DNA of 63,058 nt, counting the filler, from Pelomyxa schiedti (Eukaryota; Protista; Evosea), in NCBI GenBank assembly GCA_020536535.1. It is 17 parts of 17 records of this genome, joined end to end, with 100 filler letters (N's around TTAATTAATTAA, not from the genome) between each part and the next. Parts side by side here need not be neighbours in the genome. Positions count along the whole stretch, not along the records: positions 19,797 to 20,946 come from JAHLWZ010002765.1; 16 more parts are not named here. One strand, written 5' to 3'. The stretch's first letter is position 1; the number at the start of each line of letters is the position of its first letter. Below are positions 1-63,058 of the stretch, piece after piece. The notes below the pieces were generated by a model that had not been told where the DNA came from, ran no database searches, and was given only the letters and a program-made list of their open reading frames with translations. A program made the translations under genes and the position numbers.

Positions 1-1327
1 CCTGGAGATTCAAGGTGGTTCATTGAGAAGAAATTTCCTTTACCCGCACAGGAGAAAACCATAGAGTTACTGCTCAGGAACGAACATGCATCTGTGGAAG
101 ATTGCCAATATTTTGAAGCTGCTATTCAAAGTGTTGGTGTCGACGACTACCTCCTGAAAGATATACAGAATCCAGACGTTGCCAAGTGGGTTCTGACAAC
201 GTTGTCTCTCAATCCAAGTCAGGAGACTTTGAGCTATCTCTGTGGAAACCTTGGAAACGTGGAGTTTGCTCAGTGGTTGATGACTGTGAAGAAATTTACA
301 CCGACTCCTGAATCATTTATATTGGCTTGTAAATCAAGTGGTCCTTCTTCTTCCTCCTCACTTGCCAAGTGGCTTTCAACGAGGGTGACACTCACACCAA
401 GTGACATCACCAAAGGCCTGATCAATGCACTGCTGAAAAGCAACATTGAAGTGGCAGAGTGGTTGGATGTTACCTTCCATGTGATGGATCACATCAATTC
501 CATACTGGGTTGTCCTGAAAACACACTGACTGAGTTGCTCTCTGGTTATATTCCATCACTTGCGGGGTTGAAGTGGTTTGTACAGCACCTCCCACAACCT
601 TTGAGTTTGAAAGAGAGCTCCTTCGGGGATGCCATTTCACAATTAATAAGTAACAAGTGGTCAGATGCTGTTGTATTCCTGCTTGACACCTTCACCCAGT
701 ACCAGCCCCAGAGAAACCCCATTCAATTTAAGCCAATTCTTGTTGGGCTGATGAAGAATGACCTTCGAGCCATTCAGCACGTCATTCAGTCTGTTGGTGT
801 GGATTCCTCGTTGGTGTTGACACCAGAGTTCGTGGGCCAGTGCTTGACAACAGACATCCCTTACGAGCACACCAGCAGCAAAATTGTGAAGTGGGTGATT
901 CGAAAGTTCGACCTCCAGTACTCCCACATCAACGGTGATGACAATGCCCTCTTGTTCAAGCTTCTCTCTGATGGCAAGAACCGATGTGCACAGTGGCTTC
1001 TTGAGACTTTTGACATCCCCCTCCATGATGTATGGTTCCCCCCCCCCACACAGAAAATCGAAATAACATCAAAAAACAGGTTGTTCACAGGCTCACCGAG
1101 CACTCAAGCACACAGATAGACCTGGCAGGGTGGCAGATGATACTGAGGCACTACGGCAACGCCATCGACACCACCCTCATTCGATCCTTCCGGACCAACA
1201 TCGTTTCATCACCGCACATTGCAATGTTCATGATGCACAGGTTTGGAATCACCATCGACGAGATACGTGCACTTTACACTGACCCTGACTCAATGCCAGA
1301 ACAGACAAAGCTTTGGCTGCACAGCCT
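1..1327 (+). CDS. Partial helical-repeat (ankyrin-like) hypothetical protein
   Basis: The frame is open from base 1 and has repeated 'G.VE.AQWL', 'NIEVAEWL' and 'NRCAQWLLETF' units. A GT-AG intron at 1030-1079 joins LHD to VVHRL. Both ends are cut by the contig edges. Confidence 0.65.
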
Positions 1328-1427
1328 NNNNNNNNNNNNNNNNNNNNNNNNNNNNNNNNNNNNNNNNNNNNTTAATTAATTAANNNNNNNNNNNNNNNNN
1401 NNNNNNNNNNNNNNNNNNNNNNNNNNN
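1328..1427. other. Artificial contig-joining spacer (N44-TTAATTAATTAA-N44, stops in all six frames)
   Basis: The same spacer recurs at 3236, 19697, 20947, 22770, 24964, 43166, 44356, 45844, 49587, 50690, 54334, 55847, 57084, 60600 and 61793. Plain 100-N gaps start at 4988, 23972, 25691 and 31762. Confidence 0.98.
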
Positions 1428-3235
1428 CAAGAACAGACCGTAGAAAAGTAACACAATAGTGTTGGTGCGTTCACGTGCAAAGATCTGGTCTCCGGTACGT
1501 TGGCAAACGCGACACCGAGATTGATTTGGTTTTGTTAAAACTTGTTTTTACGGTTTTACGAAGAAATGTTCCCTTCGCTGCAATCACACTGTTATCAAAA
1601 AATGCCACCCCTGGTACTTCCATCTAGATCTCAAGACCCACAGACACCTTGAAATGCTAGAGCACTCTCATCAAAAATGCACAGGGTTTTTTAAGTCTGA
1701 CTCTGTGAGTGGTTTGGGGGTAGGTTTGGTGGAATGTATGATGAACCAGACAAAGCCACTGTAAGATCTCTCAAGAGCTGTGAGAGGGCTCCTGGGGAGG
1801 ATAGTCCCTAAGTCCATTATTGGGACTCACAGAAGGGGGTTTCTCTGGTCTAAAAAACGAAAATCTGAAAAAAATCCAGTCTGGTAAAAATACTTTTTTT
1901 CTGTGAATTTCTGTGGGGTGTGAGGCTGTGGTGGTTGTCAGAGCTTGTTGTAACATGGACAATTAAATATTATTGTCACAACCAGCAAGGTATTGAGTCA
2001 ACATCACACTGAGGACAAGTCACCTCCAGAGAGACATCTCAGTACAGCTTGTTATGAGTGACTACAACAGCATTGCCATGCACATTTAATGTCCTCGTGC
2101 CTGCTGCATGTATGTTTATTTCACAGAAAAAAGGAGTTATTTTTCCAGACTGGATTTTTTTTTTTCTGGACCAGGGCACTTTTGGACAAAAAAAAATCAC
2201 AGACATGGACTTCAAAGGTGCCTCTTTGTTGATTGGCAAAGACCAGCCTTGCCCAACTTTGATTAAGTCAAGCACAAAGGCCTTTTCTTTTGTGGGCATT
2301 GGACAATTTTTTGGTGATGTTCCCACCTTTTCAACCCTAAAAATTTATGTGGAGCTGAATTGTGGGATGTGCTGTTTTTTCCAAAATGACATCATCATTT
2401 TCCCCTTTGATTTTTCTCGAATGCTAGATTCCTGGAGTTAGTTGGAACTCTGTTTTTGGTACAGAGAACCAGGATCTTTTCTGCCAATTGATGCCAATAG
2501 GTGTGAGTCCCAGGATTACATCCTCACTTGGCCAATGTTGATGTCATCATCCCACAGCTGATAAGCAGGAGGAGTTTGGAAATTTGAAATTTTTCACAGA
2601 GCCTCTTTGGTCTGATTCCCTCTTCTTCCCATTCAGAAGTTGGCTCTTCGTCTTGTTCCAGCAATCTGGCCTGATTCCTGTATGATGAGAAGTGATTCTG
2701 CCTTTTCCTAATTTCTGCCTGCCTGCATTGTGTTACTTCTTCCCTGAGTTCTCACAGCTCTCCCAAAGCTGGCAACCACTTCCAGTAGAGAATGGAGACT
2801 TTCCTGCATCTCCCTGTTGGGGTCCACACACCAGCACTCAACAAGGGTGAGTTGCTCTTGTGGGAGCTGGTGGCTCCCTGTGAATGGCTGGCTCTGTACC
2901 TAACTTAGTTTGCAAGTTTTCCACTGTGTGGCGCAGGGGATCACACCTCACCACACACTGCTTCTTGGAACTTGCTCTCTGTGACACAGCTTCACTCACC
3001 AGTGACTCACACATATGGTGCAGACGTAGGGCTCGCCGGATCTGAGTGACAACCACGGCGATTTCGCGGACGGCCATTTCACAACAATCCGTTTCATTGA
3101 ATGCCACCGTTGGAGCCACTAAGTTTGTGAAGAACAAAGAAAGAGATAATAATAAATAATCGTGGGTTCTGTTGATCTGGTACCACGCAGTGTAGTTCGA
3201 GAGGAATGGATCCTCTCGAGGAAGGATTCTGCAAT
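1428..3235 (-). mobile_element. Possible degenerate repeat or transposon-derived region
   Basis: Contains only broken minus-strand ORFs and an internal inverted repeat (1868-1907 vs 2120-2161). Its end overlaps another contig end by 121 bp. No diagnostic domain was recognised. Confidence 0.25.
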
Positions 3236-3504
3236 NNNNNNNNNNNNNNNNNNNNNNNNNNNNNNNNNNNNNNNNNNNNTTAATTAATTAANNNNNNNNN
3301 NNNNNNNNNNNNNNNNNNNNNNNNNNNNNNNNNNNACGGCACCAGATTTTGCCGCATGTCAAGTATTTCTCACAGCTTCAGCAAATGGAGATGCGTGTGA
3401 AGGGATGCATCAGCCTCACGGAGGAAGGCCGGGGCTGCGCTGTAATGAGTTCTCGCAGGAGAATGGTGGAGGGTGACTGAGTGAACACTGTTTTTTTTAC
3501 TTCA

Positions 3505-4987
3505 TTATGCCCAACAAACTATTTTCGTCCATTCTCCACTGTCGTTCAGATCTTTGGTCGTGCCGGAGCGGTAACCACCGTTGCCGTCGATGTGCCAACT
3601 CAAACGCTTGTCGCCACCATCGTCGCAGGTGTCGGCAGTGCCCAGAGATATCGTCCTCGTTGTTGCGAAGCCAAATGACCTGCCATCCATGAAGTACCAG
3701 AACACGCCCCTGTGCTCCTCACTGGCCTGTGAAGGTGATGTTGTTTTTGTGCACACGTGGCTCCTCCTGCCAACTGCTGCAAGAGAAAGCACCTTGCTCC
3801 CAACCTTCGTGTTGCTGCCAGTGAAAAAGTGGAAATAATAAAGGCATGGGGCACTAACCTTTTGAGAAGCAACCAGAATCCAATCACCACGACCAGGGTC
3901 CACATTCTGCGGGGTTGTGTGATGGGAGTACGGCTCTTTGTAGTGAACATGCCATCCTGTTAATAGTACTGACTCTGGTACCTCTTGTTGAATTCCCTCT
4001 GGGCACAGGCCTTTTATTACACATAAAAGCCCATGATCGTCACTGGCCAAAGCTTGAAAGTATACATTTGCTTTTTCCACAAATTCATTCAACTGCTTCT
4101 CTAGGAGAGAATCACGCTGTTGCAACGTTGCCACCACGTTTGTTAGTTCTCTCACCTGTTTCTCTCTCAACTCATCACTTTGCTGGATTTGTTTGTGCAG
4201 TGCATCTATGGTTTCTTGCATGGCACTCAGTTTTTCATTGTAGAAATTGGCAATTGCAGGTGCCACTTTTGCTACAATGCAAAGTTCAGTATGTGACTTG
4301 AGTTCACAACGAGGACCAGTCCAGGTGCAGAACGGTTTTGCTGTGCACACAATTGGGAGCATGGCACATGAGGTGTCATGTTCCTTTCTCTCTTTTGGTT
4401 TCACTTTCATTCCACAGCCATGCATGCATGCTGTTTTATACATTGTTATGAGGGGCAGTGTGAAGAAAGAGGGGAAACCTGTTGGGCAATCCTCTTCCTT
4501 GTGAGACATATCCTTGATCCGTTTTCTCTGTACTGTCTCGTTGCAAGTCTCACATATAACAAAGGTAGACAGGCACTCATTTTGCTCATGTGACTCTTGT
4601 TTTTGTGGTGCCACCTTCATTCCACATCCCTTGGGACAGTCTTTTTGACAAAAAAAAGTTATACATATGTATGTTTTCAAAAGGAAAAAAAAGGACCTAT
4701 TGGGCATTGCAGTACATGTTCTTTGAGGGCAACTCTCTGTACTTTCACATTACATACAGGGCAATGAACGTCCAGTGCCGCCAGTTTGGCCAGGATCACC
4801 TTCGAATTTGAAGGTCTTGTTGACCCTTCTGCAATATCTTCCCCACAACTCGGGCACTGTTTCGTCTGCAACTTGTCACCATGATCAGGAACGAAGAAGG
4901 GAAAAAAAAAACGTTTTGTGCACGAGAGAGAGAGATGAACACAGTTGTGGATTTCCACCTCAATAGCGCAGGCGGCACAAAACCACG
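3505..4987 (-). CDS. RING/TRAF-type zinc-finger coiled-coil protein, copy 1 (5' end lost in gap)
   Basis: Contains CPVC..HVLQC, CPKGC..HEQNEC and CMHGC..HDTSC TRAF-like fingers, a coiled coil, and a C-terminal 'GVFWYF..SFGF..RLSWH..GGYRSG' domain. Several introns. Confidence 0.75.
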
Positions 4988-5256
4988 NNNNNNNNNNNNN
5001 NNNNNNNNNNNNNNNNNNNNNNNNNNNNNNNNNNNNNNNNNNNNNNNNNNNNNNNNNNNNNNNNNNNNNNNNNNNNNNNNNNNNNNNACGGCACCAGATT
5101 TTGCCGCATGTCAAGTATTTCTCACAGCTTCAGCAAATGGAGATGCGTGTGAAGGGATGCATCAGCCTCACGGAGGAAGGCCGGGGCTGCGCTGTAATGA
5201 GTTCTCGCCGGAGAATGGTGGAGGGTGACTGAGTGAACACTGTTTTTTTTACTTCA

Positions 5257-6914
5257 TTATGCCCAACAAACTATTTTCGTCCATTCTCCGCTGTCGTTCA
5301 GCTCTTTGGTCGTGCCGGAGCGCCAACCACCGCTGCCGCCGATGTGCCAACTCAAACGCTTGTCGCCACCATCGTCGCAGGTGTCGGCCCTGCCCAGAGA
5401 TATCGTCCTCGTTGTTGCGAAGCCAAATGACTTGCCATCCATGAAGTACCAGAACACGCCCCTGTGCTCCTCACTGGCCTGTGAAAATGATGTTGTTTTT
5501 GTGCACACGTGGCTCCTCCTGCCAACTGCTGCAAGAGAAAGCACGTTGCTCCCAACCTTCGTGTTGCTGCCAGTGAAAAAGTGGAAATAATAAAGGCATG
5601 GACACTAACCTTTTGAGAAGCAACCAGAATCCAATCACCACGACCAGGGTCCACATTCTGCGGGGTTGTGGAATGGGAGTACGGCTCTTTGTAGTGAACA
5701 TGCCATCCTGTTAATAGTACTGACTCTGGTACCTCTTTTTGAATTCCCTCTGGGCACCACAGGCCTTTTATTACATCTGCTTTTTCCACAAATTCATTCA
5801 ACTGCTTCTCTAGGAGAGAATCACGCTGTTGCAACGTTGCCACCACGTTTGTTAGTTCTCTCACCTGTTTCTCTCTCAACTCATCACTTTGCTGGATTTG
5901 TTTGTGCAGTGCATCTATGGTTTCTTGCATGGCACTCAGTTTTTCATTGTAGAAATTGGCAATTGCAGGTGCCACTTTTGCTACAATGCAAAGTTCAGTA
6001 TGTGACTTGAGTTCACAACGAGGACCAGTCCAGGTGCAGAACGGTTTTGCTGTGCACACAATTGGGAACATGGCACATGATGACTCATGTTCCTTTCTCA
6101 CTTTTGGTTTCACTTTCATTCCACAGCCATTCATGCATGCTGTTTTATACATTGTTATGAGGGGCAGTGTGAAGAAAGGGGAAACCTATTGGGCAATCCT
6201 CTTCCTTGTGAGACATATCCTTGATCCGTTTTCTCTGTACTGTCTCGTTGCAAATCTCACATATAACAAAGGTAGACAGGCACTCATTTTGCTCATGTGA
6301 CTCTTGTTTTTGTGGTGCCACCTTCATTCCACATCCCTTGGGACAGTCTTTTTGACAAAAAAAAGTTATATATATGTATGTTTTCAAAAGGAAAAAAAGG
6401 ACCTATTGGGCATTGCAGTACATGTTCTTTAAGGGCAACTCTCTGTACTTTCACATTACATACAGGACAATGAACGTCCAGTGCGGCCAGTTTGGCCAGG
6501 ATCACCTTTGAATTTGAAGGTCTTGTTGACCCTTCAGCAATATCTTCCCCACAACTCGGGCACTGTTTCGTCTGCAACTTGTCACTATGATCAGGAACGA
6601 AGAAGGGAAAAAAAAAACGTTTTGTGCACGAGAGAGAGATGAACACAGTTGTGGGGGGCGGATTTCCACCTCAATAGCGCAGGCGGCACAAAACCACGCG
6701 GTGCAGTCGTGAATCACCGGCTCGTGCGCCGGCGCCTTACACGCAACGCAAATATACCGTGGATCGCATGGCGTCGGTGACTCACCCTCTCCTTTGGCGT
6801 AAACGAAGGAAGAACCTTTCTTGTTTTTTTTTAAATTTTTATTTTTGTTGGTTTTTTGAATGTTGCGCTCACCAGCAAACCAACCAAGTTGGCGTCGTGT
6901 GTGGCTCCTGCCAT
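5257..6914 (-). CDS. RING/TRAF-type zinc-finger coiled-coil protein, copy 2
   Basis: ATG at 6914 (MAGATHDANL). The RING reads CVAC..HDC..FCAAC..CPSC. Near-identical to 3505-4987 apart from SNPs and an indel. Confidence 0.75.
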
Positions 6915-7069
6915 CTTATGTTTCTTCGGCGAAATCAACCTTTTCAAGTTCACTGGTTGGTCTCCGATGAAATCCGTGTTGCCAGATATCCCACATTGTG
7001 AATGATGTGCAGGATTGGGTAGATTGTGAGTGATTCTATTTGAGACAGAGAGCTTCCTCAAGTGAACTT

Positions 7070-8266
7070 CTAGGGGAGGAAAGATGAAATCTGGCTGATC
7101 TGGGTGGGAAACAGGGGTGGAGCCAAGAATTCAATGGAGAGAACCACAAAACCAGAGGATGCCTCAATCACTTGGAGGTGCTGTTTGGAAACATGGAAAA
7201 GAAAGCCTGAACTGGCGATCGCTGTGCTCCATGACTCACATGAAACAGTTTTGATTGGCCTTGTTGGATTGTTGATATCCCATAGGGTGAATGATGTGCC
7301 AGAATCCTCACTCTCAGTCACCATTGTAATACAGAACAGTGAATCATCCAGTTGAGACAAAGTCGCACTTCCTCTGGCCACTTCCGTCATGCATCCAGTT
7401 CCTTCTTCAAATTGACAAACAAGGTTCGCTCTCTGATTTGCCCCATGGACAATGAAGACACGTTGGCCGGTCCTTTTCTTCATCAAGAGCGGTGCTGCAT
7501 AAATCACCTGAGGAAATCTACACTCTGTCCTGCTCAGAACCACTGCACTCTTCACGGTATATGTCTTCCTCAAATCCAAAACCAGGAACCACACCGAACT
7601 GCTTCCATCAGACAAGCAAGACACAACAACCACCTCATCAACGCACGAGTATGTGCCCAGAGTAACACACTGAATCCTCCTTCCCTCAACACCAGGCAAA
7701 TTCACATCAACGCGAGTGTCCGCGGGCCGCTTTCCACTGCAGCAAAGGTTTATTATGACCATCACTGTTGCAGAGTGATGGCACCACAGATACCACTTCC
7801 CGTTGCATGGTTGCAATTGTTGCCGTGCAGGCCGAACATTGGACATAAGTTCAGTCATGGAATCGCCCGGTTCGCAGCTTCTGAGTTCTATTGTTTCCCG
7901 GCCCGACTCGCGGAGAATTATGGGGTATAGGTATCGGTCGTAGTCGACCCACCGATGAAATAAGCCCCACGGCAGCCATTGCGGAGACTGGGCAACAGAT
8001 AGCAGATCGCGTGAGATTCCGAACCTCAGGACACAGTGCTCCAGGTCGATCCCGATGACAATGCAGAACCTCGATGTCCCATAACTGCACCGGTCGTCGT
8101 TCCCGCAGCTGCAACACCAGGACAGCCACAGGTGGTGATGGATGTCAGGTCCCATAATGCCAGCTGGGCTGCTCCGGCCGCAACGTGGATGGGACGCCAA
8201 AGCCAACGCCAGCATCTGCTCTCGTGCCCACAAGGCAATTATTTTGTGCGGCCAGTGGTCTGCCAT
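7070..8266 (-). CDS. Intronless hypothetical protein of a lineage-expanded family (N-terminal AREQ..HPRCG motif, beta-rich body)
   Basis: ORF of about 398 aa from MADHW. It shares features with 22892-24385: ARxQ N-terminus, NxKW motif, [LV]DL.K[TS] motif and C-terminal 'ASSGFVVLS'/'APSGVHIVS'. Confidence 0.75.
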   Translation of the reverse strand: MADHWPHKIIALWAREQMLALALASHPRCGRSSPAGIMGPDIHHHLWLSWCCSCGNDDRCSYGTSRFCIVIGIDLEHCVLRFGISRDLLSVAQSPQWLPWGLFHRWVDYDRYLYPIILRESGRETIELRSCEPGDSMTELMSNVRPARQQLQPCNGKWYLWCHHSATVMVIINLCCSGKRPADTRVDVNLPGVEGRRIQCVTLGTYSCVDEVVVVSCLSDGSSSVWFLVLDLRKTYTVKSAVVLSRTECRFPQVIYAAPLLMKKRTGQRVFIVHGANQRANLVCQFEEGTGCMTEVARGSATLSQLDDSLFCITMVTESEDSGTSFTLWDINNPTRPIKTVSCESWSTAIASSGFLFHVSKQHLQVIEASSGFVVLSIEFLAPPLFPTQISQISSFLP

Positions 8267-8339
8267 CAAAATCAGAAGAAACAAATTATTTTTCTTGGAA
8301 CTAGCGGTTTTTTTTAAGTATCAAGGGTGATTGGCAGTG

Positions 8340-10125
8340 CTAAAGCAGAGACTGTGAATCGCCCACAATGTGTTGTAGCCTCGTGAACCAGTTGCATAAC
8401 ACTTCATCACCGCCACACATGCTCTGCAGAGCCCTCATTCCCTGGGCCATGGTCTCCGCCGGGTCCCTCGTCACCTCTCCCTCCTCAGGCTCTTCCTCCA
8501 GCCTGGGATTGTCACCAGGGTTGCTCCAGAAATGAGCCGCAATTGCCTCGGCCGGTTCCCTGCGCTCCGCCATGGATGACACCAGCAACGACGTGACTTC
8601 CTCTGTAATCATGTGGCCGCCGGTCCCGCCGCTGCTCTGCTGCTGCTGCTGCTGCTGATAGTGATGATAGTGATGATGATGCGAGGTCCCGGCGGATTTC
8701 CCTCTCTTGCCGGCACTCCTTGTGTAGTATCTGCTTGATGTGCTGGGGGCGCTGCTCGAGGTCGTGGTGTTGCTTGGGGTGTATGGGTACGGGTGCCGGT
8801 TTTGCATTGTTATGGGTCTGCGTGATCCCCCCCAAGTGCCGCCAATAGAATCTTCCATCATCATAGCGTGCTCCATGACACCGCACTCGCCTTCTAGAGC
8901 TTGGAGCGCCATCCTCATGAACTGGGCTATTTGCGGCGTATCATCCTTGGCAGCAGCGGCTCTGATGAAGTAATCACGGCAACGGCACAATGACTCCTGG
9001 ACCATCTGGCGGTCTGTAACTTCCTGTTGTTGTGGTTGTTAGTATTGCTTATTGTGTAAGCTTAAGCTTAAGTACCCTATCAACTTGCTGCACATTTCCA
9101 CAAAGAAGCAAGATAAGTGTCTGCAACTTGTCACGCTCCTCAAGTACAAGTTGGCGGCTTTGATTACTTGGTGTGCTATCGAATTGCGTGAGAGCTGCAT
9201 GAAGCCTCCCCAGACCGTTGCCAACACGCTTCACAGCATTAAAAAGGTATTGAATTCTAGCTTTGCTGACAATGACCAATGTGTCATGTGCTTGTTCTTG
9301 TGCTTGTGCTTGCTCGAACACCTGCTGCTGGTACTGCTCTTGTGGGAAATCATACTGTAATGAATGCCCTCCCTCATCTGTAACGTCCATCATGGCAGCT
9401 GATGACTGGCCCATCAAATGCAACGACGAAACAGGAGGCGCACTAGAGGCGGCAGTGGCACAGCAGTGGCTAGCAGGAGCCTGCTTCTTATTCCTACCCG
9501 ACGCCCTCGAGCTCCTACACCCCTGAGCTCCCACAACTACACCACACCCATCGCCACCAACAGAGCAAGAAGAAGAAGAAGCAGTAGTAGCAGCATCACA
9601 AGAAGCTCCAGCCGCAGCAACAGCAGCGTAGCTACGAGGAGAAATCGAAGGCAAACAAGTCGAAGACTCGTAGCAAGAAGAGGAATAAGCATAAGAGGAG
9701 TCACCACGTGGTGGAAACCTCGCATCGCTCCCACAATCCTGATCCTCCTTCGGCGCACAACAAGCACCACCCTCAAAGTCGCTGGCACCGCCACCCATAA
9801 TAGTTCCGCCACCACTCGCATTAGTCCCGGCCCCGTCCCCGTTCCAACTCCCAATCCCACAATCCGACCCCGCACTCGCGCTCCTCGGCGATGGTAAGCA
9901 CGCCCCGGCGCCCCCAGCCTCGCTGTTTCGACTTGTTGATGTAGGACGACGGGGCGACGAAGGTGGCGACGGGAACAGCGGAAGCGGCGTGTACGAATAC
10001 GAGGAAGAGTACGAAGGAGGAGGAGGAGCAGGGCACCGCGACGATCTGGAGCGAACCCACGCGAACAGCGAGATCAAAAGAGCGGCAGGGGCCAACACCA
10101 GCCACACGGACAACGAAAACATCAT
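8340..10125 (-). CDS. Hypothetical protein with N-terminal transmembrane segment, Ser-rich linker and helical C-terminal region
   Basis: ORFs 9049-10158 and 8340-9005 can be joined by an intron near 9025-9073 (ACTAAC branch point, CAG acceptor). Start codon uncertain. Confidence 0.6.
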
Positions 10126-10630
10126 CAGCAACACTGCCCCTCGACGCCAAATTTCCACAATGACATGCCACAGTAGTCATGCTCCCGTCCTTTCTTTTTT
10201 TTTGTTTTTTGGTGTTGTCCTTTGGATGGCTGCACGGGTTTTGTAGCCCTGGCCCTGGATCCACAGATGGACTGGCACCGCGTCAGTGCATCGACGCAGC
10301 GCAAGGATGGCCACACTGAGAAAAATCGAAGAAAAGGAAAGTTCTGATGGCGCGGTCGTGGGAAGAGGTGGAGGCGAGGATCGCAAAGATTAACGACGCA
10401 GCAGAAGATGTCAGAACCAAGTTGGTGCGCTTGACTGCTTCGACCGCGGAGGAAATTATGGTGTTGGCTGCCTCTTCCTTTTGGCACTCCCGCTTTTTGC
10501 TCACCAAGTGAAAACCGAAAGTCGCACAAGGGATTGGGGCACAAGCTCTGTGTCTGCCCGTTGAACTCAAGACATGTTGTTCCGCAGCCGTTCTTGAAAG
10601 CACACATTCAGTCTTGTTCCAGGAAATTGG

Positions 10631-11303
10631 ATGCTGTTCGACAGGATGTACTCACAGCCTTTTTTTTTTGATACCTGTATTTTCATTTTCACCATGTTTC
10701 ACTTACCTTCCAAACAGGAGGAAAAGTCTTTTTCACTCACCTTTTATGATGGGTGTCCTGCTGTTGTAACATTAGGAAATGCAGCAACAGAGTATTTTCC
10801 ACCTCATCAGATTCAGGCCGAGTGTACTAATCTTACATTAAGGATGCAGAGGGAAGTTTTACAGCAGGTTACTACAAGCACATTTAGTAACATGGAGTCT
10901 GTTGATGCTATGTCACTCTCTCTTCCACAATTAAAAAAGTGTGCAGTTGCCATTGAGTCTCCAACTAATGCAATACAGAGTATTATTTTCTTGGCAATCC
11001 GTTCCTAAGAATCTCCAAGCACTTGATTTGAACCTGCTTCACATTCAGCTGATCAAAAGTTGGCTCTTTGCACATGTTGATAAATATGTATCGATCTTTA
11101 ACGACATCGAGGACATCGACTTCCTCTCTGGAATAATTGTTTCCAAGAACAACTTCGACGATATTGAAACTGCTCTGTCTCCTTATTTTCAAAGCCGTAT
11201 GAATGAAGAAAGATTCAATGTGCAAGAAATTTATATGTGCAGAAACCAGAGAGTTCACCATGTCATTGTGGCGGTTCGCTATTGTAGAATTGTGGAAACT
11301 TAA
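10631..11303 (+). CDS. Hypothetical intron-containing gene (boundaries uncertain)
   Basis: Consecutive protein-like ORFs 10631-11008 and 10941-11303. Confidence 0.35.
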
Positions 11304-12509
11304 ACACCCTGAAAAGCCAGTAGAAATTACAACTAGTTGCCATTGTTATGACCACTTCCATACATCAAGGAATCTCAAGGGATACCCCATGCATCTGCTC
11401 TGCAGTCTTATTCACATATACAGCTCGCCAATAATAAATATGCGGAGACACCAAGTTCTATGAATAACTTCAACATAACGTACTCTCACCAACACACAAA
11501 GGCCAATTCTCCTGTGATCAATCTCCATCTTTGACTCAGTATTGCACTGACGTGGAACTAGCAAAAAAAATAAAAAGTGGCAGACCTGAGTATTCTCCTC
11601 TCGGGCCTGATCTCATCGGCGCTAGACTCAGAGGCAAGGATACCCTCTTAGTGCATTCTTAGTTCTAACATTCTTAGAGAAGCGCAGACAAGAAGCAGAT
11701 GGAAGGCCAAAATCTGTACTGGAACAAGCAGCAGAGGAGAGAAACTATAAAAGGCGTAGAACCAAATACAGGGCTCTCAATTCCCACAAAACTCGTAGGA
11801 CTCCAACCGAAGTACAAGAGAGTACTTTCAGGGGCACGGGCAACCTAACTTTACCTAGATTGCACGAAACTTCATTGACCTGCATATGAAAGAATTAATT
11901 GAACTGGCTGAAGAACAACACCCTGTGCAGCTTCCTGCGTATCTCCCTATTCCGCATATCCTTTTTTTTTCACCCGCACTTGTAGTAAACGGCCGAGGCA
12001 AGACAAACCTGAACCAGAAAGTAGTACCTCAAGTACACCGGCCTCTTCACATACCTCATCAGCTGCACAGCCACCAATCCATAAACAACTATCTTCCGTC
12101 ACTATCAAGCAGGAAGTACCTCAGCCAGTCACTGTTTCCAATATTCCACCCCCACCATCACCAAAGCCCCAACCACCAACACCTACACATCACCATCACC
12201 ACAAACATTCCCACAAGCACCATTCCCCTAAAGATAAGCACCACAATGCCACATCCCCTGCAGACCACATGCATAAATCCCACACCCTCAGTCAACACAT
12301 ACACCATCATAATCACCACACAAGCTAAGAAAAGAAATAAGCTCATAGAGGATAAGAAACTCAATTTTATTGGTAGCAACTTCGTTTATGCTATGGCCTG
12401 GTGTTTTTTGGGCACTTGGCTACGGCTTATGTTTCGTTTTTGTTTTGATGTTACGCAGAGCAGAGAGGTATGGGCTCTGAGGAAGAAATGATGAACAGCA
12501 CTTTTGTGT

Positions 12510-15500
12510 TCAAGCATCAGACATTGTTCTCAGTGTTGACCAAAAATCTGAGTCAGAAATGTAGCATTTCTTCTCTGTGGAGTGAAGATACGTGTGAGGT
12601 TACGGGAGAAAAATACTGTGAGTACCTTCTGATGGTTCTGGGGCCGATTTCCATGCGTAAAAAGCCTCAGGCCGAATAATGTTCTTTAGAAGTAGACACG
12701 AGAAGATTTCTTCCACTGCATCTGGGCAACTGGTCAAGATGGTGTTCAATTGGGGGAGTGAAGTACCTTTTGGAACTTTCTTCACAGTGCATAACTTCAC
12801 TATTTCATCCAAGCAGGCCATTTGTGTTGCATTGTTATTGAGTGTTGGGTTGTTATTCAACAACGCAGACAAAGCTTCAACATGGGAGACAAGCTGTTGA
12901 GGGATGCCATCTGGGGATTGAACTTGATCGAGGATGGTACTGAAAACCATAACTGAGAATTCGGCATCCTTTTGTCGTTCAGGTGTTTCGTAAAGCCACT
13001 GAGCAATGGCGGGTGCTGGGTTAGGTTCTGCAAGAAACTCTAAAAGTTTAACTTTCGCTTGTCGTTCTGGTGATAAGGCAATACCCTGCGAATTTTGGTT
13101 TCAGTTTTTCCACAAAGAAAAGATGACATAGGGTACCTTCTCTTCGAAATAAAGGTAAAGTGCATTTTGATCTATGGTAGTTTTTGCCATGGAAAGCAAT
13201 TTGACTTTATGTTTCTTGAGCTTGTACTGTACTTTGGCTAGTCCCTGAAATAAATTATCAGTACAGTCTACAAAATGAATTATTGCGTTTCGTGGTGAGA
13301 ATCTTGCAAGCGTAAGTGGTAAGCAGGGTCCATACATATGAGAGAGGATCGGCTTCGGATTTTTCGGTCAATGCTTTGAAAACTTCACGTAGCAGATAAA
13401 GGGCCAATCCATATTGGTCTTCATTTTTCAAAGATGGGACTGTTTGGGGTATAAGAGGTGCAAGAAGCTCGGGAAGTTGGGCAAATGATAATAATTTTAT
13501 TTTGACGGCACTGTAAAGATTGTTTAAGAAAGAATGAATATCAGTCGATATTTACCCTGCCAAAATAAAGGAAAGTGGCCCAGCAAATAAAGGAACATCT
13601 GGAATAATGTCATCAAGTTTCTCCTTGAGGAGCAGTGCTACACTAAAGGTAATAAGTTTCTTTTTTGGGAAAAAAAAGTCTGACACACCCACTACAGAAA
13701 TGTTTCTCTGTGAGGGAATTATCATCTTTGAGATGGGATAATAGTTCCAAGATGCGTTTGGGGGCATCTTTTGGACCATCCAACAGCAGCCATTCTATGG
13801 CCTGACAGACGACATTAGGTTTTTTCCCTAATCCATTGATACCCTCGACTGCTTCAGTTATTTCACCTGAACTAGACAGAATTAGTGTAACGATGTTCTA
13901 CCTGAACGAGATATTACCTGCAAAACGTTTCAAGTACTTCGTTGATGCTCACTGGGGAACGGGTGGGAGATGTAGATTTTGGTGTGCTTTTAGCTGCCAC
14001 TGAGGCTACTGGTGGAGTGGTGGCACGTGCTGCTGTCTTTTGAGGTTGTGACTTCTTTGCGGGTCTGTCTCCTGTAACTTCAGTAAGGGTTCTATTGGTT
14101 CTCATGAGACGATTCGACTATTTCTTGGAAGTATACGCGTAAACATTGGATGTGTCCATTGCCTTGCCCAGTTTGGGTTCTCCTTTGGCGCGTGCCTGTG
14201 TGGGTGGGGTGTATAGTGAGTCAGCGATAACAGTAGTAGTCGTTTTGATTTTAACTCGTGCACTGTGTGAGTTTGTGTGATCTCTTTGTTAGGAAGTTGG
14301 GTAGGGGAAAGCAACACGTACAGGTGAAGCAGCTGACTTTTTGCCTTTTTCAGGCATTGTCTGCCAATCAGAAGTAGGCTTTAATGTTGCTGGCGCTCGA
14401 GCTGTATAAGTAGTGCACCAATAATAAGGAGGAAAAAACGTGAAAAATGTGAGGAGGGAAAGTACGTTTTGAAGGGGAAGCGGGCACTGGTGGGGGTGGG
14501 GCAGGTACAACAGGTTTTTGGACTCCGGATTTCACCTTTGTTTCTTATTATAAACCAGTTTGAATATTGACACAAACACACGGTAGCAGAAACAGGGATC
14601 CATTTAGCCTCTCTCAAGTCAATGATATCCTGAAGAACAGTCAGGTGTAAAAGAGTAGGTAAGAGGGGCTATCAGCTCACCAGAAGAGTGAAATGTATTC
14701 TTGATTCATGTGGTAGTTGGGCTTGTTTCTTGATCTTCTCAAAGAAACTGTCCAAAAACTGCTTACCGGCGGGCACATCCAAGTATTTTCCGACACATTT
14801 CAACATCTTGCACATGGCTTCCAAATCTTCTGCGCCTGGTGGTGGTGTGGTGGAACCCTAAAAAGATGGTTAACAATTAACTGTGTTGAGGAAGAAAAAG
14901 ATACATCGGCGGGGGGATCGGGCACTAGGCTAGTGAGAATGTAGAACATAATCTTTGCTGTGACCATCTTTGCTTTAAACAATTCTCCAATAAATGTTAT
15001 ATTGCCCATAAATTGATCTCGGTCTTTTTGTTCAGTCAAAGCTTGATCTTCTTGCTCTGCTGGAGTCATATTTTCTTTGGCGGGTTGTCTTCTGTTCGCC
15101 TTCCATTTATTTTCTTGGAATGTTCGCTGACAGTGTGACAACAATATTCGTTTAAATAACTGACAGGGTCAGATCACAGAGAATTGAGAACGGCTATACT
15201 TTAGCTGATAGCTCACTGAGCTCTGCTGGTGGGATGACGGTGGTTCTCGTAGGATCAACAACACTTGCTGGGAGAACAAGTCTTTGGTTGAGCCTCACAC
15301 ACAAGCGGGCATACATTTCACTCCATTTGGGTTCTTTTATCGCCTTGTTGAATATCTGGGTCACAACCTCTATTCATTCATGTAAGAATTGTAAAAGAAA
15401 TTGGCAATGAACCTTCTAGGAGAGTGGATGTGGCGAGGGGTTGGGAAACAATTTCTTCAGATATCAGGGCGAAATTTTCTTCGGATAATTTATTCAGGGA

Positions 15501-17149
15501 ACTGAAGATATTTGTAATTGGAAACGTGATAGAAGAGCACACCTCATAACTTTAGACATAACTTTTTGTTCTGGGGTGAGATTCTTTGGACGCTTCCAAC
15601 CCTTTTCTGTGGATTCAAGTGGCTTAGGCCTGTTCATTGTTGATAAAGGCAGACATAAACCGAACTTACTTATAGAAACGGCACTCGGCATCAGCTAAGT
15701 TTTCGGGAGTATCATGATACTGATTTGAAGATTAAGAATGGGTGAAAATAAGGACAAACTACCTTACTAAAAGACATCAAGAATTCCTTTGTATAAACTT
15801 TTGAAGAAGAATCTTTAGGGTCACTTAGGGTTTCTTGAGAAGGGCTTGATTGTTCTGGGGCTGTGCCCGCTACCTTTTTAGAGTAAGAGAGTGTTGTGTT
15901 GAAGTTGTTAAAATGATACTGTTGTGGGTTGGAGACTATTATTTCCAGTTGTGAGAGTTTGTGTTGTTTTTCGAATCGGCTCAGTGACCTAAATGTGGTC
16001 AAAACGTACTAAATGTTATGGCTGCTCTACTTGTGCTGATGCTTTTGGCTTTGTGTCTGTTGTACCCTCACTAGCTGGCTTTCTGTTCGTAAAAGATCAA
16101 TCACAGTTTAGAGTCGAAGATAAGTACCTGACAGGTGCCACTTTTCCTGCACGGGGTCGGAGACAGATAGTTTCTGGGGCTGCTTCCTGTTTAACTGGTC
16201 AAATTGGTTCGTTTAGCCAAAAACAGCGAACCACAGGTTTTGGAGTGACTTTCTCTTTTTTCTCTACTGGTTTCTCTGCGGGCTTTGGGGGTTCAGTAAG
16301 AACTTTTGTCTCGGGGTGTTTTTCAGGAGATGTAGGAGGAGATGCAGAAGGGGACGCGGTCTGTGTAACTTCTGAAATTGCAGAACTTGGAAGGGTGACT
16401 TGTGGTTCGGGGGTGATTGTGCTTGGCTCTGGGGGGAGAGTAATTGTGCTTTGAGTGGGTGTTACTGGAGGAACCACTGGTTCAACAGGGATGACGTGTT
16501 CTGCTGTAGATACATTAGACGTTGGGAGTGAGGTGTCAGCAACTGGGAGGGGTGGAGTGACCGGAGTTGGTTGCTTGGCTTTTTGAGGTTTCTTTGATCG
16601 GGCTTGGGATTTCTGAGTTGCAGGGGGTGCTTGTGGTGTTTCTTTAGTGGGTTGTTCAATACTCGTTTTCGAAACGGAATCGCAAGTGACAGCTGGAGTG
16701 ATTGGTGGGGTAGATTGCACTGGTGCTGGTGTAGTTGGAGGAAGTGTAGTGCTTGGCTCGGTTTTAGTCTGTGTGAGGGGTGGCGAGAGTGCAGTTGGTG
16801 TAACAGGGGGTTGAGATTGTGAAGGAGTGTTTTCCTTTGGGACATCAATGCTGGGACTGACGGCAGGGGAACTTCTCTGTGCCTGTGAAGGAACAGCACC
16901 CTCTGCTACAGTTGGTTGCACAGGGGTAGTTTGATCTCCAACTTTCATAGAAACGTTCTCTATGATTGGTGGAGAAGTTTTTGGCTGAAACTCCGCTGTC
17001 AGGCACTTTTCAAAAGGCACCAATTGTGCTGGAACCTGGCTGACCTTTGGGTGAAACACCGCATCCACGCAATCAGCCAATGACTTGGGACTGGGTGACG
17101 GTCTTGGGCGGAATTCCTCGGCTTGAAGGTTATAGCTAAAACCTGACAT
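12510..17149 (-). CDS. eIF4G: Eukaryotic translation initiation factor 4G-like (4E-binding motif, MIF4G, MA3, W2-like), multi-exon
   Basis: YTKEFLM fits the YxxxxL-phi motif. MIF4G segments: 'LNKLSEENF', 'IFNKAIKEPKWSEMYARLC', 'FMGNITFIGELFKAKMVTAKIM', 'EDLEAMCKML', 'DIIDLREAKW'. C-terminal 'IIRPEAFYAWK'. Long Pro/Thr-rich N-terminus. Confidence 0.88.
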
Positions 17150-17729
17150 GGAGCAAACTCTTTTGGAGAGAACGAGTGAGTCGAAAGAAAAAAAAAAAAA
17201 AAAACACCCCAAGCGAAACCACGGCAAACACTCGCGAGGAAAATAAAAGTATGGAGTAAAAACGACAGCACTACGACTGTAAGATCGCATACGTGGTACA
17301 GAGGACTTGTCGCGTTAACTCGAAGTGCGATAAAAAAGAACAAACAAATAGAAAAAAAAAAGGCCATTCATTTGGATTTGGAGAAAACAAACCCGGCAAC
17401 TGCGTCCCAGACAGATCTCTCAGTCTGAACTCGGACCTCTACCGCTCACGCATCACCGAACAGAGCTATGTCAGTTACCCACTGATCAACATCCTGAGAA
17501 CCATCCGCCCCAGGGATTTCAGGGGCAGATTTCCCAAGCAAAGAAAGAGGAAAAAAAGAGCCCACAGTTGCGTTTCCTGACACAATTGAATTCTCAATAC
17601 AAATCTCGACCGAGAGATTCCGCGTCGCTAAGCCACAATAGCCAATATTTTCCGTTCGGCCGAACCACCCGCCACTTTTTTCGTTATTTCCCCCCACCGA
17701 GGGTTGTGCATTTACACTCAACAACATTC

Positions 17730-18417
17730 ATGGCACTCGACATCGACAAGGACGAACTCGCCTGCACATACGCTGCCCTTCTCATGCACGATGAGAACAT
17801 CCCAATCACCGTACGTCCATCATCGTAGTTTTTTTTACGCCTTTTTTTTTCCCTCGCACAATGGAAAAAAGGGATTACACTTTGTTGTGTGCCGAGCGTT
17901 CGGCTCTGCTTTTTTTTTTTTGTTTGTTTCCGTACTCTATCGTTACATGTTTGAAGCGTTGTTTTTTTTTTTTTTTGTTTTCATGCATACATTTAATGAA
18001 GTGAACAAGTTCCTTTTGTAACGCCAACACAAACGAATACAGGCCGAGAAGATCAACACCGTTCTGAAAGCAGCCAACGTTAAAGTCCAGCCATTCTGGC
18101 CCGCTCTTTTCGGCAAAGTACTCGCAAACCGAAACCTCGACGACATCATCCTGAGCGCCGGCGGCGGTGGCGTCGCAGCCCCCGCTGCTCCCGCTGCCCC
18201 CGAGGCATCATCATCCGCACCAGCAGACAAGGGCAAGGGCCCCAAGGGCGGAAAGGGCAAGGAGAAACCCGCTGAGGTTGAGGAGAAGAAGCCCGCTGAT
18301 GAGGAGAAGAAGGAGGAAGTCGAGGAGGGAGTTGACTTGGTGTGTTTTTTGTATTTATTTATCTCATGCTCTTATACTCATTTTCTAACATAGGGAGGTT
18401 TTGGCCTGTTCGACTAA
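17730..18417 (+). CDS. RPLP1: 60S acidic ribosomal protein P1 (3 exons)
   Basis: '[19 protein letters not shown]|[23 protein letters not shown]', Ala-rich hinge, acidic tail and terminal 'GFGLFD*'. Introns at 17811-18042 and about 18340-18393. Confidence 0.95.
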
Positions 18418-19466
18418 ATACAAAAACCCCACTGCACAACCAGCTTTCCTTCGCACTGCTGTTCAAAATGTTACTTCTCCATTTTTTGTTGCCCTTTCTT
18501 TTCTCTGGAGTGCCACTCGTGCTCCTCAGCACTGTGGCAGGTTACGGTGTTGGTGCCCCCTGTAACATGCTGTGGGTGTTGAATTTGCTGGAATGAGCCG
18601 TTCCTGGGTTTCCCAAGACTACCGTACATTCCAACCAAGTTGTTTCCAAAAACACTGTTGAAGAACTCGAGGTCTCGTTTCCAATGTGGAAGTGCAATAA
18701 GATGGTCTGTTACCTTCCACTCTTTTTCTCACTCGGCTGTGAAGGGCAGGAAAACGAAGCACAGCGGGTCGTGTGGGTCAGTTTACCGTCAATCCGCGGG
18801 TATTCTAGCAGTAGTGTACTGTTCTCCGCATCACTGCGTAGAGTTCCCCGACAGGAAGAGTCCTAAAAGTCGGCCCACCCGCTTCTATCAAATAATGGGC
18901 TTGTGGGGAGACCAGCGCATAAAGGGGTTGCTCCTCACAGATCAGCAGCCCCATTGGCATAAGGTTTCAAAAGTAAGTACCCTTGTACTCAAGCGTACCC
19001 ATTGTTATTCTAGGTTTTGTGGAAATTTCCGCATCATTCTATTACCCCGCTGTTTCGAGCACATTCCACCATTCTTTCCGTCTGGCATTGAGTTCTCTGG
19101 CACCCTGCAAATACGTCCATAATATAAATTTGTTTCTTTTTGCTTGTAATATGTGCATACATAAAGAAAAATTCCAACAAAGGGCAGGCAAACGCACAGG
19201 ATTGTGGGATACATCTCGGTTTTTGGACCCACACTTGTCCCCACCGCACGTTGAGGGCCTCGGAACCCCTCTTTTGTAGACCAACTCACTCTCAATCAAG
19301 GTACCTTCCATTGAATGCAAATTGTATTTATCCCTTTTTGAAATCGTACTGAAACCAAAAATGCTGTGGGTCTAGATGACCATCCCCCAAGCAATTACAA
19401 CTCTCCCAGCACAAACAAATTGAAATTGAATTATATCTGCTACTATGGGATGATTGGTAGGTATAT

Positions 19467-19696
19467 TTAGAGTTTGTCAAGGAAATGATCAAGAGGCATG
19501 ACTGAAGGGGCAAGCCCTTTGCGGCGCCGAACATCGGCCACCACTTTGTTTGTGACGGTCTCCGCAGTTGCACCGGTGCCCCCCAGCACGGACCAGTGGT
19601 CAAACACGCATTGTGGGAACGCCTGCCCTGCCGTGTGGCTGCGCAGGTCTTCCGTGAAGCCGAATGATTCCAGCACAGGGAGATAGGCCCGGACCA
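19467..19696 (-). CDS. eEF2: Elongation factor 2, C-terminal fragment (contig edge)
   Basis: '[32 protein letters not shown]...RRRKGL...FLDKL*'. Confidence 0.92.
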
Positions 19697-19976
19697 NNNN
19701 NNNNNNNNNNNNNNNNNNNNNNNNNNNNNNNNNNNNNNNNTTAATTAATTAANNNNNNNNNNNNNNNNNNNNNNNNNNNNNNNNNNNNNNNNNNNNTCGC
19801 ATATGGTGGTCTGACCAATAAACTGTTTGGAAGACCTATTCCACCAACACTGAAAACAATCATAGCCAACACACATAGACAAAGCACTTCTGTGACTGTT
19901 GCACAGAAGAGGTACAGGCACTCCTAAAAAGCACATTCGTTAATAAAATACCAGTACCACAACAAAAAAATAAAAA

Positions 19977-20058
19977 TGCAGGCAGTGGGGTTCGAACCCA
20001 CGCATCTCACGATAGCTGAGCTTAAATCAGCCGCCTTAGACCTCTCGGCCATACCTGC
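19977..20058 (-). tRNA. tRNA-Leu(TAA)
   Basis: GCAGGTA..TGCCTGC-A acceptor stem, anticodon arm GCTGA-TTTAAGC-TCAGC, long variable arm, GGTTCGAACCC T arm and downstream T-run. Confidence 0.95.
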
Positions 20059-20159
20059 TTCAGTAACACCAGAAGGAAGAACGTACAGTAGTAGGAAGCA
20101 ACAACCAAGGAAAACCAGGTCTATGAAAAGCCGGAACAGAAATCTTTTTGAATCTGAAA

Positions 20160-20241
20160 GCGTCGGTGGCGGAGTTGGTCTAACGCGGTGCACTCAAGAT
20201 GCATTTCCTTTGGAGCCTGGGTTCGAATCCCAGCCGGCGCA
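20160..20241 (+). tRNA. tRNA-Leu(CAA)
   Basis: GCGTCGG..CCGGCGC-A acceptor stem, anticodon arm GTGCA-CTCAAGA-TGCAT, GGTTCGAATCC T arm and T6 terminator. Confidence 0.95.
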
Positions 20242-20353
20242 GTCTTTTTTACAACCCCTACTCCGCCACCGAAGCTTTCCGATACTAGAGGAAGCTGTTG
20301 TTTGAAACATGTAAAAAGAGGTTGCGGAGAGTCACTGTTACTTGAAAGGCTCC

Positions 20354-20676
20354 CACCCAGGCCGTTATCCAAAAAGCAGCCATCGTCCACCCGAGATACC
20401 AGCAATATGACCCACCTTGAACAAAAGTATAACCGCAGACACACCTTCAATTAAACCAGTATAACCAGTAGCCGTCAAACCTCCGTCAAACCAAACACAA
20501 CAACAAAACAAACAAAGCATCTCGCAAACCAAAATAACCCAACGCAACACCGTAGCAGACACCAACACCACCAACACCACCAACACCACCAACACCACCA
20601 ACCCCCCTCAACCCCCTCTGTCGTTCCCAGTATAAAAAGTTCGTAATAAATGCCCCGACGTGTGGGCTTACCCCCC
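20354..20676 (+). mobile_element. 323-bp dispersed element (probable 5'-truncated non-LTR retroelement or SINE) inserted at the 5' end of tRNA-Gln
   Basis: Flanked by the direct repeat TACTTGAAAGGCTCC (20339-20353 and 20677-20691). A second copy lies reverse-complemented at 42552-42806. AATAAA near the right end and an internal (CCAACACCA)n STR. Confidence 0.8.
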
Positions 20677-20685
20677 TACTTGAAA

Positions 20686-20757
20686 GGCTCCGTAGTATAA
20701 TGGTTAGTATGGGAGATTTTGGCTCTCTTTATCTCAGTTCGATTCTGAGCGGGGCCA
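20686..20757 (+). tRNA. tRNA-Gln(TTG)
   Basis: GGCTCCG..CGGGGCC-A acceptor stem, anticodon arm GGAGA-TTTTGGC-TCTCT, T arm CTCAG-TTCGATT-CTGAG and T-run terminator. Confidence 0.93.
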
Positions 20758-20878
20758 CTAACCTTTTTTAACTCGTATTGCGGGCGAACTGCTATCACGA
20801 TCACTGGGTGATTGTACTGTTTGGCTACTGTTAACAGCCTTCTCTGGTTTTGTGTTGATCTCTTTCTGTAAAAAAGAC

Positions 20879-20946
20879 TGCGCCGGCTGGGATTCGAACC
20901 CAGGCTCCAAAGGAAATGCATCTTGAGTGCACCGCGTTAGACCAAC
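20879..20946 (-). tRNA. tRNA-Leu(CAA), second copy, 5' end cut by the contig edge
   Basis: Identical reverse complement of 20174-20241, also sharing the trailer GTCTTTTTTACA. Confidence 0.9.
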
Positions 20947-21046
20947 NNNNNNNNNNNNNNNNNNNNNNNNNNNNNNNNNNNNNNNNNNNNTTAATTAATT
21001 AANNNNNNNNNNNNNNNNNNNNNNNNNNNNNNNNNNNNNNNNNNNN

Positions 21047-21677
21047 AAACCAGCAGCAACAACCGCAAACGCAGACACATCCACCATCACCACCACCGCC
21101 GCTGCCATTGCCTTTGCCTCTACAGCAGACACCCCAGTTCTCATTTGCACCACAGCCGCATGTAATTATGCAAGTACCTCCACAGGTGCCCACTCCTCAA
21201 CATCTTACTTTTGATCCACACCAAAATCAGCAGTTTATCCCCCACCAGCAGTGGCAGCTGGGAGCCTCATTCCCCTATACTCCCCAGTCCTATACCCCAA
21301 GAAACCCTGCTGAAGAAGCTGCGATGATGCGTCTGCTCGAGCGGGAGTTGCAAACAGCTAAGGAGACGAATGCCTATTTCCAGCAGCAAAACCAAGACTT
21401 GCTTAAGAAATACGAGGAATTACTCAAGAAGAATGAGAATCTGCAGCTAAAAAACGAGCAGCTAATGAATCAGCTCATGTCTCTGACCCGGGGTATGCCT
21501 GAAGTCCATACACAATGCCAGGAGAATGAGAATGAAGATGCACCTAATAGCAGTCCCAAAAAGAATCTCCAGGTCGTCATTGACATCTACAATTGGTCAA
21601 CCACTGGCACCCCCACAAAGATAGGTCAGGGATTGACCATCCCACACACAAGGAAGCAAGTAACGACCCTCGAGTGA
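21047..21677 (+). CDS. Partial Gln/Pro-rich coiled-coil hypothetical protein
   Basis: Open from the contig edge, with the heptad-like stretch 'LERELQTAKE...LLKKNENLQLKNEQL'. Confidence 0.55.
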
Positions 21678-22891
21678 TATCCAACCTGGGCCTACCTGCA
21701 AACACCCCCGTCGTTACTCGCCACGTCTACCTGAATAGCACACGGATCGTCTGTGCCCGTGTTGGTACCGCCCCGTTCTGGATGGTAATGCCCCCTGGCT
21801 CATCATAACAATGTCATTTTGAGGGTAAAAAAAGAAATCATCTTTTCTACGTGCAGTTGTATTTTCAAAAATTCATTTGTTTGTCAAAATTCCAAGCAGT
21901 AAATTGTTCAGGAGTGATTGGGGCGACTGTATGATGATTGACAATGAATGTGCAATTTAAATTCTGTCTACCATAGTGAAGAAACGCTGTGTCTGTGTAA
22001 AGAGATTGCACGTAATTTGTGTCTTTCAATGTAATCCCTCGTGGGAATTAGCTTTCTTGTAGCCATGAAGGAAAAATACCACAACTGAAGTGACGGGCCT
22101 CAAGTTGGAAAGCTCCACACTCACGAATCACAACGGCATAGCATCCTTGGATCAGCGGGACAATGTGTCCGTTCGGCCCTGAATGTATTGCACGCTTGAA
22201 CAGCATTGACTGCGCCGCATAGGTAAAACGGGTGAGGTTCCTGCAAAGCTCCATTTATGTCGGATTCACTTGGAGAGGTGATAAAGAGTCCGGTTTCATT
22301 CAGTAACCAACGTAATAGTAACACCAAGCCTTAACAGGGAATATTAACTCCTATTGCCGTTACCACTTACAAAAAAACAACAAAAAAAATGTAAAAACAC
22401 ATAAGTAGTGTTGTATTTATCGAAACACTGTCGCAAAAATGAAAATGGTTCCGCATCCACCCGCACCGCTGCCTGCACCGACCGGCGAATAATTTTGCCG
22501 AAATGACCATCATCTGAACAAAAAAAAAGTTTGTTCGAGGCTAAAAATGGCCAAAGAGAATTTTTGTCTTTTTTATTTAACGGTGTTTTGTTTCTCAACA
22601 AAAGCAAACAAAACCACAGTACCACATTACACAATTCACAATTCTACTCGTTCATTGAGTGACCAACAATGCAGGCTCCAGTGTACACATATCCTTTTTG
22701 TACCAACTCAATGCCTCAGCAGCCTGGCTCCTGCAGTAACACTGTTCTTCAGGCTGTCTCAGCACCAGGNNNNNNNNNNNNNNNNNNNNNNNNNNNNNNN
22801 NNNNNNNNNNNNNTTAATTAATTAANNNNNNNNNNNNNNNNNNNNNNNNNNNNNNNNNNNNNNNNNNNNGTAACTTAAAAAAATCATCTTC

Positions 22892-24385
22892 TTACAGGAG
22901 AGTGAAACATTTGGAAAGAAAAACATCTGTCTCCCCTGGCACAGTGAACGAAACAATGTGGACTCCGGAGGGTGCATCCTGGCACCTTATCCTCCTGTTG
23001 TTCTCTGTGAAGAGAAGGTCATGTCCCCACAGCTGCTTCCCATTGCCAGCAACGCGTTGATACTTCTTCACAAGCTGGTTTGTTCCTGCCTTGTACACCC
23101 TGAAGTGTGAAACATTCTGTGGATCTGTGTGAATGACACAATAGTGGAAGTCGCCAACTGGTGATACATTAGAGTCGAGAACGGTGACCACTCCACTAAA
23201 AACATCCTGAATTAGTGTGGTTCCACTCAGATGTCTGTTGTCTACAAGGACAACAAACAGGCCTCTCTGCCTGTTGCTCAACATGTGTGTGGTAGTGAAC
23301 CAATCCCACCTTAATTCCCTCTCCACAGAAAGCACCTTTGCGACCACAAGTGCTCTTGATTCAAAGGACTTATGGAGGTCAACAATCCTGATACAAGAGG
23401 AGCCACCCAGGTCAGTCACAATGCACAACTCATCACCATCTGCAATACAATCAACTGGCTGGCTGTGTGTCATGAAAATAGTCGCACGCAGCAACCTGCT
23501 CTGTGCCTCAATGGCAGAAACATCCAATACGAGAGGCTTACAAAGAGGGAAGCAAGACTTGTCCAGCTTCCACACCCGCACTTCATGATTAGTGTAAACA
23601 ACCAGCCATTTTCTGTTGTGCAAAGGAGACAGAAACTGGTCACGAGTAAGCTGAATAGAAGCCCTCCTTCCGCCAGTTTCCACAGCATACAGTGAGGAAC
23701 TTTTATGGTGCAACCACACAGTTGGGGTCAGGCACAACACAGCAGGGTTTGGCTCAAAATTCCACAGCACCTTTGGTGTGCCAGTTACACCAAGTGTGTG
23801 AGACATACTGAGCAGTAAGTACGCCTTGTCAGGACAGACACTGGGATTGTAACCCTCAGTGTTGGTGATTAATAGAACCACCTGGCGGGATGTAACCAGA
23901 ACCCACGATTTGACGAGGTAACACAGCACACTCGGGGGCACAAGAGACAGCGCTGGACGGCGCACTGATGCNNNNNNNNNNNNNNNNNNNNNNNNNNNNN
24001 NNNNNNNNNNNNNNNNNNNNNNNNNNNNNNNNNNNNNNNNNNNNNNNNNNNNNNNNNNNNNNNNNNNNNNNAACCCTCAGTGTTGGTGATTAATAGAACC
24101 ACCTGGCGGGATGTAACCAGAACCCACGATTTGACGAGGTAACACAGCACACTCGGGGGCACAAGAGACAGCGCTGGACGGCGCACTGATGCGTCGGTGG
24201 TTGGTGTGTTGGTGATTGTTCCTTTTGGTTGTTATTGGAGAGTTTGAAAAGAATGCTGATGCCGAACTGATACGATTTGTTTTTTTAGGGGTTTTTGACG
24301 ACAACATACTTTGAGTTATCAATTGACACACCAACATAGATGCAGCTTGGTCGCGTGCCCGCACGCACCTCACATTCTGGATCAT
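22892..24385 (-). CDS. Hypothetical protein, same expanded family as 7070-8266 (split by a false gap)
   Basis: N-terminus 'MIQNVRCVRARDQAASML'. Bases 23851-23971 are repeated at 24072-24192 across the gap, so the gene is one continuous ORF once the repeat is collapsed. Confidence 0.72.
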
Positions 24386-25063
24386 TTTCTTTGCTGCTGT
24401 ACTCCAGTGATGGATTCTGGGAACGAGTCTACCGATTTTTAAATGGCTCAGCTCCGATGTATCCAGACAGGAACGTATCATACACCGATTTGCAGTCGAA
24501 GCAGAAGGCGTTCAGATTTTTTCGAACAGTGGTAAAAAAAAAAAAAGTGTCGGTAAGCAAGCAGGGGTTGCCCAACACGACCTGAGGTGTTGTGCCTTGT
24601 CATTGTGATCCCACATGCCTGTAGTCTTTCTTGTCCTTATCTTCCTTCTCCATGTTTCAGGAGGCCCGTGTTTTGTGTGGTTGGGGTGCACAGGTCAGGA
24701 GGATGAGAACCTCTTGAGGGGATTCTGCAAGTTTTTCTCCAAAGGGGATAGAGTGGGAGAGTCGATATGCAAGTGAGCAGGAGTATAGCCTGGTGTTGCG
24801 TCAGTGGTACCCATTATGTGTGGCCAATTAAGAAGGGAGGGAATGCTCCTTGGTAACAGGCTGTAATCTCTGCCAGCAAAGTCAACCACTTAATTACGCT
24901 ATGTGAGACTGGAAAAAAGGAAAAGAAGTGACATACCAATGCCACAAATTCGGAAATGGAGGCNNNNNNNNNNNNNNNNNNNNNNNNNNNNNNNNNNNNN
25001 NNNNNNNTTAATTAATTAANNNNNNNNNNNNNNNNNNNNNNNNNNNNNNNNNNNNNNNNNNNN

Positions 25064-25690
25064 AATTTATTTTCTCCTGTCGGGAGTGTAGTGACGGGTA
25101 TATCAGGAAGAAACGGAACACAGGATCCCTGCTGGATGTGGCCAGGTTCATTTAAATGCAATTCTGAATGTGCCGACTCCAGTTGGGAGGGGGAGTTGCT
25201 TTCATTTCCAATGTCCAAACTTGACGGACTTATCTGTTCTCTAAGCTCTGTACGCTTTTCAGCCTTGACATCTAGTTCTTTGAGTGAATCCATGTTGCTC
25301 TTAGGAGGCAGTTCAACAGCCTCTTGGTGAGAATTTTCATTGGTGGGGTTACTTTCTGCTGTCTCAGCTACGGTATCCTTTGAAATTTGATTTAGTTTCA
25401 CAGCTTCTTTCAATTCTGGCATGGGAGTTTGCACTTCACCCACTCTATGCTCTGAAGGGGAATGGTTCCCCACCAGGACATCGTGTTCTTGTTTCTCGCT
25501 CTCAATTTGCTTGTCTCTAAGGGGAGACTGTTGAGGTTGCAATGGGAGGTCTTTGGGCTGCTCTGTAACGGGGAGAGCCAAGGTTTGATTAGGGAGAACG
25601 TCATCTTTTTTAGTACTCAATGACTCAGCGTCATGAGCTCCCTGGATTGGTAAGGATTCTGGGGTGTATATATGGTCCTTATGCAGTAAA
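25064..25690 (-). repeat. Variant duplicate of about 30551-31158 (likely alternative allele or assembly bubble)
   Basis: Near-identical, with SNPs and an 18-bp in-frame indel (LKELDV). Confidence 0.85.
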
Positions 25691-25790
25691 NNNNNNNNNN
25701 NNNNNNNNNNNNNNNNNNNNNNNNNNNNNNNNNNNNNNNNNNNNNNNNNNNNNNNNNNNNNNNNNNNNNNNNNNNNNNNNNNNNNNNNNN

Positions 25791-26030
25791 GCGGCATTGG
25801 TAGGTGAGGATTGAGTTGACATAGAGGTTGGTTGCTAGGATTTTCCTTTGCAAACCAATAACTCTGGGAATGATCTCCTGGGCTCTTTTGACTGCTTTGG
25901 TGATTGAGGGAAAAAGGAACCTCCTTTTAACAGGAGGGTATTCACTCTGGGTCCTTATTTCACCACCTATCCCAGCTTTAGGCCCCTGGCAAAAACCCCC
26001 AGGGAGGGAATGGAATGACGACATTTGTAG
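25791..26030 (-). mobile_element. Possible L1/Tx1-like non-LTR retrotransposon ORF2 fragment
   Basis: 'IGLQRKILATNLYVNSILTYQC' resembles the post-RT 'GRxxLxNxxxxSxxTY' motif. The fragment is short and runs into a gap. Confidence 0.4.
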
Positions 26031-26170
26031 ATAAGATAGAGTTGAGGGTTGAGGATAGAATAGAAATGTTGTTTGTCAAGTTTTTAATGCTTGGTAAACT
26101 GGTTGTTGGTTTGTCTTTGGCTGTTTTAAGGCTGTCGGACATTGTTGTTTCCCTGGTCGATTTGGGAAGG

Positions 26171-26252
26171 TGGTCACGCCCGGGATCGATCCCACAACCT
26201 CTCAGTTTTTGCGATTTTAGACGAGCGCCTTAAACCGCTAAACAAAAAGGTC
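26171..26252 (-). pseudogene. Degenerate tRNA-like sequence
   Basis: The minus strand reads TAGCGGTTTAAGGCGCTCGTCT (A-box/D-arm-like) ... GTGGGATCGATCCC (B-box/T-arm-like) ... CGTGACCA. The acceptor and anticodon stems pair poorly. Confidence 0.4.
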
Positions 26253-26517
26253 TCCCTAACCATTATACTACGGAGCCCTTGTTTCCACAGAGAGTGCTCG
26301 CAACCAAAGAACAGGCACTCATTTTTTTTTGTTTACCTGTTCATGGCTGACACACAGCGCCATTTCTCCGTAGAGGAATTCAACAAAAGGGTGCGACTGA
26401 AATTGTTTTGATTAAAAGCTATTGTAGTGTATCCCTTTTGGTTTGCTTGTCCTCTGCTAAGGTTACTATGCGGTTACAAATACATTTGGATGGCAGGTCA
26501 TTGGGGTGTATCTATGC

Positions 26518-28285
26518 TCAGTGCAGCATTAGCGAGCCATTGCACAGTATTTGCTTCACATATTGCTTCACGTGGTCCTGCATGGGAGTCTCAAAGACCA
26601 GTGATGACACCCTAAGTGATGCGGAATGCATGTCCAACATTGCGGAATCAAATGTCATTGTGAGGCACCACTCAAACCAGAACTTGTTCTTGGCATCACA
26701 TGATAATTCCCTCCTTGTGTGCCGCACAGTTACAATGTTGTTTGCAAATATAACGCGCACACGCCAGCCCTCCTTCCCGCGGAAATCTTTCGTCAAAGGA
26801 AGTCCTGTCAATTGAGTCCGGAGGGCATAAACACCTATTTGAAAGAAGTTACGTGTAATGGCCGGAAAACTGTAGGAAAGACCCCACTTTTTGGTGGTTG
26901 GGACTTACCAACAAAAATGATGTTCTGATGAATCGCTTTGAAAAGTCTCACGGTTTTGCTGTGGACAGTTGTGAGGTGTTGCTCCTTTTTAAAAAATCCT
27001 TCCCAACCAATATTTACCTCGATTCGCCAAGTACATTGAAGAATAGGTCGCTAACCACATAGTTGCTTTGCTTTATTTTCCCACTTGCTTCGACATCGGC
27101 AAAGAAGTGAACCACAGATTCCAACTAAATAGGGTTCAACTTATTTATTTTAATGGTTTCTCAATGGAGGAGGAGATGTTACCACGGTTTTTTGTTCTAA
27201 CCAATCTGCAACAGAAACGATGACATCCCTGATTTCAAAGAAATTTGCTTTCGCTTGGTCCTCTGGCGTAGCTGCAGCAGATACTGTAGAAGTGACGGCA
27301 CGAGGTGTTGGTGGAATATGCTCGCTCTCCAAAGAAGTGTTGCAGACAACATTGTGTGCCTCTGAGTCAGAGAGTGCACCTGAATCATTCTCAGATGGAA
27401 CGGGAGTTGATGAACTTCGCTCAATGAAGGACGTTGAAGACACCATCACTGAAGGGCTCTTCGTATGTTTCCTGAGATGAGGAGCTGGAGACTCGGTACT
27501 GCACGAGAGATTGACAGGAAGCACGGGAATTTGATTTCGCAATGGTGTTGCAGGTTGTGTGCACTGAGGAGTATTCCCTGTAGGAGTTGATAGTTGTATT
27601 TGAGGTACTTCCCGCTTCACTGGTGTCGAAGGAGATGCAGAAAGGTTTGTTTCCTCAGTTGGGTTATGTGCTAGTTCTATTTTTATGGGAGATAGTGGCT
27701 CTGCGTTATCGACTTCCTGGTCACCTGTTTCGGGGTTTTTGGTAGACCTATGGTGCCTGGTTTTCCCCTTGGCCCTCCTTGACCGTGGAGAGTCGAGCGC
27801 ATCACCTTCTACTGTAGTGGGGCTTTCTGGGGAATGTGTGTGGTGGTGCTTGTGACTCCGCTTATGTGAGGGTGTAGAATCCCTGGGAGTTGGGGGTGCC
27901 TCATCTTGTGTGGTAGTGCTCTCATTTAGCCTTTCGGTCCTTTCTGGGTTATGGTCACTTGATTCGACCAAATGGCCCAGTGCCTTCCTTCTTATCCACT
28001 TTTCTTCTTCACTTGTGTCATACACTTCAACCACTATCCTGCCTGCAAGCCTGGGCAAATCAATGCAAACTGGCGAGTCCTAAACGTACAACAATCACAC
28101 CACAAAAGCACAAGGCAAAACCAACAACATAATATGGAGAAAAAAAAAAAAAAGGGAAAAAAAAAGGGAAAAAAAATCAGTACAGCTACAAAAGGTAATA
28201 AATGAACTACATGTAGGTCACGAGTCCAAACTGCGTGTAGCTCGCTGAATAGCTTCCAACCCTTCTTCACCGTAGGTTGCATCAT
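26518..28285 (-). CDS. Amoebozoan-type protein with Ser/Pro-rich middle and GlfB-like C-terminal domain
   Basis: Exons around 27150-28040 and a terminal exon 'LTKDFRGKEGWRVRVIF..VTVRHTRRE..FWFEWCLTMTFD..SASLRV'. Domain name recalled from motif similarity. Start uncertain. Confidence 0.55.
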
Positions 28286-28405
28286 GCAACGCAACCCACA
28301 ACTACGTTCCGCTGTCTCGTCGTACTACTCACTTCTAGCCAAAAAAAACTCACCAACAGCCGCACCACAAAATTCCAAGGCAATGAGTCGGCCCTCTTCA
28401 CAATC

Positions 28406-31400
28406 TCACAAATCAACAAAAAAACCAGCGCTTGTCTCTGCGATCGTGAAAATCGGCCCCTCGTCGGTGTCGTCGGGCGTTTGGGTTTTGCGCGGTTTCT
28501 CTTCGTCAACGACCGGAAAGGAAAAACGAGGGAAATCGATTTCTCTGTCATCACAGTTTTGATCTCCCGGATCTGTTGGTGATGGATCTTGTGCAAGGTA
28601 AGACTCAAGAACGAAACGCGACAAACTTGCGAAAAAGCAAAATGAAAATGTGTTTGTTTGGGTTTCTATACTACTGCTTTCTGATGTTGAAAACTGAGGC
28701 AGCAAAGGAAGCAATTGTGGAGGAAGGGGAAGGTTGTTGTGTAGTTGTGCCGGTTACTGCTGATTCCAGTGTTGGTGAGGTACTAGTACCTGTTGTTGGT
28801 CTTACATCCACCTCCTTTTCATAGTGTAAGTTGAGGTAGAAGGGGTAGGTGGCCAGTGGCGCCAGAACATTGCACAGTTGCATTACACTCCGCACTTTGC
28901 GTAGTGTGGCTGTGGGTGAATAATACCGCTCTATCACCGGTGCGTGGCTGGCAATGAGCTTGATCCAGTCATGAAGAAGCTTACAACTGTTTAATTCGGG
29001 GTTAGATAGTTTCTGGGAATCAATTCGGCATATTTCATTGGGGCACGCACTTTAGAGCTTCGCAAATAAAGGACCGGAATCGCAGGTTGTTGTCTCGGAA
29101 TGATTGAGACACAAGGTTAACACAGCGTTTGAATGCAAGAATCTCAACACGGGATGTGACAACTGTTGTGGTTGTTAGGATTCAACGCTCTGGATTGCGT
29201 TAACTCACCACTTTGCGCGAATTCCTCAATAACTTCCCACACATGAGGCTGAGTGAACATCCTGGCAAGTAACCCGTGAAGCATTACCCCAGCTATGGCA
29301 GTGCATAAGTCTAGCCTCACTAATAGTACAACAGTGTTGTTTGTGCGGTCACTGCCAAGTTTGGCCTGTACAGTTTACAGTAAGAGAATATTTAGCTGAT
29401 AAGGGAAGAACCAAATCCTCAGGCGTGGATCCCTCAGAGAAGTGAGCAACAAGGTGGTTGACAACTTTCGCCACACGATCAATGTTTTCCTCTTTATTAT
29501 TTTCACGATAAGGTATTAGGTTAGAGCATATGTCTACCTATGGAAGATCGAGCTGCTTCAGAACACTGAGCAGTTTGCCTTTCGGCATTTAGTCGTGTTA
29601 GAATCCTAATTTCAACCGATTTCTTTAAAGGTTTTTCTGGTGAAAAAGCATCATGAAGTTCCTACGGCTGTAAGAACGGTGTCGTCGGAGGGGTTACTAA
29701 CCTTGAATGAAGGTCGATCGGAGGGTATAGTTGGATTGGGACAGAGAGGTTCCTGAGAAGCTGGAGTGGGCACTTTGGAAAGTAGAACAGGTGTAGGGAG
29801 AGCAGGAAGGTCATTAAAAAGTGCTGCGGCACTCGAAAATAATGAAGAAATAGCGGATGGTGGTTGTTGCTCAGGTAAAATATACCATTGCTGATCACTG
29901 CTAGAGACGTTGTTAGGCATGATTAGCTGTGCAATTGATTTACCAAAAGATTATATTTATTTTACCCAGACTGAAGCTTGTTCCCTCAACATCCTTCCTC
30001 TGTGAGAAGTTAATTTTAAAGTTGTGTGGTGATAGTGCGTACAGCAATTTCTTTTTGTCTTTCGAGTAGCCTTGCTGCTGCACGGTAGTCTTCTCGTTTT
30101 ACTGCATCTTTTTTAGCCAGCTCCAGGCGGGTGATGAGTTCTTGCTTAATATTTGTCGGCTTACATTTCCCCTTAGGGTTTAATTTCCACCCGGGTTGTG
30201 TCCTGAAAAAAATTAGTTTCATAAGAGAAATACAAAAGTAATTACTGGGAAGCTGTGACATAATCAATGATTATATCTCCCACAACCACTCCGTGTAGAT
30301 TCTGAGGAATGCATTTCAACAATTCCTGGTAGAGTTTGAATTAATCTGAGTTTCGTTTAGGTATTATACCTCCAACTCAACAGGTTGAGAAATAATTGCA
30401 TAGCCATCCCTTGTTATTCTTATTCTGACTGCAATATGTTAACTTCCTCAACATGTCTAGTTCGTTGACATTTACCTCGTTTTGGGGATTCTGGGTGCAA
30501 TTGAGGTACGGCCCTCCTTTGTAATGGGGACTGATTGGGTTTTGTGAGGAATTTATTTTCTCCTGTCGGGAGTGTAGTGACGGGTATATCAGGAAGAAAC
30601 GGAACACAGGATCCCTGCTGGATGTGGCCAGGTTCATTTAAATGCAATTCTGAATGTGCCGACTCCAGTTTGGAGGGGGAGTTGCTTTCATTTCCAATGT
30701 CCAAACTTGACGGACTTATCTGTTCTCTAAGCTCTGTACGCTTTTCAGCCTTGGAATCCATGTTGCTCTTAGGAGGCAGTTCAACAGCCTCTTGGTGAGA
30801 ACTTTCATTGGTGGGGTTACTTTCTGCTGTCTCAGCTACGGTATCCTTTGAAATTTGATTTAGTTTCACAGCTTCTTTCAATTCTGGCATGGGAGTTTGC
30901 ACTTCACCCACTCTATGCTCTGGGGGGGAATGGTTCCCCACCAGGACATCGTGTTCTTGTTTCTCGCTCTCAATTTGCTTGTCTCTAAGGGGAGACTGTT
31001 GAGGTTGCAATGGGAGGTCTTTGGGCTGCTCTGTAATGGGGAGAGCCAAGGTTTGATTAGGGAGAACGTCATCTTTTTTAGTACTCAATGACTCAGCGTC
31101 ATGAGCTCCCTGGATTGGTAAGGATTCTGGGGTGTATATATGGTCCTTATGCAGTAAAGATTGGTCTACTTGAGTTACAGGAGTGGTCATTGATGAAACC
31201 TGGGGAGGGGAAGGAGGCTCTAATTCTTGGTCATCAGTGGGGTGTGGTTCGCAATTTTCATTTGAGGAAAATGGAGAGACCCTAAGAGAGGAGTCTGGTG
31301 TGGTTTCAGTTGTTTGAATAGAAGGTAAGGTGACTGATTCTGAGTGCAGGTAGGAGGGAACTGTAGTACAAGTGGCAGAAGGCGGTGTTATGGGAGATGT

Positions 31401-34306
31401 AGTGTGCAGGGTTTTACTACAACTTGGGGTTTGTGTGGATGGAGGGGTGGGAATTGAGCTTGTGGCTTGCACAGTTGATTGTAGTCCTTGCTCTGGTAAT
31501 GCGACAAGTATTGGTGTGTGTCTAGGAGAGAGTGCAGGTACATGTGTGGGGGTAGACAGTGTTGGAGCAATAGTAGGCTGAGAGGGACTTGTCAAGGGGG
31601 CCACTGGAGGTTCCGTTTGGGTTGAAGAGGGGATGGAGGTTGGAACTGGAGTTTGAGTTGACAATTGTGTGGGTGATGGATCTGGCACCGAGTCAGACGG
31701 GCGTGCAGGTGCAAGTGTGGGTGTTGCTTTTGGTATTATTGGAGGTGTTTGTGTTTGTGTTNNNNNNNNNNNNNNNNNNNNNNNNNNNNNNNNNNNNNNN
31801 NNNNNNNNNNNNNNNNNNNNNNNNNNNNNNNNNNNNNNNNNNNNNNNNNNNNNNNNNNNNNTGGAACTGGAGTTTGAGTTGACAATTGTGTGGGTGATGG
31901 ATCTGGCACCGAGTCAGACGGGCGTGCAGGTGCAAGTGTGGGTGTTGCTTTTGGTATTATTGGAGGTGTTTGTGTTTGTGTTTGTGTTGACATAATTGGA
32001 GTGGGTGCCTGGTGTGGAGTTGGAATTGGAGTTGGGGTGGTCGAGATTGGAGTTGGACTCAGTGCAGGTGTTGGTGTTGGAGCTGGAGCTGGAGTTGGTG
32101 TTGGTGTTGGAATCACTGCCGGTGTTGGTGTTGGTGTTTCCGGTGTTGGAATCGGAATCACTGCCGGTGTTGGAGTTGGAGTTGGAGTTGGAGTTGGAGT
32201 TGGTGTTGGTGTTGGTGTTGGTGTTGGTGTTGGTGTTGGTGTTGGTGTTTCCGGTGTTGGTGTTGGTGTTTCCGGTGTTGGAATCGGAATTACTGCCGGT
32301 GTTGGAGTAGGAGTGGGAGTTGGAGTTGGAGTTGGAGTTGGAGTTGGTGTTGGTGTTGGTGTTGGTGTTTCCGGTGTTGGTGTTGGTGTTGGTGTTGGTG
32401 TTGGTGTTGGTGTTGGTGTTGGAGTTGGAGTTGGTGTTGGAGTTGGTGTTGGTGTTGCTGGTGCTAGAAACGGAATCGGTGCCGGCGTCGGTGATGGAGT
32501 TGGCGAAGGTGCCGGTGTTGAACTGGGACTTGGAGTAGGTGTGGGTGTGGCAATTGGTATTGCTGGCAGGGGACTTGAAGTTGGTGTGGGTGTTAGACCC
32601 AGAGACGGTGTTGTTGGACCTGGTGTTGGGGTTGGAGGCAGTGATGCCTGTGTTGGTGTTGGCACATGTGTTAATATGGGAATTGTGGGATTTGATTTTT
32701 GAGTTGCAGATGGAACCCAACTTGCCGAGGATTGTTCGGGTTTTAAATGTGCATGCGTTTGTTGTGAAGCCCACATTGGTTCAGGCACACAAGTTGAGGA
32801 AATGATCAGGCCTGAGCTATGTTTTGAAGGATTACTGAGTGGACCTTGGGGCTGCACATAAGGGGGAATTCTTGGAGAAGAGAGAGGACTACTCGACAAA
32901 GGTTCATTTTGTATTGCTTGGGAAAGTTTCCCTTCAGGGTTCAATGGTTTCAGTAGCTGATCTGCCGGTAATGATTGACGATGTGTCTTAGACATTGACC
33001 AAGTTGAAGTAGGGGGGATGGTGCTGTGGGAGTTATCAGTATTTGCTGCAATGGGCTTTGGTGGTGCCACTGCAGGTTGTGATGGCTTCATGGTGGATAC
33101 ACTAGAAAATGTGGGTGGTGGAACAGGAGAGGGTTCTCTGGTTCCAGAAGAGCACTGGGGGCCAACTAGAGGTGTTGGGGTATGAGCGGAATTTGGAGTA
33201 TCACGAGTAGCTGGTGGACTTGGAGATACTTTTGTAGAGTCTAAAGTAGTTTTTGGTGGCTCTGGCGTTTCTTGGCTATTATTTCTGGATCGCCCCAGCA
33301 TTGTTGCGCGACTGCGAGATTGTGTGGAACTAATGCTGGGGGTAGAACTGGTGCTCTGAAAGTGGGGTGATGGCACAGGGACTGGCGTTCTGTTAGAAAG
33401 CAATAACACACCAATAAGGGAGTAAGATTTTTTGGTTGAGAATTTCAGCAAACCGAAACACTAATTATGTAAGAAAATGGGGGAGAAAATGGAGAATACT
33501 GTGGTTTGGTCAATGAACTGAACGAGTTTGTCCGAGAAAGGCCAGTGGCATTCTTGGACGAAACCACAGAAGGCCTCAGGGCAGGATTTACAAAAAACGG
33601 TGAGGAGCCAGTTCCATCATCACGTTCCTGGGCATCATGTGGAGAAACCTCTGGAAGAATTTTGTTGCACACAAGGCATTTCCGAGAGGTAGACGACTCC
33701 CACCTCAGCTTCTCCTTGTAACAAGGACACTAAGTGTAGAAGAAAGAAGTTAGAGTGGAAAAGATTGAGTAGAAATGAAACTGTGATATTTAAATAAGAA
33801 GTGGAGGTACCTGTGCGAAATTGAAGCAATTTTCAATTGGGACGGGCTCATTGCCATAAAACGAGAGATGATCCTTTCTAAGCTTGAACCTATGGACATA
33901 TGCCAAATGCCAATCCATCACAGGTTTTGCCCCACCCGTGGGCAGGGCAACAATTGGCGGAAGACGTGACTCACACAGCTTGAATGTGCAAGCAAAAAAC
34001 CACCTCCATAGATCATTTCGATTTTCTTTAGCAACATCTCTCCACCTGAATGATGTTATTTGTGATGGCTGAGTTGGCTTGTTTATTTTCTCGTTTATCA
34101 ATGCAAAAGGTACATTTACTACGCCAAGCCTACGTTTACAGATATAAAAAAACGAACAAGGGCAAAAAGACTCACCGCCTGCACACGCGAACCAAGTTGT
34201 TCATTTGTGTTGGATTGACGCATATTCGTTTGAAAAGTAACACCAAAAATCGGTCGGGAGCCGACGCAATCCCCTGCGTCGTGCCTGTTGTGGTGCTAGT
34301 CGACAT
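28406..34306 (-). CDS. Large multi-exon protein: Pro-Thr repeat stalk, UVR (UvrB/C) coiled motif and C-terminal RUN domain
   Basis: UVR: '[20 protein letters not shown]'. RUN: '[20 protein letters not shown]' and '[23 protein letters not shown]'. Long exons at 30420-33390. Both ends are approximate. Confidence 0.65.
31995..32560. repeat. (GTTGGT/GTTGGA)n hexamer tandem repeat encoding Pro-Thr on the minus strand
   Basis: Directly visible, with higher-order '[13 protein letters not shown]' units. Confidence 0.95.
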
Positions 34307-34438
34307 CAATATTGTTGTTTTTTTCCTCTTCGTTCGCCTGATTTGGGAGTTACGTGAACTGATGGGGCCAGGTGCTGGGGACTGAGAAAAGAGCTTGTGG
34401 AGGCGCGGGTTTGTGTAAGTTGGTTTGCAAGGGAACTG

Positions 34439-35228
34439 TTATGATCTTGTCTTGGAAGAAACAATATTTACAAGCAGGGAGTCAAAGGCCTCATGGACTC
34501 CATTTGGATTGTCTTGAAGGGATAAAGGTACAAGGGGAATTCTCTGCAGAGCTTTGCCTGCATAGATAAGTTGGAATTAGTATGATAAGGATATGTAGGG
34601 TTGTTAAAAAAAAGCGGTAAATACTTAGTCTTGGTCGGGTTGCCTTTACATCCACAGTCTCGGAATCAGGCCTTTGGTTGGCAAAAATAGAGCACTGGGA
34701 ATCGAGGAGTTTCAGAGGTGCCGCAAATCTTGTATGCCTTCAAGTATGTTAGAGCTGCAAAAATTTCAAAGCAGCTACCAGTGCTCCAGCTCTCTCTCTG
34801 ATGCGGCATTATTTGGATTGAAAACAAAAATGATTCCATCAGTGCCATGCATCAATGCAGGCCACCCATACTCGTACCTGTACTTTATGTGTGATAAATA
34901 TAAGCTAGGAGAGGAAGGGGACATGAAAACTTTTTATCACCAGAGCAGTCCCACAGTTCCACCCAAACACTAATCATGGCTCCCTTTGCCTGGGGAGCCA
35001 CATCCCTATCGAATTCCAGGATTCTGTGGCACACATAAAATAAACAAAAAATTGCGTGCAACGTTCGAAAGTATCTAGTAGTATACCGCACCTTACGCCC
35101 AGTGTCGGATTGTACCCCGGTGTGCTCCTATTCATCGACGCAAGGAAATTGCAGAGGGTTGATTTCCCAACATCAGTGGCGCCAACAACAAGAATTTTTA
35201 CCGACACATCCCCCTTGTTAAACGCCAT
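34439..35228 (-). CDS. IFT22: Intraflagellar transport protein 22 (RABL5)
   Basis: 'KILVVGATDVGKSTLCNFLA..YNPTLGVR|ILEFD..VELWDCSGDKK|YEYGWPAL..GIIFVFNP..ELEHW'. No NKxD motif and no prenylation Cys. Confidence 0.9.
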
Positions 35229-38200
35229 TACATACGCGTAAAGTTTTTTTCACGAAACGGTTTGGTTGCGTCAATTGATGGTGAGGGATTGGTTCTGACC
35301 GGTGTGGTTGAACACGTGTGTTGGTGGTGTTGCTTGTGGGTGCTGTGCCAGTGCTTGAGCACCCCTTGATCACAACAACAACCAACCCGTTGTTCCCATC
35401 AAACGGGTGGTCGTGGTTTGTTGGTGCCACGCAACCACCGGCACCGTCGCGGTAGTGCTCGTTGTTGGTCTCGGGTGGTCTCGTGGTTTGGTCGTTGGAG
35501 CTGGTGGCGCGTTGGCCACACAAGGTGCGTGAGCTGATCACACTCACAACACACCCACCATCACCAACCACAACTCCGCCCCCACTGGCACTGCTGCTCG
35601 TTGTGGTTGTGGGTGCCACCACATACCCGCTCCCTCCCCCTCCCCCACTGTCACCCTTGCCCCCACTGTACGTGTGTCCACCACCACCCCCAAACAGTCC
35701 CCCACCGCCACCCCCTCCTCCGCAGTCACTGGTGCCTGTGGAATTGACACCGTCACCACCGCGGAACTTGTCGCCGCACTGCGGGGAGTTGTCACCCCAG
35801 CCACCTGGTGCCTCTTGTGTTGCCCTCTTGCGGTGGTCCCCGTCCGCGCTCCCTGTCTCGCCCCCTCCCCCTCCCCCGAACCCGTGCGAGTCGTAGCATA
35901 CTGCGGAGCCGCCACCACCACCAGCCACGACGAGGGGCACACCCCCCACCATCACTGCACTGCACCCACCTCCCCCTCCCCCACTGTAGCCACAACTTGG
36001 ATAGTTACCACTGCCGCCACTCCCACCACCACCAAATGATCTCCTTGTTGTCGGTGCTTGGCCATTTGGGTTGTAGACCACACCAGCACCACCCTGGCCC
36101 ACCACGATGGTGAGTTGTGTGCCAGTCTTGACCACCATCCTGGCTGTGCTGAACCCCCCTGGGCCACCCGCCATGTTGCTTACGTTTTCAGCGCCGCCGG
36201 CGGCACCCCATGCAAACACCTCAACCTCCCTCGTTGGTGGGAGTGGAGGTACAGTGGCACGCTGTGTCGGCTCAGATGATCCAACGAGGCTCACTGCGCA
36301 AACCGCAACACTCATCTCGCTTTTGGGGTCCACTGTCACATCACACTTGGTTGTCTCCTTCCCCTTCACCTCAATCACCATTGCCTCCAATGGAGTCCTT
36401 TTAATCAAATCAACTCCTCTTTCTGCTGCTGAGGATGGTGATGGTGAAGAAGTTGAAGCAGCTGGATTCGAGGGGGAGACAATCACGTTGTAGCCAACGA
36501 CTTGTTCTATTTGGATCTGATCGAGGAGGGGAGGAGGTTGGTCCCACTGGACTGTGATTATTGTTGTTGTTGCATCAGTGCCCAATGGTGATGTTGACCT
36601 TGTGCACATTGGTGCCCTGCCACCACTGGGTGTGTTTGGCACCCTCACTTTGGCCACTGTTCCAAACCCCTTGATCATCTCAATCACCTCGTCGCGTGGT
36701 CCACTCCTGCATGTTACGCCCTTGGCTTGCTCCCATGGTTCAAGTCTCTGTGTGTCCTGTGTGAAAGGGGTGTGAGCACATGTGAAATGGTGATGAGCAA
36801 CACACCAGGAACAGGGGTTTGTCTGAGAGCAATGAAGAGAGGATCGAGTGTACTTGGAGTACGGCCAGAGGTTGCTGTTGCTCCGCTTGTTGGGCGATTT
36901 GGTTTGCCTTGAAAATCAGAGCTTTGTTGTTGTTCACCACAGCCTCCAATGAGTTGCACTGTACTCCCAGGTTGTGTGCTGTCAGGATACGATGTTAAAT
37001 GGTTGTTGTTTAATAGTTGGAGGTTTGCGGGGAGGGGAAATGAGAACTCATTGCATCAGAGAGTGACTGTGACATTTCATTGATCTCCTTGCACGGTCTC
37101 AACTGCACCCAGAACCAACTGCAAATCGGCCAGAATTGACATGCAACCCTCAGTTATCACCTGAGTGGTTTGCATGATGAGTGGCCGGGAAAAAAAAAAA
37201 GGAGTGCCTTCGGCACTGACAATTGCTCTGCGCGGATTTTTGAAATGGCCTCAACTTCTTTTTCAGAAATGTCATTCAATTCCTTGCTGAGTCCTTGATT
37301 TTTGTGTAATGAGTGGATGCTTGAAGTTGAATGAAGGATTGACACACGTTTAAGTTCGGTGACCTTCTGGGCAATACCAGCTACCAACGGCACACTGGTG
37401 TGGCCAGAGTGACTTGTTGTTTTCTCACATAAATAGCAGATTGGCACACCGCATGAGCACATCAAATCTCGTTCTTTGTTTGCATGGTATGGACACATTG
37501 TAGTCGTTGCTGCTGGAGAGCCATTTTTCATTGCACCTTGTGGAATTTCTGTGATTTCTGTGGCCTGACGGAATTGTCAGTGTCATGAATTGACATGTTA
37601 GTGCAGAAAAAAAAGACCACCTGGTGTGATCGTAAGGTGCCCCTTTGGTGGTGCTGCCTGAAACAAGGTCCACAAAATAGCATTCCACGGCACGAGGAAC
37701 ATTTGCACGTGGCTGGTGATGGTGAACCTGTGGGTTCCTCACAGCAATATTGCGGCTCACACAGTGTTGATTTGACCTGTTTTATTTGGTTGGCGTTTTT
37801 TAAACGCCAGAACACGCACCAATTCAGCTTTCCTACTTTCAACGAGCGACATTGCTACAGTGTTTGGTTTCAGGTTGTTGCCTGACACTGTTGTCTTGGT
37901 TGAACTCGTGCAACGGAACGGGCACTGGATTTCAACTATTTGTGTGTGAGAGATATCAGCGAAATGCTGGGAGAGCTGAGGCCCCGACGCAACAACAGAT
38001 GCGGGTGCGTGATGGAGTCTGTTACATGACAATACACACCAGTTGCGTCGGGTGAGCAGCAACTCCACTGACACCCAGTCGACGACGACGACGACGAGGA
38101 GGTGCCACACGGCGACGCGCCAGCCTGTGTTGTTGACTGGAGTGCGTTTGTCTGGCCTGGCCCCGTTGTATCTGCTCCACCCCCCACGTGCAGTGCCGGC

Positions 38201-38415
38201 GGTTGCCTCGCTGTGGGTGTAGGCACGTGCGGCAGCGCGGCGAGCCTGGCGGCGGCCACGAGCGTTGTGAGGGCGCAGGAGCGGCAGACGGTGTGGCCGC
38301 ACTCGAGGGTGACTGGATCATGGTACATGTCCATGCACACCCCGCACACAACGTCATCACCGCCACCAACACCCCCGTCAAAGCCAATCCCACGTGTGTT
38401 GTTGTTTGCAGCCAT
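35218..38415 (-). CDS. TRIM-like protein: RING, two B-boxes, coiled coil, FN3 and glycine-rich (ALK/LTK-type) domain
   Basis: RING CGVC..CGHTVCRSC..CPFRC; B-boxes 'CSSC..FCGPCFRQHH..SH' and 'CPYH..CSCGVPICYLC..HSGH'; FN3 'ITVQWDQP..GYNV'; Gly-rich 'VFAWGAAGG..LTIVVGQGG'. Confidence 0.8.
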
Positions 38416-40292
38416 CTAACAAACTTGGCGGTTTTCGTGAAGTCGGAACAAGCGAAACTTTTGCTAGCGGGGGAGGTGCGCAAAAGGAACAAGTGCAAAG
38501 CGACATTCCTTGAAGCCCCCGTGGGCGGTTCAAAATCGATCAATTGCGGTAATGCTACTTCCACTCACCAAAAATCGGGCTTCAGATCAAGGAGAGTATG
38601 CTGCTGGGGATATGCCTACATGATATTTACTTTGGGCCTGTAAAACCCAAAAGGCCTTCTGGTACAAGCTCTGCACCATCATTGTCCACTTAACCAATTA
38701 AAAAAAGAAAAAGGGGAAAAAAAAACCAAACTTACTGGCAGGTGCATGGAAAGGGGGACTTACGGAGTTAACACGGCCCATGCAGCCCAGAGGCACCCAT
38801 TGTGTGTAAGCTCGGTGTTGAAAGCTGGCAATACCCCAGGGCCCGTGCCCCAGAGCGTGCGACGCACCCCGGCCCCGGTGGTCGCGGTCCGTCGTTTCAT
38901 GACACCTTTCTTCCTTCTGTTTGGCAGTCCTTTTTCCGTTCTTTTTATCCACTCCGAGAACTGCCCCGGTCGGGATTATGGGATCGCTGGAAAAAACCCA
39001 AAATCCTCACTCTCAGTCTTTTTTTTCTTTTCCTCTGCCTTGTTGATTATAAAAACCGTGTTCTCTTTTGGTGTAGGAGTGGTGAGTTGTAGTTGTCGCC
39101 GTCGTTTGACGGGTGGTGGAGTAGTCCCTTAATATTATGGGACAAGACGTTCTGCTGTGGTGGTTGGTGGGTGGTGCTTTATGAGACATTTCACATCAGC
39201 CACGCACTTGATGATGATTCTCAACTCCAACTAACTGTGTAAAGTAAGTGAGTCCGTTAAGAACCAATTTAAAACACGGCACTCATTTAGATAGTGCAGG
39301 AGCGTATGTCCAGTTCGAGCCAGAAAAAGCACTATGACCGACTTTTCGATCTTCTCCTGCTGTTTGTATCTTTGCCTTTATTCCCCTTTCAATTAAAGCT
39401 GCAGGCCTTTTTTATGAGTGTACATTTTGATGTATATTGGGTTCAACTCCTTCCTAGAATTGACTGTCGGGGTAAGAAGCCACTGAGATTTTAACTCTGA
39501 TGTTGTTTTGCTCTATTTTAGGTGTCTTTCATCTGACTGTACAACACCGCAGCTCTCCAGTGGCTACCTGGGAATCTTTTCCCCCCCTCCTTACAATGCA
39601 TGTGGGATTGTGAGTGGTACAAGGGGGTATGGCATAACCTGCCAACAAGCCAGTGGACTACAGAGATATCATCAGCACGTGCTGTGTAATTTTATTTGTA
39701 TTATGGAATTATTGGCCCTGAACCCAGGGTATTTATTTTCCTTGTTTGTGAAAGTTAACTTTGACATTGGGTTGTGGTGATGGCTCCGCATTTGAACCAG
39801 AACACGGCAATCATAAATTGGTCTCTCCACCAGACTAAATGAGACCTCATTTCCAGCTATCACACAAGCTTTAGACTTTAAGCAAGTGAATCAATTTCAC
39901 ACATCCACAAACATAAGCTGATTACAAGGATACAAGCAGAACCTGATTCAGCAGAACGCAATTAGCAGTTCAGAGGAGTGGCTTGGACATGTTCCCAGTC
40001 AGCCCAGTTTATTTTTGAAGACCTAAGTGTGGCGCAGGGGAAACAGGGAAATCCATCACACCTCGCCACACCTAAGTATCGACCCTTCGGCGAAAAACCA
40101 AACAACTTGGTTTTTCTTTGATCGGTCTTTTGTGGTGTACGGCAACAAACACTCAAAGAAAATGAGTAACAGTCATTGAGTCGATTCAACAATGCAAACC
40201 AAATGTTCCCGCCCAACATCTATTACTAATCATCCCAACACAACACAATCCGAAGAGCGACACACGACTGCACCACCGACTGTCACACGTCA

Positions 40293-41961
40293 ATGAGCGC
40301 CAAACACGGTCACGCCAACAACAACATACGCAAGGAGGACGCCGCAATGGAGACGGTAAATGAGCGCCGGAGGGTACGTGATGCCCCAAAGGAAGATGAC
40401 ACCCAGCCACAACAGCAAGAGCATGCACAACCGCCTCAGCCCAAGAAGCAGCACCACCAGGCCCACAGGCGCAGACATGCGCAGCCCCCAACGCCAACGC
40501 CAACGCCAACGCCAACGCCAACGCCAACGCCAACGCCAACGCCAACGCCAACGCCAACGCCAACGCAACAAGAGCCACAGGCCCGTCGCATGGTTGCCGC
40601 TGATACCGCTGCTGCGACAGCACAGGCTTCGCAGCCGACATCGTCGTCATCAGCTGCGGCATCGGCATCCTCAGCCACCACCGCAACGACAACCACATCG
40701 CCGTTGGCAACTGGTGGTGTCGGTGCCGGTGTTGGTGTTGGTAGTGGCGAGGGGACCCTCGTCACTGTGGAAGCTGCCGCCTCTGCAACATTCATTGGGG
40801 AATATGCTCCGTCGTGCACGTGCAACGCCAAGAACAAGACCTCGTCGAAGAGGTCTTGTTGCCAACGGCAAAGGCAGACCTTGTGCCTTGTGACAAGCTT
40901 CCACAATGCTAGCCTACAAGTGACCAGCCTCAGAAACGATAAGCAGGCTGCAGACTCCACCATCGCCGACCTCGACAGGCAACTGATCACTGTGACGAAG
41001 GCACGAGACGATGTTGCTGCACAGCTGGGTGCGTCGAAGGATGAGGTAGCCAAAGGGAAAATCATCACCAGCAAGCTCAACCAGCAACTCGTGGAAATGG
41101 AGGCCCACCTTAGTAGCGCCAATGCAGCGATAGACAAACTGAATGGTGAGCTGCAAACCTCCAATGTACGAGCGGAACTCCTTGCTACGCAGCTTACAGG
41201 TACAAGCAAAGAAGGAGACGATCTGAGGATGCAGCTTGGCCAGGCACAGCTGCAAGCAGCATCAATGCAGAAAGAGTTGGACATCCTGAGAGAACAGCAA
41301 GTTGAACTACTTAGAGAGGAGAGAGATGCGTCCATGAAGAAACAAGCTGCTGCCGAAGATTTAATCGCCAATAACAGGATCACCAAGAACATTACTGCAC
41401 GGGTATGCATATCTACATGGCAAGTAAACATACAATAAACCATACATCTCTTCTGAATAAATATGATATAATATCTACAAATCCGTTAACGCGTCCTTTC
41501 AGGGGGTTTCTTTGTTGGAAGGCCAACCCATTTATGGTGCTGATCTTAATTCTAATTCTGCATCAGCATCGGCATCTGCAATAGCGTCCACTTCTACTTC
41601 TACATCATCTACTTCTTCTTTGTCTTCTTATTCAGGCCCATGCCAAGGTGACAATCAACCTGCTCCTAGTGGTACTGCTGCTTCAGCCACCCTCCCTGCT
41701 GTCAACAATGATACTCCTCCTCTCCTCGACACTGTTTTCACCATCCATTTTCCCAAAGGGACCACAACTTACAGTGAGCATGTTCAGCTGCCAGGAAACC
41801 AGGAAATAACCGGGTTCGATTTCAACTACTCTCCCAATGTACCTAGTATCAGGCGATTCAATGTAACACTTTCAGTGGCTACTAACTCGCTACAGTGGCT
41901 CCGCTTCAATGTAAGTTCAACCCCAAATGCATACCACATTAAAACCCAAACCAGTAAGTAG
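40293..41961 (+). CDS. Hypothetical Pro-Thr repeat and coiled-coil protein (2+ exons)
   Basis: 381-aa ORF, then an intron at about 41403-41502 and a Ser-rich terminal exon ending at 41961. Confidence 0.6.
40488..40565. repeat. (CCAACG)13 perfect microsatellite encoding (PT)13
   Basis: Directly visible. Confidence 0.97.
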
Positions 41962-42551
41962 TCAGTAACTCATTGACAAAAAAAGGTAACTGCACAAAAT
42001 GGAACTAAGGAAGGCCGTGATCACATTGGACAGGACCGAAGCACGGACTTGAAGCCAGAGAGGAAGCCGTCTAAAAGGGTAATATGGTCCATCACAGAAA
42101 CCAGTCCTAGCTGTCACTGGGTATTCCATGTGCAACAGCAGCAGTTTCCAGGGCATCATTATGCCACCACAGCCCCTGCCTCTCCTGCCCAAAGCACCCA
42201 GCCATCGCAAAAGGGAGGGGAGCTCTGAGCCACCAAACAGTAACTCTCCACAATCCAACCCAATAACCCAATAAATAAAATTAACAGGTGAGTCTGCTGT
42301 TTTGGAAAATATCTTTTTTTTTTTCACATGCAAAGGTCCTGTTGGAGTGTTCACGGCCTCTTTCCTTTCCATCTCCACTAGTATGTAAGTAAAATTAAAT
42401 TTGCAATTGCGTTGTTGGCAAGTCTGAGCAGCGTAGCACATCCCGCACAGTCCTAGTAAGTACCATTCTACAAAAAATTAATGCTCGAAGAGGAAGTGGA
42501 ACCGAAGGATCTTGGCATGACGAATAACAGTTTTAACACTTGTGCCAGAGG

Positions 42552-42806
42552 AGGGGTTAAGCCCACACGTCGGGGCATTTATTACGAACTTTTTATACTG
42601 GGAACGACAGAGGGGGTTGAGGGGGGTTGGTGGTGTTGGTGTCTGCTACGGTGTTGCGTTGGGTTATTTTTGGTTTGCGCGATGCTTTGTTTGTTTAGTT
42701 GTGTGTTTTGTTTGACGGAGGTTTGACGGCTACTGGTTATACTGGTTTAATTGAAGGTGGGTCTGCGGTTATACTTTTGTTCAAGGTGGGTCATATTGCT
42801 GGTATC
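42552..42806 (-). mobile_element. Second, shorter copy of the element at 20354-20676
   Basis: The reverse complement matches about 20395-20677, with fewer STR units and scattered SNPs. Confidence 0.88.
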
Positions 42807-42825
42807 GGGGCATATCTGGAGCCCA

Positions 42826-42913
42826 GGGGCGGTCATTTTACATAGAGGAAAAACCACAGGAAAATTGTAAAATGACCGCCCCATCGTTTTGAGGGCGGTC
42901 ATTTTACAATTTT
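42826..42913. repeat. Three alternating-orientation copies of GGGCGGTCATTTTACA
   Basis: Copies at 42826-42842 (+), 42866-42882 (-) and 42893-42908 (+). 42861-42881 and 42893-42913 form a perfect 21-bp inverted repeat. Confidence 0.9.
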
Positions 42914-43265
42914 TTCCTTCTAATCTCTTAATTATTTTCTTCCTTCTGGGGTCCGTGTGGTACCACACCATGCCAGAACGTGGCTGTTGGTCGCCTCAAT
43001 CCTTACGGAGCTCGTGGTACTCATGGAACTTTAAAAAAAAATTTTTTTTTTTTGCCTGGTCCGAAATGGACATCAGGCCAGGGCACAGAGGTGAGGGTAG
43101 AGGAGTGTGGAGGAGCACGGCAATGGCACAGAGCACAGATGTGAGATAGAGTGGGGTGTGCAAGGNNNNNNNNNNNNNNNNNNNNNNNNNNNNNNNNNNN
43201 NNNNNNNNNTTAATTAATTAANNNNNNNNNNNNNNNNNNNNNNNNNNNNNNNNNNNNNNNNNNNN

Positions 43266-44355
43266 GTGGATCGCAGCCATGCTCTTATGGAGCTGCACTG
43301 AATGCACCAGATACAAATATAACCAGCCTAGTGCAAAAGCTTCAAGAAGTGGAAGATCACAATCAACTATCCCACAGATTCAAGGCCCCAGTACCAGCAG
43401 AGGCAGCGTACTAATTACGAGAATAACCCAAATATTATTATGATGAAGACTACGGGCTGTGGTAGTACCACAAGGACCACTGGAAGTCCCAATGACTGGT
43501 GAATCAAATAGTACTACATCAAGTAAGAGTGGTGGTGCACAATGCACAGAACGAGGGAACCTGAGGGCAAGGGATTACATCAGTGAAGATGCACTCAAGC
43601 AAAATGCACCAAACGTGGAGGTAACAGAGACATACAGTTTGGTGAAAGCCAAGGCTATAAATGATACATTAGTCTCATTATGGGGAGATTGACCTAGTAG
43701 AAATCGACAAGGCAATACACCCAGTAACATTCACAGTCACTAGAGGACTGAAGAATATGATACTTATCTCCCATTACAAAGGAGATATTTCGCACTCCTG
43801 TAATTCTTTTAGGTGGTAAAATGGGAAGACAGTTAGTTACTGGTGAAGAGCGGAAACAAGTGTATTGTTCCATAGCAAGATACTACTATCCCAGGCTGGT
43901 TTACTGTTGCAGTAGATGTCACACTGCCTGTAAGACTACATGTTGGAGAGCTACTCTTGGTAAGACACTGATAAGGATCTTAAAAGGATAAACAGTGCTC
44001 TAGGACTAGAAGTGCACAAGAGGTAGCCCTACAATGGGAAGCAAAGCTAAGGGCTAGTGGTAAAGTCGAGAAACATGCCTCCCTATTCATATGTGAATTT
44101 CTGTATTGCTTATAGATGACGACTGTACTTAGTTAGTAGTAGAACTTGAAGCACGTGCTGCAGTCTGTGGTATTGTATTCCAGGAATATCTGGTCAAGAG
44201 CACCAGTAGAGAACGAGGTAGTTACTGAGGATCACGCTATTGAGAACTGTGTTCTTTGCCTGTATGGAGTTTACACTGAAGGAGATGTACGACTTACAGA
44301 GAGCGGACCCTGAATTGGATTTCATCATCAGTTTGTCTGGGTGGAGCCAAACCAT
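43266..44355 (+). pseudogene. Degenerate A-rich coding-like contig, possibly an LTR retrotransposon relic
   Basis: Purine-rich strand with only fragmented ORFs and no evident introns. No intact diagnostic motif. Confidence 0.2.
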
Positions 44356-44455
44356 NNNNNNNNNNNNNNNNNNNNNNNNNNNNNNNNNNNNNNNNNNNNT
44401 TAATTAATTAANNNNNNNNNNNNNNNNNNNNNNNNNNNNNNNNNNNNNNNNNNNN

Positions 44456-45046
44456 AAGAGAGTCAAGCCCACAGAAGTGATGCCAATTACAACGACGTGG
44501 GGCCAGTTCATCAATTCACTCCCTCGTGATGATGTGGCTTGGGCAATCATCAACGTTAGATATGGTATCCTACCGACAATCACCTCTTTTTTTCCTGTCC
44601 TTCTTGTCATTATGTAGAAATGCAAATATACACATAATATATCCCCTACTTACTCACTTACCACAGTTACAAGCAATGGTGGGAAAAGGCTGAAGCAACT
44701 GTGGCTGTCATGGATTCCAGAGGGATTCCGAAGAGGCAGCACCAAAGAAACAGTTGCCGTTAAATTCATGACTCCCATGGTGCTCTCAAGCCTCAGGCTC
44801 ACTTGTGCCGGTATATACCCCTTTGACCTTTTCCTAAAACCCAATAGTAAATCAATCAGTTTTCATTTTCAACTAACTTGCGAATCAACAGGCCACAATC
44901 AGCATGGGTTCCACCACCACGCCGGGACCGCTGAGGGTCTCAATGTCGCAGATATTGTTGAGCGTGTGAGCAGGTTTGAAAGGGACCCAATTGACCAGAC
45001 CAGTGTCGCAGCCTTCGTGAATGGAACCCCTTCATTCACTTCCTGA
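44456..45046 (+). CDS. Divergent ADF/cofilin-homology domain protein, 3' part
   Basis: 'TWGQFINSLPRDDVAWAIINVRY|..GGKRLKQLWLSWIPE..' parallels the cofilin motif 'FxxxLPxxDCRYA..GxRxKxxFxxWxP'. Two short introns. Confidence 0.7.
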
Positions 45047-46644
45047 TTCGAACCAACCCACGACCATCCCACACCAATCATTTTGTGTAGATAAACAAAA
45101 CAATAACAATGAAGCTTCTTTTGTCCAGAAGCTGTTTGTGAAAGAATGCCTGATTTTTAACTTGTTGCTTTTTAAACAAAAGACAGTCCTTTTGTAGTTG
45201 CATGACTACACTTCAATAAGCAAACTAAATTATCCCTTTGGCGTTGCTGTGGAGTGTGGGTTGTGGACTTGAAAACCGAAACTATGTTGTGGGTTATAAG
45301 CAGGGTGGGGCGGTAGGCTGGAACTGTTGCTATGCGGCGGTCGACGCAATTGGCGTGGGGAAGTCAAATCCACTTGCACGGTTACGGTTGTCACACAACA
45401 TCCTGTTACTTCGAGTAGCGTAGATTTCTGGTAAGTGATTAGCTGTGATTGGTGGTTCCCGAATTACCTGGACTGGACAATTGGTGGGTCCGTGCAAAGG
45501 CATAATGCCTTTCCATGACGCGGAGGTTGTTCTGAGGTGGAGGAGGTGGTGATATATCAGGATGCAAATTCTCCCGTGGTGCAACTGTGGCTTTGGTTTC
45601 TTGATTTAAAAGGTCAAATTTCAAAGAGACAAACACACTTTTTGTTGTTTTTCGAGTTTTGCATACCGTTACTATACCGCACAAGCGAACCTTGCAAGCG
45701 ATAATGATAGTTGGTTCAAGCATTTCCGTTGTTACTGTCGCTGTTTTACTGGTTGCCGGTGCCGTCGCGTATGTTTTCCCCTCGTCAATTTTGCGTGTTT
45801 CCCTCGGCCAGTCTAACCGCGAGCAGGGCCATCAACAGGCTCANNNNNNNNNNNNNNNNNNNNNNNNNNNNNNNNNNNNNNNNNNNNTTAATTAATTAAN
45901 NNNNNNNNNNNNNNNNNNNNNNNNNNNNNNNNNNNNNNNNNNNACAAACGTAGCCACCGATGTTGAAGCAGTGCCGCCAAGTCGCCGCGCACAATTACCT
46001 CAACTGGTACCATCGCCGACAAGGCTGCGGCCAGTGTGTTGCCGATTTCACCCCCCACCACCTTGGCCATGGTTGCCACAACAATCCCTGGCAACTACCT
46101 TCACTGGCACACGTGTCTTTCGCTAGAGCCGGTTGTATACAAATTTGTTTCCGTTGTATACAAATTTTTTCTAAGTCGATTTTTGTATATAAAATCCGCC
46201 GTGGGACCAAAGACTTAGTTGGCTGAATAAAATAATCAACGGACCGGAACGCTGTCATTTTCGTTATCGTCGCTCAGGATCGGCGGTCTGGTGTTTTTTT
46301 TATTCAGCCAGTTGGTTTCGGAGAACAAAGAGAAAAGGGGCACTCGAGTCGGTCGTCTCAGCGGCCGACCAGTTCGTGACCCTGGCTTGTGGGACTTGGT
46401 GGCCACAGTACCATCTTCCGGTCGGGATCCTCACCGCGTCGCCGGCACTGCTTTCGGAGTTCAACCGATCATGGGTGGTGTTTGGATGAGGGCGTCATTA
46501 TGGGTTATACGAGTGAGACCAACAGACAAAAACAGTTTTCCACTTGTGGGATTGATAACAGCCAGCTTGTTGGGCATGTTGGTACCTCATTCTGTTTGGG
46601 AAAGAAGGTTGGATGCCTGCAAAAATGCCCATGATAAGAAGTGC

Positions 46645-47790
46645 TGAATCACAACCATCATCACCTTGGGGCGATGTGGAAAGTGGAAGTAGTTGTTTTG
46701 GTGAGGGGAGGAATGATCGAATTTCACTTTGTATCTTTTATCCTCCCTCTGTTGGGAGTCTTGTGCCTCTGCCACAATGAGAATGTCATGGTATGTACTG
46801 GTCACTGCTGCACTCCAGCTTCTTGGAGACCTTGGCCTGTGTAACATGAAACCTGCAATAATAACATGCAGGTTACAATCTGGAAATGGTTGCTTGTTGT
46901 GGTGTTAATTACCTCTAAGTAGGTACATCCACCAAGTTCGGAGCAAAGTGATTGAATCTCATCCGGTGTCACTGCTCGTGTCAAATTGCATTTGTTGCCA
47001 ACAATAAACATCTTGGGCAGAATGTCACCTGGTTCAGAGCAGGTGTACCTCGTGATTTCCTTGACCCATAGCGGAGCAACTTCAAATGTGTAATGATCAC
47101 TCAAGTCAAAGAGAATGAAGAAACCTTGTTTCGTGCAAGTAAGGGTGTAAGACTTGTTTTGTTGACATACCAACACACTTCCTGTACCACGAAACGCAAA
47201 CATTCCGGAATTTTTCCTCGCCAGCCGAATCCCACATCTGTCTCCCTTGTGTGTGGAAATGGAAAACAAGAGAGTGAAAGGGAAAAGTACCTTTGTTTTC
47301 AAAACAGTATGTTGGCCTTTTTCCGCCAAGTCAAATGTGCCATGATAGAAGCCGGCATCATCACACTGCAGGTTATGTGGCTCTATTTTCCCGGCACAAT
47401 ACCATTTTGTTTTTATCTTTGAATTGGTGTGACAGTCACAACGGCAACCACAACTCACCAAACCAGGTACTCATACAGCAAGTATTACAAACCAGAAGAA
47501 GCAGACGGCGGGAGTGCCGCCGAGGTCATGCCCTGTATGCACCGCGACATTTGCCCACGTTTGCCTCCCCGATTGACGCCACGGCGACCACCCACTCCCA
47601 CCCGCCTTGTTGCAGCCGTTGTTTGGCCGTGGTGGCCCCGACAGCAAGCGCTGCTGCTGTTGGTGTTGGTGACGACGTCGTGCAGTGAAGTGACATGTCG
47701 ACGTATCGTGAGTAGTTGCGCAGCTGCTGCGCCGTGAATGTCGTGGTGGTGCCCGATGATGAGGATGAAGTGGTTGCTGTCGTCGGGCCA
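46645..47790 (-). pseudogene. Divergent, apparently frameshifted Ras/Rab-like GTPase gene
   Basis: P-loop-like 'SIGEANVGK' followed shortly by a stop. Downstream: 'GFFILFDLSDHYTFEVAPLWVKEI..MFIVGNKCNL..YLEV|SCYTGQGL'. Confidence 0.55.
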
Positions 47791-48474
47791 TTCAGGGGGG
47801 AAAAAACCGCCCCCGCTTTTCGTGTGTTGTTGTTGGGTTCTGAAGAATCATTGAAATCAACACACTTCGGCCGAGGGTCAACTCCAAATGCACGGGTGTT
47901 GTCAATCAATCAATCACCCGGATCCTCGCCGCGTCACCGGAACTGGCTTTCGGAGTTCGGCGGATCGTGGGTGGTGGTTGGACGCGGTCAGTCACGAGGG
48001 GTGTCATTGTGGGTTGCACGAGTGAGACCAAGTGGGTGTGCCTGTCACCGACTCTAGGTGTTGTTCGTTCAGCACAGTTTGCCACTTGTGGGATACACCC
48101 ACTGGCACCTTGTTGGCCATGTAACAGTACTGCATCAGATTTTTTCACAGATGCCTGCTGTGCAGCAGAAATCAAGCTTGACAGGGCTCTGTTTGGGTTA
48201 CTTGCTATCTCTCTGAGAATGATCCCAACTTGTTGCTCATGGTCGTTGTTTCCCAACCAGATCGCAATCACATATACCACACTGAATTTTTCCTGTGGCA
48301 CATTGACTTGAACGAGAGACCTGCAACAACAAGGCCAGCCAGTACAAGTACCACTCCCAATCTGGCCTCAATCTGGTTACAGCCTCGCTTTGCGCTACTG
48401 ATCCAATCTGCACAGTTTCATGTGCAGTTGGATACTTTCTTCGTCCACAACACAAGCAGCAACTAAACACGCTA

Positions 48475-49586
48475 TTAATCACTGTGGGGCGGCATCATTG
48501 TTGTGGGAATGTGGAAGCAGCACCACAAGTATGAACCTTCAGCACGAGGAGGTATGCAATTACTGATGTTTGGACCGCCGCACTGTTGGCGTTTGTTAAT
48601 TCTCTTAAGCACTTTTGCGGTCTTGCTGCTGGATACGGCGAGAAGAAGCACAACCACGCATGAGAACTATAGTACAAGATTCTACTGACAAAACAACAAA
48701 AATTGAAGTGCTTTGCTATTCATATTCCACAAAAGGCACCACAGGCTTTTGTGTCAATATCTTTGTACAAACAAACTTCCAGACAGTGCAAAACCAACAG
48801 TAGCAATCGCGGAAGCTACCGCAAGAACAATTGACGCAACCAATCCCGGAATTGCCACCCTCTTTGGGTGGCCCATACAAGTCAAGACAAGGAACACGAT
48901 GAAGGCCGGCAATACAAACATACACCAGAAAAAAGGGATCCCAACGGCTTGCACACAATGCCAATCGATGAAGATCAGGCCCACAACGATCAATGCAATG
49001 AAAATGGGAACGTAGATTCCCATGAACACCCAGCCAACGCAGACGAGGGATGTTATGCCTGTGAACTGGTGATGGCGAAAAAGTGAGTGTTTCCAATCCC
49101 AAAAAAAAAAAAAAGGTTCCCAACAAACCTGAGGAACAGGAACAGTGCTGAAAGGAGTGATTCCGCACACGAGTCTGCACGTGTGTCCAAGAAAAATGGA
49201 ACTCAGGACCATGTATACAAATTGCAACGGTCCCCAGGCGTACCAGTAACGGTACCAGAACAACGGAGACATGGAATCATGTTGCGCGAAGCTGCAGGCA
49301 AGAGCAAAACCAATGACTGCGAACAGTCCCCCATAGATTCCAAACAGCATGGCGCTCGCTGTTGTGAAGTGGTGAAAAGTCCAGTCAGTCACGTTCCAGA
49401 AAAGAAGGAACAAACCAGAAAGACAGGGATTCCTCCAGACAAACAAGACACGAGTCCGGAACCAATGCAGGTAAATTCCAATTCCAAATGTCACCAACAC
49501 TCCAATTCCCGGTGCCCAATATGCAATTGTTCCAAGCTGATGGAAGATTAACAACCTGGATTGTAACCAGTTTGAAGACAACACAC
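48475..49586 (-). CDS. Multi-pass membrane protein (partial, 5' end at contig edge)
   Basis: At least 7 hydrophobic segments in ORF 48754-49584, with short introns. 3' end approximate. Confidence 0.6.
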
Positions 49587-49686
49587 NNNNNNNNNNNNNN
49601 NNNNNNNNNNNNNNNNNNNNNNNNNNNNNNTTAATTAATTAANNNNNNNNNNNNNNNNNNNNNNNNNNNNNNNNNNNNNNNNNNNN

Positions 49687-49939
49687 ACTCGTCCCAGCAC
49701 CCAGCCTCGGATGCGCTCCGCTCCGCGTCTGCCATCACGGCACCGAGGCCGGATCCCCACGTCGACGCGGCCAAGGCCCAGTCCACAACGTGGTCCCACC
49801 GGTGTCCGGCCTCGGTGTCCAGGTTGACAACCAACTCTGGCACTGACGGCGGCGCTGCTACTGCGCACCAACAACTCATCAGAGCGGTGCCCAGCAACAT
49901 AGCAATGTGCTGGGTCTGCAGACCAACGGACACTGCCAT
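49687..49939 (-). CDS. Acid ceramidase / N-acylethanolamine acid amidase-like, N-terminal fragment
   Basis: Signal peptide followed by 'PPSVPELVVNLDTEAGHRWDHVV', matching the family motif P.xxINLDxPPxxRW. Confidence 0.65.
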
Positions 49940-50789
49940 TCTTTGAAGAGAGAAAAATTTGGCTGCATAAAAGAGGCCTCATTTTCGTGGTCGTATCCAA
50001 TCTGAACTGAAGCCCCCCAGCCCTACCCCCCTTTGGGCTCCAGCACGGTCCCGTACCCATTCCCGGTCCCAATCCCCATGCCAGTCTTGTATTCGAAAAG
50101 AAATCATCAAGAGATCGAATCTAATTTGTCAACTTGTCCAGCATTACGTGAAGGTCTGTTCTCCCATTTCCACAAGTCTCATTTGGCGCAACACATGTGT
50201 AGGGAGGCATGTAGGGAGGCATTCACACCCATAACGGACCAGTAGAATGCAACGTACTTTCTTTGTTGAAGAGGTTCTGTTTACCACTACGAGCGACCGG
50301 TGGGACCACTCTACAGTGGTAACACTTTACGTCTCGAACCGGTGTCGACTGGCCGCACGCCACCTACTACCTACGCTCAAGTGTCGAATCTCAATAACCC
50401 TGATATCTGCCCCACGGGACGGTTGTAGAGGGCGCATATTATGTGGTTTTTGCTACTGACGAGACGGTGACAGAGAGTGCGGCTGTTCCTGGGGAGTCGA
50501 CGGCACGGCCAGGCAGGGTGAAGTTTTTTCTCAAGCTGTTGAGTGAAGGGGAAATCACGGCATACAAGACTCTTTCTTTTACTAAAGCAGCAAAGCACAT
50601 TTCACCGTGTGTGGTGGTTGGAAAATTTTGCAATGGTCAAGACCGTCATAAGGCTATTCTCGTGCAAGATGTGGGAGATTCTCATTTGANNNNNNNNNNN
50701 NNNNNNNNNNNNNNNNNNNNNNNNNNNNNNNNNTTAATTAATTAANNNNNNNNNNNNNNNNNNNNNNNNNNNNNNNNNNNNNNNNNNNN

Positions 50790-51757
50790 TCGAACCACAT
50801 CGAGTAGTACTTCTCGTCCCTGTACTGCCGCTGCACCCGCGGGTCCCTCGCAGCAGCAGCATCGGAGGGAAAAGGTCCTCCGCTAACCCTCTCGTGTGGC
50901 GGGGAAGCTATCACAGCCCGGTTGGACTTGGCAGACTCGGAGCCTTCGCCGCGCTCCACATCAACCCCGGCAATAACGCCCATCATGGGATCGCGTGCCA
51001 GAATGCCAACGGACTGGGACCTCATGACGGGCCCATAATCGGCCCCCGGCACCACAACCTCCACGCCGCCGCTACCATCCTGAGCAGCAGCATTGCCCTC
51101 GGCCCTGCGCCGATACCCTCCCTCGGCGTCGCCGTCGCTCACGCCGGCAGCCGGGCTCACACTGGTGCAAATAACCGCGGTCCCCTCCACGCTCACGCCG
51201 CTCGTCCCCCTGCTCCCTTCTCCTCCCACGCTCGCGCCCACGCCCACGCCCTGCTCCCTCCGCGGACCCTGCTGCTGCTGATTGCGGTGGTGTGGATGGT
51301 GTTGGTGCTGGTGGCCCCTATCGTTCCGTGTGGGTGGTGGTTGTGGTGGCCGTTGTGGCTGTGTGTGTGGTGGCGGCGGGGCTGTGGTTGTCAAGTACAC
51401 TGTGTTGTATGTCTCGGAGTGGTGGAGAAGTGGGGTGGTTGCCTCTATTGTGTCAAAGTAGGAGGATCTTCTCCTGCCGCCGCGTCTTGGCGTGTGGCCT
51501 GCTGAATCCGCGCCACGGGAATCGGCCGCGGCGCCGCCTCCTCCTGCGCCTCCTCCCATAATGACGCGAGGGGAGGGAGACGGCGAGGAGGGGGTGTCGT
51601 AGGCTGGTATTACGGCGGCGGATTGGAATCGCGGGGTGCTGCGGCCCGCGCTGCTGCTCGTGGCGCCGAAACTTGGTTCTCGTTTCAGTTGGTGTGTGTG
51701 TTGCTGGTCGTCCTCTGTCGTTGCCTGTGGCTGCTGTGGTGTCCCCTGTGGTTGCAT
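50790..51757 (-). CDS. Low-complexity N-terminal part of a hypothetical protein (runs into contig edge)
   Basis: GC-rich open frame from MQPQGTPQQ. Confidence 0.6.
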
Positions 51758-51951
51758 TGTGGGTTGTGATTTTCTTTCGTTGTTGGTGGGTTGTGTTGCT
51801 GTGCCAAAACAAAAATTGAAGAGGGCCCTCTTCGCAGAATTGATTTTGTTCGTATCTTGGGAAAATTTGATGTCTGAGGTGTAAGTTGTGTGCAACGTCT
51901 AGAGCTTGTTTGTGGGATCAATGTGACATAGACCACAACTTTAGTGTTCCA

Positions 51952-53640
51952 TCAAATGAGGCCGTTGCCAGCATGTTGTGGTTGGTGGTGTAGTCCATTG
52001 ACCGTATTTTCTTGTTGTGGCCTGTCAACTTGTGCACACACTTTTGGCTCCCTACTTCCCACACATATACGGTATTGTCTTGAGAGGTCTGCAGTTGAAC
52101 TTAGATAACAAGTTCCAATTATATGGTGAAGGTGATTACCCCATATAGATAAAGGGTGTTCCCACCCCAGAGACACCGCGGTTGGCTGTACTCATCATTT
52201 TGGGCTCCGTAGTAGTTACGGAGTTGCGTTGAGGATTCACTCCTGAATAGTATGACGCGGCTTCTGTCTAGTGTAATTTCAACTTTGAATTTAGTTAGAG
52301 TTTGGAAAGACCTGTGGAAGCCAGGAGTAAATTCGAAGAGCTTAGGCATAAGTCCATTATAGAGAACGAAACGTGATCGTCACCGGTTGCATTTACGTTC
52401 ACATATGTCGTCTATAACCTCAGGAAAATTAAGTCAGGTGGCAAAGGGAAACAATTTGGAAAACCTCGAAAGAAGTCAAGTCAAGAACATGTAGGTAGTT
52501 GTTCTCCCGGACAGCGGCAATAATTTTAGTTGATTCCTGGAGGGAGCAAATAAGATTACGAATTGAGAGTTCCTTTTTACGTTGTTGAAGATAAGTGCCT
52601 CCACTGCTGTCGAAAACGTCCAAGTGTGAAGTGGATGGTAGTCAGTACCACTACAATTGTTTACTGAAATTCAAAATTGATAAGAGAAAACCACACTTGA
52701 ATAAGTGGATCGTTTTATCGTATCCTCCAGTTGCAAGGTAGTTGCCATCTTTTGACCACTTGATAGCAACAGCATATCTAGAGAGGCATAGGCTTAGTGG
52801 GTGCCGTACAGGCAAGAATTTTTACTTTGTGTGGACTTCGAAAGATTGAATTGGCTCCTCCGTTTCCAAGGAGACATCAAAAATGTGGTGAGTATGAGCA
52901 AGAGTGGACACAGCCAATATATTACTATGGCCCAAGTGAGGGACGAGAGAAAAAAAGGAGGCTCACTGTCTAACTGGGTTCCAGTCCAAAGAGACTGCAG
53001 CGCCTGGGCATATATACTTGCGAACAACCTCGGACCTAGCCCAATCCACAATAAAGAGAGCTCTATCGTTTGAACTTGTGGCCAGTAAAGTGCTGTCTTC
53101 AAAATATTTAATAATATTGTCCAGTCGCTAAGAGGACTTACCAGCACTAGGGTGAAATTTGACAGTGAGAAGGTTTACACCACCAAATAGAGATATGGTT
53201 TTCGGGTCTCCTTTTACGTACTCTCCATCAGCGGGAGCATTCTGTGAATTACGTTAAAACTACCCCAGAATCAAGCTGTAACCAGTAGTCTGTTCTCTTC
53301 CATAGTGATCCCATCAGCGGCGGTACCTTCGGCAGCAGAAGCGGCCTCGAATTCTTTCTGTTTTACTATGTTGCTAATCAACTCGGATCCCATTCTCAGT
53401 TTAGACGCATCATACTTCATTCCACTGGAATAACGAATGTTAGAGCTAAAAAAAATAAATTGATTAAAATTACCACTCGGCCTCCAGTGCCGCGAGTGTG
53501 TTTTTGTAACCAGATTCGTGCAACCACTGCTGCACAATGCACAACGGGTACTCCTCCTTGTCCGCACCAACGTACTCACAAGTACTTGTCGCAGATCCGC
53601 TACAACGCGACGACGCTGTTGTGCCACCCTCCCCGCTCAT
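51952..53640 (-). CDS. WD40-repeat protein, multi-exon
   Basis: 'LLATSSNDRALFIVDW', 'AVSLDWNP', 'AIKWSKDGNYLATGGYDKTIHL', 'GDDHVSFSIMDL', 'LRNYYGAQNDEYSQPR'. Ends approximate. Confidence 0.78.
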
Positions 53641-55253
53641 CGTCGTCTATTTTTTGCCGAAGGAACGTTTTTGATTTGGGAAAGATCTGTATGTGTTCTG
53701 TGGGGTTCTCCCCGCCCCACCGAAGTGAATAGAACCTGAATCTACCGCCCTACACTACTCGGTCAAGAACACTCGTCGATTCCAGCTTCAGAAGAATTCT
53801 GAATGAATTTGATGGAAATCCCATAAGCTAACTAGCTCCGAGGGGGTGCAAAAAGCGATCGGAGCGAGTTAAATTTTACTTACCGGCGCAGGGCCAGGCG
53901 CATAACGTTTTTGTCATTCGCCTTTTACTAATGAGCAACCGTGCTCCTGGTCGTCATCAAATGCGCTTTGATCACGTATTTTTGTGATGAGAGAGGCTCC
54001 AACCTCTCTCTCTTAAAAACAAATAACAAATTATTCTACGGTTTGTTCTTCAATTTAATTATTGGGACTCCCCAAAAAATTCGGAAAAATCACTTTCCAA
54101 GTGATTAGCTCTCTCTGGTCGCCTTGGTTTGAGCCTGTATTGGGAGAGACGGTGTAACATTTGTTGTAGACGAAGGCGCGAGCAGCCCGCCTGGATCCAC
54201 CAGGGGATCCAGGGAGAGGAGAAAAACCTCCCACACAGGGAAAACTTGTTGTATACACACCCGCCAAAAAGTGTATACAAATTTTGGGTCCGTTTTGCGG
54301 AAAAAAGAAGAAGGAAAAAAATTACCAGATGGANNNNNNNNNNNNNNNNNNNNNNNNNNNNNNNNNNNNNNNNNNNNTTAATTAATTAANNNNNNNNNNN
54401 NNNNNNNNNNNNNNNNNNNNNNNNNNNNNNNNNGAGTATTTTCGGTAGTATTTTCTGATTCTTAGCATTTGGCTGCTGTCAGTTTCTCTGCCAAAAAGTG
54501 AGGGACTGGAGATAAAAAGAATGTAATCAGTACTGGGGATCAGTCACAGGTGTCAAAGAGCAGATACTGCTCGGCTGTTAGTGGCACCACATAAACAGGC
54601 AACAGATTTTCATTTATCCCACTCTCCAACATTAATTAAATCAAGCAATTTCCCCAGGACTGCGGGTGTTAACTTCTGGATATATTTAATACATGCGTGA
54701 TCTGGTTTGGATCAAGGTACACAATACGCTTGCCAGTACACTGGGTCAATATCTCCTGGAGGGTTGCATCGTTTTTTGGCAACGGGTTGCATTCATTGGA
54801 AACTAGTTGATGACCACATGTGGCCAATGCAGTTCAAATGTCAGCTAAGCTACTAACATACTTTTCAGCAGGAACCAGAGTGGAAAGCTTTGATGTAATT
54901 AATTAATTCAATAGGAAAAGAAATTTACACACCATTCTCCTCAGGTAGTTGCTTGCATTCCTTCTCCGAGTAGGGCTTCGCCACTCTTTTTTGTTGTCTT
55001 GCCCACAAAGTTACCGATGATGTTGTGTACGAAGTTTTTGTGATTGCCGACGATGTAGTCGCTGCAGTTTTCGGCGTAGATGCCAACGATGTTGTCGCCA
55101 CACTCGTCGGCACGTTGTAGAGGAGGTCGGCTTTAATGGAGAAGTCTTGGGTTTCTTTAGGCTGGGTGATTTCAGCTCTTGTGGCAACACCGGCCCATGG
55201 CTGCGTGTCTCTGTTGGCTCAGAAAATGATTTCCTTTCGCTTGTAAGGTGAAA

Positions 55254-55495
55254 TGTAACATTAGGTGCATTGATTTTTGATGTTCCCCGAGGTGCATTGC
55301 TATTTTAATGTCACCCAAGGTGCAGAGGGCCTTTCCTTTTTGTAACTAAGGTGCAGTGATGACCCTATGGGTCTGGTTTTCGCATTTGTTGGACACATAA
55401 GTTGTTCATTGTAACCAGAGGTGCAATGTCTGCACCTAAGAGTGCAGTTTTGGAATTTTTTGCACTCTTAAATGTGTCTGTAACCCGAGGTTACA
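55254..55495. repeat. Array of seven quasi-palindromic 15-17-bp motifs (TGYAAC-N3/4-GGTGCA consensus)
   Basis: Units start at 55254, 55281, 55309, 55341, 55410, 55431 and 55479. Confidence 0.8.
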
Positions 55496-55946
55496 CCGCA
55501 ACACAAAAAAGTTGAATGAGCACCCTGCCTGAAAATTGGTGTGTGGATGGTGGCAGTTTGTGGAGCGACGATGCCCATCCTGAAGCACCACCCAGGTATG
55601 TGCTTGTTTTTGTTTTTGTTCCCTCAGTGTGCCCAAGACTCCGTCCTCTGCTGTCAACATGTGGCGTGAAGTATTTGACGACAACTTTTTCAATCACATT
55701 GCTGTGGAAACTAACTGGTGGGTGCGCTCTGTCTAAACCACCCTCTTGACATACTCTCAGTTACGCCCATAATGTTAAAGGATTTGAGTCCTTTCACACT
55801 TCAGCTGCTGAAATTGAACTCCTCTCTGGAGTTTATATCGCTGGTANNNNNNNNNNNNNNNNNNNNNNNNNNNNNNNNNNNNNNNNNNNNTTAATTAATT
55901 AANNNNNNNNNNNNNNNNNNNNNNNNNNNNNNNNNNNNNNNNNNNN

Positions 55947-56907
55947 TATAAGCGACACCACTTTCACCACGAACTTCACCAGATCGATAAAAATAAATAA
56001 ATACCTTGTTCCCTCCTTATCTCGCTACAAACGTGTTCGTCACTCCCCGTTAGGGACACCGCTCACAGCAGTGATGCGAGTATATGCGGTGGAATGGCAT
56101 GCCATACTCAGCCGGGACAGAACCGTATATTCAAATATTTTCAGCACTGAAGCGGTAATTTCCGGCACTGGCCAGCCATGCGCGCACTCTGCAATGACAT
56201 TAGCATGGAAATCATGAGAATCATACACACAACACACCAAACAAGCGCTCTCGTAAGGCGCGGGAATGCTACAAACCCATATGACAAAACAATTCGATTA
56301 AAAGGAATTTTGATTACAATCGTCTTGAAATCAAATTCCGATAAAATTGCCACGAAGGCATAATTCCCTATCCCCTTGTAACTGGTCCTCGTACGCAATG
56401 CGTTGTGTGGCTTCAACGAAAGTGTGTCCATTGTGTTGTACAAGTCATTGCCAACAATTCACAGGAGCGAGAAGCCGAATCACTTCCGTTCCTGGGGAGA
56501 AAGAGGGTCTGGGAGGTTCATTGAGGTTCACAGAGGAAATCCAAAAAAAAAGATGACTTGTACAACACAATGGACACACTTTCGTTGAAGCCACACAATG
56601 CCATCACAAATCTGCAAGTCAAGATCAGATCTCTCACCCCCGAGATGATCAGATTCCTCCGACTCAGTGAGTTCATGTACTTTATGGAAGTACACATGTT
56701 CCCCCTCAAACTGATTCTCAGAGAGAGTGTCTTCCCAGTATGGAAGAAGTGATCGGCAAAAGTCCAAAGGGTGAAAAAATGCATCAGAGCGCGTGTTTGC
56801 GGTGGTTGTTGCTGTTGAGGCATCTGCGTTCGTTGCCGGTGGTTGCAGTGTATTCCGCGCTGTTGTATTTGCGTGTATCCTCTTTTCAGCTCTCTTCCAC
56901 CTGAGTG

Positions 56908-56965
<58 letters not shown>

Positions 56966-57005
56966 CGATCTGGTGAAGTTCGTGGTGAAAGTGGTGTCGC
57001 TTATA
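55947..57005. mobile_element. Nested inverted-repeat structure (41-bp outer IR, 46-bp inner IR), probably non-autonomous element(s)
   Basis: 55947-55987 is the reverse complement of 56965-57005, and 56403-56448 of 56553-56598. Both IRs are perfect. A T52 tract lies at 56914-56965. Confidence 0.7.
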
Positions 57006-58336
57006 AGCCCTGTCTCCCATGAATTCCAAGTATTCAGTGGACGCACAGCACAGCATCATGTGCCATTGAATTCCCAGAAGTTGNNNNNNNNNNNNNNNNN
57101 NNNNNNNNNNNNNNNNNNNNNNNNNNNTTAATTAATTAANNNNNNNNNNNNNNNNNNNNNNNNNNNNNNNNNNNNNNNNNNNNCCACTGAGTCTTTTTCT
57201 GAAGGTGGATTCATGTTCCAGATGAGCGAATCACACACTGAAATACACGTGAGCGAAGAGTGCTCTGGTGACCACGTCATCACCTTCAAGTTATTCAGGC
57301 CTCTGACCAAAACCACACGCCACTTCTCGTTCTTTCCATCCTTCTGACTAACAGAGACTCTGTGTTCAAGTTGTGTCTAAAAAATAACTTCACAAAAAAT
57401 TCATGGGGGCTGGGCCTCTGATTTGAACTTAACAAAAAACCACCACAGTTGTGTCACACATGATCACAATCAACCCTTCCTGGCAATGCACTCAGGGGAC
57501 GGACTAACCAGAGTGGTACAAGATCCTCCGCCGGCTGTTCAATTATAGTCAGTAATGGGGATGAAGGGAGCAGGCGGGGGTGAGATTGATTGGGCGGGGG
57601 GAACACTCACTCATCATCACGATCATAACGGCAGCACCCTCCACCACCCACACGTAGTCATTTCCACCGATAACAGGCTGGTTGAGAAGGATCGCCGAGC
57701 CGTCAGCACAGCCAGATGTAGCATGGGCAACCTCCGTGTCACAGTCAGAGCTGTCATACCAATGCACCTGTGTGCCCCCGCCACTTCCACAGGTTTCCAA
57801 TGTGAGGGTTCCGTCTCCATCACACCGCAATTGGTACTGTGTATTTGCTACCGCTAAATTGAAAGTAAGTGTTGATGCAGAAGGAACGGTTCTGTTTTTG
57901 GCAGAAATTGTGGCGACTGTGTAAACACACCTCCTGCCATCGCTGGTAGTGGGCCTGTTGTGTACCACTGCTTGAGACCACAAGGAGCCCCCTCTGCGGT
58001 GTGACTGTGTACTAGACACAAAGAAGCCATGGCCATCACTGAACAGTGCATCAAGCACCGGAACCAGCCTTTCGTTGTTGGGGGCATTTTTTGGATGATT
58101 GTTTCTTGATCTGATTTCCGCACTGAGATCAAGAGAAGCACAATTGATTTCTTGTTTCTTGAATGAAATGCTCTTTCATGAACTTCTTGATTTGGTGGAG
58201 TTTCCACAATCTGAAACTACACTCTTGCAAATCCCACGTGCGGTGTCCCTACTCAGGACCTGGAACACGGGAGAACAAACCACCACACACTAAGGGTCAG
58301 ATCTGTGGACAAAAGATACAGATTTTACCAGAGTGG

Positions 58337-59154
58337 CACCGGTGTATCGGACAAAATGGGACGAACAGCAACCGACGACGGCAACCACCACACTGCTTCT
58401 AGTACTTCTTCAACAGCAACAGGTGGTGTTGGAGTTGGAGCTGTCGAGGGGGCCGAGGCGCCGTGTGGGTCGTTCGTGCAGGGCAACGGGAACCGGTTCG
58501 ATGTGACGCCCAGCCACGTGGGCTACGGCGGGGAGACGTACGCCAGGACGTACGTGACGCCCACGGTGTTCACCGCCGACGACGGCTGGCTGTACATATG
58601 GACCGGCTCCCTCTACCACTGCATCAGGGTATATGCTGTGTGTTGTGTGCTGTGTGCTGTGCGCTGTGCGCTGTGCGCTGTGCGCTGTGCACAATTTGTG
58701 TTTATATATTATTATATAATAATATATGTTACGTACTGTGAGGGGTTGATGATTTGGGTGGGAGTAGGAGGCAAATTACCAAAATTATCACTGACACACC
58801 ATGTAACAGCAAGGAACAAGGATTATTACGGCAACCGAGACTGGCCCGAATTCATTCACACAAACAAACAACGGCACAGTCCTGACGTTCCGTGTGTTCT
58901 TTGTTTTTTTTTTCCTTTTTCTTTCTCCGCCACTGATGTACATACGAACGCTACCAATTCTCACAGAAGGCGACGCTTCACACCCGGAAATAGCATACAA
59001 GAATAAAGTGTTCTGTGCCACACCTGTGTCACCCACTGTTTGCTACAATCAGGACGGGGACTACTGGTACTATGTTAGAACTATTGATGGGCTCTACATT
59101 GTAAACTATGTCAGCAACTCAGGGTATTGCACAGCAAAGCCCCATACATTCTGA
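58337..59154 (+). CDS. Hypothetical protein, multi-exon
   Basis: GC-rich exon from MGRTATDDG to about 58628, then introns (the first contains a CTGTGCG microsatellite) and a terminal exon ending 'AKPHTF*'. Confidence 0.55.
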
Positions 59155-59263
59155 ATACACAGTAACAAATACTACAAGAGAAGAGAGAAGGAAAAAGAAG
59201 TGATGTTTGTTTTGGAAAATAGATTTTTAATGTATTACAAGGTGCAGTGCTTTGTTTTGTTCA

Positions 59264-60364
59264 TCAACACCAACCGGCACAAGGATCCGGTTGGTCCTCA
59301 GTCGATCCGCTGTTTGAGGTTACATCCACTCTGCCGTCGTTGCTGGCCCTCTCCTTTGTAATACATTCCTCCACCAATTTGGGTGTATCCAGAATCTGTG
59401 AGGAGTTTATTTATCTTAGGTTTCTAGGCTGCACGCTGTACCTTGAGGAGTAATTCTTGGAACGCTTGTTGAATCCCTTGAGTGGTCTTGGCACTGCATT
59501 CAATGAAAAGCATGCCTTTATCTCGTGCGTACATTGCAGCCTCTTCTCTCCGGACTTGCCGTTCCTGATCAGGAGAAATTAGTATCTTGGGATAGGATAG
59601 TAATTCCGTACTTTATCAACTTTGTTCCCTATTAGCATTTTGATGGCGTCGGGATTCGTAGAGTACAACTCCACTTCATCAAGCCACTGATTTACGTGCT
59701 CAAAGCTGACTTTCCGGGAAACGTCGTACACCAAAATAATCCCATGGGTGCCTCGATAGTCTTTTGGAATGTGAGTGAGAAAAAGTTTCCTCCACAATTT
59801 ATGTCATACATGATGATGTTAAAGACCGAAACTGATTTCAAAGCAAAAGGGTGAGAAACTGATACTAAGTGGGGATGTATTACCTTTTCCTGACCAGCAG
59901 TGTCCCTTTTTTTTTAAAAAAAAATGTAATGAGTAAGGTACACATTTAATAGACGGTGGCTAGCACACCATATTGTCAAATTTATTCTCTTTGATTGAAT
60001 ATCACAATATTTGATTTTGAAGTCTACACCTGATACTGCTGTAAAAAACGAAAATGCATTAATACTACTAACCTATCGTGCAAGGTTGGTCCTCATCGAA
60101 CTTGTTCTCAGTGAACCGCAACAGAATACTGCCTAACGCAGTGTAACCAAAAAATAAATAATGGGAAGGCAAGTGATAAAAACGTGGGAGCTTCTCTACG
60201 CCACGCTACGCATAGCAAAAAACCCAGGAAACACAAAAAAATCAGGAAAGGTACTGCGGGAAATTACTTTTTCCTACGTCAGAATCGCCTACCATAAGTA
60301 TCTTAAACAAGTGGTCGTAGTCACCGCTGCCGTCGCCTCCCGATGCCGACGATGTCGCAGCCAT
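59264..60364 (-). CDS. RAB18: Rab18 (RabC-type) small GTPase, about 8 exons
   Basis: '[17 protein letters not shown]|SSILLRFT..CTIG|VDFK..LTIW|DTAGQEK|FRSLTSSY|[33 protein letters not shown]|..[10 protein letters not shown]|ILDTP..CAGWC*'. Confidence 0.93.
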
Positions 60365-61892
60365 CACAAACAATTTTGTTTTTTAGCTTGATGTCCACTA
60401 CCCAAGTTGGGGGCAGGCTTCTAAAGAATGGACATCCACAGATGCAAGTTCTTGTAGACTGGAAGTAAAAACCAGACCATTGCAGAATCCTTCCTCGAGA
60501 GGATCCATTCCTCTCGAACTACACTGCGTGGTACCAGATCAACAGAACCCACGATTATTTATTATTATCTCTTTCTTTGTTCTTCACAAACTTAGTGGCN
60601 NNNNNNNNNNNNNNNNNNNNNNNNNNNNNNNNNNNNNNNNNNNTTAATTAATTAANNNNNNNNNNNNNNNNNNNNNNNNNNNNNNNNNNNNNNNNNNNNC
60701 AAGCCTTCTGCCAGTTGCCAGGTAATTATGTACTTTCGATTGTGACTGCTGATGCCATTACAGTGCAATCACTTTGGGTCAATCAGAACAGTGCAGAATT
60801 GATGAAAATCGGTCCAGGATAAGTGCATGAATATTGGGGTATGTGCTATCAGTATGCCAATGATAGTTCTGATGCCAGATGCAGGTTATGGTTGACTTGT
60901 GCAGTGATTGGTTGGAATTTGCATGAGGGCCGAATTTGCAGTGAATTGATGTGACTTGCAGGTATGTAGGAATGTTGGTGTGTAAATTAATTGAATGTAG
61001 GTGTTAGAATTCATGCTTGAGTTTGATGGCTGCGCCATGATGAGGATTTTGCTTTGATGCATGTGCTAGATGATGCTTGCAGGCTAAGGAATGAACTGTG
61101 AGATGTGGAGAAGTACTCTTGCCTCGATTTTGGTGTGTTCCAGTCACAGATCTCTCAGTATCTAACTGTTTTCATCCAGAAAGGGACTTGTGAGCGAATG
61201 AGCTTCCTTGGGACTCCAGTGCAATCGGTCCTTGAAGTGTGTGTAGCTTGGCATTGCCTGAATTGCCTAACATTGTTGCTGTAGATAAAGAATGCATTGC
61301 TGTCATGCAGGGCCGATATGTAGCATTGGAAATCAGTCCTCGAATTGCAACAGAGTTTGCTGTGCTTCAGATTTGCTTTCCAGAGTTCCTGCGCAATTCC
61401 AGGTATTCCTTTCCTGGTTGCTATTGCCAGAATAACTTATTCCATTGCAGGAGCTTTGAAACGATGTGAAAACGCCTTTGAAAACAGTGCTGATTCCTCC
61501 AGTGTCAGGTAAGAACAATTCCTTGTTCTCCGCCTAATAAATGACCAGAAATTCACCAAAGAGAGAATGCCTGAGTGCTTGGATGCCTTCCAATTCCGTG
61601 AATCTCTCAACAGAATTGTCATATTGTCATGCCAGTGCTGGTTTTGCAGCAAATTGCAATGGCGGCCAGAAATGCTTGGAGATCACAGCTATCAAATAGG
61701 TATGCATTCCCATTTGCTTTTGCAGCTGACTAACGAAAATAAGATTGCCTTGAAGCTGCAGCATGATGTAGAACTTGAATACAATGAGCTTGNNNNNNNN
61801 NNNNNNNNNNNNNNNNNNNNNNNNNNNNNNNNNNNNTTAATTAATTAANNNNNNNNNNNNNNNNNNNNNNNNNNNNNNNNNNNNNNNNNNNN

Positions 61893-62267
61893 TTCATGAG
61901 GAACCGCTTTCAACTTGTTGTCCACAAACTGCTTCAGAGTCTATTTTCCACCCACCCAATGAGCAACAATTTCGAGGGGGAAAAAAGGCAAAAGCGGGAG
62001 CGGAAAAAAAAAAGAAAAAACAAAACAAAACAACAAAGCACGCCCCAAGTTGGGGGGATAGAGGGTCACCTGACCTTGTTCAGGGTGACACGACAACCAA
62101 TCGATTGGTCCCGGTGAGGGTATCGGCACACGTGCTCCTGCAGATGCCACGGCGCGGGAGATGAGATCTCCGTCAACAAGGGCAGGGAACCCCACGATGC
62201 CGGATCTGTCCATCGCCCTCTGCACAATATCCTCCTCCTCCGCACACCTGCTCGTGCTGCTACTCAT
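61893..62267 (-). CDS. 5' fragment of a hypothetical gene divergent from Ran
   Basis: ATG at 62267 with a GC-rich exon and a probable intron near 61975-62067. Confidence 0.4.
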
Positions 62268-62637
62268 CCCTCTCTACTTTGGTTTTTACAGTTTCGTTTG
62301 GAGGAAAATCATCAGCAGAACTTCCCAGCTTCACAGAAGAAGTGTTACCCAAGAGGAACTTGTCGTTGTTCAGGGTGCTAGGCAGTTGTAGCTGCTACAA
62401 CCACTGTGGCTGGGACCCCGGATTCGGGTGTTCGACATCTACCCTCGCAACTTCCCAATAAGTTTTGATGAAGGAACTTCGCCGGGAAGTGAAGGGGAAA
62501 AAAACGGAACGGGGAACTTCTGTTTGTCTATTTAATGGATATCATCGCAACCCACATGCAAAACAACAAAGAAAAAACCAATACAATACACAGCAAAAAC
62601 ACACAAGAAGAAACCCAAACAAATTAGTTGAGAGACA

Positions 62638-63058
62638 ATGACAACATTGATCCAACAAGAGTCATCAACAATGGTTACAGTAGTACCAACAACAATGCCC
62701 ACATTCAAGTGCCTTGTTGTAGGTGATGGCGGTACTGGAAAAACAAGTATGCGTGAAATTCTGCTTTATCTTCATTGCCAACTGCGGACTGTTAATAACT
62801 CACTCATACATTTTATTTTATTTAATGACTTCTTTTTTTTTTTTTTTTTTCCCTTCTCATTGCTTATACAGCCTTTGTGAAGCGCCATCTGAGTGGAGAG
62901 TTTGAGAAAAAATATATTCGTGAGTGTTATAATTTTCAATGGTTGTTTCCTAATTCACACTCCAGCAACTCTCGGAGTCGAAGTTCACCCACTGGTTTTT
63001 GCAACAAGCTGTGGACCAATTCGGTTCAATGTTTGGGACACTGCAGGCCAAGAAAAGG
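62638..63058 (+). CDS. RAN: Ran GTPase, 5' part (truncated by window end)
   Basis: '[14 protein letters not shown]|.[15 protein letters not shown]|.[25 protein letters not shown]', with two introns. Confidence 0.95.

Follow-up and report, generated by a model that had tools for sequence, protein, structure and literature searches.

A retroposition-type insertion at the start of a tRNA-Gln gene in Pelomyxa schiedti

A tRNA cluster and the insertion within it

Within the window, that is, the whole 63,058-nucleotide stretch of Pelomyxa schiedti DNA that was analysed, positions 19797-20946 (from JAHLWZ010002765.1; hereafter the piece) form a eukaryote-style, dense tRNA cluster in which ARAGORN and Rfam place four tRNA genes in 1150 bp. 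A tRNA-Leu(TAA) gene on the minus strand (19977-20058) is followed by tRNA-Leu(CAA) on the plus strand (20160-20241), tRNA-Gln(TTG) on the plus strand (20686-20758) and a second tRNA-Leu(CAA) on the minus strand (20867-20946) that is cut by the edge of the piece. All three complete genes have a T-run on their 3' side, and that of tRNA-Gln(TTG) is a T6 terminator at 20764-20769. The tRNA-Gln gene itself is intact and scores 59.1 bits against the Rfam tRNA model over the full model length. Inside the cluster, between tRNA-Leu(CAA) at 20160-20241 and tRNA-Gln, sits an A/C-rich insert of 323 bp (20354-20676, +), recognised by its composition and from RNA contigs and lying in the same orientation as the tRNA. 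For the locus we drew on the Logan contigs of two small runs from the same organism that cover the piece (X1 and X2), and on contigs from two single-cell RNA-seq runs of the same study, labelled 'protist metagenome', that cover it in part (X3 and X4).

The insert is flanked by a 15-mer, TACTTGAAAGGCTCC, that a repeat search of the piece found exactly twice, at 20339-20353 and 20677-20691 (both +), as the earlier note on this DNA had claimed. The right copy is made of the 9-nt leader and nucleotides 1-6 of tRNA-Gln, so that it covers -9 to +6 of the annotated gene. The left copy joins the original flank (-9 to -1) to nucleotides 1-6 of tRNA-Gln and is preceded by the original upstream flank of that gene. 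Similarity around the pair extends by 0 bases on either side, and the 15-mer is the sole direct repeat of that length in the piece that is neither microsatellite nor tRNA. The number of exact 15-mer pairs expected in 1150 bp of uniform composition is 6e-4, and a direct repeat of at least 15 bp arose in 4 of 2000 dinucleotide shuffles (chance about 0.002). Because the duplication takes in the first six bases of the tRNA, the downstream tRNA-Gln is complete; what remains upstream of the insertion is an orphan stub of flank plus 6 nt. An insertion made by target-primed reverse transcription is expected to lie between direct duplications of about 7-20 bp, and those found here are exact over 15 bp. 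The locus thus carries a true insertion with a 15-bp target-site duplication and an intact tRNA-Gln.

The insert contains 121 A, 122 C, 37 G and 43 T (A+C = 243/323), and its GC skew falls to -0.75. At its 5' junction stands a single C (20354, +), where the RNA copy has A and the loose-end consensus before 20355 ends ...GTCA; this C is either an extra junction base or a variant. Reading of the frames reveals a short one, TQAVIQKAAIVHPRYQQYDPP followed by a stop (21 codons plus TGA; 20355-20420, +), which may be the C-terminal tail of a parent ORF. All three frames are open across the 30 bases known upstream of 20355 from an RNA contig, so that this frame assignment is unproven, and the frame quoted by the earlier note comprises only 24 codons within the window. 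The UTR-like part that follows includes a perfect 9-mer microsatellite, CACCAACAC, of 4.8 units (20560-20602, +) and, 20 nt before position 20670, an AATAAA of inferred function only (20645-20650, +). Position 20670 is the end of an apparently shared 3' terminal stretch (20613-20670, +) that a depth model puts at about two copies in run X1, and a run of six C (20671-20676, +) separates it from the duplication. The short frame, the A/C-rich UTR-like stretch, AATAAA and a C-run in the place of poly(A) had all been described in the earlier note and are present. It had also described a GCCC..GGGC hairpin near the 3' end; this exists, but it is only 4 bp long, and the 3' 77 nt of the insert fold no better than shuffles (z = 0.06).

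The six C are the only 3' tail of the insert; neither poly(A) nor a simple-repeat tail is present. Since tail-less non-LTR clades exist, this does not exclude a non-LTR origin. Together with the single C at 20354, the C6 run is best seen as junction filler or as a copy-specific tail. The repeat search of the piece found no terminal inverted repeats (TIRs) at the insert ends, and in place of the short, fixed-length duplication of a DNA transposon there is one of 15 bp. No Rfam family matched within 20354-20676 at E up to 1, and neither Rfam at that threshold nor ARAGORN found a tRNA-, 7SL- or 5S-like head. The insert therefore has no Pol III head of the SINE kind; such a head could have been lost by truncation.

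Several further features of the cluster were observed. The Leu(CAA) copies at 20174-20253 and 20867-20946 are inverted with respect to each other and share 100% identity over 80 nt, which takes in 12 nt of 3' trailer with its T-run; after subtraction of the 338 bp added by the insertion, the two copies are 275 bp apart with tRNA-Gln between them. Positions 20257-20292 (-) hold an inverted copy, 81% similar, of 20143-20178, that is, of the 5' flank and first 19 nt of Leu(CAA). This stub lies 15 nt behind the intact Leu(CAA) and makes 36-nt arms around the rest of the gene. No duplication partner for it was found in the piece, and a truncated tail-to-tail gene copy and fold-back repair are candidate origins. 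At the left edge, 19797-19941 is A/C-rich and lies under a 535-nt RNA contig (X3 rec17) that extends past the edge of the piece; an adjoining gene probably has its UTR here. The stretch contains TAAAAAG..TTCGT.AATAAA, which resembles TAAAAAGTTCGTAATAAA near the 3' end of the insert, and alignment of 19797-19976 with the insert gave no real homology.

All tRNA 5' flanks of the piece carry a purine-rich motif, ..(T/A)(T/A)(A/T)C(T/G)GAA(A), directly before +1. Flank comparison places it at 20059-20068 (-), 20150-20159, 20676-20685 and 20276-20285, and the flanks before the first G read TTACTGAA, AATCTGAAA, TTACTTGAAA and TATCGGAAA. In this organism the motif may serve Pol III genes as a start-site or upstream promoter element. 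Paralogue flanks, seen as loose ends of contigs, keep of it only ..AA before G. One X1 contig joins 20060 to 20153 with 29 letters on its shorter side, leaving out the 92-bp spacer between the divergent Leu genes; the join probably represents a paralogous tRNA pair and not an allele.

Junction contigs and relatives of the insert

Both junctions are bridged by contigs, in X1 by 20224-20553 and 20641-20729 and in X2 by 20224-20506 and 20633-20713. These two runs may be the source of the assembly itself, so that the bridging is not independent support. In X2, an A>C variant at 20441 lies on a contig that still spans the 5' junction, indicating that the insert is present in both variants. The empty-site alleles that the earlier note had proposed to look for did not appear: no contig of X1 or X2 skips 20354-20691, and a 27-mer of leader plus tRNA start, which detects a filled as well as an empty site, had 0 matches in metagenome contigs. 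Short-read contigs break in the microsatellite region, no contig spans 20554-20609, and the two halves of the insert are linked across it by the original assembly alone. X1 rec5 runs unbroken from the flank through 20553 with single-copy depth over 20354-20553, which argues that the 5' two thirds of the insert have no identical counterpart elsewhere in the DNA of X1.

The sequence of tRNA-Gln is very abundant in the RNA runs, where contigs begin exactly at 20686; since paralogues exist, these contigs are not assignable to the copy at 20686-20758. One paralogue, on a 1184-nt X2 contig, has 4 differences over 20684-20757, of which T>C at 20719 makes it Gln(CTG), and its 5' flank is unrelated. 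X1 contains a further Gln copy that agrees over 20700-20758 and differs in the 3' flank beyond. In the RNA contigs, template-switch-oligo remnants stand exactly at the mature 5' ends of Leu(TAA) (20058) and Leu(CAA) (20160), and CCA followed by A-runs comes after 20241, indicating that the single-cell libraries captured mature, A-tailed tRNAs.

A relative of the insert is transcribed. The 148-nt RNA contig X4 rec27 has 0 differences from 20355-20432 and carries 70 nt more on its 5' side that are unlike the window. As the match begins at 20355, the sequence shared with a further, transcribed copy sets in 1 bp beyond the duplication, which is what an insertion boundary would predict. The left 15-mer could otherwise be the stump of a mostly deleted tandem tRNA-Gln, or a chance repeat, with no insertion at all. 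The tRNA genes here do duplicate with short flanks, as in the two Leu(CAA) that share 12 nt of trailer, and there is another truncated tRNA 5' fragment at 20257-20292. Yet identity does not reach upstream of the 15-mer, the match to an independent transcribed copy sets in precisely one base beyond it, and the chance of a 15-bp repeat is low (about 0.002, as given above); we regard this alternative as barely credible.

The insertion is thus taken as real, and its 5' end allows more than one reading. The 30 known bases 5' of the rec27 match are G/T-rich and show no repeat periodicity, whereas the insert is A/C-rich, so that 20355 may be a true element end or another junction and not a point of truncation. 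The 70-nt 5' extension of rec27 could correspondingly represent a longer parent or the flank of another copy. A second RNA contig, X4 rec28, resembles 20389-20458 as a diverged relative (5 differences) and then runs into different but also A/C-rich sequence. Such a diverged copy argues that the source is a small family and not a single sequence; there are at least three sequence variants (the insert copy, the rec27 context and rec28), and rec27 and rec28 together indicate a transcribed family.

Contig depth points the same way for the 3' end. The X1 bin depths near the 3' junction fit, almost exactly, a unitig of about 88x over 20613-20670 together with the listed 47x contig at 20641-20729, where the unique flanks in X1 have 40-60x. 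The unitig comes from the depth model and is absent from the listed contigs. The doubled depth left of a graph break at 20670/20671 implies that the last ~58 nt are common to a further copy, which diverges at the start of the C-run. The model therefore suggests that the stretch ending at 20670 is present in about two copies that part at C6. Copies other than the one at tRNA-Gln are thus indicated by both the RNA contigs and the contig depth.

Searches beyond the organism gave little. A 22-mer from 20359-20380 had 0 matches in an exact scan of metagenome, prokaryote-genome and viral contigs. A minus-strand ORF within the insert produced no candidate in a word-indexed protein search, and at E up to 10 the third frame (20353-20451) had no Pfam match. 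With phmmer, the same frame had two matches among 1.84 billion representatives, both to bacterial DUF285 repeat proteins. These align at 40% identity with a single 25-residue repeat unit, and their scores add up over many such units; we reject kinship to DUF285 as repeat-inflated chance. Across the metagenome, prokaryote-genome and viral contigs and the protein searches, no relative coding for RT, APE, RLE or RNase H was recovered. The non-LTR origin proposed in the earlier note is accordingly upheld in part: the 15-bp duplication, the intact tRNA and the transcribed relative fit target-primed reverse transcription, but a relative with RT or endonuclease did not emerge.

Origin of the insert

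On balance, we take the insert to be a retroposed copy of a transcribed, multi-copy A/C-rich sequence, the parent being either a non-LTR element, represented by its 3' end, or a short non-autonomous partner of such an element. Target-primed reverse transcription is recognised by duplications of 7-20 bp together with variable 5' truncation. The insert has a 15-bp stagger, one orientation, a defined-looking 3' end and a truncated or fixed 5' end, which fits that anatomy, and on these grounds target-primed reverse transcription would be the somewhat probable route of insertion.

By this route, the bottom strand would first be nicked between -10 and -9 of tRNA-Gln, at about the expected Pol III start. 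The freed 3' OH would prime reverse transcription from the 3' end of the RNA, near 20670 with six extra C, and the top strand would be cut 15 bp further, between tRNA positions +6 and +7. The cDNA would then be joined at 20354/20355, either after a premature stop of the RT or at the element's own 5' end, and filling in of the 15-nt stagger would produce the duplication. The assignment of strands follows from the + orientation of the element, which puts the primer nick on the bottom strand at -10/-9 and the second nick on the top strand at +6/+7. Because tRNA transcription starts about 10 bp upstream of the mature 5' end (review, PMC5911963), the predicted first nick coincides with the expected Pol III start.

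The identity of the template bears on a first alternative, in which a LINE acted in trans on an ordinary cellular mRNA and the insert is a retrocopy (processed pseudogene fragment) of the 3' end of that mRNA. Its layout, an ORF tail followed by ~250 nt of A/C-rich UTR with AATAAA, would suit such an origin, as would the similarly A/C-rich transcribed stretch adjoining at 19797-19941 and the fact that the parent is transcribed. However, mRNAs mobilised in trans normally carry a poly(A) tail, and the insert has none; the variants, of which there are at least three (the insert, the rec27 context and rec28), resemble a repeat family; and neither a parent gene nor a protein family match in any frame was found. 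Where a retroelement has no poly(A), its RT usually recognises the element's own 3' UTR; the missing poly(A) thus speaks for an element, or for a non-autonomous partner of it, as the source in preference to a host mRNA. We therefore judge a retrocopy of a cellular mRNA to be unlikely.

The junctions bear on a second alternative, which dispenses with any retroelement endonuclease: a tRNA gene, being fragile and heavily transcribed, would have suffered a staggered double-strand break, and end joining would have sealed it with captured filler DNA or cDNA. Capture of this kind would account for the missing poly(A), the odd C6 and the extra junction C, and the second fragment of flank plus tRNA 5' end, at 20257-20292, is a hint of breakage and rearrangement at tRNA 5' ends in this cluster. 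Against it, break repair seldom leaves a clean 15-nt duplication free of deletions, and the 3' end at 20670 seems to match the end of the shared part, which argues for a defined RNA 3' end and not an arbitrary fragment. Both this origin and the idea that it proceeded with no retroelement endonuclease seem to us very unlikely.

The retroposed copy thus remains the preferred explanation. It draws on the exact repeat, the intact tRNA, the bridged junctions, the RNA contigs rec27 and rec28, the ~2x depth over 20613-20670 and the lack of TIRs. The points against it are that no RT or endonuclease relative was recovered, that the tail is only C6, that the bases upstream of the rec27 match are G/T-rich, that rec5 has single-copy depth and that the halves of the insert are joined across 20554-20609 by the original assembly alone.

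tRNA targeting and comparison with known elements

The earlier note had tentatively read the insert family as non-LTR elements that target the 5' boundary, or Pol III start, of tRNA genes. We find this reading doubtful, and equally doubtful its mechanistic form, in which targeting would proceed through a sequence-specific endonuclease or through contact with TFIIIB/Pol III while the duplication keeps the gene whole. In its favour, the predicted first nick at -10/-9 falls on the presumed Pol III start; the duplication covers the purine-rich motif ..CTGAA(A) then G that is common to all four tRNA 5' flanks; the element end lies 9 bp upstream of +1, a position like that of tRNA-targeting elements, in this one copy; and there are precedents in NLTR-A (PMC5006619) and in NeSL-1_TV, LIN15_SM and LIN25_SM, which insert inside tRNA genes (PMC4640811). 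These precedents also weaken any view that cutting at the tRNA start is unprecedented.

Against targeting, there is a single readable copy, in a cluster of four tRNA genes in 1150 bp, and one copy cannot show specificity for tRNA genes. Were 15-bp staggers placed at random in the piece, about 5% of them would span the 5' end of a tRNA. Selection also removes insertions by which a tRNA or coding gene is lost, and survivorship alone therefore enriches such sites. A second copy, at 42552-42806, is, according to the earlier note only, not beside a tRNA, and no RT or endonuclease is known for the insert family. We lean towards a site that was untargeted or only weakly preferred and in which the insertion survived as the gene was not destroyed. 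The suggestion of a restriction-like endonuclease stands lower still than targeting; no feature points to it in particular.

A more specific form of the targeting idea is that this understudied protist harbours a non-LTR family whose first nick falls on the Pol III start, ~10 bp before the tRNA genes, which we consider rather unlikely. We give as little credence to the accompanying traits of such a family, namely an orientation like that of the tRNA, a defined non-poly(A) 3' end and a second cut a few bases inside the tRNA. With the second cut inside the tRNA, the duplication would be what keeps the target gene alive, and the family would be a further independent invention of tRNA-start targeting. 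Were the family specific for tRNA starts, it would add a further lineage to the convergent targeting of tRNA genes by retroelements in compact genomes, and it would offer a natural case of a gene made whole by the target-site duplication itself. On present evidence this is one well-documented insertion, valuable mainly as a seed for annotating a repeat family in a protist genome. The neatly preserved retroposition-type insertion at the tRNA start is real, and its reading as an RLE element that cuts at the tRNA start is unproven.

Among known systems, the closest in position is NLTR-A of Dictyostelium purpureum, a non-LTR retrotransposon found 2-6 bp upstream of tRNA genes (PMC5006619, PMC5911963). 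Like NLTR-A, the insert lies immediately upstream of a mature tRNA, here at 9 bp, and leaves the gene intact. By contrast, NLTR-A is 7.4 kb long, encodes APE, RT and RNase H and is documented in 16 tRNA-associated copies, whereas the insert is one readable 323-bp copy with no known coding capacity and a duplication that reaches 6 nt into the tRNA. The likeness is one of position only, as the insert has no RT-like part to compare by sequence. The TRE5 elements of Dictyostelium discoideum, such as TRE5-A, are L1-like and carry an APE; they likewise insert by a target-primed mechanism upstream of tRNA genes with a duplication derived from the stagger, and are frequently 5' truncated. TRE5 elements lie ~44-54 bp upstream, in the opposite transcriptional orientation, and end in oligo(A) (PMC5911963), unlike the insert, which lies 9 bp upstream in the same orientation as the tRNA and ends in C6.

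Ty3 of S. cerevisiae and DGLT-A of Dictyostelium use the Pol III start region, where the predicted first nick at -10/-9 would also fall. Both are integrase-mediated LTR elements with short duplications, whereas the insert has no LTRs and its 15-bp duplication does not fit an integrase. Dada DNA transposons, which target tRNA and snRNA genes (PMC8869645), share with it the insertion into a multicopy small-RNA gene; unlike them, the insert has no TIRs, and a 15-bp duplication does not suggest a cut-and-paste transposase. In the RLE group of non-LTR elements, the families NeSL-1_TV (tRNA-Pro), LIN15_SM (tRNA-Arg) and LIN25_SM (tRNA-Glu) resemble it in that the insertion site involves tRNA gene sequence (PMC4640811). 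RLE elements are often without poly(A), and some, such as reptile Utopia, make ~20-bp duplications. What defines the NeSL and LIN families, however, is an RLE domain and the presence of many copies that share one fixed site, in contrast to the one readable copy described here. The insert thus resembles known tRNA-associated elements in position and, being known from one copy without coding domains, is assigned to none of them. Insertion by non-LTR elements just upstream of tRNA genes, or specifically into them, has already been described, and the insertion at tRNA-Gln is at most a further example of that kind.
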